From NCBI GenBank assembly GCA_051294905.1, contig CM119383.1, positions 9,672,001 to 9,736,000 of the forward strand: a stretch of DNA of 64,000 nt, written 5' to 3'. The position numbers and the translations under genes are program-made. The DNA comes from Botryllus schlosseri. Its lineage: Eukaryota. This document shows positions 1-64,000 of the stretch, one piece after another. The notes beneath the pieces are model-generated. The model worked only from the letters and a program-made list of their open reading frames with translations, was not told the DNA's origin and did not search any database. Positions within the stretch are counted from its first letter, which is position 1. Each line of letters opens with the position of its first letter.

Positions 1-205
1 GCTAGCAGTTTCCAGTCATACAATAGAATAAGGCCCGAGGCCACAGTTTGCAGCAATCCCCCACTACTAGCTGTTACCATCGCTGGTTTTGGAGATGAAA
101 TGGGAAGATACAGAACATCTTCAACCCAGAAATTGCGAATGGCTTTCTGATCTGGCGTTTTAAATTTGATCTCTTCGAACACATGAACGAATTTAACACC
201 AGACT

Positions 206-358
206 TCAAGGGAATATAATGGCATTGAAATATATTGGTGGACCGTCCGGAAAGTTAACGAAGCCCGGCACCGGTCTACGGACCTGAGATCGATTTAGCG
301 CTGGAATAAACGACGATTGAGTGACTGAACGTTCGTCTCGATTATCCGTTAGATGGCG
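206..358 (-). CDS. Gene B exon 6 (tentative terminal exon)
   Basis: Strong pyrimidine tract + TAG at 359-360; only phase 0 is open; TGA at 206-208. Confidence 0.35.
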   Translation of the reverse strand, partial: RHLTDNRDERSVTQSSFIPALNRSQVRRPVPGFVNFPDGPPIYFNAIIFP

Positions 359-2907
359 CTATATAGACGAAATCGGACAGAAAATATTGATGTAATCCGA
401 GCAGAACTTGAGCAAGGGATGTCTTGTAGTTTATCAAATGAATGAAATTTATGTAAGTATCGCGAATAGTGGATTGTGATGCACCTTCTGTACACGCAAT
501 CGCGAGTCGCATCTGCTCAGTGCTCATGTTAAAATCATGCATTGTCTCGGTATAGTAGCCGTCACCTGATAACGTGAAATGCCGGAAAATATGCTCGACT
601 TTGATGAATACAATATTTCACGAGACCGCCCATTCATGTCGCTGGATTGGACAACACCCTCATCGTCCAAACTTCGATCCACCCACATCAGTCTGCAAGA
701 GATCAAATTTTGTAATAAATGAAAGCTGTAGAAATGTTCGATGGCTCATATCTCCAGGTTGTGAACATTGTTTGTTTTAAGGTATTCGTGGTGATTCTAT
801 TCAGACCAATTTTCTTCATCTTTATTCCGTAGCTGCCGACTTGTAGCACGGTCCACTTCTAGGGTTTTATAAGACACCGCTTACACGGATGAGTTGGCGA
901 GGAGGAGCCTAGACAAACCACCAACACATAGGTAGGAATTCTGGAGTCGACCGCGGTCGTACTCGAACCCGCAACGCATTGGTGTTGCAGTTGTGGATTA
1001 CCGTGACGGAGTGCCCAACATTGTTTTGGAAATACTGAATGATTTCCATATAGCTTAATTGATGGGGCCCAATTAATTTCGCGATGAATTTTCATAAAGG
1101 TCTGAACGTAGGACGTGATATTACTGTTGTTTAGATGTTCTGCCATGCTCGAGTTGAAATTGATTAATGCTATACTTGACATAATGTAAATCCTTGAATT
1201 TCGGACGATGAATGGGGCAGAGACGACAAAATCCAAATCTCTTCTTGGGGGCGCTGGCAACAAGGTTAAGAAACACTGCTCTAATTGAACATGAACATGT
1301 TGCTGTTTTCTATTTCCAACATTTTCATCAGTTAGTCTTTAGCGCAGGGACAGCCAACGTTTGACCAAAGGGCCACATGTGGTTTACGAACCGTTGCGCT
1401 GGCCACCTGAATGATATGATGACCATTTTTAGTCGTGCTGTAGATGTTTAGGCATCGGATTTGAATAAAATAGTATTTTCGGTGGGCGCACCTATAATGA
1501 ATAATTACAACATTTGTCACCGTAAATACTATTTTATTGATAATCCAAATTTATCGACGGCAATAACTCCGCTTCCACTTGTTGGAATTAAACCAAATTT
1601 GCTGAGCATCGTTTCTATAGACAACCTAACACTATCATGGGGTGAACAGAAAAATTTGAAATTTTTGTTAATTTATTTTTATATAATAAATAGAAACTTT
1701 GTTCTCCTGTAGCAATGCGGCTACTGGCTGGAATTGAACCAAATTTGGTGTGTAGGCTTAAATTAGATAACCTAACAATTTTATCAAGTAGCCAGTACAA
1801 TTTGAGAAAAAAAGTCATTTATGAAGACCCCTACTGTATATGGCGTCGCCAATATAGCATGCGGTCGAATGTGTTAATTTGAATGTGCTGCTTGGTTTGC
1901 CGCCATATACTTGAACGATAAATTGATTATAAATCACCAGGTAGAATTCGTTACGTGAGAAAGTTGATTCAAACGCGATATGTTTATGTTATGACGAAAT
2001 TGTGTCGCGGGCCATGAAACAAACTATGGTTGCAGGCTCCCCGCTGCAGGATTAGACCAACATTCCTAGTGCACAATACTTGTAGGGTAACTACCCGAAA
2101 TTCCTGCGTACTGCAGAGACACTCACCGATCCCCTTGATAGTCTACTGTAATTCCAGAAACAGCGACAACTTCAGGAAAAGCCAACACAACCTTTTCTCG
2201 TTTGCCGTCAAGATCGCATTTGACGATCTGCGACAGGTGGAGGGTTTGTAGAGTCAAAAAGTGTTTCGAAAAGATCAGTCTCCTGCGACACAATGAACCG
2301 AGAACTATATCATCATTTAAATATATAAATAGATGTTTGGTTTACCGTTTAGTGCTGTGTATCGCCAACGCGTGCGGTTTCAAGAGTCCAGCCTGTTTCA
2401 CGCGTGTGACATATCGGTATGTTCTGTCCATGGCGAATATGGCGTTTAGTCTTGTGTCGGTCCAGTACAACACATTGGTCACTTCGTCGTACGCGAGATT
2501 TTCTAATCCTGAAGTCACGTACTTCGCTACAGCTTTGGTACCTCCAGATTTGGCATCATATTCGTACAGCGTTTCGCGCCTGGAAGTTATGAATCCATAC
2601 ATTCGTGCACACAAGGCGAAAATTTGGGGAGGAAGGGGGTATACTAAATATTCGGCAACAATCTTATTCGTTTTGGCTTGATAAAAATAATAATGTCACA
2701 CTTCAAAATCTAAAGTTGTGGGCAATAAGAGTAACATTAGACCCCGTGACTACTTCGTTCCATGTAGGTTACATTTGGACAGTGATGCTACTGTACAAGC
2801 GGTAACACATTCTTCGGCGGTCAAAACCTTGATATTCAAAAAGTTTTTACCCACGCGTATGGCGGGAAACATGCATTGGATATTTGACAGCCTTGCCGGG
2901 GACATTC

Positions 2908-2951
<44 letters not shown>

Positions 2952-5427
2952 AGAGAGAGATGTCAATATATACGTGGTCTGCACTTAGATCCACTCTATT
3001 GTGTGAGCATGTATTTTTGTGCATGAATTATATTCCTAGTCCTAGTGTTTTACATAAAGTCTCTCTCTAAATATAGTTACCAATATAAAACCCAACACGC
3101 AAAAATGTTCGCCGGCACGGGAGACGTCGATATTTTGACTTCGTCGCTCTACATACGAAATTTTGCCTGCTCCTGTATAGCCCAAAACTGTCGCTAAGGT
3201 ACTTCTTACGTACTCGAACTCGTTCCAAAATACTTTTTGCGCCATATAGTTTGCAGTCATGCCCCAAAACGCAGCGCCGTTATCGCCCGATATCCAGTCG
3301 GTTATATTGTAGCTTTGTCGAATTTGTTCAAAATCATCTCCAGGCTGAATGGAACATTATACTGCGGGTCAAAGCTACTACGTTGATAATTAGGCAGTAA
3401 GTGGTGTTACCCGAATAAGCTTCAAGTAACTACGTCTTTCTACTTCGTCGTACATGTTCACAATGACTGTATCTGCTTGCAAACGACCTGTAATACGTAT
3501 AATATAGTGCGATTCATTGCTTCATTGGTGGATTCTAGTTCGCATGCAGAAAACTATGAAGCAACGTGTCACACTGTCACATACGTATACATCGATCTGA
3601 CGACGACGTAATGGTTATAACTTGACCGTCTTTTTCCCGTAATCGGTATTTGTACGCATTCCATGTTTATCGTGGCCCTGAGTACGATCAAAGCTTTGGC
3701 TCAAAATCATATTCCGATATACACATTGGTAGCCCTAAATACGTGAGTATACACTTTTACTTCTCAATTGGATTCGCCCTGTAATGATCTCTACGCATAT
3801 CAATTACCCTGATTATAAGTTTAGTGAGGGATTCGCTTCATAATCAGGGATTAGGACTCGAGTCGAGTCAGTTAGTGATCGTCAAGGTGATTGTTTTTGA
3901 AAGTTCAAATATGTACCCTCTTTTTGCGACCTTAAAAATATCATGCCGGTTTCTACACCTCATTAAAGATTATTTATTTATCATTTTGTTGACCATACCT
4001 ATTTAATTGCACTTTGTGACAATGATATCGGTTGATTAAGACTTCACAGAAATGTCATTTCCACTAATGTGCACAAGCACAGCTTTGCACTACATATTTC
4101 GTATGCCACGATACGCGCAATCGATCTTTACAGTATTCCACAGTACCGAAACTACCATTCTAATTGCTAAATTTAAAGGCAAGAAGAGTATAGTTGTAGT
4201 ACTCGCAAAAATCATCGATTACAACTTGACTCGCATCATTAGAATTCATACTCGATCCACATATCGAAGGGAAGCTATACGGGAATCATCGGATTGCTGG
4301 GGTTTTGATTGACAGCTACCTCTGACGCTCTCAATTAAGTTGCACAAGTAAATGACACGTTCAGACATCCCCTTGGCAGCGATGTCGCATGCAAGTGAGC
4401 GTGTGCCGTGCAGCATGGGCAATGTACATTAAACAAAGATATTTTGCAGTACCGTTAATACGATGTTTTTTGGTTATACAAAGCATATTAAATTCGATTT
4501 GGACGTAAATATAATAGGCGCTGATATACGAACTGGGCCCGATTCCATTTTGCCGGTCATCAATTGGATGCTATGCTATAGTAGGATTACCACACGTCCT
4601 CTTTTAAGAGGATTTGTCCTTTTTTTTACTTTTTTTAAAAGTGTCCTCGAAGGTCGCCCAAATGTCCTCTTTTTTCAGAATTTGTCCTCTTTTGGTTAAA
4701 TATAGGTTATAATTCGACTGAGATATAGGACATCAGTACTCTAGTAACATTCCGGTGGTTATTTCGGGAGTTGAGCCGGAAAGTTGTCCTTTTTTTAGTC
4801 AACCAATGGAGAAGTCAACAAAAGTGTTTATCTCTGGACTGACCTATTTTTTAGTCAGCCAACCACAAAGTTGGGAAAAATTTACCAGCATTTTTCCGGA
4901 TTTTACTCCAGTAAGTCTGAATATTTTGAAAAAGTGACTTTGTTTCAGATTTCCAAAATATTTAAACCCTATGTTATAGTATACCATACATCTTAGCTAT
5001 TTAGGTGTAAGCGTTCCCAGAACAGCGGCATAGTCAAAAATCAAGTTCGCGTCGGCAGAAACTTTCAGCAAAAACTGCTTTCCGTGTTCATTTGCAGATC
5101 ACGGTGACGTCAAAAACTGAAAAACATTCCCCAATGTTGGGCAAGCTTGGCTCGGAGGCAGAAATCGCTGTCACAGCTCTACTAAGAAGCATGATGACTG
5201 GTAGATTCTTGAACTATTGCGATATCCTTCGCATGAACCCGTAGGCTACCCGTATATAGGGTTCTATATGTATACATTGCTATCAGATTAGCTGTAATAG
5301 CAACAAGTACACTGTTTAATACTATGCTTAGTGGTCGATGAATCCTGAACCTACCGCTGATTTGAAGTCCATGTAAAGATTCCGCGAGACAAAGCATCAG
5401 CAGAACGATGCACCATACTTCCTTCAT
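206..5427 (-). CDS. Gene B: putative secreted YWTD (LDLR class B repeat) beta-propeller protein; 3' end uncertain, may continue beyond the window
   Basis: Signal peptide MKEVWCIVLLMLCLAESLHG; blades KVFWNE, LAYDEVTNVLYWTD, LAIHSTKRLMWVD. Six-exon model = 852 nt. Confidence 0.72.
566..692 (-). CDS. Gene B exon 5, YWTD-like repeat
   Basis: LMWVDRSLDDEGVVQSSDMNGRSREILY; acceptor phase matches, donor weak. Confidence 0.8.
806..1012 (-). mobile_element. tRNA-derived SINE family 1, copy
   Basis: Homologous to 43385-43606 and 46573-46775. Confidence 0.85.
1345..1455 (+). mobile_element. hAT (Charlie-type) MITE left-end fragment
   Basis: CAGGGACAGCCAAC followed by gggccaca subterminal motifs. Confidence 0.5.
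1462..1836 (+). mobile_element. Tc1/mariner-type MITE, 5'-truncated copy
   Basis: Strong similarity to 63560-63947; ends GAAGACCCCTACTG followed by TA. Confidence 0.88.
2346..2579 (-). CDS. Gene B exon 4, canonical YWTD repeat
   Basis: GLENLAYDEVTNVLYWTDTRLNAIFAMD...LLKPHALAIH. Confidence 0.92.
2911..2960. repeat. (TC)20(GA)5 compound microsatellite in gene B intron 3
   Basis: Directly visible; 2941-2960 is a perfect 20-bp palindrome. Confidence 0.97.
3157..3344 (-). CDS. Gene B exon 3
   Basis: FWGMTANYMAQKVFWNEFEY; GTATGT donor at phase 2 fits the next exon. An alternative GTAAGA donor at 3209 is out of phase. Confidence 0.7.
3411..3487 (-). CDS. Gene B exon 2
   Basis: attacag acceptor, phase 1/0, RLQADTVIVNMYDEVERRSYLKLIR. 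Confidence 0.72.
4580..4700 (+). repeat. Dispersed repeat shared with ~56550-56640
   Basis: ttt.agaggatttgt.cttttttt ... g.cgcccaaatg.cctc in both. Confidence 0.6.
5355..5427 (-). CDS. Gene B exon 1, signal peptide
   Basis: MKEVWCIVLLMLCLAESLHGLQIS, GTAGGT donor, phase 1. Confidence 0.8.
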
Positions 5428-6648
5428 TCTTCGCACCTTGTTGTTGGCATTCAGCAGCGACTATATGATATCAACCACTGAACTGGGAATATTCAACATA
5501 TGACCTCGGGATAGAGTTTTCGTAGACGCCGCAAATGAAAGATTGAAAGTATGCAAAAGCCATCGATTCTATTCAATTCTTACGCTCGCTGCGTTTGCGA
5601 CATAGACCAAATGAATTTCATTTGTCCGCATCGAAGACGTAGGCTTTCAAGCTGAGGGTTGTAGTAAACCATGCTGCGTTCAGACCTCAAAAGACATTGC
5701 CCAGTTACGTAACTCTGACAAATGACAATTGATATAAATAACCATTTGGCAAGGACATTCAACGAGACAACGTAATTTCTGCATGAAACGCTAGGCTTTG
5801 AGTTAATAATTCAAACGTTATCTAAAATTTTCCGCCTTGAGATATGATCTTACAATTATTCTCAGTAATATATGTCAAAGCAATACGCAACGAGGAATGT
5901 TGGTTCTGATATATTTTGTCGCATCAGAGCCAACGATGTACCAAACTGTTAATGTAAATCCTCACACTTTGACGTGTAGAGCGTTGCATGTCAGTCGAAT
6001 TTAAATATTTATTGATTTGCATAAATACGAATATATCCAGCTGCGGATATTCGTCTATAATAGACTATGAATATCACACGCCTTTTATTGCAAGCGATCA
6101 ACTCAGCGAATAGCGTTTGTCGGCAGTATACGCTCAATTCGATGCTCGAGGCATGGCGTCAAGTTTATGGAAGCAAATCTCTTCGATCGAAATTTCAAGA
6201 TTTTCAGGACTTCGAGTGGTAAACCACGCGCAATGGTTGCGATAACGCCGTCTAGTATATTGCTCACCGTCAATACTAGTAGCATCACTACTCTAGGATA
6301 GGTTGGTCAAACACCGTAGCTGTATCCACACAAAACACTATCCCAAAATAAGTGCACGGCATTTTATTAATGATACCAGGTATATATAACATTCAAAGCT
6401 GAACACCGGCCAGTATTTCCAATTAGGATAAATTAACTCTCGCTGTATTTGTTTATGTGTAAATATATAAATATATATATATATTTTTTCGACTAGCGAC
6501 GAACAGTATGTTATGCCAATAGCTCTGTCCCAAAACACAAAATCCATAATAAGGGTAATGCTTTCGACATCTGCTAGCCTACGCCTCATACACTGAACAA
6601 TAGTAGTGTCGATTCAAACCACCAAAAGTGATAGGTTGAGAATCGTCG

Positions 6649-8213
6649 TCACTCGAGATCCTTTGACGGGAAGTACATGGCTACAGCGAGACAGTTTCGA
6701 AAAGCTTCCTCGATTAATCGCTTCTCTTTTCCTGACGTCGAGAGAATCAAAAAACACGGATGATCCAGATCCAAATTATGCGACGACGTGTCACGGGACT
6801 GTGGTGCTTTACTGGTGTCGTGCGCCGGCGACTTGGTCACCAGATCAGCGCCGCTGCTGGATTCTGGGGATATTGATGTTGTTGACTGTATATGTTTGGC
6901 ATCTGAGGTTTGTTTTGTGGATATGCTACCGTTTATCTCGTCTGAATTGAGCGGCTTGGTCTGAAATGTGACTACCGTCGTCGCTGGCCACATACTTTCT
7001 GAAGATATTTCGTCTAAGCGATTGGGTGCTTCAGTAGTTTCCAATGAACTAGGGTTGAATTCCACTAGTTCTATTGACTCCTCCACTATATTATCGGTGA
7101 CATTCGTCGTCAACCACATGCTTTCTGAAGATATTTCATCGAATCGATTGGGTGCTTCAGTAGTTTCTAATGAATTAGGGTTGAATTCCTCTAGTTCTAC
7201 CGATTCTTCCACTATATTATCGGTGACATCCGTCGCCAACCACATGGTTTCTGAAGATATTTCCTCCGATCGATTAGGTGCTTCAGTAGTTACAAATGAA
7301 GCAGGGATGGAGTCATGTGATTGTGTCGAGTTTTCAACGGTATTGTGGTTGACATCCGTTCCAATGTACCACGTGCTCTCTGAAGATATTTCATCCAATC
7401 TGTTAGGTGCTTCAGTAGTTGACAATAAAACGGAGCCGAAGTCGTCTGGTTGTGTAGAATCTTCAACGGAATTGCCGTTGACATCCGTGCCAAGAAACCA
7501 CATGCTTTCTGAAGATATTCCATCCAATCTATTAGGTGCTTCAGTTGTTACTAAGGAAACAGGGCCGATGTCGTCTGGTTGTGTCGACTCTTCTACGGTA
7601 TCGTCGGTGACATGCGTTTCAAGCCACATACTTTCTGAAGAGATTTCGTCAAATCGATTCGTTGTTGCGGTATTTAGTAATCCATTGGAGTTCAGACGAG
7701 CTGTTGTTGTCACGCTTATCGAATCTGTCACCACAGTATCATTGTGTTCTGCTTTGAGCGAATTCTTCTCCGAAGATACTGCATACCGCCGATCGGGTGT
7801 TTCGCCAGGTGATCTGGTAGAACTGTAGCCGATTGTTTGTGATACGCCATTTGCGGTTGTATCGTTGTTATAGATCTTTACGTCTGTTGAATCTTGGTTG
7901 TATATCGACTGCGCTGTGGTTTGGATCGGTAGATTAGTTTCAGTCAAATCGCTATCGTAAGTTGGCAAAATGCTTTCGGAGGAGATTTCATTCCCGCGGA
8001 CTGGTGACGGAGTAGTTTGTAAACGCAATGATCCAAAAAGCATGCCCTGTTCCGCCCTGAAGGAATCGGTATCGCTATCGAACACGGGTGCACGTTTGGT
8101 AGACATCTCATGAGAAAGATGTGGTGCCGAAGCCGTAGACTGTTCTATTGGCGTGATTGGATTCTGCTGGCGGAGGAACTGACTGGATGGCATTCCACAT
8201 CTCCTTATGCTCA
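6649..8213 (-). CDS. Gene A terminal exon: ~520 aa Ser/Thr/Glu/Asp-rich mucin-like region with six 42-43 aa repeats
   Basis: 1.56-kb open frame, ttgcag acceptor in the matching phase; no good donor found before the TGA at 6649-6651. Confidence 0.88.
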
Positions 8214-11200
8214 CTGCAATTACATATGTATGAACGATTTACGATGAATCGAAAATATAGTAGATCGATTACGTTATGCTATCTTCGATAGGACATTTTA
8301 ATTTCAACACTTCATATTCCCATAATATTAGTGCAATAACTATACAGTGTGTGTATGTATGTATATCTTGTCATGCAGTATTAAAATCTAAATAGCAATA
8401 TAATGTAGCTGCTAAGAGGACAAAGTATGCTTAACAACATTCTGTAGACTGTGTGGGCTGCGTGTCCTCTGCCCAACCTAAGGTATAGTCTCAATATTGG
8501 CAAAGAGAATTTAGCCTCAACTATCAAAGCTGCAATTACGTAAAAGTTCGTGATTATCGCTATGAGGTAGTAGTGCGGAGCGGATCGACAAATTCTCTGG
8601 TCCGGCTCCGGCCGCATCAGGAAAAGTACTGATCCGGCTCCAATCCGGTTCCGGCCAAAAATGAAAAAGTCAGGCCAGAAATCCGGCCCTACTCGGTACG
8701 GAGGTTCCGTGAATTGATAAATATGCCTCGTTTATGTTCACACTGGCTTGGTGGTGATTTACGTGTGGTTCGTTGGTAGTTATATAGTTATAAAAGTCAT
8801 GCTTATCCATAAAGATTCTGGCCGGATCAAAAAAGTAGTGATCCGGCTCCGGCCGTAACAGAAAAAGTACTGATCCGGCTCCGATCCGGTCCGGTCAAAA
8901 TTGTAAAAATCCGGCCGGATATCCAATCCGGCTCCGGTCCATGATCCGCACTATGAGGTAGATATCAGTGTTGGGATGACTCGAGTCATGACTTGACTCG
9001 AGTCAGACTCGAGTCACCTTTTTCGTATGACTTGACTTGACTCGAGTCAATTTACTAAAATGACTTGACTTGACTTGACTCGGCGTATCAAAAATGTGGA
9101 TTGACTCATGACTCGGAGCAAAATTCACGAGTCAATTTCAAGTCATCAAGTAATCGGTGTCGATAAAAATCATTGTATCTTGCACATGGCCGTATTGCTC
9201 GCGAAACGCTCGTGTAACCCGCGAAATCGACTAATCAATCAACGATCTTGCGTTTCACTGTGCCTTCATTGTTCTTTCTCAAATAAATTAACTGCAAACG
9301 AAGTGATCGAAGCTTATAGCTTACGATGTCGTAAACTAGTATAGTAAAGTAATTTAATAGTAAAATGTATATTTCTGTTTTCTGTTCTTACCTTAACCAA
9401 ACCTCTTGGTTGATTGAAATTGAATTCGAATATAGTTTATATAGTAATCAACCATTGGCGCAGGCTCGAATGTTTGTAAAGTGCATCTTATCAATTCGTT
9501 TCTCTATTCTCTATTTTGGCTGGTAACTATAAACTGAGGCTATGCAATTACTTACGTAGTTTAGCAGTTCTAGGTATATGTGAGCGATACAGCGTCTTCT
9601 TTCGTGTATATATAACTCTATATTCGTTTATTGGTTTAGAATCAATGACCACTCAATATGTATTTCAGACAGCCAGCAAACTGAAATGACAAAATCATGC
9701 CTCATACTTCGAAAAGCCAACTTGACTTGAATTGTGACTTGACTCGTGACTTGACTTGACTTGACTCGACTTGACTCGAGTCAACTCCAAAAATCGAGTG
9801 ACTTGACTTGACTCGAGTCACTTTCGAAAATCGATTGACTTGACTTGACTCGAGTCAAAATGTGCAATGACTCGAAATGACTCGTGACTCGAAGGTAGTG
9901 ACTTGATCCCAACACTGGATACAAATGTCCACCCAAGTAGTTTATTGATGGAGATGAAAGTCAGGTAACTTCATATGTTGAGACGTGCATATAAGAAATC
10001 ATATTCCAATTTTTTTGCGATTCAAACTTGGAAATGTTGAGAACATCTTTTCTACGCTAATGGGTACCTTGTGACAGTATATACGGTGTACCCGTGAAGG
10101 GAAAACGCAGTACCTTTCCCTGCAATGAAAAGAATTCCCTACACTTGGTTGCTTCACGCAGTCCACTTTCCCGGAACCAAACCGGAAACATCTAACAGTT
10201 GTATTCTAAATACATTGTATTTTAGCCTATACGTGCCAGAAAGTCAGTGGAACGTCTGCTGGTAGCGTCTTTAATATTATGTTATTCAAAAGCTGTACGC
10301 ATGAAATTGCAATAACGTGCAACGGCTGAATATTAGTTGGTCTATTTATGACACCTATTTAAACTTTCGAATCCGGTCAACTGGATTATAGTAATTAATA
10401 TCATACCGCGGTCTATAATAATATAGGTATCTAAATATGATACGATTGTGCTTACCAATGTTCCTGTCATAATGCCGTGAACTGTAGAAACTCATAGAAT
10501 TTCTTCTAGAAATGCTGACTTGCCCATACTGCTCCGTAGAGCTCACACCAAGCACCAGATCGAATCGCAGAATTCTACCACTTTCGGGATCCACATAATA
10601 GATGCGCCCATGATAGGACAGTATGCTGTTTAATTTGGATCGATTGAAAATAGTAGTGAGTTTTCCGACCTGAGCATTTAAATTTGTTCATGCATGTTAT
10701 GTTCTTCTTACTCAGATATGATTGTTCCAGTTTTGAACTCCGGGTTAGTTTCGTAATCGAGATGGACTGGAGGAGCGTGATTCGTCAAAGTTTCCATCAA
10801 ATCCAAGGGCATCATGTACAGCATTCTACCGGTCTCGCTCATAACGTTCAACATGTACACTGAATAGAAAAGCGATCAAATCCCAACAAGCCAAACAGCA
10901 TAGACTGTCCACTGTCGTGCAGGAGTGCTCAACCTGCGGCCGCGAAATAAAATTCTGTAATTCAAATTTACCCTAGTTGGCGGCCAAGCTGGGATACGGA
11001 AAAACAACGAAACCGCAGTTGAGTTTCATCATTCCTTGCGAAAATTTCACACGCAAGATTCTGATTGCAGTACGTTTCAGCCGTTAATTAGATACCTGTA
11101 GTATTGTGAATATATGTGCGCCTTAGCCACGATTGCCTTCAGTATTTATGAATGGAATATTGGGCTGTTCGCAGTGTTTATACGACGTTCAGAGTCTCTT

Positions 11201-14108
11201 ATCAACAAAGTGAATTGATTCGGCGCCACGTGGTGGTCGCAGCCCTATTTCCGTTCTATACTATATGCAAATATGCTAAGATATTCACAAGAAACCAGCT
11301 GAGAGACGACAAGAGATGTCCGGGTTGCCAAATCTTCGGTAGTCATATACATAGATATAAGGCTCCCTGATATATGATTTGGATGCGTTCAGTGGCCGCC
11401 TTTACAGTGGTTCAATGGATGGCGACCGTACGCTGCAATAGTATTCGAAATGCGACCGCGAATATACCAAAGCGTGCCCGCGCCTGCTGTAGACCAGAGA
11501 TGTGCAACGTTTCTGAGAGCGGGCCAGTTATAGATAACGGGTTGATACCGCTGGCTGCGCATACTTTCTAGTATAGTAGTAGCACGGCCCATCATCTCAC
11601 GATGACGAGACAGTAAGCTGGGATATCGGACTATATACATAACAATAATTCATAATTGGAGTTCATACGCGCGAAATGGGAAAAGATTCCAGGTCATCGA
11701 ATATATTTCTTCAGAAACGTTCATGTTCAAAGTTAGTAGACCTATATATACATATTTTAGTTATTAATCTTTTCGTTCCGTTCTAGTTAACTAACTTAGC
11801 TAACATATACCAGTCCATCAGCTAAATTGGATAGCGGACTGCACAAATGGGGCTGCATATGTGGGCTTTAGGTTGCACACCCCTGCTGTAGAGAGCGTAT
11901 ATGACGTAGATCTGAAGAATTATTACTTTCGTAATCCACCGCAAGTGCATAAAGTGTTGTTTTCGTCTCTAATACCATCTGCATGCTCGACCCGTCCGAG
12001 TGCATTCGCCATACCTCTCCCTTTTGAGAACTAGATGCATTTGTCTGCGTCCAGTAAACCTGGCTGCGACGGAAGGATATTCTCAAATGATATAACAAAA
12101 CATTATAGTCTCTTATGACAAAATGGGTCCGAGCTGTCCATCAATTAGCTTTTGTGCTTGTCGAAATTTGCAGTAATAAAATAATAATTACCGTTTCGAA
12201 CGCAGAATGTAAATAATTCTGCTTACAAACGAAGTATAAATTCAATTTCATATCGGACTCTTACCTGCGTTTGAAATCCAAGGTAATGCTGAATATTTTG
12301 CTCTGTTGAGTTGGAGCCGAAAGAAGCGTTTGATACGACCTTCCTTTCATGTCCCATTTATATAAACCGGTGTCGGTATTCCAGAATAAGTTTCCCCCGC
12401 ACGGATCAATCTCCATATGCGTGACTATGACAATCATGTTTCAATAAGCGATGAGTATAAGTTTCAAATTTATCCGTTAAAACAATTATGTCCGAAACTT
12501 TCACTTGTCCATACCACAAATCAAAAGAATGTACAGTGTAATGTTCAATGTTTTCCGCGATGAGCGTGCAACGATATTGTAAAATACGTTCGCTATAAGT
12601 TCCCCCTTCGAAACGAGCATCGTTAGACTCGCTGAACATATCTTCTGTCGTTATCCTCGAATTTTGTTAGGCAGCAATTTGTTGGTACGGATGGTTTTAC
12701 TTCTTAAATAGTGAGCTAGTAACAGTATACACCACAACAAACTTTTTGGCACCGTATATGCCCCCTAGACCCAGTGCCCATATTATGTTCGCTATCGACA
12801 TTCTCTCCGCAGCCACTTCGCGAGGATGTCGAGTATATACGGCATCGTGCAGTAACGAATTAATCGACAAACGATTAGATTACATTTTTTATATAATTAA
12901 TTAGACGACAATGATGTTATTTTTCAACTAAGCGATATCCACCGCCGAGGCCGACACGTAATTACATTATAAATTTCATCACAAATCATCGCCTATACGT
13001 TAAGTCTCCGAGTTAAATATTCAATAGGACCGTATAATATAACATGTAGTACTTCGCGTAGGCCCATAGTATGAGGCCCTGACGTAAGTCTCAATGTCGA
13101 GAACTGCAACAATATGATGTGGAAAAACTTGAAGTCATTTATGTCTTACCCTTTTCTTCAAATGGCACACTATTGAGTCCATAAATTATTGAGTTCGTCT
13201 TTGAGCTTTGGTATGCCATCTGACCAGTGGCCGGATGCAAACACATCGCCTCTGCGTCTTCGTAAACTTTCGTTGCAGTCATAAAATGAAGGAAATAGTA
13301 ACCTCAGAGTGAGGGAAGGGGTGATATTTGCAGAGATGCGGAATAGCCATATGCAGAGGTAACAGTTCAGCAACGGAGTATTTACTTTCAAGATAGCACA
13401 AATTCGTAGCGTCATTAGTACCTTTTCGAAAAACCAAACATCTTGCAACTTGAAAAGTAGTGACTACCGTGTAAATGCTGAAGGTATACCATCTCCCGAC
13501 CAAATCTACTTTCTGTAACTATCTACCTCAGCACTTGTCGGACCTTTAATTTTATACTACCACTTGAAGCAGTTTTGACATGTCTTGGAAATCGATGCCG
13601 CTACTTTGTAATTGACAAGGAGATGACGTCGTGACTTCTACTCCTATTTGAGTGGCAACGCCGATTACTTTGACCACCTCTGGTTAGAACGTTGTCATTA
13701 AATTACGAAGGCGTGGTGATAAACTGTAGTGTTGTTGGTAACCCAACATAGTAATTATGCACCGCGACCCACATATAGACGAATGCAAGGCCCAACTTAA
13801 TTGACGACAGGCTCATCAGCACGGAAAACCTCCTACTCACTTTGACCGGTCAAAACATTCGTGGTCACTCCATCTGCGCTTTCTTGCAACCCTACTTGTA
13901 CTCCCAATTTTCTAACCTTGTCATGTACCATGATATAATCATCGTTTAAGAAGTCTGTAATTGAGAAATGTAGGGTAGCTCATCAGTTGAGTAAAATACC
14001 CTGGAATGTGCGACATCACTTACCAGTTAGCACCGCTTGTTGCTGCTGTGATGTGAATGGTAAGTAAACCAGACTGATGCTACAAAGTAATATCTCTGGT
14101 GGACGCAT
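6649..14108 (-). CDS. Gene A: putative secreted protein, signal peptide + divergent YWTD-like beta-propeller + acidic Ser/Thr-rich tandem-repeat tail (~913 aa, 10 exons)
   Basis: Phase-consistent model totalling 2742 nt. Blade motifs include MEIDPCGGNLFWNTD, ITLDFKRSQVYWTQ, LAVDYE and GRIYYVD. Exons 3-5 are the least certain. Confidence 0.75.
6975..7660 (-). repeat. Coding tandem repeat, six units of 126/129 nt (TTEAPNRxDEISSESMW...)
   Basis: Anchor tctgaaga at 6998, 7124, 7250, 7379, 7508 and 7634 (periods 126,126,129,129,126). Confidence 0.95.
8571..8953. mobile_element. hAT-type MITE, 383 bp, perfect 8-bp TSD
   Basis: TIR TAGTGCGGA/TCCGCACTA, TSD TGAGGTAG on both sides, (GAT)CCGGCTCCGG subterminal arrays. 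Confidence 0.93.
8966..9917. mobile_element. hAT-like non-autonomous element, 952 bp
   Basis: TIR CAGTGTTGGGAT/ATCCCAACACTG, dense GACTTGACTCGAGTC arrays at both ends; no clear TSD. Confidence 0.85.
10456..10625 (-). CDS. Gene A exon 9
   Basis: ILSYHGRIYYVDPESGRILRFDL; phase 2/1, GTAAGC donor. Confidence 0.85.
10712..10859 (-). CDS. Gene A exon 8
   Basis: Only the required phase-1 frame is open; GTAAGA donor. Confidence 0.8.
10920..11885. mobile_element. hAT (Charlie-type) non-autonomous element, 966 bp
   Basis: Ends CAGGAGTGCTCAACC and GGTTGCACACCCCTG; flanks ctgtcgtg/ctgtagag (6/8). Confidence 0.75.
11927..12063 (-). CDS. Gene A exon 7, YWTD-like blade
   Basis: QVYWTQTNASSSQKGEVWRMHSDGSSMQMVLETKTTLYALAVDYE. 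Confidence 0.88.
12265..12424 (-). CDS. Gene A exon 6, YWTD-like blade
   Basis: THMEIDPCGGNLFWNTDTGLYKWDMKG...ITLDFKR. Confidence 0.85.
13150..13302 (-). CDS. Gene A exon 5
   Basis: AMCLHPATGQMAY blade and strong GTAAGA donor; 5' boundary uncertain (GAG acceptor). Confidence 0.6.
13422..13512 (-). CDS. Gene A exon 4 (tentative)
   Basis: KVDLVGRWYTF resembles AVDWVGRNLYW; phase 0/1 fits neighbours. Confidence 0.45.
13561..13679 (-). CDS. Gene A exon 3 (tentative)
   Basis: ttctaaccag acceptor, GIDF blade-like motif, weak donor, following intron only 48-51 nt. Confidence 0.45.
13841..13954 (-). CDS. Gene A exon 2
   Basis: ttctcaattacag acceptor, GTGAGT donor, open in phase 1/1. Confidence 0.7.
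14024..14108 (-). CDS. Gene A exon 1, signal peptide-like (MRPPEILLCSISLVYLPFTSQQQQAVLT)
   Basis: ATG, hydrophobic core, GTAAGT donor. Confidence 0.7.
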
Positions 14109-16122
14109 TATGCATGCACTTTCAGACCGGTGATGAAAAAGCGCCTATCCTCCAGCTGTCACGAACCACTGGTCCTGCGTCTATATAATATTCATCTATT
14201 GTTATGAGTCTTTATATGCATCAAAATGTATTTGGTATAGTAAACATCGTGTTACGATAGCAAAATTGCGTAAATTCATTCCAAGGTAAAGCATCGTCTA
14301 GTTTAATTTAATCATATTATGACCTCCAACTGGCCCTGTCGTAGTTTCAATGACTAAACGATTGCTGATTGATATTGACATTACGCAATACTATACAACT
14401 CAGTATTAGAAACAGCAACTGCATGTATGTAACGCATTCGAATAGAGATATATGGTGCCTTCAGTGTTAATAAATAAATTATTATAGATAAGGGATGGAA
14501 CTGAAATAGACTTTACTAAGTTCTAGCCTCTGGCGAATAATAATCAGTTAATTTATCGTTTTTGTGGATGACGGTTTATCGTTTATGCGGATGATAAGGA
14601 ATTTCAAGATTGTTCTTGTAATACCGGTAATCACGAAATGTGTGTACGAAGGGCGTCAGTCAAATTATGCAACAAATATCCTTGGAATATGACCAGACCA
14701 TATGCATACAAACCTGCATTTATTGCGGAGACAGACGTATGTAATTGTGTAATGCGTATAGCCTATATTTACAGCTTTAATATCGTTTGAAAGATTGATA
14801 CCGATAAGTTCAGTATCATGGAGAAGAGAACGCTGTCAGGGATTCCACATCAGTAACAATTGGGACGACACCCCCGGCTACGCCAGGAACGATTTAAACG
14901 TCGTTTAAAGCAGGAATGTCAAACGCATCAATAGCGAGTGAACGAAACAAATACGTTCAATAATCAGTACATATCGATCAAAAGCAGGGATTTAAGAAAT
15001 ACCAACGTGAATATATAATCTTTCGAAACAGCAAATGTCGAACCGCCCCGTTCAACCACAATTTAACGATCCGACGGCAATGTTGCGTTTCGCTCTAGTC
15101 GCCATCGACGCCGAAATCCAAGAAAGTACAAAAGCACACCTGCACCTGCACACTCAGATTTCATGAAGAGTGAACCGAAAGTCATTCAGAGAAGCGGAGA
15201 CGGCGATGCTAAACCGTTGTATGCAAATTACAGCACTAATTGAAAATGTGATCTTAGTAGGCCACAGCCACACTCTCATTCATAGAATTAGCAACTTTTT
15301 ATGTAGCCTAGTCCTAGTGCTCAAATAACACAATACAAATAGGCGTGTATCTGGATGGTCGCACCCCTATAACGTCTAACTAAAAAGCTCCCCGCGCGAC
15401 CTCATTTGGTCTATTCTATTCAGCAAATGTGGACTTCCAAGGTATGTCAAGATCAGTAAAAATTAATTCTCATATCCCACTGACTTTGGTGTGGTAATCT
15501 GGTTCAGTGAGTCTTCACTAAAGAAAGGAAGAAAGCCGAGAGATCAAGATCGAACAGGACGAGGTAGATGTTGGATTAGGAGACCGTAATTGGTGGTTTC
15601 GACATTCTTCTATCTGTTCGTGACATCGCATCGTGTCTTGAATGTGTATCTTGATCGCATGAATATGTTAAAGCCAACGATTATGCGCTCAGCTCATGCT
15701 TCTATCTTGCTATCAAGTTCATGAATTTTGATCAAAATATCAAGACTACTGAATAATCTGCTATTTCAAACCTATTTTCACTTTCCAAAGTTCGTTTGCG
15801 AATACATATAACTGCGAAATATCGCCGAATGTTTGCACGTTGCACCACAACTTTATGGATCACAAGTGTGAAAATCAACCAAACGTTAATGCCTTTCATA
15901 TCGCTTGCGACGCTGAATTGTGGGATTCGCTAAAGAGTCCGTGACTTTGGATCACCTAAATCACGTGAGAGTTCATCGACCCGAGTACGCCAGTGCTCGG
16001 AGGCTGGGCGGGCGTCGACACGGCTTTGGTGGTCGATCTGGAATTCTCCCAGTCATTGCCGCTACTTGCGCGGAGACCGCATACAGTCAAGCCGTCGTAG
16101 CTCTATGGGTAGAGCTACGCCG

Positions 16123-16210
16123 CAGGGGTGGGCAACATACGGCCCGCGAAGGGATTTTGTCCGCCCCGCGGACAGTTTTCCGTCTTACATGTTAATGTGG
16201 TCCGCGCCCC
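16123..16210 (+). mobile_element. Charlie-type MITE left-end fragment
   Basis: CAGGGGTGGGCAAC-ATACGGCCCGCG. Confidence 0.6.
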
Positions 16211-16431
16211 CAGTCAGCCGAGATTCCGCACTACTTGCTGGCTATGTCAAACTTCAGTGACTGTATGTTTTAATATACGTGTATGCGCAGCGTGCGAGGG
16301 TGGAGCTTACGCGCAAGTTCGTCGAGGCTAGAAGACTTGCATTATCGGCATTTACGATGTACTCAACCCTAATGTTGTCAGTGGTAATCATGGTGTTTGT
16401 CGACTGCAATGGTCGTTCACACCAGACTGCT

Positions 16432-16975
16432 ATTTCTTATTTTTGATTCCGTAACCGCCGACTTGTTGTACGGCACACTTACAAGCTTTTGTAAGGCACC
16501 GCTTATGCCAGGGGTCGCCAACTCAAAATGGATCGCGGGTCACTTTTAAAATTTCGTATAGAGGACGCGGGCCACATAAATTCAATATCGAGATTAATTA
16601 TAGGCCACACAGTTCAACAAGGGCTACCGGGCTTATCGAATGCCTTGAAATCTTAATCAAGGAGTGCACCGTAGTGTCCTATATGGTGTGGGCACAAGCA
16701 AATCTCACGGCTCAGTGAAATTGGTGTACGTCACATTTTCAATTTGGCCAAAGGCAATTTCACGGTAACTTTTGACCGGCTTACCGAGCGCGAAATTTGA
16801 TAAAACGGGTATCAATCGAAAGCTACCGCGGTACTGATTGCGGAAATGTAAATTTTAATCTGATCGTGGTCCTGGAACCCCCCAAAATCAGCCTGGAATG
16901 TTAAATTTTACTGGAGTTTGGTATTGTGACACCCATTGGTGTTGAAGCTATGGATTATACCACTACGCTATCTCG
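16432..16975 (-). mobile_element. SINE family 1 copy split by an insertion beginning with a hAT-type left end (CAGGGGTCGCCAAC at 16509)
   Basis: SINE 3' part at 16432-16506; SINE 5' head at ~16905-16975. Confidence 0.7.
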
Positions 16976-17349
16976 CCACTATTGCACTATAGAGTATGAC
17001 TCATACTCTATAATTGCACCGTCCGTTTATTGATCAGAGAGCAGCACACATGGCGGCGCCTGTATGACAATGCTATTCTCAAATCCACATTGTCTTCGTC
17101 ATTATCGGCGAGAAATGGCTTTGAAGTGACAATGCTGTCGGTAAAAAACATTCATTAAATACGATTTATTCCTTGTATATGTGGATAAAATGGGCCAATA
17201 ATCTATCGATTCAGCAATCCGGTCCGCCGAGTACTTAATTTTCCTATATCCGGCCCGCCGACTGGAGAAGTTGCCCGCCCCTGAGCTACGGTATCGCAAT
17301 TGGTTATGGTCTGTCTGGTATCCCCGAGCATGTTTCGGACGTCTACCCT

Positions 17350-17530
17350 GCCTGACAAGATAGCGTAATGGTGAAACGTAAGCGTTCTTGATCGGTTGGA
17401 CGACTGTTCAATCCCTGGCCGGGTCAGACCAAAGGCCTCATCATTAGTACTGGCATCCGTGGGTTCACCGTTTGGCGCGAGGCCCCTCCGGATAGCATGG
17501 AGGGGCGGTGCCAAGACTTGGAACGCCTGA
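17350..17530 (+). mobile_element. tRNA-derived SINE family 2 (possible Meta/MESC-like core)
   Basis: A-box TAGCGTAATGG at 17361, B-box GTTCAATCCC at 17406, then ggccgggtcagaccaaag...gtactggc...ttggcgc. Confidence 0.55.
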
Positions 17531-18589
17531 CAAGGCTATTTCTGCACCTTCCTTGTCCAGTGGCATATGCTCTCATGGTTTGCATATGCATTATGCACAC
17601 ATTGCGTGCCGATGCCGCAAAACCCATCAATGACAGAAATATAACACGTCCTATTCTCCATGTCGGAAGTTAAAGATGTGTATCAGGCGCTGTTCTCAGA
17701 GAGTTAGTCTCGACCTTGGAACTCAAAAGACAACCTCGATTCGGTGTATATCTGTTTACGACGTAGGAAACAGTGGCTAGAGATCATGTATGTAATGTAA
17801 CCAGGGCTGAACTAGTACTAGGTCATGGATAGAAACGTGGTGGAAAAGACGACATACCACCTCGATTGTGCGCTGTGCAGTCGGTAGTGAACTACTTGCT
17901 CCAGCCAGCTTTTCTTATGCGTATCTAACGACGTAGAATAGACTATAGCTCGCTTTCTTGCCTACCGAACTCACGACGTAAAGGGTTCGCCTGAATTTTC
18001 GACGCGCGATGTATTTCCGACACAGTAAACATTCGATAGATAATAATAAATAATCAGAAATGAAGAAAATCATAACAGTATCCAAACGAGATGCGTTCTC
18101 ATGCAATAAAATATAGACTGCAAGCTATGCGTCACAGTGCCGGTCTTCGCCATGAGCGGCGCATCGAACAATTCCAACAACCTTACGGTACGTTGTAGCA
18201 CCATCGCTTCCCATGCGTGTACTTTGAGCTTCACTGGTAAAATTGCCAAGACTAATTAGCAATATAGATCATCCTTCTCTACATTATATACATAAAACCA
18301 ATACTTTAAACATTCCTGGACCAGCAGATTTGCGCAATACCGCAACACAAGCTCGTGGTATCGAGATGATCATACGGGTAAGTCTGCCTTGCCTTCAAGC
18401 AAATGAAGTGATAGAAGGAATGCTGATAATCTCGTCGCGCAATTGTCGCTACAGTGACAAGATGTGTGCCCTCGGATGCGGGCATATACTTTGGAATTTC
18501 GCAGGATCGGACCTACTCCAGGCATCGCGAGCGCTGTCGCTCCCTCTTCCGTCAATTCACCATCTCTTCGCCATCCCGTCAATTCAGCG

Positions 18590-18679
18590 TTATCTCGTGA
18601 AGCGATTCATGGCTTTCTGCAGCTCCTTGACGCCGGACTGTATCCTCTTGATGTGGCCCACTTTCGAGACGCCCATGCC
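18590..18679 (-). CDS. DGKD/DGKH: DGK exon 27, end of SAM and stop
   Basis: [29 protein letters not shown]. Confidence 0.95.
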   Translation of the reverse strand, partial: GMGVSKVGHIKRIQSGVKELQKAMNRFTR

Positions 18680-21600
18680 CTGCGGAGGCAGTCAAGTAGT
18701 CAGAAATAACGTCTTAAATTGTACTGCTTTTTAGGGCAAGTCAAAACTAGGGCCAGTGCTCTCAACGCCATAAATTCTCACTGAAGATACCCATGTCCGG
18801 CGGAAAACGGGGAACTGAGGTCAAATTGATCATCGTTGATACCTCAGAACAAGAATGTCGTAAATTTCTACCTGACATAATCTTTACATAGCTATGTGCG
18901 TACACTCGCAAAAATTGCACATACATTAATGCAGTCAGATGTAGCTTTAAATTGGCATTGTGTTCACACGAAACAGGTCCGTTCAGGATCCCTAATGTTA
19001 ATATGCTTGATACTCTTGACACACACAAGTCTTGAGTTGAATAAAACGCACAGCAACGAATGTATAGCAAGATTTCTCAGTTTATCACCCCCAGACGATT
19101 ATTCAAGGACAAAGAGGTAGCCTACATTACAGTTACGAGCCGCTAATCAGCCATCGAGTTCAAGCTGCGGGCACTCACTTTCAAATCGTTCGACTCGAGC
19201 TTCAGCAGTTCCTCGCCGCGAATTTCGTGAGTGGAGAAGATGTCCTTGTATTCGCCGAGCTGTACGCATTCCAACCACTGGCCCACGTCGTTCACACTCC
19301 AGTTGTTCACTGCGAAAGCAACGATCAAATGAAAATCCGCAGATTCGAATCGCTACTTTTTTGGAAAGATTCAAGTACGTTTTTGTGTACTCGCACTGCT
19401 TTCTCGAGCGGTTATGATTTTGCACTGCTTCTATTCCAGTTTTCATTTTTTTCCTGCAAAACTAGGCATAGAGCCCTTTAGCCACCTACTTTTTACTTAC
19501 TCCACCTACTCGGAGATCACTACTTCTACTTGTACCGGAGCGCATCAATAACACCGCTATCACGTCATAATATGGTACTGGAACACTAGACTCGAAATCG
19601 AATCGCACGGGCAGCCGATTTTGTCTGGCAATAATAATCTCAAACTTTTACCATTGTAGTCCATGTTGATTGCTTTCTGTTCCTTTTTGTGGTTTTTCCG
19701 TGAAAATGGACGGAATTTAGTTTTGTGCGTCGTCGTAGCCGTGGAGACGTTGACCGGCTGCTATAACATCAAAGTGTTTCTAATTCTGTCGGCTCTGGCG
19801 CTATCAAAAGCATCATACCTCTTCGACCGGCGCTTGGCACATCATGGACGACAGCCACTTGATTTCGGCGACCCTTTTCATGGCGGTTTCCAAGCCGTTC
19901 AGCCACTCTTCGATCTTACGCGACAAGCCGCTCTGCTCCTGAAACACGAGGAATCTATTTGTGTCTGGGACGCTGATAAGGTTCCACGTGGCAAGGCAAA
20001 GCATGGCCTGCTAAAGAATGCTGGAAATATTCCACAATTTCATGTGCGACAAGAAATGAAAGCACCTAGTTTCTGGCAGTACTGTGGAATTGCAGAAATT
20101 TCAAAGTAATACAGATGAGTGTTCTAGTTGTGCATAAAATATCTAAATGTGAAGTAGTGCCGACCACACTTTATATCCATGGATAGGATTCTGAGTCACG
20201 ACAAATAAAACACAATACTTCAACTTTACAAACTGCGCAAGTCACAAAAAAGGGTGAAATAGAGGTAGTAAAAAATCAGAATTACTTGAATAAGTATGGA
20301 AAGTATGCAAAATAAACAAAAAAGTTTTTTGTACCCGACCAGCTCTGATTATGCCAGGCCTCAGTAGTTTCATGAAGCTACAAGTGATCTAGCAGAGCTG
20401 CGACACCCACCTCTGCGCTGGAATCGATCATTTTGGCCATCATCGACGACAAATCGGCGATGGCGCCCACCAGGTCGGACACATGGCTCCTCGATATCAT
20501 GTCCGTAGCGCGCACGGCCGGGCTCATCTTCTGGCTGATGCGACGTACGGCCGTCACTGACGAAAGCAGTCCGTCCGGGTAAGAATCGGATTCTTCCGTC
20601 GCCGATTTTATTCTACGAGATAAACGAGGTTTAAACACAATGCGTACGTCAGCAATTGAGCATTAAGTCTCTCGAAAAGAAAAATTTTACTACAGGCTCC
20701 CAGAAATTGTCGAGTTAGCCGAAACGGTTATTCCAATTTGAAATTCCACACATTTTTAGCAAAACGTACGGCATGTCGCTACGTAACCTAACAATATCTG
20801 TGGATCTGTAGAGAACAACAATCAGCAAAATGGGCGTGCGATCATCCGCGACCCACAACCGCACGAGACGACACTCACTTCTCCGCCAATTCGTTGACGC
20901 TTTCCGCCAACTCGCCGACCGCCTCCAATTCCGTCTCGTTCAAATATTCGATGGACAAATGGCGGTCGAGAAATCTCTGCTTGTCCTCCCACGACTTCAA
21001 CGTTTCCTCGAAGTGCTGAAAATATATTTTAAAACTGACACATTGCTCAACTACTACGAGGCGGTCAAAGTAATAAGCGTCAGCACTGGAATTTGATCTG
21101 TATTCTACAGTTATTTACGAACAGGGACGGTCAATAACGAAGTACTTCTACTTTTACAAGGTACTCAAGTAGGATTTGCCTATTTGGATTACTTATGTCA
21201 GCCGTTATGATATTATACTTTCACATTTACTTGATAGTTTTAGTTCTTTAGCCTAAACTGGGTCTCAATTACTTGTTTCGAAATTGTTGCTAGTACTTGA
21301 GTAGAAATTTATGATATTACTTCTACTTCTAGTCATGTATCGATATGACCACTTATGATTGCTGCTTCAAGTGGGAGTAGATAACGAAGGTCTGAGAATG
21401 AATCGCTTAAGAAGTTTCACCAAGTAGATTTGGTCAATGGGTCACATACTTTGGCCAGTAAATCGGAGGCGGCTACGCCGCAAATGAGTGCAATTCTTGG
21501 AAAGACATTTGGTTACCGCGGTACCAAGGTTTGTTCAACGGTATCCATCGCAATTTCACTCTTGAAAGTATGCAATTAGCATCTCTGCCACAATCACTAT

Positions 21601-24600
21601 CCAGCCCAGGCACAACAAAACCATAGCAATACAGAGGGTCGACCCGAAATCACGTCCGTCGCAACAAACTCACCCTGTCCCTAGACAGCATCTGCGCCCG
21701 GTTCTTGTGTTCGATTTTGATCACACCGGGAGGCTGCAGCCACGCCTCGCCATCCACTTGAAGCGGCACACCCTCGTCACCTGAAATCAACAACAGATTG
21801 TGAGTCGACGCACGGGATACCCTCACATCTCACAAACAGTCAGGCACTGTATTTCAGATATCAAAGGTATTTGTCTGCCACCCCACCTAAAATCGTGATT
21901 TTGATCGATCTGCATTGTGCTATCCTGTGACTCTGCAGCACGCCTTCCGGGACCACCATGGCCATCCCCAGCTGCATGGTGCCGTACACCGCCACCACCT
22001 CCAGCACCCTGTCGTTGTAGGACGGCGCCATGAACGTGTTGTTCCCGGTCCGGCCGCCCCAAAAGTTTGAGCCGCCCATGAAAGAGGGGATGTTCAGCAC
22101 GACGATGCCTTGAAGTCGAGGTAACGGTATGTGCTGGCCGTCACATTCCAGCCGTATCCTCTGCTCCAGGTTCTTGTAGGTTTTCAGCGCAAATTCCCGG
22201 GTGGCCAGCATGCCGTACCAAACCATGTTTTTTGTTCGGCTGTAATCAAATAAAGAGATTGGACTAGGGTTGTGCGACCTTTTTGACGAGGGCTGATATA
22301 ATAAATTTCTTGCGGAGAGCAGTCCCATTATTTTGTTGAGAATTGATAGGGGTGATGTAAAACACATCATTAGAGCTCAATATAAAACGACACTTTGAAA
22401 TTATTATTACACATAGGTAAATCACATATTTCTGATCATGTTTAAAATAATATGTAAAAAATATTCATGGGGAAAGTCATCATATGCGTATCTTAGTGTT
22501 TAGTGCTTAGTTCAATAGTAACAGACTACAAGCTCAATCGGCGAGTCATTATGTTAAAAATTTGGCACTTCTTCTTGGGTCGTAAATTTGGTGTTGCACA
22601 CTCCTCACTTACACTGTCCCCTCGGTGGTAAGATATAGAATTTACAGTTAAATACAAGCAGAGAAATCGTTGTTGGAGTGCACGGTCTAAAAACTTCAAC
22701 AATCCTATCCAACAACGAGCGTGACAACACAAACGGGCAAGGCTCGAGATAACTTTCAAAGTTACAATTCCAGCGAATAACGCCAGTCGACTCCAGCAAT
22801 TTTGAAAAGCAACATACTCTCTTCGACACCTCTAGCTTGTTGCATAGAAAGTCACGCGCAAATTTGCTATTATTGTTCTACGATTGAAATTGTTTCGCTT
22901 TGTTCCAGCAAAACAGATCGTTCTGGATTAGCAATGCTGGAAGACGCCGCTAGTTATCGACAAGAAAACACGTGCGTCACACCGAACCGTACCACTCATT
23001 TCCCAGTTTCGCGTACCAGAATAGCATTACTCAAACGTCGGAACGCTTCAAAAACTTTTCACTTGTACATTCATAACACCAAGAAGAATAGAATAACTAA
23101 TTTGAGACTGCTAGCACAGGAAACTGGGAGTTGTCGGTGCCATGACCAGCAACCCCGTCGGTATTCTGATATTTTTTCTTTAGTCGGCATCATATTCGAA
23201 AATGACAGAATGACTATAAACTCAGATCTTCGCATCAAACAACAGGGGAAATAAGATGGCAAAGTCACAACCAGAACACACATCGATCATAATATCACCA
23301 ATTACGCAAAATCTGCTAATCGAGCAACTGAAAGGCTTGCGTCATGCGTAACTTAGCGAGTTCTGAAGCAAACCTGCATTTCTTGGGGTGTTCTTCCCGT
23401 TTCCTGTGAAAGTCCAACGCGATTTTCGCGTCCAATCCAATCCCGAAATAATTGTTCATCACACACTTTTCCGAGAACAGCGCGTCCACTCTGCAACAGA
23501 ATACCGATTTTTGACAGCACGCGAAACAACCAAAATCGCTTTTCAGCACTCACATAGGACTATTGAAGCTCATGAGCGGCGTGGCTGCCGCACACAACGC
23601 GTCCGTGTTTGCCAGTATCACCCGACCGATCAGACCTTTTCGGATCGTGAAATCGGGGTTCACTGTCAATAGAGAATAACATTGTGTGACCTTAAACTTT
23701 CAATAATAATCAAAATCGGCGCAAAATGTAATTACGACACAGGTATGCAATACAAGAATTTAATAATGAGAAGTATGTTGCTGTCTTTCCGATCACATAT
23801 GCTCTGCATGGTTCTATTGAAATTGCAGCAAGACAGTGTCCTGTCAAAACCACAGACTCGATGATAAGAGCACATTTCATCGGTTCCTACCGTGCGAGCA
23901 TCCCCTTTCCTCGCTGATAGAGCAACGGCTGTTGTCTTGTTTCGAGCTGGCGTTCAACCCTAAAAAGCATGCGAATTGCGTCACCCCATGCCTGCGGTCA
24001 TTTCAACAGTTACAAATGCGCACATCATGATAGCCAGAAAAATTGAAGCGCTTTTTAAACACTGGCAATAAAAGGGTGGTACACAGACTACACTTGATCT
24101 TCAAGGAGGGAAATACTGATAGAATGGTATTCTAGAATTGAGCGTGTGAGAGCAAAAATCAAAGATTTATCAGTAACTGTCAGCATAATAATACAATCAT
24201 ACTGGCCAAGTAAATGCAATCATTCATCCTCGCTGATTCTTAATAGTTTTATTGGTCCTTCCAAGAAAAACAGCAGATTACTGCTCAAATACGACACACT
24301 CAATCAAACAAACAATTGATTGAGAATATTGGAATGAAACACAAGCTGCTAAGCAACAAATCACAACATTGCGATGAGACTGTTGTTCTACTACTGCAAA
24401 CGTCGGTGCTGCGTCACAATATCTATCCATCCCGAAAAAATTCTATAGTTAAGGTTTCGAATACTCTTTCCATGAATATGACATCACTAACACTGTAGCA
24501 GCTATTGTCGTAAACATTGCCAAGATACAAATATTGAAAATGAAACACTAAGACTTCATAATTACACAAAGCAATAACTTTATATTGCTGATTGACAAAA

Positions 24601-27600
24601 TATTTCCTACATTTCCAATTTAACTCGCAGGGTAACACCGAGATTCGCTACTGACGAGAGTCAGCAGAAAAGCTTCTCGCAAATCAATCAACGATACAAA
24701 GTTATTGTTTCATGTAGCCTAATTTATACGTCGGTATTCGACTCACCCTTGGCCTTCATCTTGGGCGACAGTTTCGGAAATTCCTCGACTGGCGGGGAAA
24801 GGGTGGCAGCGTCCACGGACGATCTTTGGCTGCACGACAAAAATCAATATTAGATCCGGTTGGGGGCGACATGATGATAGTTTCCCTGTACCTGACAGTG
24901 TCCAATGTGTTGGATTTTATCGACGACTTGCCTGACGCCGACTCTGACGTGGGCAACGTCGAGCTCTCGTTGGAATCGGTGAAAGACACCGGGACTTTGG
25001 CCGGGGCGTCGTCTTCGTCTGATTGCGTGTCGAGTTTGTTTCGCAGGGTCTGTTCGTTTTGCTCGTCAATGACTGTGCAACAAAAACGGGTTTGTTATTG
25101 TTTTCCAGTATCTTCCAGTATTCCAGTATCATTTTGTAATACGATTGTTGATATACAATGTTCTTTCCGATTCTCTACTTGCTGCTGACGATTACTCCTG
25201 ACGAGTGTCAGCCGAAAATATCCGGGTTCATCTCAATATGAATTGAATATACTATTCAATTGTATATTGATGTTCTGTACCTCCAAGAAGCTCTTCAAAT
25301 AATAATAAACCTAACGCACACACACAAAGCCAAATGCGCGACACTCACCTTTCTCTGTCTCTTCAATAATTTTCCGCACCGCTTTCTTCAAACTGTCCGC
25401 CCTCAACCACAGATTTTTCCGACGCTGAAAAACGCTCCGATCCTAAAACGCAACAAACGGCCGGTTAACCCACAAGGAAACACATTATAACAATGGCGGC
25501 ATTGCATACCTGAGTCTTGTCGCGGCTTTTCTTGGGGCTCTCGGCCGCGCCTAGCCGAAACTCGGACGCCAGATTGTCATTGATTTCGCGTATGGCGCTG
25601 GACGCCTCGGGCGAGAGGAGATTGTCGCAGCTGGCGTAAGTCCTGGTCATGCCCCGGTCCTGGTTTTCGTCCACGTCTTCCAGCACCGAGACGCTGCGCT
25701 GCGGCTTGGGACGGGATTTTTTCCGGGCCCGCTGCTAAAAACGGCAACGGGTATCCTCGTAAGAAGCAGTCAAGTTGTTTACGTTAGTAGTCAAGTAGCG
25801 ATTTAGAATCACAATAAAATTACTTTGGTGATAGATTACTACCTAGTGGTGACATACGAGCAGGGTTGTAATAACTCGAAACATGATTTTCTGGTGACTC
25901 GACTTGACTCGAGTCATTTTCTCAAAATACGGAAATGACTCGAGTCATTGCGCATGGCTCGAACCAAGTCATATGACTCGAGACTCAGACGGCAAAGACC
26001 GACATTTCATTGAAATTCAGAAGAATAGTAAAGTAACCACACTATTGGGATTTTGTCTATTGGTACTGGTACTTGAAAATGCGACCAGAAACTGCTAAAA
26101 GTGAGTATATTATCAATGCAAACCATTCGATATCACCAAACAAAGTTATAAAAAGTGGGTTTAAGAAGACTTTAAGTGGAAACTGAGCAGTCATCACAAT
26201 GACTTGGACTCGGACTCGAGTCAAAAATATATAACTGAGATTGACCCGCGAATCGGAGGCGTGTGACTTGGTTACAGCCCTTGGATACTACTGGAGAAAA
26301 TAGTTTCAAAAAGAAACTTGATTGTAAATCTCTACAAAAGTACAAATAGAATGAGCAATTTGCGAGACACTTCAAAATTATTTCAATTGAAAATAGAATT
26401 TCAAGGTCGGAAAGGTGTTCGAGTAATTAGTTAAAAAGACTCGATTTCATTGTAAACTTCTACTCAATTACAAGTAGAAGTAGCAATTCCCAAGATAAGT
26501 CAAATTTAATTTGAGCGCAAGTGTTTTGCTTCGATGGCCTTAAATCCGGCGAGCAACATTGAATCCACACATTAGATGCTGAATTTCAATTCTTGAAAAA
26601 CAAGCCACATGTCACATACTTTCGTAGGAAAAGTGTTTTCCCAACGCTCTGCGTTTTCTTCTGCGGGAAGCTGCTCGGCGGCTTCCGATTCGTACTCCAG
26701 ACTCTCTAAAAGCGAGCTCAGTTTCTCTTTCAGAGTCTGGCAACGTTCCGTCTTTTTGGTTTCTCCACCGCCCACGCTCAGGGTCAAGTCTTTTACCGTC
26801 TGACAGAGAACACTGAAGAAATATCGAACCATTATACTCAAACAGAACAATCTAGGAAATGCGATGGTGGCAGTATTTAGTATTATCTCAAGGAAAAATC
26901 AAGTATTTTGATAATATTAAGCCATGTATTCACTTCTGATATTTTGACTTACTCTCATGAGAATTAAATGTCAGCAATACACAACTAGGGATTCGCTGCC
27001 AATGATTGTAAGCGAAACAACTGGCAGAGAGTAAATGCAATACCATAAACACATTCTTCGTTACTGTATACAAGTATATTGAATACTGCCAGATCCAAGA
27101 GCATGGTGAAAATGTAATAAACAGGATAAGGAGGAGATCTGCTTTTTAGATTCCATTAGCTACCCTTTTAGTCACAGCTTCGTGATTAGGCTATTCATAA
27201 ACCCAAGGGAGAAATGCTTGTATACAGTGTAATCATGTTATTCACAAGGCGCAGTTCATTTCTCTCAGTAAAGCATATTTTTGCTCAACATTTTATTGCA
27301 CAGAGGTCCAGTGGTTGAAAAATTGGGATGTTCATGGTATTTGAAAGATTGTCAGAATATTCACCGATTGTTGAAGCTATTTAGTAACAACACAAATCAC
27401 AGCTTGATGACCCTGGCCTCGTGCTGTATTGTAAGATTACGTAGAAATGATAGAATGTATCATGCGCAATCCATGTGAAGTATTTGATGTATGGAAACAG
27501 TGGGCGGGAAAGAACCTCATCCCAAGACAGGCCTGAACGACTATGATCTGCACTTCTTAAAGGCAAAAACTTTGCAAGAGCTCAGCAATACTTAAAAGTA

Positions 27601-30600
27601 GCCTGATGATGTATATTCACATCAATGCACCCCCCAAAACAATTTTAACCATGAACATTATGGCATGCTGAAACACGGGAATCCATGAATATAGAATTCT
27701 TATACATCACATAAAGCTGTTTTACGACATTGCGGGACATCAATTAGGATTCGCGCAGTCGCGCACAACAGATGAGTTTGTCAAGGAAAAACAATGTCTT
27801 GCACAGCAAACATGGCGAGTGATTTCGATTAATGAGTGCAACATGTCGGAAGAATTGTAACGTCACTTACGCCGCAGACTTCACCACTTCAGCGCTTCGA
27901 TTGGAATTCAGTATGGTCGAAAGATGAAGCGAAACCGCGTTCTCATATTCCGATATCGGACCCTGCAAGCACACATCAGACATCACTTCGGGCACGGATA
28001 AAATCAACGGAACTAGACAACTTGTAGTCACCGCTGATATAAGGCTGCTGCACACTGGCCCTCGCGACACGACAAAACGAGAGAATCGCGCCTGTCTGTG
28101 ACAAAACCATGCACACCGCGTCGCCAAACTCCGCAACAAAGCGTCGGCGAGCGGGCTGCGCAACTCGCCGACAAAGTTGAAAAATTCCGACTTTGTCGCG
28201 AGTTGCGGGCTCAGTCGCAGTCGAAAATAAGTACGCGCTCTTATTTCGGCGGTGCTGTTCCAATCTTTTTCAATCGTTCAACTTCCTAATTTAACATTCT
28301 CGTGTACCACTGTACCATATGCGTAATTTATCTTGGGATTGACTCAGGGCGCCGTATGATATCCAACAAGCCCAGAAAAAGAAAGATTCAACCTCAAGTT
28401 GATAACTTGAAGATGGATGAACGAAATGAAGATATATTTGATAATTAAATTACTATATGTTCACAATACAAGATGAATAACAGAGTAGGCCTACATGACC
28501 GCTAGCCCGCCAATGCCACTGACATGTTTCACATTACAAAAGTACCGGTAGGCCTATATATCATAAAGATGATATCTGATTGATGGACTATGTCAGGGCG
28601 TTTCAACGATTAGACACTTTCTTGTTTATTTTCTTTGTATATCGTGCATCTGCGTCTTGAGCTGAAATAAGGAACTGAGTTTTCGAATTTGAGAATATCT
28701 TGGTGACATTATGGTGTATCCCTTATCAAAATTCGGAGCATCAGCAAAATGCTGTCAGTACACATAGAAAACACATATGTGTAGGAAGTATCTTGATGTG
28801 TTCTTCAATATTAACACCAAGAACCTATACTGTTACGAAATCATTAAGCTGGTACAGAACAGATAGGCTTACGTTACGACTCGGTGTCCCAGTGTGCAGC
28901 AGAACGTAACTACCGCGATCGTGAGCGCGACATAATCGGGAATTACCTGTTTTAGTCGTGTCGCAAAGCCAGTGTGCAGCAGCCTATAGGCGCTGAAATT
29001 TTTTTAAATTCAAGTGGTCAAAAATCTTCGAAAATTTCCTGTCCTATATTTTAGCTCCTAGGCAAGCTTCGAGTCGGGAATTAGCTAATCGAGACCAAAC
29101 GGGAGAATTTGAACAGACTAAGAAGAAACGCAATCATTCGATCTGTACACTCTCACACCTTTTGCTGCGTCATATCCGTCTCGATACTTCTCTCGTAGGT
29201 CATTATGCTCCATCTGTCGAGGAGCTTGGCGCTGGCTCGCTCATATCGCTCCAAAATGACTGGGACTTGCGTGTCGTCGTCACAAACATTGCCCCAGCCC
29301 ATCACTTGGGCTAGGTCATTTCCAGTGCCCAGAGGCAAAACACCGACTTGGGCCTAGAAAAGGAAACGAATTACGTAGTCTAACAGTTTGTCGGTACGTA
29401 AATAGAAGGAATATCGGAAATTTTTTACTCAATCACAGTTTGACGTGGACATTGTCAACACGGGCTACAACTAATTTTAGTAGAAAACGGAAAAAAGTAT
29501 CCGAGCAAAGAATCTGAAGAAGTTTCGAAACGGCAAGATGCATCTTCATCACCAAGGGAGGAATACCAGCTATTTCTACTCAAGCACAGGTTGAAGTAGA
29601 GATTTCAATACAAGCCATTACTGCATCAAGTAGAAAACAAAACGTCTGAATAGTAGGCCTATCCTAGTAAGAAGCATAAGAAATTTTGTAACATGACCAG
29701 TGGTTCCCGACCTTTTTAGATGTCGGAGCCGCATTTCAAACTTCAGAGCACGTATGGAGCCGCATGAAAACACTCGAGCAGGCTACGTATAACGATAATT
29801 TAAAGGTAGCTATACTATCTCTGGATCTCACCATCAAGATAATTCAAAAGCATGCACATAAACTTCTACAGATTCCATATCTGTTATTTAGCATTGATAG
29901 ACGCAGATTGGCGATTGCTATACATTGAAATAAACTGAAAATGCATATCATTACTATAACATACTATTATGTCGTTATGGGATAACTCTTTATACATTCC
30001 GGCGCTTAATGCACAAGTTTGCGGAGGATTATACGCTGAGTAATATTGGACTTGGACGGTAGTCTGCAAGAGCTCTTCTTTCCCGGTTTTCAGAAGCGGC
30101 TTTGGGCGGCTTTAGACATAATTATTATCCCTCATATTAGCATTCATATACAGAAATTGAATGTAACTATTCATAGAAACAAACAACAACTCACAACTGT
30201 CGTCTTGTTATATTTTTGTGATATATTTAGAGGTCAATCAGAGCCAAAAGAAGGCTACCTTGGAGCCGCAAGCAGCTCTGAGAGCCGGGATTGGGAATCA
30301 ATGCTCATGACCTAGTGATGATAAAAATATGTGCAGTTTTAGAAAATATATCACAATCTGTAACCCGCATTACCGCATACAACACAGGGTCTGCATCGAC
30401 CAATTGTCATGGCATTTTCACTAGTTGCTTGTTGCAATTTTTCACTTTATGAAATCAAAACTACCAATAGTCAGTAGTTTATTATAAGATAAAGCCTCGA
30501 GTAACCAGTGGAAGAGGATAAAATCGACATGGAAATTCGCGCAACAAATATTTTGGCAATAATTTATTGCGGTATAAGAACCTAACCATGACACAGTTTG

Positions 30601-33600
30601 CAAAAAGCTTCGTCTCACCTCTGCCCCAATTCTATGGCAACAACGCTCACCTTTTTATGCAAATCCATTTTGTCCATCTCCGAAAGGACCCAGCCAATCG
30701 ACCCGTCGCCGCCACAGACCAAAATACGAAACGAATGCAACGTTTGAAACATTCTCAACCTGGCAAGGGAACAAAATCTTTAAAAATATTATTTTCTGTA
30801 TATTGAGAACAAAACCAGGAGACCCACGGCATTCGATATGAATTTAAGACGATTTGAGATTTTTTGCAACATGCAATCCAAACCAGTCTCATAACAGCGC
30901 TCTACCGCAGTAGAATTGTTTATGTACAATTGCTGTTACACCAGTAGCCTACAGTACAAGTCCGAAACACCAAATTGGACACACGTCCCTGTCAACGGTC
31001 CACAATTATGCTACACTGGCCTAATTGTGACAATTTCAATGTTAGCATGACAGATATCACATATCAATCCTTAGAATGCCTGCTACCTAACATGATTTGA
31101 TCATAAATACTGTTCCCTAGCAAACAGTTGCAATAAAAATGCACCACTCAAAAAATTTTCAAGTGAATGTGATCTACAAACAAAAGCAACGAGACACTCA
31201 GAGAAGGTGTAATTACTGAGCATTTCATAGCAAGAGCCGAGGCAGTGATGTTTCAATGAATTCCCAGACATGGTTTTTGTCATCAAATCCCAATAGTATT
31301 GAAATCCAGACTTTAATAGCCTGATTATTGAGCTTTTATTATACAACCAAATAGTGATTTTCAATCAATTTTCAACAACACATCACATTATGTGCAATCA
31401 ATTCCGATCATGGCACCATGGATTACTCTTATTAATATTAATACAAGCCCTCAATATTTTTAGTAACCGGAATTTAATAGCACTGGTTTGAGTCATCAAA
31501 TTCAGGATATATTTAGTGAAGGGTATAAGCTCTTGGTACAATCCTCCAAGGACGTTCAGTGCCTTATGATCATACATAACTCAAGTTAATACCAAGGCAA
31601 ATGAATCAAGTGAGCCACATCATTAACTTTGCATTGACTTGAGAACGCAACCACTAGAAATATGCAGTAAATGAAATCATCACACATACTATGCGGGACA
31701 TTGCAACCTTTTAGACCAAATGAAATGTACACTGTTGCATAAACACGCTAGCAGCCGAATTAGGAGTGCTATTGACGCAGCGCATACAATTATTCAAACG
31801 CCTCAGACTAAAATAGAATCTTGTTTCCGAACAATGAATAATTCAATATATCTTGGTAATTGTTGTAATGCGCATAAAATATGGTTATTCCATGGGTGAG
31901 CGTGACCATTAAATATTAATACTACAAAATTCAAATAGGAAAAACTAAAACTATTTACCCTGCTTGCGGCCCCGTGCACATCAAATCGAATACTTGTGCG
32001 GGATTGAGATACTGACGGAACCTCCTATAGAATTTAACACCCTGGTTATCACCGCTCTTCGAATTTACGAACACCAGCAAAGGGCTGGATAGCTCGCCTG
32101 TAGCCTCCCAGTATCCTGACGAAGAATATTAAATATAGATAAAACAACGGTCTAAGATAACGTGACAATAATATAACATAGTGAAACATGAGATTGCATT
32201 TGCAACACACGTGAACTATTGATGGGGCTTTCAGCGCATAATTAGACATTTTTGTCTCTTCAAGATCGCAGTGCAAATAGTGGTCAAGCCACACTGAGAG
32301 CATTGACAGAAAATATACACTTGCAAACAGACTATGTATTCTCTATATGCATTCTGTTCCATTATATTTGCACTACAACAGCTCAGTTGTTATATATCAG
32401 TTGGTTGATTTAATGTTGGCAAAGGCAACTATTATATCAGTATCTGCCAAATAAAAATGCAAGCTTCATCAATAAAGGTCACAGCAAGACAGATTGTCAG
32501 CACATTTACACATATGTGCATTTACGAGAATGGCAAAAAAGATTTTGATAGCTTCTAGTGGAATCCGACAGGAGTATTAAAAGATTTCTGACGTCAGTGA
32601 TAGATAGTTAGTCATTTATGACTTGTTTGAACTACGTAAGCATGTATATTTGAGTAGGATTTGGGCAATGAGCATGTGTAATTGTGAAAAAATGTTGTAT
32701 TTTCATGAATTGGAGATAATCCATTCTATAGTTTATTATGTGTTTCACAGAATATAGGTATTGAACCTATCTTCACCACTGCGTCTTTAAGACCAAACAA
32801 ATACATCGGACAAGTCGCAGCATAACCATAGCGGTATGATATTTACAAACCATTGTTAACGTAATAAGCTCAAAACAGAGAATTGACATCGATAATGATC
32901 CTTCAACCTGTCTTAATGGAGGGCTTTGCTGAAAGACAGGACCTCACTAACGATGGAAGTTAATCCCTCTAGGAAATCCCTACAGTAACAACACAGAGTG
33001 AATATTTTTACAGTTGTCCACACCAACAAAAGTCAAATCAATATACCATCTGTAACTCCAGATGCAAGATATGTAACCAGATCTATTTTTAGCATATCGT
33101 AAATGTATCGAAATATGTTTGAAATCGGGTCAGTATTTCAAAATAAATCCTGTGACAATATCTTGCTTCTAGAACGTCTTCCCAACAAAATAAAACTCAG
33201 GCGGAAGATATCAAAATAGTAAAGTAAACACATACTGTACAAACACTCGCAGACTTGTTGACAAGCAACAGCCATGCCACCTTATCGACTGATCTGAGCT
33301 AACCTAAAGCATTACACATTGCATTTTGAAAGTGTCATCAAGTCCAGTACGGGTCATTAGTTAAGCATGCACATAATGAAAGAAGACATACCAATGTTCC
33401 TTAAAATATTATTTCTGATGCTTATAAGAATAGCCTGGATTACAGTACCATACCATAGACAGAGTAAATTAGCAAATTTAAGGTAGTATTGTACGTGTCA
33501 TTCCCTATAGGAAGACAAATCTCAAGCTCAGGATAAAATTACAAATGACTGACCACACAATTAGGTCACTAAATACAATATTAATGTAACCCAAGTCCGT

Positions 33601-36600
33601 ACCAGTTATATGTCAAAGTTATTCTAGACAAGAAATGGATTGTCTTTACCGTGGGAATCCATGGAGTTGAGTGCAGTAGGAGATAAAATAGACATCTTAC
33701 ATTGTCCCAGGCTGCATATTTGTGGAAGATGCGACCTGCAATTTGTGTGGACCTGAAAAATTGCAAGGTGAAAACCACAAAATATCAAGCGACAGATCTA
33801 TAACATGAGCACTAGAAATTAACTCGGCTGTGCCTCAGAAATAGCTACAAGCAATAAACTCACCATAGCTCTGCACCATAAGCATCGCCAATCCTGCAAT
33901 CGTAATACGCTACCGCAGGTCTTGTCACATACAACGCACTTGGCGCTTACTGGGAGATTGCCCTCCATCCACTGATGGGGAATGAAGAGCTAAAAGGCAA
34001 TATCTAGATGTTTAAAATATAACTTTAAATCAGTAAATTCTAATTGAGATGTCTTCGGGATTTGCTTCACACACCACAGCAAACAATTGCTTGAAAAATG
34101 CAGATTCAATATTTTACAGGTAAAAATTCAAACGTATTCGTCATGCAATTGTTTACGTATATCAGACAGTGCAACATGAGTGGATGATAATTCACAATCA
34201 GTGAAGTGCATAAAGCCTACCAAAGCAGTACAAAATGCAGTATATCTACCTCAGGCTTACTGAAGTCAAAATATTCAAATCATGATTGATTAGGATTAGG
34301 GCCTATGAACATTGTGAGAACACAGTATTTACGAAAGCAAAGTTGGCAGCATGCAATATTTTCCTAGAGGTATGCAGTAACATGGTGTACTGACTCTCAA
34401 TGATGGGCTACATAAAATACCATAGTTGAAACAAGACAGCATGTTTGCATTTCAGAGATAAGTCCATTAGAACACATCTCGGGAAATAATTAATTTCATC
34501 AATGATGATAGCAATACCAAGGCATAGCAAGGGTAGTATTGCGCTTGTAGCCAGTATAGAATTCTGTCAGGCTTTACTATTCATATAGTGACCCAAAATC
34601 AGACTGGGGTTTATTAGGACTAGCAGTACCACAAGTACTAGATTACAAATCACTTCAAAATTCAGATCATAGTCTCCAATTACTGTATCAGTCATGGAAT
34701 GACTTTCTTCTACCAGTCCATCTATCTCAGCCAAACCAATCTTATCCGACGAACAAAAATGCAATGCCTTCTACAATTTGGACCTACTCATCTAAAATTG
34801 GTATATTGCAGCACCTCATTTTCCCAGCGGTCCAGGGTAATAGATCAAAAAGCATATAATTTGCCAAATAATAGCAACTAGAATGTAAATCTACGGTTTA
34901 TTTGAATGCAATGTCGCTCAAACACTTGCATTTGCAGTTGATTACTTGCAAACACCCTATTCTGGACTTTTATGTCACCGGCGCTGAAGTTTTTTTGGCA
35001 TACATGTAACAATATATGACATCAAATAACAAACAACATATGCACTTGCCAGAAAATCCAACTGAATTATATCAACAAAATCTCCGATCACACTCTACAT
35101 CGTAATTCGCAACGCTACTGGTCGACATACCCCGTCCTCATTTTCGATAATCTGCTTTCCGACCGTAGAAAGTATCGCCCATTTGCACTGTTTCGTGGCC
35201 TTCGCCGCACAACGCTTGTGAGCCTTGAACTTACACACTGTTCAAAGTAATTTGTGTCACACTGTAGGCGGGTAATAACATCATGAAAAATACGAGGTTC
35301 ACGCCGCGCTACAAAACAGTCACTGGTAGAGTTTACATTTATCAGCAGCATCCAGGGATCCATGGACAGACTGGAGGCTATTTACAAAAACCAGAGCACT
35401 GCCATCCAATTATCACACATTGATGAGCGACATAATAATATCTTACTAAACATGACCATGTGTATTTCAAACAGTTGGGCCGTTAGTTTACCAAATTCAG
35501 GTCAATTCACAATAGAGATAGGGATAGAACAAGACCATAAATTTGGGCCTAGACAAATTTGCAATATAGCAAACCAGAACAGGAAATTCGCTGTCACACC
35601 ACAACGAAACAAAACTTTCAAAAGTATCGCCAAAAATAACCCACGTCATACCTGCGATTGTGACACTGACACAGCACATTATAAAACAATTATGAAAGAT
35701 TGTTTGCCTCGAAAAGAGAAATTAGCCAGCACAATTTACGAAGCTGATGCAAGTGTTTCCTATAACTCTGATAGATTAACAATGAGTCCAGCTGCATGAC
35801 ACACAAACTAGAATCCACTGTCGCATGATTTCGTTTGGCATGGCAATCCACAACAACAAAATCTGATAACATGACTCAACCTATAACCAGATCACCCAGT
35901 CACGTCCGGAGGAACAAATAGCTTAGGGATCCTCATCAATGATTACAGGCAAAGTGTCCCAATCTCAAAAATGCAGGTGTTCAACATACAGGCTTCCATA
36001 CTTGCAGTCAGCCCGACATATTTGTGGTCTCAATAGTGATTTACCATGCAACAAGATATATATTTCTGCATTCATAAGGGCTTTTAGCAATATATTCGAA
36101 TCGATCTCGTAATACAAAGTGCATCACATACCTTCGCATGACAGACCGTGGTTCATAACTCCCGAAAGCACCTCTCTACAGACATTGCAGTAGGTGGGTC
36201 TCGCATGGGTGCAAGTGTACCAGTTGTGTCCGCCGGAAAAGTTCTCCATAAAAAACTGTTGAGGCTGTCGCGAACGATATCAAACCGTCAAACGCTCTAC
36301 TAGCATCATATCCGCCGTAACTAGCATGAAAAATGCAACAGAACAGAAAGCGGCAACAATGAAAACGCGGGTAACCATAATTTGCAACCATACAGCACGC
36401 GCTGTACCTGATTGATTGGGATCTTCATTCTCTCTAACGCAGCGTGATTAAAAAAACATGAATACAAGCCAATGGACGGGATCGCATGACATAAAGGCCT
36501 AATCTACTCTAACAAGGCTATTGATATTATCGGCGGGAATTCATTAAAACGGACGACTTAATCAACGCAACAACACCAAGTCCGACGGCTGCATTAAAGC

Positions 36601-39600
36601 TGATTTGACATATGAATAGAATAATCTTGAATTAACCAACGGGGGTTTATCCGCACAAGGTACAGTTTAATTGAACAGGGCTAATCAACAAATATAACAT
36701 TCACGAGTCCACATCACCTAAATCGCACTGTTAACAACCCGAGCCACCTTCGATCAATATTAATCGCCGAGTTCCCGGCCACAACCAGAACGGACAAGGC
36801 ACGAATTTTGACATAGGAGCCAGATAAACCAGAGGTTCTTTGATGACATAATCGTTACCAAAAATACCATCAACATAATCGACAATTCGGCGTTACGTGG
36901 CAAGAAGGTAGCCCGCCGAAAAGCGCATGCGAATCTGCACTCGCGTTTACTACACAGACAATTTAAGTCGCAAAACGCTGTAAAGCAACGAAGTCTTCGA
37001 ATGGATTAAATATTTGTTCCTAATGCTATAAAACCGCAAGTCGCTCGGCGAGGCACAAACGCAGCAGGTCGTTTTTCGCAAGGCAAACAAAAGCGATAAA
37101 CCCGCGTAACGCGTGGCCGTTCCCGCATCACAAGCCCGACATCAGAGTCGCAAATACGCTGACCGTAGCAGTACTCTTCCACTGACAGTGTGCAATCAAT
37201 AAGTGTCGTCGCAGATTAGCGTCAATGAACGAGACTAGCTTACGCGATGTACGCGGACTTCATCGAAATCCAAAGTTATCCTCAGCACATAACGTTAACC
37301 GGAGCGGGTCATTTTTCACGCTTAGCGCCGACTGACGGCGGAATTAACACCGCGACAAGCGTTCGTTTCTAGTAACATGCATTTCCTGACTGAAATTATG
37401 ACGAATCCCGGCTGCGTGTTTGTCTGGTCGGATTTTACGGTAGCGCAATCGGAAGGAATATCTTGCATCGCAAGACTACATTAACTCTATAATCAAATCA
37501 ACCTAAGCTCCACACTACGCTTAGTCTACTCTACGAGCCTCTCTGTAGTACTTACTCACGTGGACATGACTCTTAACTATTCCAACTTCTACCTAACAGA
37601 CTAGGCCTATAATACTCGCGTTTTACCAACTCGGAAATCACTGCTTTCAACTTGTGCTAAGTAGAAATTTACTTCTACTTCTACTAAAGTGACTCTGACT
37701 CTGCTCTGTAGTAGGCAACTCGCGGTTAAGCTGTCATACATCAACTTTAATAAGATATCGATGTCAGCGATACACTTATCTTACCAATGTCACCTATCCG
37801 TACATCACTAGGAAAGAAAACGCATTATAAACACCTCGAATTGTACTCGCGATACTGGTGATCAATCTACTTCGACAGAATTCAGATACACAACGCCATC
37901 CGCGGAACGCTTTGCGGATCACACTGACTGCACAGTGCGCACACTACGACAAAACCAGAGGCTCGTTACGGATAATAAATCAGTCAGCCCGGTTATTCAC
38001 GCTATGCAGACCTGTCTCCGGCTGTCATAACGGACCGCAACATCTCGACTAAGCTACCAACAATGCGAAACGATCAACATCTGGCGAGAGGAAGTGACAA
38101 CACCGACGAGTGTTACGTCAGAATGGACTAACATCCGGGACGACTGCACCTCGCCCGTCGCACTGTATGCGAGAACCATTTCGCGTTGGTCGACATGAAA
38201 TCTGCGAAACTTAACTTTTGCAACAGCGCGAACGCGCTCAAAGAAACGAAAACACTGACAAACGCTGCATCACTAACACGTTACGATGTTTGCAATACCG
38301 TTAACGACTCTGCGCAGTGCATTCCGCAGCACAAACAAACAGGCGGTGAATCGGATATGACTATCGAAAGTCATTACAGAAGGTAGAGCGAGTGTTAAAG
38401 TCCGAGGCAACTCACACTTACAGACAGACGGTGACTACCTGTCCGTTAAGGTTGACTTATCAGTGTGGAAGAGGCGTTTGCACCGCAGAAATCCGTACGA
38501 TTGAATGCGTTCGATTTCGGAGCGAAATGTTTCTAGAGTTCCCGCTCTTTTTGCGAGTTGATCATGAACGGCACGGTCACGTGACTTAACCGAAGTCGGA
38601 AACTGCGGATATTATTCAGCGCATTCAGTAGATTATCAGTTGCAGTTGTATGAATCACGGTCAAAGTATATTCACGGTTGATACCAAAGTAGAATTGAAA
38701 TTTCTACCAGTACAAGGCGGGGCGATACGCGAAAACATCACTAACAGACATGCGTGATAGGCCGAGAGAAAAAAGCCATTCGTTTTATGCTGAACGCTCC
38801 AAACTAGCGTGTGGATCTGCGCTGAAGTTTCAGGAAATTCCGAGAACAACACGTTGTATACAAACCATCATAAAATACAACACGGACTGCGTGTACCGCC
38901 TGCGTAACCAATCCGCCCGTGTTGCACCACGAGTATTTTCATTATCCATATCACGCGCGCGCACAAGCGAAGAGTCACGTGATTACTCACATTACACGCA
39001 CGTCGCACATGCAACTGTCGATATCGGAATTTTCAGCCAATACACCGACATTCAAAAGATGTGACATCTAGCTTAGCGTGCATTTCCAAAACTTTAGAGC
39101 ATTTATTTGAACAGATTCACGGCCAGTGCTATTCTTGTGCGTTGTATAGCGACCGAGACGTATGACACCGCAATTGCAACAAGTACATAATAAGTAATAA
39201 ACAACCGATCCACACGGGGCGCCATAGTGCAGACTTCTTTTTAGGTTTTCGACAATAAACTTCCAGTTCTTGCATTTTCACGGGACATTAAAAGAAATAC
39301 GCGTCACTACAGGACAGAGAATTCGGTTTGGATGAAGGATTTCAAATCGGAGTCGACAGTCAAATCCGGAACCGAATTATCACGCTACGAGTGCAGCGCG
39401 GAAAAAAATCGGAAATTCGGCGCGGAACACAACGCGACACGAAAACCAAGTACACAAGCAAACTCACCTCGTAGAATTCACCGGACTGCACCGCCCTGAT
39501 CGCGCTGATCCATTCGTCCATCTCGCGACGCGACTCGGCGCACAATATCAAACTTTCGAAAGGAGTGATGATCTGGGAAAAGCGCGCGAAATTTGAAATT

Positions 39601-42600
39601 TCGTAAACAGTTGTTCGACAAGTACGATACCAATTCTGAAGCAAGCTAATGTTTACACCTAATATCAGAGGTACTCAAGTAAAAAAGGAGTACCAATTTC
39701 CAAATAATGCAAAAACTAATTCAATTGAATCACTGACACTACAGGTAGATGTATTTTTCGAAAATAAATTCAGCCACCAGGACACGGGGGCTATTTCCAA
39801 CAAAGCGGATGAAAACATAGTTTAAAACTACCTTCAACTTTGGGCGGAGATCATAAAGTTGGATTGTCGATAAAGTCGATTATGGTGTGTATCAGGCTTT
39901 AACAACCCAGGATTACGGAAACCGGTTGATCGCAGCGTATAAAGTTAGTTTTAATCTCATGAATTAACAAATCGTAATAGCTATCTATAAAAACTGCGTA
40001 GCCTGCGTATAACATTCCTACGCGCAAACATTCCCGATAATGACCGTGACGATTGTTTCCTGGGTATCGGCTTCACTAAATAATGAGACAATCAACGAAC
40101 TATATGTACCCACCATTGCAGAGCGATATATCTATCAATATTCTATAACCCGTTTCTTCGCGGTACATTACTGATTACGCACGACTTCTATCTCGCGATG
40201 ATGATAATTAGGGCAAGTTTTTGCAGCTTTTGCAGCTTCCTAAATACTCATAAGTTATGCAGTATGGTGTTTTAATCTGTTCGAAGGAATCTTATACCGC
40301 AAGTTTTTGCAAATTTTCTCCGTTTTATTTTTCATGCAACTTTCTGGAATTTTGATTTGACGTACATTCATCCTAGACCGCCGAAAATTATATTTTAATT
40401 GGATCAATTTTTTCAGGCTATATTTGATTTTGTTTAAGTCGCCAACATTGAGTTTTGCTGCAGTGCCTTGGATACGGAACGATTCGAGTATCTCATACCC
40501 TCATAATTTCAAGGAACTTTGTAGTGTAAGTGTAACGTTTGTGAAAAATAAATGCAATTTTTACTGAACTTTTGTGAAAAATAAGTGCAACTTTCCACGG
40601 ATTAGACTGCAACAAAAACTTGCCCTAGCGATAATTCTACGTATTATAGTCGCAGCATCTTTATCAGCAGCCTGCAGTTTCATTCAACAGATTGACAACT
40701 GACAGCCAAAACCGCGTTTTCGCAGTATGACGCAATCGACAACACCACGTAATTGAAAACTCGGGACACCTCCGAGTAATCATCGCACGTAACCTTTTCC
40801 AACTTCATGCGTCGCGATTAGCAGTTTATAATCACACGATTAGCATTCTTCCGGACCAGCTAACTTTATCATCTCCGCCTAAAATGCGTTCCAATTAGCA
40901 GTTATTAATCACGTGAATTAGCATTCTCCCGGATCAGCTATCTTTATGATTTACGCCCTATAACTAAGAGTAATTATTTTGCCTTGACATTGTTCGATTT
41001 GGAACTACAGTAGCTTAAAAGCATAACCATTAGAGTAAATAGTGTAACTAAAAAGTAGAAGTACTTCCTGGAAGTATATAACCTCTGTCTACTATACGCC
41101 AAGTCAGTGGCCGCGCAATTACGCAGCAACCAACTCTCGCAGCAGCTACACAGCAAATATGACGTCACATATCGACAATTAACAACCGGAAGCGTCTGTC
41201 TTCTCCCTATAGGCCGCGCAATAGATAGCTCTGCTGTATGTAACGATGTTCTAAGACTTTGTGCGAGTTACGCGCCCGAGAGGGTAGTAGTAATTTTGGC
41301 TGCCTATCGAGAACCCAATCGAGACATTTAAATATGAAGTACATCCACTCATATCTTTATTACCCTTGCATTCTGTGAAGTATACAAATCATAATGTCGA
41401 CACAACATAGAAAACACCCAAGAGCTATCGTAGAAGTGATCAATGTAGTCATTGTTAGTGCTCAAGCAGAAGCCGAAATAACGTCGCAAATTTCTACTGG
41501 AGTACAAGTAGCTGTAGAGATTTATAATAATGCAAAACAATTAGGTGTTCCTATAGTTTTGCTTAAAATACTGAAAACTGTGAAGAATCAAGTAGTAATT
41601 GAGAAATTCGTTACTGACTGCCTCTTCCTATATGTAAATTCGTACAGAATAGCCTGAGTCGGATTTTAGCAAGATTCCATCGCAGTCATCAACACCAGCC
41701 TAACCTTTACCCTGCAGACTGCAAAGGAAAAAGAATCTACGTCAACAAACGCTGTCTCGACCAGACCTCTGCGCAAGCGCAACAGCCGTACATTGTACAC
41801 ATCCCAAATCCACCAAAAGCCCGAATCTACGCTTCGGCTTACCGAAAAGCTGCAGTTCACATTCTTGGTGCTTCTTTCCGCCACGCTGCATTCTGTCAGC
41901 GTCACTTCTTCGAATATGTCCGCCTGAAACACAGCGTCACCGCGATCAATCAAAGTGCGGCGCGCAAAGAGCCAAACGCAGGCCTATACTGCCGACGTAC
42001 GTCTTTCGTCTTGGCGTAGAACAGTCTCCGGGGCCGCAGCTTGAAGTAATGTTGCCGCCATTTCTGAAAGGCACGCGGAGTTTACACACGGCGATAGCGG
42101 TCTCGCGATGGACATGTGTATTTTATATTCGGGGACAGACACCATTTCCCACGACATAGCAGCGTAGATAACGGAAATTCCAGAGCCTTTCTAGGGTACG
42201 AAATACACGTTCAAATTCGCGTCGAGAGCAGAAAACATATAGGCCAGAACCGGAGGCTTGAATTATTATCGCGTATTCCGCTGTGATGTTGGTGATTTGC
42301 GCGTTTATTTGCATATTGCAGCGTCTACGCACCAAAAAATTTCAACGTTTTCCAAATTAGATTAGAATTAGAATTAGTGAATTCGCAAAAACTTGGAAAT
42401 TGAATAAAATCACTATATACATACAGTGTTCCCGTAGCATTTCCAGGAAAAACGAAATTAAATTAGAATTAAAATTAGAGCATAGAAAAACTTGACAGGT
42501 GAGATTCGAATTAGACATTTCGCTCTAATTAAATAATTAAACGGTTATCCAAGTCTGATTCGCGCCATACGGAGCGCTTGTGAAATTACCACACTATACT

Positions 42601-44471
42601 GAAAGAGGACTTGGCATGTATGCGGACATCTAAACGGAAGATTATTAAAAAATATATATTGAGCGAAAATTATTGAAACATCAAGACGTGCGTCCCGCTG
42701 ATGCATTCTAATGACACTGAAAACGCTGCTTATAGGTAACAGGTGAAATACGCGTGTGGGAATGAACGGGACATATTTGTAGATCGGCAAAGATACCGAC
42801 ACAGGCTACACTATAATACCTGCAGCATCGGACAGCACCGCATAACGGCCATTAGGTTGTTACGGCACATTACCATAGAAAAGATATAAGACCAGCAATT
42901 ATTCTAGTAGACATGGTATTCCGCTGTTTTACACTTAATGATGGGAATACACCCTCTATTCCCCGCGAGATATGGAGACAGAGGTAAGAAGGGAACCCAA
43001 AAATCCATTCTCAAACGCTCGTTATCGTGTCCCGAGCTCCGCATAAATCTTAACATTAACGTATTTCAACAGTCGTAAGAAAATTTACGTGGCAGAGAAC
43101 GATTGAGCATTACAACTTCCACAATTCAAAGGATTAGACCGCCGAGTTTGGTTTTAGCTAACGCCGTATTAGACAATGGCGCCGTCGACAAACATACATT
43201 TCTTCAGCCCCATCGACTATTCATTCTGTCGGAAAATGCCGGAAAACACCGATTTCTGATACAAAATTTTGATATCTCAATTCCAATGAGCGAAAACGAG
43301 TGAAATGCATGCTTATGGCGACATATACCAGGTGCGGAGTGGGTTCTGTCTTAGCGTACCACTCCAGGAAAGCGCTAAATGGAAGAGATAGCGTAGTGGT
43401 ATAATCCACAGCTGCGACACCAACGGGTTTCGGGTTCTAGTCCGACCGAGGTCGACTCCGGAATTCCTAACCAAAAGTGTTGGAGGTTTATCTAGGCTCT
43501 TCCTCGCCATCTAATCCGTGCAAGTGCAACCGGTGTTTTATAAAAGCCAAGAAGTGGGCCGTGCTACAAGTCGGCAGCTACGGAATAAAAATGAAGAAAA
43601 TTGGCCCGGTGTAAATGACCATAGTCGTCGACAAACACAATGAATATCTCAAAACAAACAAACCAACATAAATGGAACCCGCAACGCCCCTGGTATATAT
43701 CTATCCATAATAACTCGGTTCCACGCATTAAAATAGGCGTAAAAGCAAAACTTCGCATATTATACACGTTCTCCGACCATGTATATACAGTGCAATTCAG
43801 TTTCAGTTCCAGCTCAATTCCATTACAAGAAAAGTGGCGTAAAAGCATGATAAACACGGCAAATACAAATAAATTTCAACAATTGAACATGCAGCAATTC
43901 AACCGCAATCATAACCCTAAACAACACCCAATCACGGCAGCCGGGGTCTCACTATTTCGCCCGGCGGAAAGTTCAACGTCAATATAGCAACATAGCAAGT
44001 AGGACTGAGCACAATGATTCGAGTCGGCTGGTGTGATACAATTTTTTAAGTACAAAAATTTCAACTTAAATTTGAAATTTAAAAGTGCAACATTACTACC
44101 AACGAGAATGCTAGTTTCTAAGCCTTCTTCCCGACGCGGAAGTTTTGAAACCTCAATGAAAAACATATAGTACAAAACTACGCGCGCTGGTATAAATTAC
44201 ATTTCTTGGAAGTCGCGATCGACTCCGCGACATTGCCGAAAAGTACAATGCAATAGCTACGGTCGAAAATGTACCAAATTATCTTTACGCGGTGTGGAAC
44301 TAGCATTATTTTCATTGCAATAACTAATCAATACATGCGGAAGATAGCATGCAAAAATCGAACCGACATATCACCACAATCGTGAATTAGACTCACCTGA
44401 AACGAAGAGGAGACAAGCAGCAGCAGATATCCTTCTTTCACGCTGACCTGTGCAACAGCGGGATTCTCCAT
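18590..44471 (-). CDS. DGKD/DGKH: Type II diacylglycerol kinase (delta/eta-like), 27 coding exons, ~1192 aa: PH, C1a, C1b, DAGKc, DAGKa, SAM
   Basis: Manually spliced exons give one open frame of 3579 nt. Recognised motifs: KEGYL..SSFQKW..YFKL (PH), [17 protein letters not shown] and [21 protein letters not shown] (C1), [37 protein letters not shown] (DAGKc), [18 protein letters not shown] and [15 protein letters not shown] (DAGKa), [16 protein letters not shown] (SAM). All introns are GT-AG with matching phases. Confidence 0.97.
19179..19309 (-). CDS. DGKD/DGKH: DGK exon 26, SAM domain
   Basis: [43 protein letters not shown]. Confidence 0.96.
19652..19760 (-). CDS. DGKD/DGKH: DGK exon 25
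   Basis: [36 protein letters not shown]; bridges phase 0 to phase 1. Confidence 0.82.
19819..19938 (-). CDS. DGKD/DGKH: DGK exon 24
   Basis: [29 protein letters not shown]...PVEE. Confidence 0.88.
20411..20612 (-). CDS. DGKD/DGKH: DGK exon 23
   Basis: IKSATEES...[21 protein letters not shown]; phase 2/0. Confidence 0.85.
20879..21015 (-). CDS. DGKD/DGKH: DGK exon 22
   Basis: [13 protein letters not shown]...[11 protein letters not shown]; phase 0/2. Confidence 0.92.
21122..21335. repeat. Dispersed repeat family with TACTTCTACT/TACTTGAGTA motifs (also ~19480, ~26440, ~29570, ~37540-37700, ~39670)
   Basis: Recurrent motif clusters; this copy starts CAGGGACGGTCAA; boundaries not resolved. 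Confidence 0.5.
21674..21780 (-). CDS. DGKD/DGKH: DGK exon 21, end of DAGKa
   Basis: [35 protein letters not shown]. Confidence 0.97.
21887..22239 (-). CDS. DGKD/DGKH: DGK exon 20, DAGKa
   Basis: RTKNMVWYG...[20 protein letters not shown]...[14 protein letters not shown]. Confidence 0.97.
23374..23490 (-). CDS. DGKD/DGKH: DGK exon 19, start of DAGKa
   Basis: [32 protein letters not shown]. Confidence 0.97.
23554..23662 (-). CDS. DGKD/DGKH: DGK exon 18
   Basis: [35 protein letters not shown]; phase 1/2. Confidence 0.9.
24747..24829 (-). CDS. DGKD/DGKH: DGK exon 17
   Basis: [27 protein letters not shown]; follows a 62-nt intron; phase 2/1. Confidence 0.82.
24892..25072 (-). CDS. DGKD/DGKH: DGK exon 16 (Ser/acidic linker)
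   Basis: [14 protein letters not shown]...NTLDTV; phase 1/2. Confidence 0.85.
25135..25310 (+). repeat. Fragment shared with 44860-45010 and (inverted) 47990-48070
   Basis: gctgatatacaatgttctt...ctgacgagtgtca.ccgaaaatat. Confidence 0.75.
25349..25424 (-). CDS. DGKD/DGKH: DGK exon 15
   Basis: [25 protein letters not shown], matching the type II LRANSLKKAVR motif. Confidence 0.92.
25510..25734 (-). CDS. DGKD/DGKH: DGK exon 14 (linker)
   Basis: Open frame [10 protein letters not shown]...SRDKTQ; TAGCAG acceptor, GTATGC donor. Confidence 0.85.
25890..25990. repeat. Fragment of the GACTCGAGTC-array family (cf. 8966-9917)
   Basis: gactcgacttgactcgagtca...atgactcgagtca. Confidence 0.6.
26620..26812 (-). 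CDS. DGKD/DGKH: DGK exon 13
   Basis: VLCQTVKD...[15 protein letters not shown]; phase 2/0. Confidence 0.88.
27871..27962 (-). CDS. DGKD/DGKH: DGK exon 12
   Basis: [30 protein letters not shown]; donor GTAAGT. Confidence 0.9.
29159..29353 (-). CDS. DGKD/DGKH: DGK exon 11, DAGKc
   Basis: [21 protein letters not shown]...[10 protein letters not shown]. Confidence 0.97.
29698..30303. mobile_element. Charlie-type hAT MITE, 606 bp
   Basis: CAGTGGTTCCCGACC ... GGGATTGGGAATCAATG, ggagccgca subterminal motifs, flanks aacatgac/ctcatgac. Confidence 0.7.
30651..30759 (-). CDS. DGKD/DGKH: DGK exon 10, ATP-binding GGDG motif
   Basis: [36 protein letters not shown]. Confidence 0.97.
31959..32115 (-). 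CDS. DGKD/DGKH: DGK exon 9, start of DAGKc
   Basis: [51 protein letters not shown]. Confidence 0.96.
33650..33752 (-). CDS. DGKD/DGKH: DGK exon 8, end of C1b
   Basis: [34 protein letters not shown]; phase 0/1. Confidence 0.94.
33864..33989 (-). CDS. DGKD/DGKH: DGK exon 7, C1b
   Basis: [42 protein letters not shown]. Confidence 0.96.
35131..35237 (-). CDS. DGKD/DGKH: DGK exon 6, C1a C-terminal half
   Basis: [35 protein letters not shown]; phase 1/0. Confidence 0.95.
36132..36264 (-). CDS. DGKD/DGKH: DGK exon 5, C1a N-terminal half
   Basis: [44 protein letters not shown]; donor GTATGT. Confidence 0.95.
39468..39572 (-). CDS. DGKD/DGKH: DGK exon 4 ([35 protein letters not shown]), PH C-terminal helix
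   Basis: ttcccag/GTGAGT, phase 0/0. Confidence 0.94.
40209..40627. mobile_element. hAT-type MITE, 419 bp
   Basis: 15-bp TIR TAGGGCAAGTTTTTG/CAAAAACTTGCCCTA, flanks atgataat/gcgataat. Confidence 0.85.
40817..40965. repeat. Diverged tandem duplication, period ~77 bp
   Basis: attagcagtt..taatcac..gattagcattct.ccgga.cagcta.cttta at 40817 and 40894. Confidence 0.75.
41843..41923 (-). CDS. DGKD/DGKH: DGK exon 3 ([27 protein letters not shown]), PH
   Basis: tttcag/GTAAGC, phase 0/0. Confidence 0.93.
42001..42063 (-). CDS. DGKD/DGKH: DGK exon 2 ([21 protein letters not shown]), PH
   Basis: tttcag acceptor, GTACGT donor, phase 0/0. Confidence 0.92.
42335..42557 (-). mobile_element. Internally deleted copy of the 59256-60581 element
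   Basis: Ends GTTATCCAAGTCTG (reverse of the left TIR); joins left-end sequence to the right subterminal ctaattctaatcta array. Confidence 0.75.
43385..43606 (+). mobile_element. tRNA-derived SINE family 1, near full-length copy
   Basis: A-box TAGCGTAGTGG, B-box GGTTCTAGTCC, A-rich 3' end (ggaataaaaatgaagaaaa). Confidence 0.85.
44397..44471 (-). CDS. DGKD/DGKH: DGK exon 1 ([25 protein letters not shown])
   Basis: ATG at 44471, donor GTGAGT, first PH strand. An internal CAG acceptor at 44448-44449 may also be used. Confidence 0.8.
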
Positions 44472-44637
44472 TAGCAAAACACCTCACACGCCAAACCGCG
44501 CTTGCAAGAACCAGCCTCTCTAGCAGAGGCGCACATTAAAACGCGAGCGGAAAAGCAATTGACACTCATTCACCAACAGAGAGAGGTCGGACTCCGACAC
44601 ATCCGGCGCTATCATTGTCGACGCGAGAATGTGTCAT

Positions 44638-44679
44638 ATTTATAGCCGCGCGTCGCGTTTATGAGCGCCGTCACGTGAC
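44638..44679 (-). promoter_or_regulatory. Candidate DGK proximal promoter: TATAAAT plus palindromic E-box GTCACGTGAC
   Basis: TATAAAT (minus) at 44638-44644 and GTCACGTGAC at 44670-44679, ~170-200 nt upstream of the ATG. Confidence 0.4.
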
Positions 44680-44828
44680 CAGGGCCGGCGCATCTTCGAC
44701 AAGCTAATAATCCGCGCCGAGAAATACCCCTGGGACTCGACGAACGGGTGGGATATACGGTTTACGCCGTGGGAAATGGAGAAGGGTTAGTAATTTACAA
44801 CCGTTACGTAAGTCGGCGGTCATCAGTA

Positions 44829-45110
44829 TAGGCTGGGCAGTGGGCACGTTAATTCGAGTATTGCTGATATACAATGTTCTTCCAATTCTCTACTAGTTGC
44901 TGACGATTGCCCCTGACGAGTGTCACCCGAAAATATTCGGCTTTATTTCAATGTGAAGATACAATTAAATTGCATATTGAAATTCTGCAACTCCAAGAAG
45001 CCGTTCAATTGAGTATCCATTGTAATGATTTCAGTCGAATAGTGGGATACGATATTTTGAGTGCTAAAGTTATGCGACGCCACTGAGAGCAATATTGCCA
45101 ACGAGAAGTT
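44829..45110 (+). mobile_element. Truncated TAGG(G)CTGGGC-family hAT MITE variant
   Basis: Left end taggctgggcag; shares internal sequence with 25135-25310. Confidence 0.6.
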
Positions 45111-46064
45111 TTTACACTTTTTACTACTGCGCAACCTAGATTAGTCGCGTCCAAGCAACGCGTGTCAGTGTAAACGACAGTTTTACGAGTTGGTGATCGG
45201 CCCACAGTTACAAAATAGGACAAAGGTCGTCTTACAATACCATTATCTCAAATGCGGTGCACACTGCAAACATGGCATTGTTTTTATTATCGTCGCTCGA
45301 TAGGTACATATTTGAAGCGTCCAAGTCATCCATATTTTGAACCATCCTACTTATCACCCGCGCGTTATTCGCGGAGAGTTTTGTCCTGCAACGCGTTTCG
45401 AGGCCGTCGACATCGTCGCTATTCGGCGATTTCGCTCAATTTACAGGAGGAAAAAGCCTACTATCACCGCAGAGCACAAGTCAAGTTCCCCCGCTACGAT
45501 AATACGCCGCCATCGCACAGTGTGAGAAAGCCAAGTTCTCAGAGCAGCTGCAGCAGTAGTTGAATCAATAAACCTGGAATTACCGTAATGAAGGGTCTCG
45601 CCGGGATTAGCGGCAAACTCTAATGACACGGGACGTGGTATAGCGGCGAGCGACAAGCGATAACTGGCCGGCGAGGGTATTTCCTTTTGCGTTCACTAGA
45701 TTTTTTTTGGCGTTCCGCAACCGACAAAGCAATCCTTTTCGGATTCGCGTAACGCGGCATCGACGTACACTATTGCAAATCCTGCTCAAAGTTCAAGTGC
45801 CAGTGCCAATTACGCCTTGTTATGGTGATGTCATTGCGGGAATAGGAATAGGACGTAGTATATTTTTGTCCTTGATGTTTTGAGGCATAAATACCGACTC
45901 GTGATATACATACAAACGATCTGTACATAATGCATATGCATAGACCGCTCGACATTGGACATTGTAAGGCTTTCCTAGTCGTGCACCACCCCTCCATGCT
46001 ATCCCGGTAATGCTGAGCGCCAAGCGGGGAGGCCACGGATACCAGTGTTACTAATCAGGTATCC

Positions 46065-46273
46065 GATTAGTATCACAATGATTCGAATACTCTAATCTGA
46101 TTCGAGAAATAATTTTAATGATTCGAGTCGAGTAGTAAAAGGCGATATTTTCGAGTGCTGAAATTATACACTCCTTGCCACTGAAGGTTAATTTATCAAC
46201 GAGAATTGTGATTATGATACTTATTTTTCATTAAGAGGCGAATCAGTCAGGTACTCGATGTTGCCCATCCCTA
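46065..46273 (-). mobile_element. Internally deleted copy of the 512-bp TAGGGCTGGG MITE
   Basis: Left end tagggatgggcaacatcgagtacctga fused to the right-end actcgaatc array. Confidence 0.75.
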
Positions 46274-46572
46274 GAATGACCCGCACAACAATCACAAAGC
46301 GCGGCGAAATTGTCATGATTCGGAAATATGGAAGTCTATCTTATACGGCGTGTGGCATTTCCTTGTGAAAATATACATATTGACACTTTTGCAAGGCATA
46401 ATTATTGTTATTACATCATAATTGAGGATACTGGAATTCTGGACTGTACTAGGAGTCGAATTACCCAGTACCGGTACGGGCGGTACTTGATTTAGTCCAG
46501 CCCTAACGATAATGTTTGTTTGTTTTGGGTATTCACGGTGTTTATCGACTGCTATGCTGGTCATTTACACCA

Positions 46573-46775
46573 GGCCAATTTTCTTCATTTTCTTTATTCC
46601 GTAGTTGCCGACTTGTAGTACGGCCCACTCCTAGGCTTTTATAAGACACCGCTTACACGGATGAGATGGCGAGGCGGATCCTATATAAACCTCCAACACT
46701 TAGGTAGGAATTCTGGAGTCGACCTCGGTCGGACCCATTGGTTTTTCAGCTGTGGATTATACCACTACGCTATCA
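46573..46775 (-). mobile_element. tRNA-derived SINE family 1, copy
   Basis: Reverse-complement match to the 43385 copy. Confidence 0.85.
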
Positions 46776-47224
46776 CGACATTTAACGATAATGCAGAAAC
46801 ACCTACACGTGGACACGACACACGACGATCTCGAAAAAACTCTTCGAATTTGGCTATTGACACCCAACGCTGGCTTTGTCAAATACGAAATTAGTTTGCG
46901 ATCAAGTATTGCGTAGCGCAAATTATTTTTCAATGGCACGAAAAGGTACGATTTAGCAATGCTACCCCTATACTATACAGTATGACGCCACAATGACAGG
47001 TACCAGCGCGATCGAAACGATCAGTTACTGAAGCCTACGAAACATTAGGCACACGATAAGTAATGCGTTCACTAAACCCAAGTCCAAACAAAGAGATCGA
47101 GAAAAACACTATCGAATACCTTTAAGTCACATATTTTCCACGCAAATTTCAATCGCGTGCCAGCACACATTCATCATTCTGTAAACAACCGCGGCCCGCG
47201 TCCAAACACAAAACCCCCACATAC

Positions 47225-47580
47225 CTCGCCAGACTCCATACCAAGTCGACGACTGTTATTCCCGGCACCCCGGCGAAATATTCCGTTCAGAAACACCACG
47301 CTTGACTTTCACAGCGATCGGTTACGAACCGACGAAATGGCTAAATATCTAGTTCTGGACTCGAGCATGTTCCGGTCCGCGTACCGTGAATGGTTTTCGG
47401 CCGAGAAGGGCAAATTCGTGGAGGAAAAACCGGCATTGTGCGGGACAAAAAAGCCACCAGCCGCCGCTAGCGCGAGACAATGGCCCCCTTCGCCGAACAA
47501 TGGACGATCATAACCTATTCGGCCGAGATCGTGACGTAAGCCGGATGACGTACGTCAGTCACGGGCGGCCCGTGTAAATT
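47225..47580 (-). promoter_or_regulatory. CpG-rich promoter-like island with candidate alternative DGK first exon (MESGE)
   Basis: TGACGTACGTCA palindrome at 47546-47557, TGACGTAA nearby; ATG 47239 plus GTATGT donor in phase 0. Confidence 0.4.
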
Positions 47581-48804
47581 TGCGGATCTTACACACAAGA
47601 CAATACAGACGAAATACAACCTATTCTGAGGCTGAGTCGCTGACATACATCCCACGGAGCAATTGAATATATCAAGTAGAGCTCACTGCTCGACGCATAT
47701 CGGATTTTTGAGCCAATACCGATAAAACTAATACCTAGCGTCCTGGCACCTTCACCAATAGCCCTGATATATTCGGTCTTATTCAAAAATTACGGTGTCT
47801 AGCTTAGTGCACAGAGCATATATTTGATCAGCTTTACACCAACTGCTACTAGAAATGCTGCCCCGGGGCTCCTGTAATCTATGAGAAATACATTGAGCCC
47901 AGTCAAGCAATCGCAGATTATGGTTATGACTCCAAAATACCATGTTGTGACGTCACGAAAATGCCCAAGATTTTAAACTCTAAGATTCGACTCGATTATA
48001 TCAACATTTTCGAATATTTTCGGTTGACACTCGTCACAGGAAATCGTCAGCAACGGGTGAAGACTTCAGAAAAACTTTGTACATCAAAAGAAGAAACTAG
48101 TATTTGGATATATATAAATTGAATCACCTCCCTGAGCGAAATTGTCACGGCAACTAGGAGACGCCATAAGAGACGGTGTAATTTCGAAAATAGCGCCATC
48201 TCTGTTTGCCGTAGCTGGGACGAGAGGAATATTGCCGGTAATTTCAATGTCGATTTTTATGTCACACGGGTGGCGAAAATGACGCCACCAAGCGCCACAC
48301 GTCCACCGCTTTACACTACTGTAATTATAATGTGTGTGTGCGCCATGACGTTATAATCGGTGAAGCGAAGAATAACATCAAAGATTGGAGCACGCTCGAA
48401 TGAAAATGACTTGAAAAATTCCGTAAAAGAGTCAACGGAACGAACCCGCCAAAACAACGGCATAGGTACGGGAAAATACGCAGGGGTCAACTGTGGAATT
48501 AACCAATGAATTTCAAACGCATTAAATCCGCCCAGCGCGAACAAACGCATGTTTTGTAACAGCACCTTATGCAAATTTTCCTTTACGTAACAATCATTTT
48601 GAATACATGTTCATCGTTGCGAAAAATTCCGCAGCGGGTTCTCAAAATGAGGCGACCGTGAGTTATCGAAGTGAAGTTGAACTCGCACCTGCAGCCTAGG
48701 TGGGGGGATGTTCAATAGTGCCTCTCCCAAAGAACTTCCAGCATTAAACGTGAGAGACAACGAATGGATAGTCCGGCCTTCAAGTAGAAATGAGGATGTG
48801 CCAC

Positions 48805-49528
48805 TAGGGTTGGGTCTTCGGGATCAAATTTGAAATCCCGGGATTAAAAAGTAGTAAAATACTCTCACAAACTACACAAACAACATTCATTCCTTGTCAT
48901 ATTGACACAAAAACATGAGAGCATTAAGAGTATCATGGTTTACACGAGGGGTCTCAAACTCAAATTTGCTCGCGGGCCAATTTCGTAGTTACTGATGACG
49001 CGGCGGGCCGCCGCATCAAATAGGGATATAATATGCATTTCCAAGCAGGCCTTATTTGACGGACCTTGCAGACTGGCATTCCATACACATTGCGAAAATG
49101 TGATTCACTATCATAATGTTCACGTTGGCCACGGAAAAGTCATGTTTTTAAATATTTTATTAAAAATATTGTTGTGCTTGGCATAATTTAGCGAAATAAT
49201 GAGTTATTGACAGTTAGACACCACGCGAGACGACAAATGCACCATGTCAGCGTAAAAGCTGTGGCGTTATGATTTCCGCAGCTAGCGGACTTATGACATG
49301 TGAAATAACATATTCTCCAGTTAAATATTGTCGAATAGCCTACTTGAAAATGCAAAATGCCGACGCGAGCCGCGTGTTTGAGACCACTATTTTAGACAAA
49401 CAGCCGAGTTTGTGACACCGCTTTAGTACCAAAATATGAGATATGGCGCTACGTAAGCCTTGATAGATGCTGTTTACAAATCCCGGGATATCAATGGGAT
49501 TAATCCCGGGATAGGGATCGCAATGCTA
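48805..49528. mobile_element. hAT-type element with ATCCCGGGAT motifs, hosting a nested MITE
   Basis: TAGGGTTG...GATCGCAATGCTA, TSD tgtgccac/tgtgccag (7/8). Confidence 0.75.
48946..49389. mobile_element. Nested Charlie-type MITE
   Basis: GAGGGGTCTCAAAC ... GTTTGAGACCACTA, gcgggcc motifs, flanks gtttacac/ttttagac. Confidence 0.75.
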
Positions 49529-50014
49529 TGTGCCAGTGCACACTGCATTAAAAGTAACGATCGTAAATGAGTAGCGGCTCTAACTACTTTGACCACATGT
49601 GTATGTCTTCAATCACAGGGCGGTGAACGAGATCTCCCGTTGCACCCCGCGCTTTCTTAATATCCCCCGCTCATCCGACAACACGTTGTTGACATCGCAT
49701 GCATAATTCATTTCCGCGAAGTATATTCGCAAGGCCGCCTCGAACCCGGGCGGAAATCTTTACGGGGATCCGCGCAAATGCGAGAAGGCTTATCAAAAAT
49801 TGATACCGCATCGCAAAAGACCATTAAATAACTTCGGAGCTGTTGGATTTGTGAGGGGAATCAAAAATCGCCGGAGCGTTGCGTTTGTGATGCAAGAGCG
49901 GGCGAGCGGATTTAATACTTTGAAAATCGAATCACGTGGTTCGAATCCGAGTCGAATTCGAGAGATGGATTCGTCTACTTGTCCGAACCAAAGTCCCGTT
50001 TAGCGGGTTCCCGG

Positions 50015-50322
50015 GTAAAACCGAGTGACTTTATGAGTCGAGTACAGCCTATCCTGACGCCATAACAGTTATGACTCGAAAAGGTTTAATCATATATTTT
50101 TTCGGCGATTAGAAAAATGATGCCAGTTGCACGCCATACAAAATATTTTCGTATTTCTGGACCAAAACTTTTTCGTGGCGCGTTGTGACGATTGTGAGTG
50201 TGGATCACTATTTGAGCGGTTCCATGAATATTAGTGGCTTTGTGGGATATGTTTAAATCGGTGCTGAGCTACGACAATTGATACTCGGATTCGGATTAAA
50301 GTACTCGAATCGTCCCAGCCTA
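50015..50322 (+). mobile_element. Diverged TAGGGCTGGG-family fragment
   Basis: Right end gtactcgaatcgtcccagccta. Confidence 0.55.
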
Positions 50323-51052
50323 CTGCCGACTAGTAGTCAGGTTAACTTTCAATTCCGACTTATCCTGGCCATTTTAGTAGGCCATGTCCTGGTCTGCGGC
50401 ATTCTCGACCCCTCAAAATAAAGATTGCAGGCGCTGTGACGTCAATGACGCTTGTAAAGTCAATATATCTTTGAAGATTGAATACCTTAACCCAACACAT
50501 TGCCATTCGTGCTGCAGTATGTTGGTTAGCGATGCAAGTCACTGGATATAGCACAAGAAATCTTAATGGCCGCTGATAGATTGTAGGCAACGCGTCTATA
50601 TCAGTACCCCGCGGGAGTGAGTCAAATCGATCGTGACGTATCACCATTATTAGCCGACTCTCTGCTTACAGTACGGACTCATGTGAAATACGCAACATAT
50701 CGACAAGCCATCGATTTCAATAGAGTGTCGACTGTCGAGTGATTACGACGGCTACGACACGTAAAGTGCTAAACTCAATTAAGTCAATCCGCCTGTAGAG
50801 TAGGCCTACAACCTGCGCCACCGCCCACAGGTGAACCAACGCGAAGCTAATTTTACGCGCAGCGAAACATGAAACAGCATGGAGCTATGCAAAATTGTGC
50901 CAGGCGGTAATAATCGCTGTAATATTTCCCCAAATTCGTAATTTTGGCACGTTTTTTGAGGAGATTTTTCCAAGAATCCTTCTCCGGGACAGTGTCTCCG
51001 ATGTCACTATAGCCTCGGGAATTAAACACGAGAAACGACCGTGGTTCACTGC

Positions 51053-51564
51053 TAGGGCTGGGCAAAATCGAGTACCTGAGTGAATCGATTCTGAATCACG
51101 CAATATGCTTCGAGTCGAGTAATCGAGTATCACTAATTATGACGTCATAACAGAGCGTGATGTGTGAAGGTTTAAATATGTATCTTTTATTTCACCACGA
51201 AGAATGTAATGCCTGTTATCCATCACATAAAAGATATTTTGGTATTTTTTCGACCATACCGATTTTATTGCACTTGGTGACAATGTTGCGGGACGATCCT
51301 GACTTTGGAAATCTGCTAGTTCCAGCAACTTCGTAGCTTTGTACTATATGTTTTGTATGCTACGATACGGCCAATCAAGGTTTCAAGCCTTCAACTGCGA
51401 AAATTACTGTCGAAACTATAATTCTCGTTGATAAATTAACTTCCAGTGGCGAGGAGCGTATAATTCCAGTACTCGAAAAAATCGTCTTTTACTACTCGGA
51501 CTCGAATCATCACAATTAATACTCGATTCAGATTCGAGTACTCGAATCATTATGCCCAGCCCTA
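51053..51564 (+). mobile_element. hAT MITE, 512 bp
   Basis: TIR TAGGGCTGGGCA/TGCCCAGCCCTA, TSD ttcactgc/ctcactgc. Confidence 0.93.
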
Positions 51565-51882
51565 CTCACTGCACATGACGTAGAATCATTTTTGATAGGG
51601 ACACATCGTTTGGTTAATTCCTTCCCATTACGGCAGACCGGAAACCTCGATTAGCCTTAGCGCAACATCGGACATGTTCGACACGAAGTATGTTCTGATC
51701 AACTGTTCATCGAAGCAACAATTTTGTGCGGTGACATAGTAACGAAGTGCTTGAGTCATACGTATGGTTAACGAATATGAAAATATCGATTCTGGTACGC
51801 TTAACTGGCATTATTTGCATTCTGATTGTGTGAAAGGTACAAATTTGAACCGCGCACTTCCTTCTTACTATATAGTATATAT

Positions 51883-53071
51883 CAGTGGTTCTCAACCTTT
51901 TTGTCTTCGCGGACCCCTTTTGGACCGTCACGGACCCCGCGGACCCCCTCAAGTTTTAGTTCAAATTTAGCCCAATTCTCTTGCCACCGGCATCTGTCAT
52001 TTGCATATATCAACTATAGGCTTGTGATAAACAGCCACATAATGACCGTTCCTGACAATAAAATCATACTATATGTACAAATTGGCTGGAATATTATTAT
52101 TCCGAAGTGTATTCTGCAGCTGCATTTCTTAAATTATGTGGTCGTGTCTTGAAAATTCACGCATTTCGATGTGATATGAACAAGTGCCGAAAATCCATTT
52201 CCAAAATGGTAAAGGTGGAGGCGAATGTAACATTGCCACCTGACTCTTCCGACGACACCTTCGTGTGTCATCGAAACATATTATTTGACACCCAAATTGA
52301 GAAATAGATTTCAATAAAGTTATCACGTCCAGACTAGTCGCTTCTGTCTGCAGCTCATTTTCAAGATATTCTGGAATATATAGTGGTTATATGTGTAAAA
52401 TACCTGAGTTAATCACACACGATTCAGCAACTGCTGGAGAGACTTTATCAAGTGTCCTAACGCCGAAGCGGCTGGATACAAAAAAGTAAGTGAAACCACG
52501 ACGCAATTATTATACAACTGATATAAGGAGCAGTATTGTAGAGCAGGACTGCCACATATGTAGGCTATAACATAGGAGAAAATGGATAACATGATGTGGA
52601 TTTAACCCCTTTTTAGGAAAAAATAATTTTCACCAAACCTAAACAAAACATCTCTAAACTACAATATGCTTGTATAAGTAGGCCTATGCTATTGGTAATA
52701 AAAGTTGGTTTGCATGGTCGGATTATTCATATCATATAGTGTCATTCTATTGATGTGACTCCTGAAGCCTTAGTAGTTTTGAAGCGAAATTGTCCCGTCA
52801 TTTCCCTAATTTTAAAAAAGTTACAAATTGGTAATAAGTCATTTTGCAAATTTAGAGGTCTCGCGGACCCCCGGTTAAGAACCACTAGCGTGGATATTTC
52901 ATTTCAGACGACCATTCCGTTTATGTAAGTCCTGAAGGTTTAGCAGTTACGAAGCCAATCTGCCTCATGAACTTCGTAGCTTAAAAAATTAAGTAATCAA
53001 TCATGTTGCAAACTTAGAGGCTTCGCGGACCCCCTGAAAATGCTTCACGGACCCCCGGTTGAGAACCACTG
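51883..53071. mobile_element. Charlie/Buster-type hAT non-autonomous element, 1189 bp, with duplicated right end
   Basis: TIR CAGTGGTTCTCAAC/GTTGAGAACCACTG, perfect TSD GTATATAT, inner right end at ~52830-52887. Confidence 0.93.
52150..52380 (-). pseudogene. Frameshifted remnant of a hAT transposase C-terminal dimerisation region
   Basis: Minus frames give PEYLENELQ..KSISQFGC, TFAST and (after a shift) GFSALVHITSK, resembling the Charlie/Buster FATTYLCESGFSALxxIK motif. Confidence 0.6.
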
Positions 53072-55618
53072 GTATATATCGTCGCGGTGAAATCGAAGCA
53101 GCTTATGTCCGTCCTTTCAAATTTCGAGATCCATTTTTCAAATTGATAGAACATCTGGTTTTTGTGAAATGTTCATATTTTTTCCGCCCAAGATATGTTT
53201 GTTTGTTACATTGTTTCAAAGTAAACCGATGGCCAATATAATAATGGCCGAAAGAAAATGAAAGCTTTGCATGAAGTTGAATTTCTCACTATGTCTAAAA
53301 TGGACATACGCTACTTTGATTTCACAGCGACGATATGACGTCATACGGAATACTCGAATGCTCGACTTGACTCAAAGCTTAATTCTGTAAACGATTCAGT
53401 CAGATACTCGATATTGTCCAGCCCGAAATACGCAAACATGCCGCCTGTTTGTAAAGGTTGTATGATACGAGAGATTCCCAAGTTACTCCTCAAACGCACG
53501 AACAGCTCGTTTGAACTTTGCCCTGAACTCCGCTACCCTCCCATTACCATTTCCTTAAAGGCGCTAAACGCTTAATCGCCTGTCGTATCCGAGGTCGTCA
53601 TCTCTTCAAGATTGTATATGTAACGACCAGGCACTATTATCGACCAGTAGCGCGTTAGTCAAAAACAACTTGGAGTTGTGTATCTAGGATGTGACGAGCG
53701 AGATATGACGCAGTAAACAGGATATTTAACGACCGATTTCTAAAAATAGACCTTTCGGAAATGGAAAGAATACACTCGGTTACACAGTCCATGAACCGCT
53801 TACAACGGTCATATATGTGTGTACAAACGAACAACACGGTTTTATTGCAAATATCCGATCGATATTCGTATGGGTTGGTATTTTAAACTGTTGACCAATT
53901 TATCAAATCGACATATGTCACGCCTGGGATATGATATCGATATTTCAATTGGCGTGCAACGCTGGGGTCTCATCGAGGGATGGGTGAAATCGAATCACGT
54001 CTGATTCGAATTAGATGGTGCAGAACTCCCTTAGACCGAATCGAATCCGCAATTGTGGACATTGTTATTGACCGATATTTACAGAGGAACTTAAGACGAT
54101 CCAAACGAAATTCAAAGCGCTTCACACAGAGCGAGATTATGAGAAGTTAGATCTATTGCTCAATGAAACCATAAAAAGGTGTAAGCACATTGAAACTTTT
54201 ATAAAAACGTAGTTAATGTGAACACTGAGCAGACTACCCCGATTCCAAGGAATAACCCTTTCAAAATCTCAAGATTTTGGCAGAACTGACCATCACTTTC
54301 AAATTCATACCATGACCTCGCCGAGACTTGAATCTGAGATGTTCCAATTTAAAAGCGGGCGGGGTATAGCCTTCTACCGTTTCCGCCCTCTATCGACACC
54401 CCAAGACATGTCTAGGGTTTTTTATAAGACTAAATAAACAAACTTTAAAAAAAAAATCTTTCTTTCTTTCATATTTCGAGACTGACCCCCAGAATAGCGT
54501 TAGAGAGTCAAAAATGATGCATCAGTGCGTAGCCACCGTTGCCTGGTTTCGAACAAGCCGCCAACCATGGCCAGATATCGAAAAATCAAAAATACATAAA
54601 AATTTACATGTGGGTGTAGTCGTAATGGTCAAGTTCAAGATCAATACCGAATCGGATCCCTGCCGTTCAGTTAAAGGCATGAAACAACGTGGTATACTTC
54701 CTCCTGTCGTATCCAACCATTTGCAGGCATAGTAAACCAGTTTATGACTCATATTCGGTCACAAACTTGACTTTTAACATGACTATGTTCTTGAAAATCA
54801 CCGAAGCGTGATCACAATTCTCAAACCCCCTCAGAATACATCCCACAACATGGTTTGATGTTTGAAACGGCGAAAAATTACACAGAATACCGTACAAGTC
54901 TACTTCTGATGTTCTGGCAGAATTTCTGACTATATTTCCCACTCGGAAAATATCTGGAAATCTTGGGTGATAACCACTTTTTTAGCCATACGTATTTTCG
55001 GCCGAACTCCTCGCGTAAGACCGTCGGCACTCGAAAATTGTCATGCCTTATTTCTTCGAATTAGGTATCATAAGAATCAGAAGATTGCTAGCTTTCCTTA
55101 CAAACAAAAATGAAGCCTCCAGGACGTAGACAAGAAGAGATATGGCCAGATGAAGTTGACCGATTGCACTGGTGTAATCCGATTTTACAAGGGTTAAAGG
55201 TCGCCAATCTTGGTATTGTGGATTTTTGAAGCTTTTACGGAAGAGAAAAGAAGTATGAAGGTTGTTGAAGCAATGGTTCTTTAAGCGCGAGATCGCCCTT
55301 CACAAGTACGCTAACGCAAGTACGCTGTTGTTGGGAGAGCTGTCAGTCAAAGCCGCATTTGCCCGATGACAAATTGCCATGTAGCCTACGCACAAAGTGC
55401 TTTTTACTGTCGATTTGATTCGACATGCCCGATTCGAAGCATAAAGCATCGGGAATATCTAAAACTCCAAAGTATGAAACATGATTGGGAACCATTTCGA
55501 ATCACAGTTCCCTTGCGACAACTAGCGATTGAAATAGCAGAAGTGGGTCTAGCCAGAAGGTGGTGTTGTGAGAATTTTTGCTTGCGATGTTCGCAGGCAA
55601 GCCCTCATTGCTCACAAG

Positions 55619-56132
55619 TAGGGCTGGGCAAAATCGAGTACCTGAGTGATTCGATTCTGAATCACGGATTATCTCTTCGAGTCGAGTCGAGTATTCGAGT
55701 ATCACTCATTATGACGTCACAACAGAATGTACCATGTCAAAATTCAAATATGTACCTTTTACGCCACCACAAAGGATAAAATGCCTGTTGTCCGTCACAT
55801 CCGTCACTTTGGTATTTTTTCGACCATACCGATTTCATTGAACTTCTTGACAATGTTGTGGGATGATCATGACTTCGGAAATGTGTTATTTCCAGTAGCG
55901 TTCGTAGCTTTGTACTATGTCTCGTATGCCGCGACACGACCGATCATGGTTTCAAGGATTCCTTAGTGGAAAATAATATCCAAACTATACTTCTCGTTAG
56001 TAAACTAGCTTTCAGTTGCGAGGAGCGTATAATTTCAGTACTCGATAAAATCGTCTTTTACTACTCGACTCGAATCATTGAAATTAATACTCGATTCAGA
56101 TTCGAGTACTCGAATCATTGTGCCCAGCCCTA
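55619..56132 (+). mobile_element. hAT MITE, 514 bp, same family as 51053-51564
   Basis: Same TIR, perfect TSD CTCACAAG. Confidence 0.94.
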
Positions 56133-59100
56133 CTCACAAGTCAATATTAAAACCATGCGATCTCACCCGTGTCCGGGGATTATGTATAGTTTTCGCACAA
56201 TCCACAAAAAGAACTTGAAGGGGGGACAGTAGTCATTGACTGCGCTGTAACATTTTACCCATGTCGGCCATGTGCCACTAGGAACTAACTAACTTAACTA
56301 ACATTTGAGCTTACTACGTAGCAGATTGGCATAGATTTGGATATACGGATTTTTCCAATCTGGATTCGGATATAGACAATAATTCTCATGCGAATTTTTG
56401 AAGAATATCCGTCATCATCGGAAATGGGCTAGGATTTGGACAGGACACGAAGTGAATACCGGACATGACTTACCCTATTCTAAAATATGCTCACTCAGAC
56501 CCAAAGGTGATCCCTTCACCTACAAAATCCGCCCAAAAACAGCATAAATAGACTACCATGTGTCCCCTTTTAGGAGGATTTGTACTTTTTTTTTTCAATA
56601 AAAGTAAAATGTACTCCGAGGACGCCCAAATGACCTCCTAGAATCACAATTTACCATACTAAAGGCAAGTACCTTATTGAGTAAGTAGATGCTAGATACG
56701 TAAACCACACCGTTACACAAAAATACCACGTTCCCGGCTACCTCAGAGGTCTGAAAACAGCTGGCGGTCGGTAAGCCCCGCCAAAAGCACACACTCCGCG
56801 GCATGGCGCTGGCAAATTATCGCCCCCGTGTTTGAAAGCCGCGCGATAAATCAACACCAAACCTCTCGCCGCCATGTTGCGGGCCGATTGAACACGTCGA
56901 TATCGCAGTTTATCAAGAGATAGCGCCGCAGTTAGCGAATCATAAAACGCGCGCCGCAACACTCTTGCAAGGTGACCTTAGAGTTCGGGACGCGAGTTTT
57001 GAGATACGGAGCTATCGGCGCGTACGGCGGATACATCACGTAAGCCGAGATGTTGTATTGACAAAACTTGCGCAACGCAAACACGGGAGCCAAATCGCAC
57101 TTGATACCGGTGCCCCACAATTATTTTCTAATGGCTTGATACCGTATGTATATGACAATATGTATACTGCGTACTGAGTGCGGTATAAGCATCTTGTGCA
57201 AATACACAATCACGAGACATACAGGGAACAATTCACGATTTCATCCATCACGGTCGAAATGAGTGTGTTTATTATGGTGGGGTCCGCGGTGGCCGAAGGT
57301 ACGCTTGTACTTACAGACTGCTGGATTTCCAAACCGCGCAACTAGAACTAAAACTAACGAGAGGGGTCGACCTACAAAATCCATCTCCTGGGCGAAACTG
57401 TGAGTGGTGATGGCTCAGAGGCAGCAATGGTTGCAAAAACATCACATCACAGAACACTGCCATCACAAGTTGTTCGGTATCTACTTTTTTCAGTGGGCAA
57501 CTGGAATTAGAACTAGAACGACTCAACAAACAGTACTTTATTGACAGTCAAGTAACAAGATTGTTAGATTATACAAGTCTGTTCCCGGCATTCCAGGGCA
57601 AAGTCCGATCACATGCATGACTTACTAGCAACATCCAAATTATCAGCTCACGTATCTCAGATTGCATTACGCGTCATCGACCTCGTCGTGACGTAGCAGA
57701 TCCACAAACGTAAGGAAATTCCCACTAGCAATTGAAAGATCCGTTGCGGCTAGATGGGCCCTAATCGATACAGCAAGATTGGTTTCGGCGGAAACGCGGA
57801 AGCGTCCAAGTCACGAATTTCGTAAGCCGCGCGCGACGGATGTCTTATCACCTGACGCGCGGCACGATCTAATCGGTGAGGCGCATGCGCGGTTACTGCA
57901 TGCGCGCGCCGTGTAATGCCACGCGAGTCAGACGGACGTTCATTGCTGTTGTTTTTATTGATGGTGTTTAAATGTCTATATTCGTTTAAGTTCGTCCTAC
58001 GTAGATTTCTTCCCGGTGACATACAGGAGTAACGATTTTCAATACATTCCGACACTATTACACGTATAGGCAAACACTGTAAAGTACTCCAGTACAGGTA
58101 TTTTGGAAAATGAGATTTGGTAGAGGTGTCTCATACATTTAGTTGTTATTTTCGAAATTGCCGAACGTATCGTCGCGACAACGTAGAATGATTGATGACT
58201 CCGCTAAAAGTTCAATTCTCGAAAATACATTCTACCGCCACGGTACGGGACTGTTCCGCCCGCGCATCACAGTTATTTCAGTCACAAAGTGATACAAAAC
58301 AATCTCAAAACTTCTAGCTAAATTTGCGACAGCAAAAGTGTAAAATGTGCAAGTACTCTGAAAAAACATGCTCTGGCTCACTCGGAATTCACGCAACCGA
58401 TTTTACAAGCAAGCGGAGACCATGCCAATCAATTTACAAAAAGGGTGCGCAGCCTGGTTAATAAACACAAAACGCATGTCAAAGAAGATTTTTCGATACG
58501 CAGGGCATTGCAACGTAGAAATACTGTTGGAGATTTTTACTGCGCCAGCTCCTGACGTTTGTCGGAAATTGCAGTTTTGTACCATTCAGTCAAATTATGA
58601 TGCTTAAATTGACTTCCCCCGGCGTCAAATTTGCATTTTATTTTTGTCTGAAGACCCCAATGCTTGAGGATTCGGGAAGTTTGCTATGATTGGGTCAGAA
58701 TTCTTATTAATTCTAACACCAACGGTCGCGTCCGCTATGGGAATTCGGCGAAACGCTGGGCCTATGGAAGCCGTTAAAACAATGTGTATTTGCCACCATA
58801 GATTTACTATCATTGTTTTAAGTAATGAGGCATGCTGCCGAATCGGCAAAAACACGGTGTCAACGTCACACGGTGACTTGCCGTTCTTTATGTAAAATGC
58901 AAGACAGAAAACAACTTAATGCCATAAAATGTCATGAAAGATCCGTTGCGCTTGTGGCAGATAGCTCGTTAATCCATTTACGCGTCGCAATGTAACGTCT
59001 GTCATTGCGGCACTTCGTTATGACGTGACGTAAGCCAATTTATTTCATTGAAATGTTGCTAATAGCCGCTAATCGTTTCCAGCGCAAAATCGCGCGCCAG

Positions 59101-59255
59101 CGAAGGATTCTGCATATAGAAGTAATCACGTTTCGCCAGGACACGTCTGTAGAAGATTACTATGCTATAAAACGTAATTAAGACACTAGATGCGTTTGGT
59201 TGATATACTAAGAACATCAATACCCATTCGGAAATTCGTTCCGTTCTGCTACTAC

Positions 59256-60581
59256 CAGACTTGGACAACTAGATAATTCTAGTTGTCTAATTTCACTAAA
59301 TTAGAGCGAAATGCCAGTAATCTAATTCTAATCTAATTTGTGAAATGTTTCCATGCTCTAATTCTAATTCTAATCTAATTTGCGAAATGTTATTATGCTC
59401 TAATTCTAATTCTAATCTAAGTTGTGATGTGACCCTATGCTCTAATTTTAGTTCTTATCTACTTTATTGTTTACCTGAAAATGCCTCTTTATCCGAGGCA
59501 TTCTGCAGCGAGTTAACAAAAATACCCCTCTCGCGTAGGGAAATCCAGCGACAAGCCGCCATCGCCTTACTTAGACCGTGCAAGTTCAGTCATAGAAGTT
59601 ATTGTGATGAATAACAGCTTGCTAACATAGTAGCTTGTAGTCTGCGAGCAACATTCTAGCTTTTAAAACTTACGTTAGTACAACGTCGTTCTGACTGACA
59701 TGGGCGGTGCTCATGGTTACCACAAAAGAAGTAATATTTTATTAAAGTAGTACAATACAACAAGAAATATCATGATCATAAACGACATTTTATTTTGAAC
59801 TATATGAGCTGTACACGATACCCGACAACGCTTTCGATGTTGGGGCTATCCTAGCGAGACATCTTACTGGCTGAAAGACTATCTTGTGCAAGATTGATCT
59901 TGTGGGGAAGTCCTATACCGTTTTCTAATCGTCTCTGTCTTGGCAGTGGCTGGGCCAGCCATGGCACGTCAGGGCAATATGCTTAGTGATACAGCTGACT
60001 CTCCACCGATGGAATGCTGTTGCCATCGCAGAAGCCGTTCGAGCTAGTGTGGAACAGTGTTGTTGTGCACAGGCGAATAGCTTAGTTTGAAACAACAACA
60101 ATAATTTATAACTGAAATAAATGTTAGCATTTCAAAATGCTTTATTTCGCGCTTTTCCAAAATATCAAATCAGATCGCCGGCCGCGATTGCGGTGACCCC
60201 TGGTATAGTAAAAAACGAGCCAAGATTAGTGTACACTGTACAGACGGTAACCATTTTTGTGGTTATGGGAATGCATTGTCCTTTGATATGAACTGATTGT
60301 TGCTGTATTCATTTCCCATTCACAATTTCGTTCAATTTCCAAGTTCTTGCGAATTTAGTAATTCTAATTCTAATCTAATTTGAAAAAATGTTTAGGTCTA
60401 ATTCTAATTCTAATCTAATTTGGAAAAGCTGTGTAGCTCTAATTCTAATTCTAATCTAATTTGGAAAAAACTGCGTAGCTCTAATTCTAATTCTAATCTA
60501 ATTTGGAAAAAACTGTGTAACTCTAGTTCTAATTCTAATCTAATTCAAAAAAGCTGAAAATTTTCTAGTTGTCCAAGTCTG
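59256..60581. mobile_element. hAT-type non-autonomous element, 1326 bp, with ~40-bp subterminal tandem arrays and internal cargo
   Basis: 18-bp TIR CAGACTTGGACAACTAGA/TCTAGTTGTCCAAGTCTG, perfect TSD GCTACTAC. Confidence 0.94.
60358..60546. repeat. ~40-bp tandem array (CTAATTCTAATTCTAATCTAATTT + variable part), ~5 units
   Basis: Directly visible; a same-orientation array lies at 59325-59420. Confidence 0.9.
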
Positions 60582-62212
60582 GCTACTACATGTCGTACAC
60601 GATGGTCGCCAATGTGCTCGGTCAACCAAAATAATGCATTGGATGGTATGATACTGGTACGAACGAAATAATGATACGAAGTCATATTTTAAGAAGACAT
60701 TTCGCGGTACGATTCATGACCATTGCGCCATTTCCATTATTCTGCGTTTTACAAGCTGGAAACATGCCCGGAATCTAGGCTAATGATTTGGGTACGACAC
60801 ATAGTAGGCTAAGTTCCAGCATCAGTAAAATTCTTACGGTCGCAAGAGTATTATAAAAAAAAACGCGATGGCATGTTGGAAATTTATAATCTCATCGCAA
60901 TCTTTGTGCATCAGCTGTCCACGCGCATGAGTCAGTAAGGTATCAGTTCAACTTGAAGCAACCAAGTAGGATTTGCGATATTTTCAATGGAGCTGAAGTG
61001 GCATTGTCGAGGAAGTAGCCACGAACAAGTCCACGAAACAACTATAAATAGACACTCTCGCGTGCACAAAGAATTGCGGAACTACACAAGTTGGTGTCGG
61101 TTACTTAGACATGAGCACGCGTTCTTCGAACCAAATCCGCGACGCTGGATGAAACATTGTCAGGACTTCCCCAGTCTATATCCGATAAGACGCCGTTTCG
61201 CTTTGGGTTCTATCAATGAGCAACGCGTTTACAAAGGCGGATTAGCGGCAAATTACTAGTTTCGTCTGTTTGAGCGTCAATTCGAGCGGTTGATAAACGC
61301 GCGGCTATTCCAGCTTCCTGTCGGGAGAGGCGGAAAAACGACCGTGACGTAACAAGGAAGTCGGATCGGCGAGATGTGGCATTGTGAACTTGGGCGTAGA
61401 AATGTCAAGACAATGACTCCAACTCATCATTCTCATCTATATATAAATTGTCTTTCTGCATGGGAAATGATGTATCTCAAATTTGCATGATTTGTGAAAT
61501 GTTTCTTCCCTCAAATATGGATCGTCATAATTGGATATTGATGGACTTACCCGGGAGGGAAATTCGAATGATTGTTTTTTTATAATGGTGTCTTACACTG
61601 GTGTAGGTAGAGTAGACACGTTAATTTGTACATGTCACTACGCTTCGGTTACAGCGCTCTCTCTATCTGGCCAAAGGAACTGATTACATCTTTAGTGCTT
61701 GTTTCCAGAGCGCAAAATCGATATCAATCCAACGCTAATGCAGTACTGAATAGGATTATATATGATTTGATATGTAAATTCATCGGGCACATTCATGTGA
61801 ACAATAAACACCACATCCTATCTGCGTGACGTCATAAAGTTTCAAAGCAAGCGGGACGCCCTGCTTACGCCCCCAAGCCGGAGGAACATCGCGGATCGCT
61901 ATGAAATGAAGTCACACATTTATTCAAACCAGAGGTCAAGATTTTGATTCTTGACATGAGTTTGCTCCGTTTTACAGCAGTTATGACCGAAAAATGGCAG
62001 CACACAATACATTTACACCATCGAACAGAACCCGGCCCATATTACATATATATTTTTGAGCCGTCACTGAAAAAAACCGATAACTAGGACCATCACTACT
62101 AACCTCGATATATTCGGGCAATATTCAAAAGATATGGTATATAGCTCACGGCCGATTTCCAAAACTTCAAAGCATTTCCTTGAACGGCTTTACAGCCATT
62201 GCTAAGCATGGG

Positions 62213-62500
62213 CAATAGGGCTGTTCAAAAATAACTTTTTTTTTCCGGATTCCAGCCGTTCACTGATTAAATTGTCAGGTTACCATAAAAAAAACGCTGC
62301 ACACCAAATTTGGTTCAATTCTAACAAGTGTAGGACTCCGCATATCCAATTGAAATTTTTAATTTATACGGTAAAACTAAAAAATAAAATTTTTCAAATT
62401 TTTCTGCCAACCCCATCAAATTGTCGAGCTGTCTTCAAAGACAATGCAGAACAAATTTGAGTCAATTCCAACCAGTAGAAGCGGAGTTATTTCAGTTTTT
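62213..62500. mobile_element. Old diverged relative of the Tc1/mariner-type MITE
   Basis: caatagggctgttcaaaaa...cacaccaaatttggttcaat, plus an inverted copy of the internal aataactccgcttc segment. Confidence 0.55.
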
Positions 62501-63435
62501 CGTTGATAATCCTCGGATTATGCACCAATCCATTGGACAAGGGCATGAAATAAACTAGAAAAGCTGCGTCCGAACACAGGTAAGCTATAAAATAAGACAT
62601 ATATAAAGTTTCCCCGTCCAACAGTAGCATATTATAGTTCTATGACTCGGTTTCGTCACGAAAATTCCCGATATTTTGTTTCATCTACGGGCCGATACCG
62701 ATATTTCATTCAAAGTGATATTGACTCTTATCGGTCCGGCTCTACTATCGTAATCGAGGTTCCGCTGAAATTCGCAGTAACAGACCGAAACAGGTCAGAG
62801 GTCACCCCAGGCGAGAGTAGCCAGCTGACTCCAATAAATTTAAAACTCGGCATTGTTAGGATAGGAATCTTAGGATTAACGGCGAGTTGCCGAGCCTATC
62901 CAAGGGTGTAGGAAACCATTTACCAGATGAGCACACACCATACACATGAGGGATTTGCCTCCAACCGACCTTGGAGTTTCCCCATACGCGGTGCGGCCCG
63001 ATACTCGGAGGTTAATGACCGTGCCGGTACACAAACAGTGAAATAAGTAAGTGCTAAAGACGGATAACCATAGTAAAATACAAAAATTTGTCTCGTCTCG
63101 TTAGCAATGCACTCAAGACTCAATGTTCGTCGTTATTTACATTCAGCGCCTTGTAGCAATATATACCTCATGTTTCAACCGGTAAACGTCCAGACGTTAT
63201 TTCATACACGCCGCATCGCGAGTCGCGACACTATCCCATACCCAGTGTTACGTCACGAACTGCTACGTCACTACGACTTTGTCCCTCACAAACAGACATC
63301 GTCTGATTACTACTGTAGTCGATTACGATCACAGCAGATCGTCGCGTTAGTGGACTGCCATTATACGTGAAAGTGATCGCGAATACATTCATTTTGCTTC
63401 CTTGCACTTGGGCCTTGTACACTGTAAACAATGTA

Positions 63436-63947
63436 CAGTAGGGGTCTTCAAAAATGAATTTTTGCTCTCAAATCGTACTGGCTACTTCATGAAATTGTTA
63501 GGTTACCTAATTAAAGCCTACACACCAAATTTGGTTCAATGCCAACCAATTGGATCATGAATAAAATAGTATTTACGTTGACCAATTCTTTAATTATTTA
63601 TAATAGTGGGCACCACCATAAATACAATTTTATTCAAAAACAATTTTATTCAAATCCAAATTTTTCGACGGCAATAACTCCGCTTCCACTGGTTGGAACT
63701 GAACAAAATTTGATGAACATCGTTTCTATAGACAACCTAACACTTTCATGGGGTGAACAGAAAATTTTCAAATTTTTTGTTATTTATTTTTATATAATAA
63801 ATAAAAACTTTCTTCTCCTGTAGCAAAGCGGTTACTGGCTGGAATTGAACCAAATTTTGTGTGTAGGCTTAAATTAGGTAACCTATCATATTTATGAAGT
63901 AGCCAGTACGATTTGTGAAAAAAAGTCATTTTTGAAGAGCGCTAATG
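63436..63947 (+). mobile_element. Tc1/mariner-type MITE, complete (512 bp, ~110-bp imperfect TIRs)
   Basis: TA|CAGTAGGGGTCTTCA...GAAGAGCGCTAATG|TA. Confidence 0.9.
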
Positions 63948-64000
63948 TACAGTACAGTGTAGAGTGGACATCGTGTTATCTGTTTCTATATCGGTCAGTG

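What the first reader, a model, noticed from the sequence alone, without database searches (positions are those of the whole stretch)
6649..14108. Unfamiliar secreted architecture: stand-alone YWTD-like propeller fused to an acidic repeat tail, no EGF/LDLa/TM
Seen: a phase-consistent 10-exon model with a signal-peptide-like start, about 6-7 divergent blade motifs, a ~520-aa S/T/E/D-rich terminal exon, and a short tail with two Cys and no hydrophobic anchor. Known: YWTD propellers in LDLR/LRP, nidogen and pro-EGF are normally followed by EGF modules and often a TM segment. Inferred: a lineage-specific extracellular matrix, tunic, adhesive or mineral-binding protein in which a propeller binding head sits on an extended glycosylated or phosphorylated stalk. 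I do not recognise it as a named gene.
Basis: partly seen in the sequence, partly recalled or inferred. Interest (0 to 1): 0.75.

Follow-up and report, generated by a model that had tools for sequence, protein, structure and literature searches.

The report
Secreted single-propeller protein, acidic repeat tail
This is a real, expressed sea-squirt gene for a probably secreted protein: one LDL-receptor-type beta-propeller joined to a long acidic repeat tail, an offshoot of a tandem ascidian family known only from automatic annotation, and its function is untested.

Summary
Spliced contigs from three studies give 8 exons, not 10 (minus strand, ATG 14108, stop 6651-6649, 831 aa). The proposed exons near 13679-13561 and 10119-10068 are not used.

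Residues 29-310 are a divergent six-bladed YWTD propeller with roughly one blade per exon. They align along their whole length with the second propeller of Styela clava XP_039264376 (172.9 bits). That propeller folds confidently and matches only LRP6, megalin, nidogen and LDLR propellers. Pfam's Ldl_recept_b model does not detect the single exons.

The host is an ascidian. The gene heads a tandem array of five propeller-EGF-propeller genes on the same strand. All share its terminal-exon plan: a phase-1 intron after blade 6, a Cys, a linker, a Cys pair, then the stop. This gene lacks propeller 1 and the EGF. Its linker has grown from about 25-35 to about 480 residues, with six 42-aa acidic repeats, and that exon is unique in the genome.

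An orthologue in another species keeps the exon-4-to-terminal-exon plan under purifying selection. There is no EGF, LDLa or TM segment. Function (an extracellular binder on a polyanionic stalk) is inferred only. The signal peptide and the 3' end remain unverified.

The parts
14211..14216 (-). TATAAA, candidate core promoter about 100 nt upstream of the ATG
   Evidence: Pattern search. The longest spliced contig reaches about 14152 (X1 record 5, 856 nt). Its promoter role is inferred only.
14024..14108 (-). Exon 1, coding part: ATG and aa 1-28, a signal-peptide-like start (MRPPEILLCSISLVYLPFTSQQQQAVLT)
   Evidence: Joint 14024|13954 in three runs. In-frame stop 12 codons upstream. Highest hydropathy of the protein. 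No signal-peptide predictor was available.
13841..13954 (-). Exon 2, blade 1 (DFLNDDYIMVHD...)
   Evidence: Joints. Aligns with the start of propeller 2 of P0057 and of own-genome paralogues.
13150..13266 (-). Exon 3, blade 2
   Evidence: Joints 13841|13266 and 13150|12424. Colinear with P0057.
12265..12424 (-). Exon 4, blade 3 (IDPCGGNLFWNTD)
   Evidence: Joints. 50% identical to the orthologue in L029.
11927..12063 (-). Exon 5, blade 4 (VYWTQT ... DGS ... LAVDY), the most canonical YWTD repeat
   Evidence: Joints. Its only other genome-wide hits are four exons that all score with PF00058 (18.9-31.8 bits; three reach the 21-bit cut-off). The profile that includes it hits LRP2, LRP4, LRP6 and nidogen.
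10712..10859 (-). Exon 6, blade 5
   Evidence: Joints. 55% identical to L029.
10456..10625 (-). Exon 7, blade 6 (RIYYVDPESGRILRFDL ... FYSSRHYDRNI)
   Evidence: Joints. 64% identical to L029. The blade-6 profile retrieved the ascidian family.
6649..8213 (-). Exon 8, terminal: aa 311-831 plus the TGA stop. It runs VSIRRC, then an acidic S/T-rich linker of about 480 aa, then a Cys pair.
   Evidence: Joint 10456|8213 in three runs; X16 record 8 runs on about 916 nt into it. Open frame. Composition. Unique in its own genome. Same intron position and phase as the terminal exons of paralogues A and D.
6988..7674 (-). Six tandem 42-43-aa repeats (aa 491-719) with the conserved core TTEAPNR[LF]DEISSESMW
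   Evidence: TRF period 126, 5.3 copies, 79% matches. Repeat list. In the core, pN is 0.02-0.19 against pS 0.14-0.75.
6652..6762 (-). C-terminal Cys-pair motif (HPCFLILSTSGKEKRLIEEAFRNCLAVAMYFPSKDLE)
   Evidence: 48.6% identical over 37 aa to the C-terminus of the orthologue in L029, E 3e-7. The same C-x(20-24)-C-then-stop plan is seen in P0057, P0023 and genes A and D.
6363..6368 (-). AATAAA, candidate poly(A) signal 281 nt after the stop
   Evidence: Pattern search. Not verified with reads.

Best explanation
The locus is an expressed ascidian gene of 8 exons encoding an 831-aa, probably secreted protein.

Shown:
- Residues 29-310 are a divergent six-bladed YWTD (LDL-receptor class B) beta-propeller with roughly one blade per exon.
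- The single terminal exon follows directly. It starts with a Cys (VSIRRC), carries about 480 residues of acidic S/T-rich sequence including six 42-aa repeats, and ends in a conserved C-x20-C motif.
- The gene is the upstream end member of a tandem array of secreted signal-propeller1-EGF-propeller2-short linker-Cys pair genes. It keeps only propeller 2 and the terminal exon, has a first exon of its own, and has a linker about 15 times longer.

Inferred:
- The protein enters the secretory pathway.
- The propeller acts as a protein-binding head, as in nidogen, LRP4 and LRP6.
- The tail acts as an extended, glycosylated and/or phosphorylated polyanionic stalk. Its conserved 17-aa repeat core is itself a binding or modification site.
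- The odd number of Cys in the mature protein may allow disulfide linking to a partner or matrix.

The tissue and the ligand are unknown.
For: Gene model: seven canonical joints appear in contigs from three studies, giving an intact 2493-nt frame. The genome holds no second copy of exon 5 or of the terminal exon. That makes a retrocopy an unlikely source of the spliced contigs, so they most likely derive from RNA.

Propeller: an HMM of propeller 2 from three own-genome paralogues scores aa 29-310 at 49.9 bits, against a maximum of 9.5 in 1000 shuffles. Offline phmmer gives 172.9 bits to Styela clava XP_039264376 (our aa 26-339 against its 363-678) and 115 bits to S. clava XP_039253081. The AF2 model of the Styela propeller has pLDDT 88 and pTM 0.88. 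Its best 50 PDB matches are all YWTD propellers: LRP6, megalin, nidogen 1NPE and LDLR 1IJQ, with TM about 0.70.

Family context: five propeller1-EGF-propeller2 genes lie on the same strand at C13:9.526-9.675 Mb. Their terminal exons share the phase-1 intron after blade 6 and the Cys / linker / Cys-pair / stop plan.

Constraint: a contig from another species (L029) carries exons 4-7 at 48-64% identity, pN 0.27 against pS 0.77. It also has an acidic terminal exon that starts NLRRC and ends in the same Cys motif. The repeat core is under purifying selection.

No TM segment. No EGF, HYR, sushi or TM exons were found in the window.
Against: - Pfam's Ldl_recept_b model does not report any single exon, and the exons are not among the genome-wide candidates.
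- The spliced protein could not be handed to Pfam, a signal-peptide predictor or AlphaFold. The fold is therefore shown only for a homologue about 36-40% identical.
- The signal peptide has no clear A-x-A-type cleavage site.
- The last ~650 nt of the terminal exon and the poly(A) site were not checked with reads.
- Similarity of the Cys tail to the Styela and paralogue tails is a shared pattern, not a significant alignment.
- Nothing here bears on tissue, ligand or modification.
Confidence: 0.6

Rival explanations
1. It is only the 5' part, or one isoform, of a larger ordinary receptor gene. On this reading the big exon is spliced before its stop to the propeller-EGF exons that begin about 4 kb downstream on the same strand.
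For: A family member with propeller 1 (window 2608-2126 and 694-569, minus strand), an EGF and a second propeller follows directly downstream. The 3' third of exon 8 and the region below 6649 were not covered by the single read-laying run.
Against: The stop falls 13 residues after the last Cys, as in the orthologue (7 residues) and in every relative examined (3-17 residues), which also end there. AATAAA lies 281 nt after the stop. The resulting order (propeller 2, tail, propeller 1, EGF, propeller 2) is seen in no relative. X16 record 8 runs unspliced for about 916 nt into exon 8.
Confidence: 0.07
2. It is a transcribed but functionless remnant of a partial tandem duplication. On this reading it is a decaying gene copy whose tail is drifting low-complexity sequence.
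For: It lacks propeller 1 and the EGF that its five neighbours keep. Blades 1, 2 and 5 are very divergent. Depth in the one raw-read RNA run was very low (X22). The tail has no relative in any database.
Against: The 831-codon frame is intact with all seven introns spliced. An orthologue in another species has pN 0.27 against pS 0.77 over 198 codons and a conserved tail start and end. The 17-aa repeat core is held nearly constant while synonymous sites differ.
Confidence: 0.1
3. The tail is not a passive stalk. It is an array of short ligand motifs, each carrying P-N-R-[L/F]. These resemble the N-x-I/V peptides that dock on the top face of YWTD propellers in DKK1/SOST-LRP6, laminin-nidogen and agrin-LRP4. 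The protein would then cross-link its own or its neighbours' propellers.
For: The repeat core is under strong purifying selection, unlike the rest of each unit. The genome encodes many partner propellers in the same cluster. The N-x-I/V rule is recalled from the published complexes; three of them appear among the fold matches (3SOV, 1NPE, 3V64).
Against: The orthologue's tail has different repeats (DWTTTKT) without this motif. A three-residue resemblance is easily chance. The one complex prediction tried gave no answer either way.
Confidence: 0.08

Closest known systems
Styela clava XP_039264376 ('low-density lipoprotein receptor-related protein 2-like', 731 aa; P0057) and the five double-propeller genes next to the window gene
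   Same: Propeller 2 is colinear with window aa 26-339 at roughly 36-40% identity (172.9 bits). The intron after blade 6 has the same position and phase. The terminal-exon plan is the same: Cys, S/T-rich linker, C-x(20-24)-C, stop. There is no TM segment.
   Different: Those proteins have a signal peptide, propeller 1 and an EGF module in front, and a linker of only 22-35 T/P-rich residues. The window gene starts with its own exon 1 directly before propeller 2. Its linker is about 480 acidic residues with six 42-aa repeats found nowhere else in the genome.
YWTD-EGF domain pair of the LDL receptor family (LDLR 1IJQ, LRP6 E1-E4, LRP2/megalin, LRP4)
   Same: Both are six-bladed propellers built from YWTD-type repeats. 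The blade-4 profile that includes the window exon hits LRP2, LRP4 and LRP6. The fold of the closest homologue superposes on them at TM about 0.70.
   Different: The window protein has no EGF module after or before the propeller, no LDLa repeats, no TM segment and no cytoplasmic tail. The sequence is too divergent for Pfam PF00058 on single exons.
Nidogen G3 propeller (1NPE), a secreted matrix adaptor
   Same: Both are secreted, non-membrane proteins in which a YWTD propeller is the binding head. Nidogen is among the best fold matches and is hit by the blade profile.
   Different: Nidogen has NIDO, G2, EGF and thyroglobulin modules and an EGF after the propeller. No homology exists outside the propeller. 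No laminin-type ligand is shown here.
Ascidian receptor type (YWTD propeller-EGF)x2-HYR-sushi-like-mucin-TM, at C13:9.826 and 9.928 Mb, C5:0.769 Mb and C12:6.034 Mb; Ciona savignyi H2YXX4
   Same: Its second propeller is exon-for-exon homologous to the window propeller.
   Different: The receptors continue with EGF, HYR, a sushi-like module, a T-rich mucin region and a TM helix. The window gene has none of these.
Acidic secreted phosphoproteins and mucin-like stalks (SIBLING/SCPP-type proteins)
   Same: The likeness is in composition only: pI 4.05 and D+E 22% in the repeats, S+T 27%, 18 S-x-E sites and 7 N-x-S/T sites.
   Different: No sequence relationship exists. Phosphorylation, glycosylation and mineral binding are untested.

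Membership tests
YWTD / LDL-receptor class B six-bladed beta-propeller | Six consecutive repeats of about 45 residues with a YWTD-type strand-2 motif | tested here: met
   Six exons (aa 29-310) of 38-57 residues. The motifs LFWNTD, VYWTQT and IYYVDP are clear; blades 1, 2 and 5 are degenerate.
YWTD / LDL-receptor class B six-bladed beta-propeller | Match to Pfam PF00058 (Ldl_recept_b) above its cut-off | tested here: not met
   No PF00058 hit at E<=1 on any single exon. The exons are not among the 65 genome-wide candidates. The spliced protein could not be scanned because it has no reference.
YWTD / LDL-receptor class B six-bladed beta-propeller | Demonstrable homology to accepted YWTD propellers | tested here: met
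   The only other genome hits of exon 5 are four exons that score with PF00058 (18.9-31.8 bits; three reach the 21-bit cut-off). The blade profile A1 hits LRP2 at 2e-15, LRP4, LRP6 and nidogen. The paralogue HMM gives 49.9 bits against at most 9.5 in shuffles.
YWTD / LDL-receptor class B six-bladed beta-propeller | Closed six-bladed propeller fold superposable on LDLR, LRP6 or nidogen | tested here: met
   Met by proxy only. AF2 of the colinear Styela homologue (P0057:358-665, with window exons in the alignment) gives pLDDT 88, and the best 50 PDB matches are all YWTD propellers. The window protein itself could not be folded.
YWTD-EGF domain pair (LDLR family, nidogen, pro-EGF) | An EGF module directly after blade 6 that packs on the propeller | tested here: not met
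   Blade 6 is spliced directly to the tail exon (joint 10456|8213). No EGF-like exon was found in the intron or elsewhere in the gene.
LDL receptor family receptors (LDLR, LRP1/2/4/5/6) | LDLa (class A) repeats, a TM helix and a cytoplasmic NPxY-type tail | tested here: not met
   No Pfam hit on the exons. No hydrophobic segment outside the N-terminus. The stop follows 13 residues after the last Cys.
Ascidian secreted double-propeller family (S. clava XP_039264376 type) | Terminal exon after a phase-1 intron behind blade 6: early Cys, S/T-rich linker, C-x(20-24)-C, stop | tested here: met
   Window: VSIRRC ... C797-x20-C818, then the stop. Genes A and D: RPIC ... C-x22/23-C, then the stop, with the same intron phase. 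The pattern is the same in P0057 and P0023.
Ascidian secreted double-propeller family (S. clava XP_039264376 type) | Signal peptide, propeller 1 and EGF in front of propeller 2 | tested here: not met
   Exon 1 joins blade 1 of propeller 2 directly. No propeller-1 or EGF match lies upstream of 14108 in the window.

The most novel reading that the evidence does not exclude
The selectively conserved 17-residue core of the tail repeats (TTEAPNR[L/F]DEISSESMW) is a functional docking unit. One possibility is an N-x-hydrophobic ligand for YWTD propellers encoded in the same gene cluster, which would make a self-assembling multivalent extracellular network. Another is a Trp-bearing, phosphorylatable unit that binds the cellulose or mineral phase of the tunic. 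Either way, a YWTD propeller would have been freed from its obligatory EGF partner and re-used as the head of a new kind of matrix protein.
Probability: 0.08. Interest if true: 0.7.

Novelty: new variant of a known kind. Interest (0 to 1): 0.4.

Why it matters
YWTD propellers are normally described as YWTD-EGF pairs inside large receptors or matrix proteins. Here a propeller has no EGF on either side yet remains under purifying selection. This gives a natural test of whether the EGF partner is needed for folding, or whether the conserved Cys tail replaces it.

The locus also shows how a new secreted protein arises. A member of a tandem family lost its front half, gained a first exon, and inflated a 30-residue linker into a 480-residue repeat array.

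The surrounding family has at least five secreted double-propeller genes plus four or five receptor-type genes. It carries only automatic 'LRP2-like' or 'vitellogenin receptor-like' names, and three literature searches turned up no study of it.

The practical importance is modest until the expressing tissue and a ligand are known.

Tried and rejected
- An exhaustive search for phase-consistent exon chains timed out. It was replaced by RNA joints.
- Pfam on single exons gave no informative hit.
- The word-based protein search found nothing with the tail exon. With the Styela propeller region it found only the query itself.
- phmmer of exon 5 alone against PDB gave only chance-level hits.
- The ESM Atlas gave no usable hit for the tail.
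- tblastn of the model against the window found no paralogue of the whole gene there.
- The C-terminal 60 residues do not align significantly with the Styela or Clavelina tails. Only the pattern and the intron position are shared.
- An alignment meant for folding the propeller together with the Cys tail misplaced the tail fragments. It was not sent for folding.
- Complex prediction of the Styela propeller with one window repeat returned no answer (score 0.00). It counts neither for nor against binding.
- Literature searches (ascidian + YWTD; Styela clava + LRP; the Logan run accession) found nothing relevant.
No joints use them. Only low-depth unspliced contigs cover the first, and the second breaks the frame.
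- A GPI anchor was considered and rejected. The C-terminus has no 12-20-residue hydrophobic end.


Full report
OBSERVATION. The minus strand between 14108 and 6649 carries open stretches in changing frames, flanked by AG/GT. I laid contigs of three likely RNA runs from three studies (X1, X16, X17) and raw reads of one RNA-seq run (X22) on window 8120-14119. The three contig sets agree on seven joints, all CT..AC on the plus strand, which is GT..AG on the minus strand: 13954|14024, 13266|13841, 12424|13150, 12063|12265, 10859|11927, 10625|10712 and 8213|10456.

This gives eight exons: 14108-14024, 13954-13841, 13266-13150, 12424-12265, 12063-11927, 10859-10712, 10625-10456 and 8213-6652. The stop is at 6651-6649, the CDS is 2493 nt and the protein is 831 aa. 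The one at 13679-~13561 is covered only by low-depth unspliced contigs. The one near 10119-10068 is 52 nt long and would break the frame.

Exon 5 and the terminal exon occur once each in the 495.5-Mb assembly. That makes a retrocopy an unlikely source of the spliced contigs, so they most likely derive from RNA. The few X22 reads lie with the first mate on the plus strand, as expected for a minus-strand RNA in a standard stranded library. The longest X1 contig extends to about 14152. An in-frame stop lies 12 codons before the ATG, and TATAAA sits at 14216-14211.

THE PROTEIN. Residues 1-28 are MRPPE followed by a 13-residue hydrophobic stretch, the only hydrophobic segment of the protein. Residues 29-310 are six units of 38-57 residues, roughly one per exon. 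Residues 311-831 come from the terminal exon, with S+T 27%, D+E 16% and pI 4.3. This exon holds six 42-43-aa repeats (aa 491-719; pI 4.05, D+E 22%) with the core TTEAPNR[LF]DEISSESMW. It has seven N-x-S/T and 18 S-x-E sites, and Cys at 316, 797 and 818.

IS IT A YWTD PROPELLER? Pfam finds nothing on the single exons, and exon 5 alone finds nothing meaningful in PDB. Four other lines of evidence support the assignment.
- Searching its own genome with exon 5 returns, besides itself, four loci. All four also score with Pfam Ldl_recept_b (18.9-31.8 bits; three reach the 21-bit cut-off).
- A profile of exon 5 with those four blades hits LRP2 (2e-15), LRP4, LRP6 and nidogen.
- The four loci are receptor genes built as propeller-EGF-propeller-EGF-HYR-sushi-like-mucin-TM. 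Their second propeller has one blade per exon, like the window gene.
- An HMM of that propeller from three paralogues scores window aa 29-310 at 49.9 bits, colinear from blade 3 to the end of blade 6. The best of 1000 shuffles scored 9.5.

CLOSEST RELATIVES. A blade-6 profile searched against 1.84 billion representatives retrieved ascidian proteins (names). Offline phmmer with the spliced protein gave the following.
- 172.9 bits to Styela clava XP_039264376 (731 aa, 'LRP2-like'), window aa 26-339 against its 363-678.
- 115 bits to S. clava XP_039253081.
- 49-73 bits to proteins of Clavelina lepadiformis and Ciona savignyi, and one unlabelled JGI/IMG protein (P0008), that carry EGF and, in most, HYR after the propeller.

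The host is therefore an ascidian, probably a stolidobranch; the species was not determined.

AlphaFold2 of the Styela propeller (residues 358-665, with window exons among the alignment rows) gave pLDDT 88 and pTM 0.88. Its 50 best PDB matches are all YWTD propellers: LRP6 E1, megalin, nidogen 1NPE, LDLR 1IJQ and LRP4, with TM about 0.70 and E from 1e-15 to 1e-12. The window protein could not be folded because a spliced sequence has no reference. The fold is inferred from a colinear homologue about 36-40% identical.

GENOMIC CONTEXT. The Styela protein is built as signal peptide, propeller 1, EGF, propeller 2, a short T-rich linker and a Cys pair. Searching the genome with it shows a tandem array on the minus strand of contig C13, from 9.526 to 9.675 Mb. 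The array has five genes with propeller 1, EGF and propeller 2. The window gene, at 9.678-9.686 Mb, sits at its upstream end. The nearest array member begins inside the window (propeller 1 at 2608-2126 and 694-569) and continues beyond the window start.

Two members were read in detail. Blade 6 ends with a phase-1 intron. The terminal exon reads RPIC, then 22-35 T/P-rich residues, then C-x22/23-C, then the stop. The window gene has the intron at the same position and phase, and reads VSIRRC, then about 480 residues, then C-x20-C, then the stop.

The window gene is thus a family member with three changes. It lacks propeller 1 and the EGF; none lies upstream in the window. It has a first exon of its own. 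Its linker has expanded into an acidic repeat array. That exon has no match elsewhere in the genome, in the 5.8-billion-protein search or in the Atlas.

CONSTRAINT. A 3982-nt Logan contig from another species (L029, found through the 79-aa hit P0002) carries exons 4-7 at 48-64% identity. It also has a terminal exon that starts ANLRRC, runs about 260 acidic S/T-rich residues (pI 4.4 over the 219-aa called product) with different Trp-containing repeats, and ends HPCFKIL...AFQLC...stop. That ending is 48.6% identical to the window tail over 37 aa, E 3e-7.

Over 198 propeller codons, pN is 0.27 and pS is 0.77. Among the window's own repeats the 17-aa core shows pN 0.02-0.19 against pS 0.14-0.75. 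The core is therefore held by selection and not merely copied recently. L029 starts at exon 4, so it cannot show whether the orthologue also lacks propeller 1.

HOW IT LIKELY WORKS. What is shown is an expressed, constrained gene encoding a YWTD-family propeller, an acidic repeat exon and a conserved Cys tail, with no EGF, LDLa or TM. The rest is inferred.

YWTD propellers are extracellular modules, so exon 1 should act as a signal peptide. The propeller should be a protein-binding head, as in nidogen, LRP4 and LRP6. The tail should be an extended polyanionic stalk, probably glycosylated or phosphorylated. Its conserved core would be a site of binding or modification. The mature protein has five Cys, an odd number, which may allow covalent linking. 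Tunic, matrix, adhesive and mineral roles remain guesses.

RIVALS.
- A larger gene that splices on into the neighbour. This is unlikely given the conserved stop and the AATAAA at 6368-6363, but it was not tested with reads.
- A functionless remnant. This is contradicted by the intact frame, the orthologue and the selection signals.
- A ligand-array tail with N-x-L/F motifs for propellers. This is speculative, and the single complex prediction gave no answer.

NOVELTY. The gene is a new variant of a known kind. The module is a known one and the family is visible in databases under automatic names. However, the EGF-less single propeller joined to a unique acidic repeat array did not turn up among the relatives retrieved here or in three literature searches.

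Noticed in passing
window 8966-9917: The large intron holds a 952-bp element bounded by 12-bp inverted ends (CAGTGTTGGGAT at 9917-9906, its complement at 8977-8966), with internal GACTCGAGTCAAGTCA repeats. Summed contig depth is in the tens of thousands, and reads from many other copies run off exactly at 8966 and 9917. It looks like a very high-copy MITE-like DNA transposon.
   Followed up: partly
window 8580-8960: A second repeated element, rich in GGATCCGGCTCCGGCC-type palindromes, with depth in the hundreds and several internal rearrangement joints in the contigs.
   Followed up: no
window 2608-2126 and 694-569 (minus strand), continuing in L024 (C13:9662001-9672000): The next gene downstream on the same strand is a family member with propeller 1 (35% identical to S. 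clava XP_039264376 over 173 aa), an EGF (L024 5792-5670) and a second propeller (L024 3697-2918).
   Followed up: partly
G000 C13:9.526-9.675 Mb, minus strand (L030-L033 for two members): A tandem array of five propeller1-EGF-propeller2 genes ending in a short T/P-rich linker and a Cys pair. They look like secreted proteins without a TM segment and carry only automatic names in other ascidians.
   Followed up: partly
L016, L018, L020, L022 (C13:9.826 and 9.928 Mb, C5:0.769 Mb, C12:6.034 Mb); further hits at C13:9.810 Mb and C5:0.797-0.804 Mb: Four or five receptor-type paralogues built as (YWTD propeller-EGF)x2-HYR-sushi-like-T-rich mucin-TM. L016 looks incomplete or more degenerate.
   Followed up: partly
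window 21861-22370 (minus strand): An exon encoding a diacylglycerol kinase accessory domain (PF00609, 5.9e-28). This is the next recognisable gene upstream.
   Followed up: no
window 14093: All three contig sets and 5 of 5 raw reads show C instead of T. On the coding strand this changes codon 6 from ATA to GTA (Ile to Val) in the signal-like peptide. About half of all laid records are only 95-99% identical, so the species is highly polymorphic.
   Followed up: no
They probably come from pre-mRNA or DNA carry-over.
   Followed up: no
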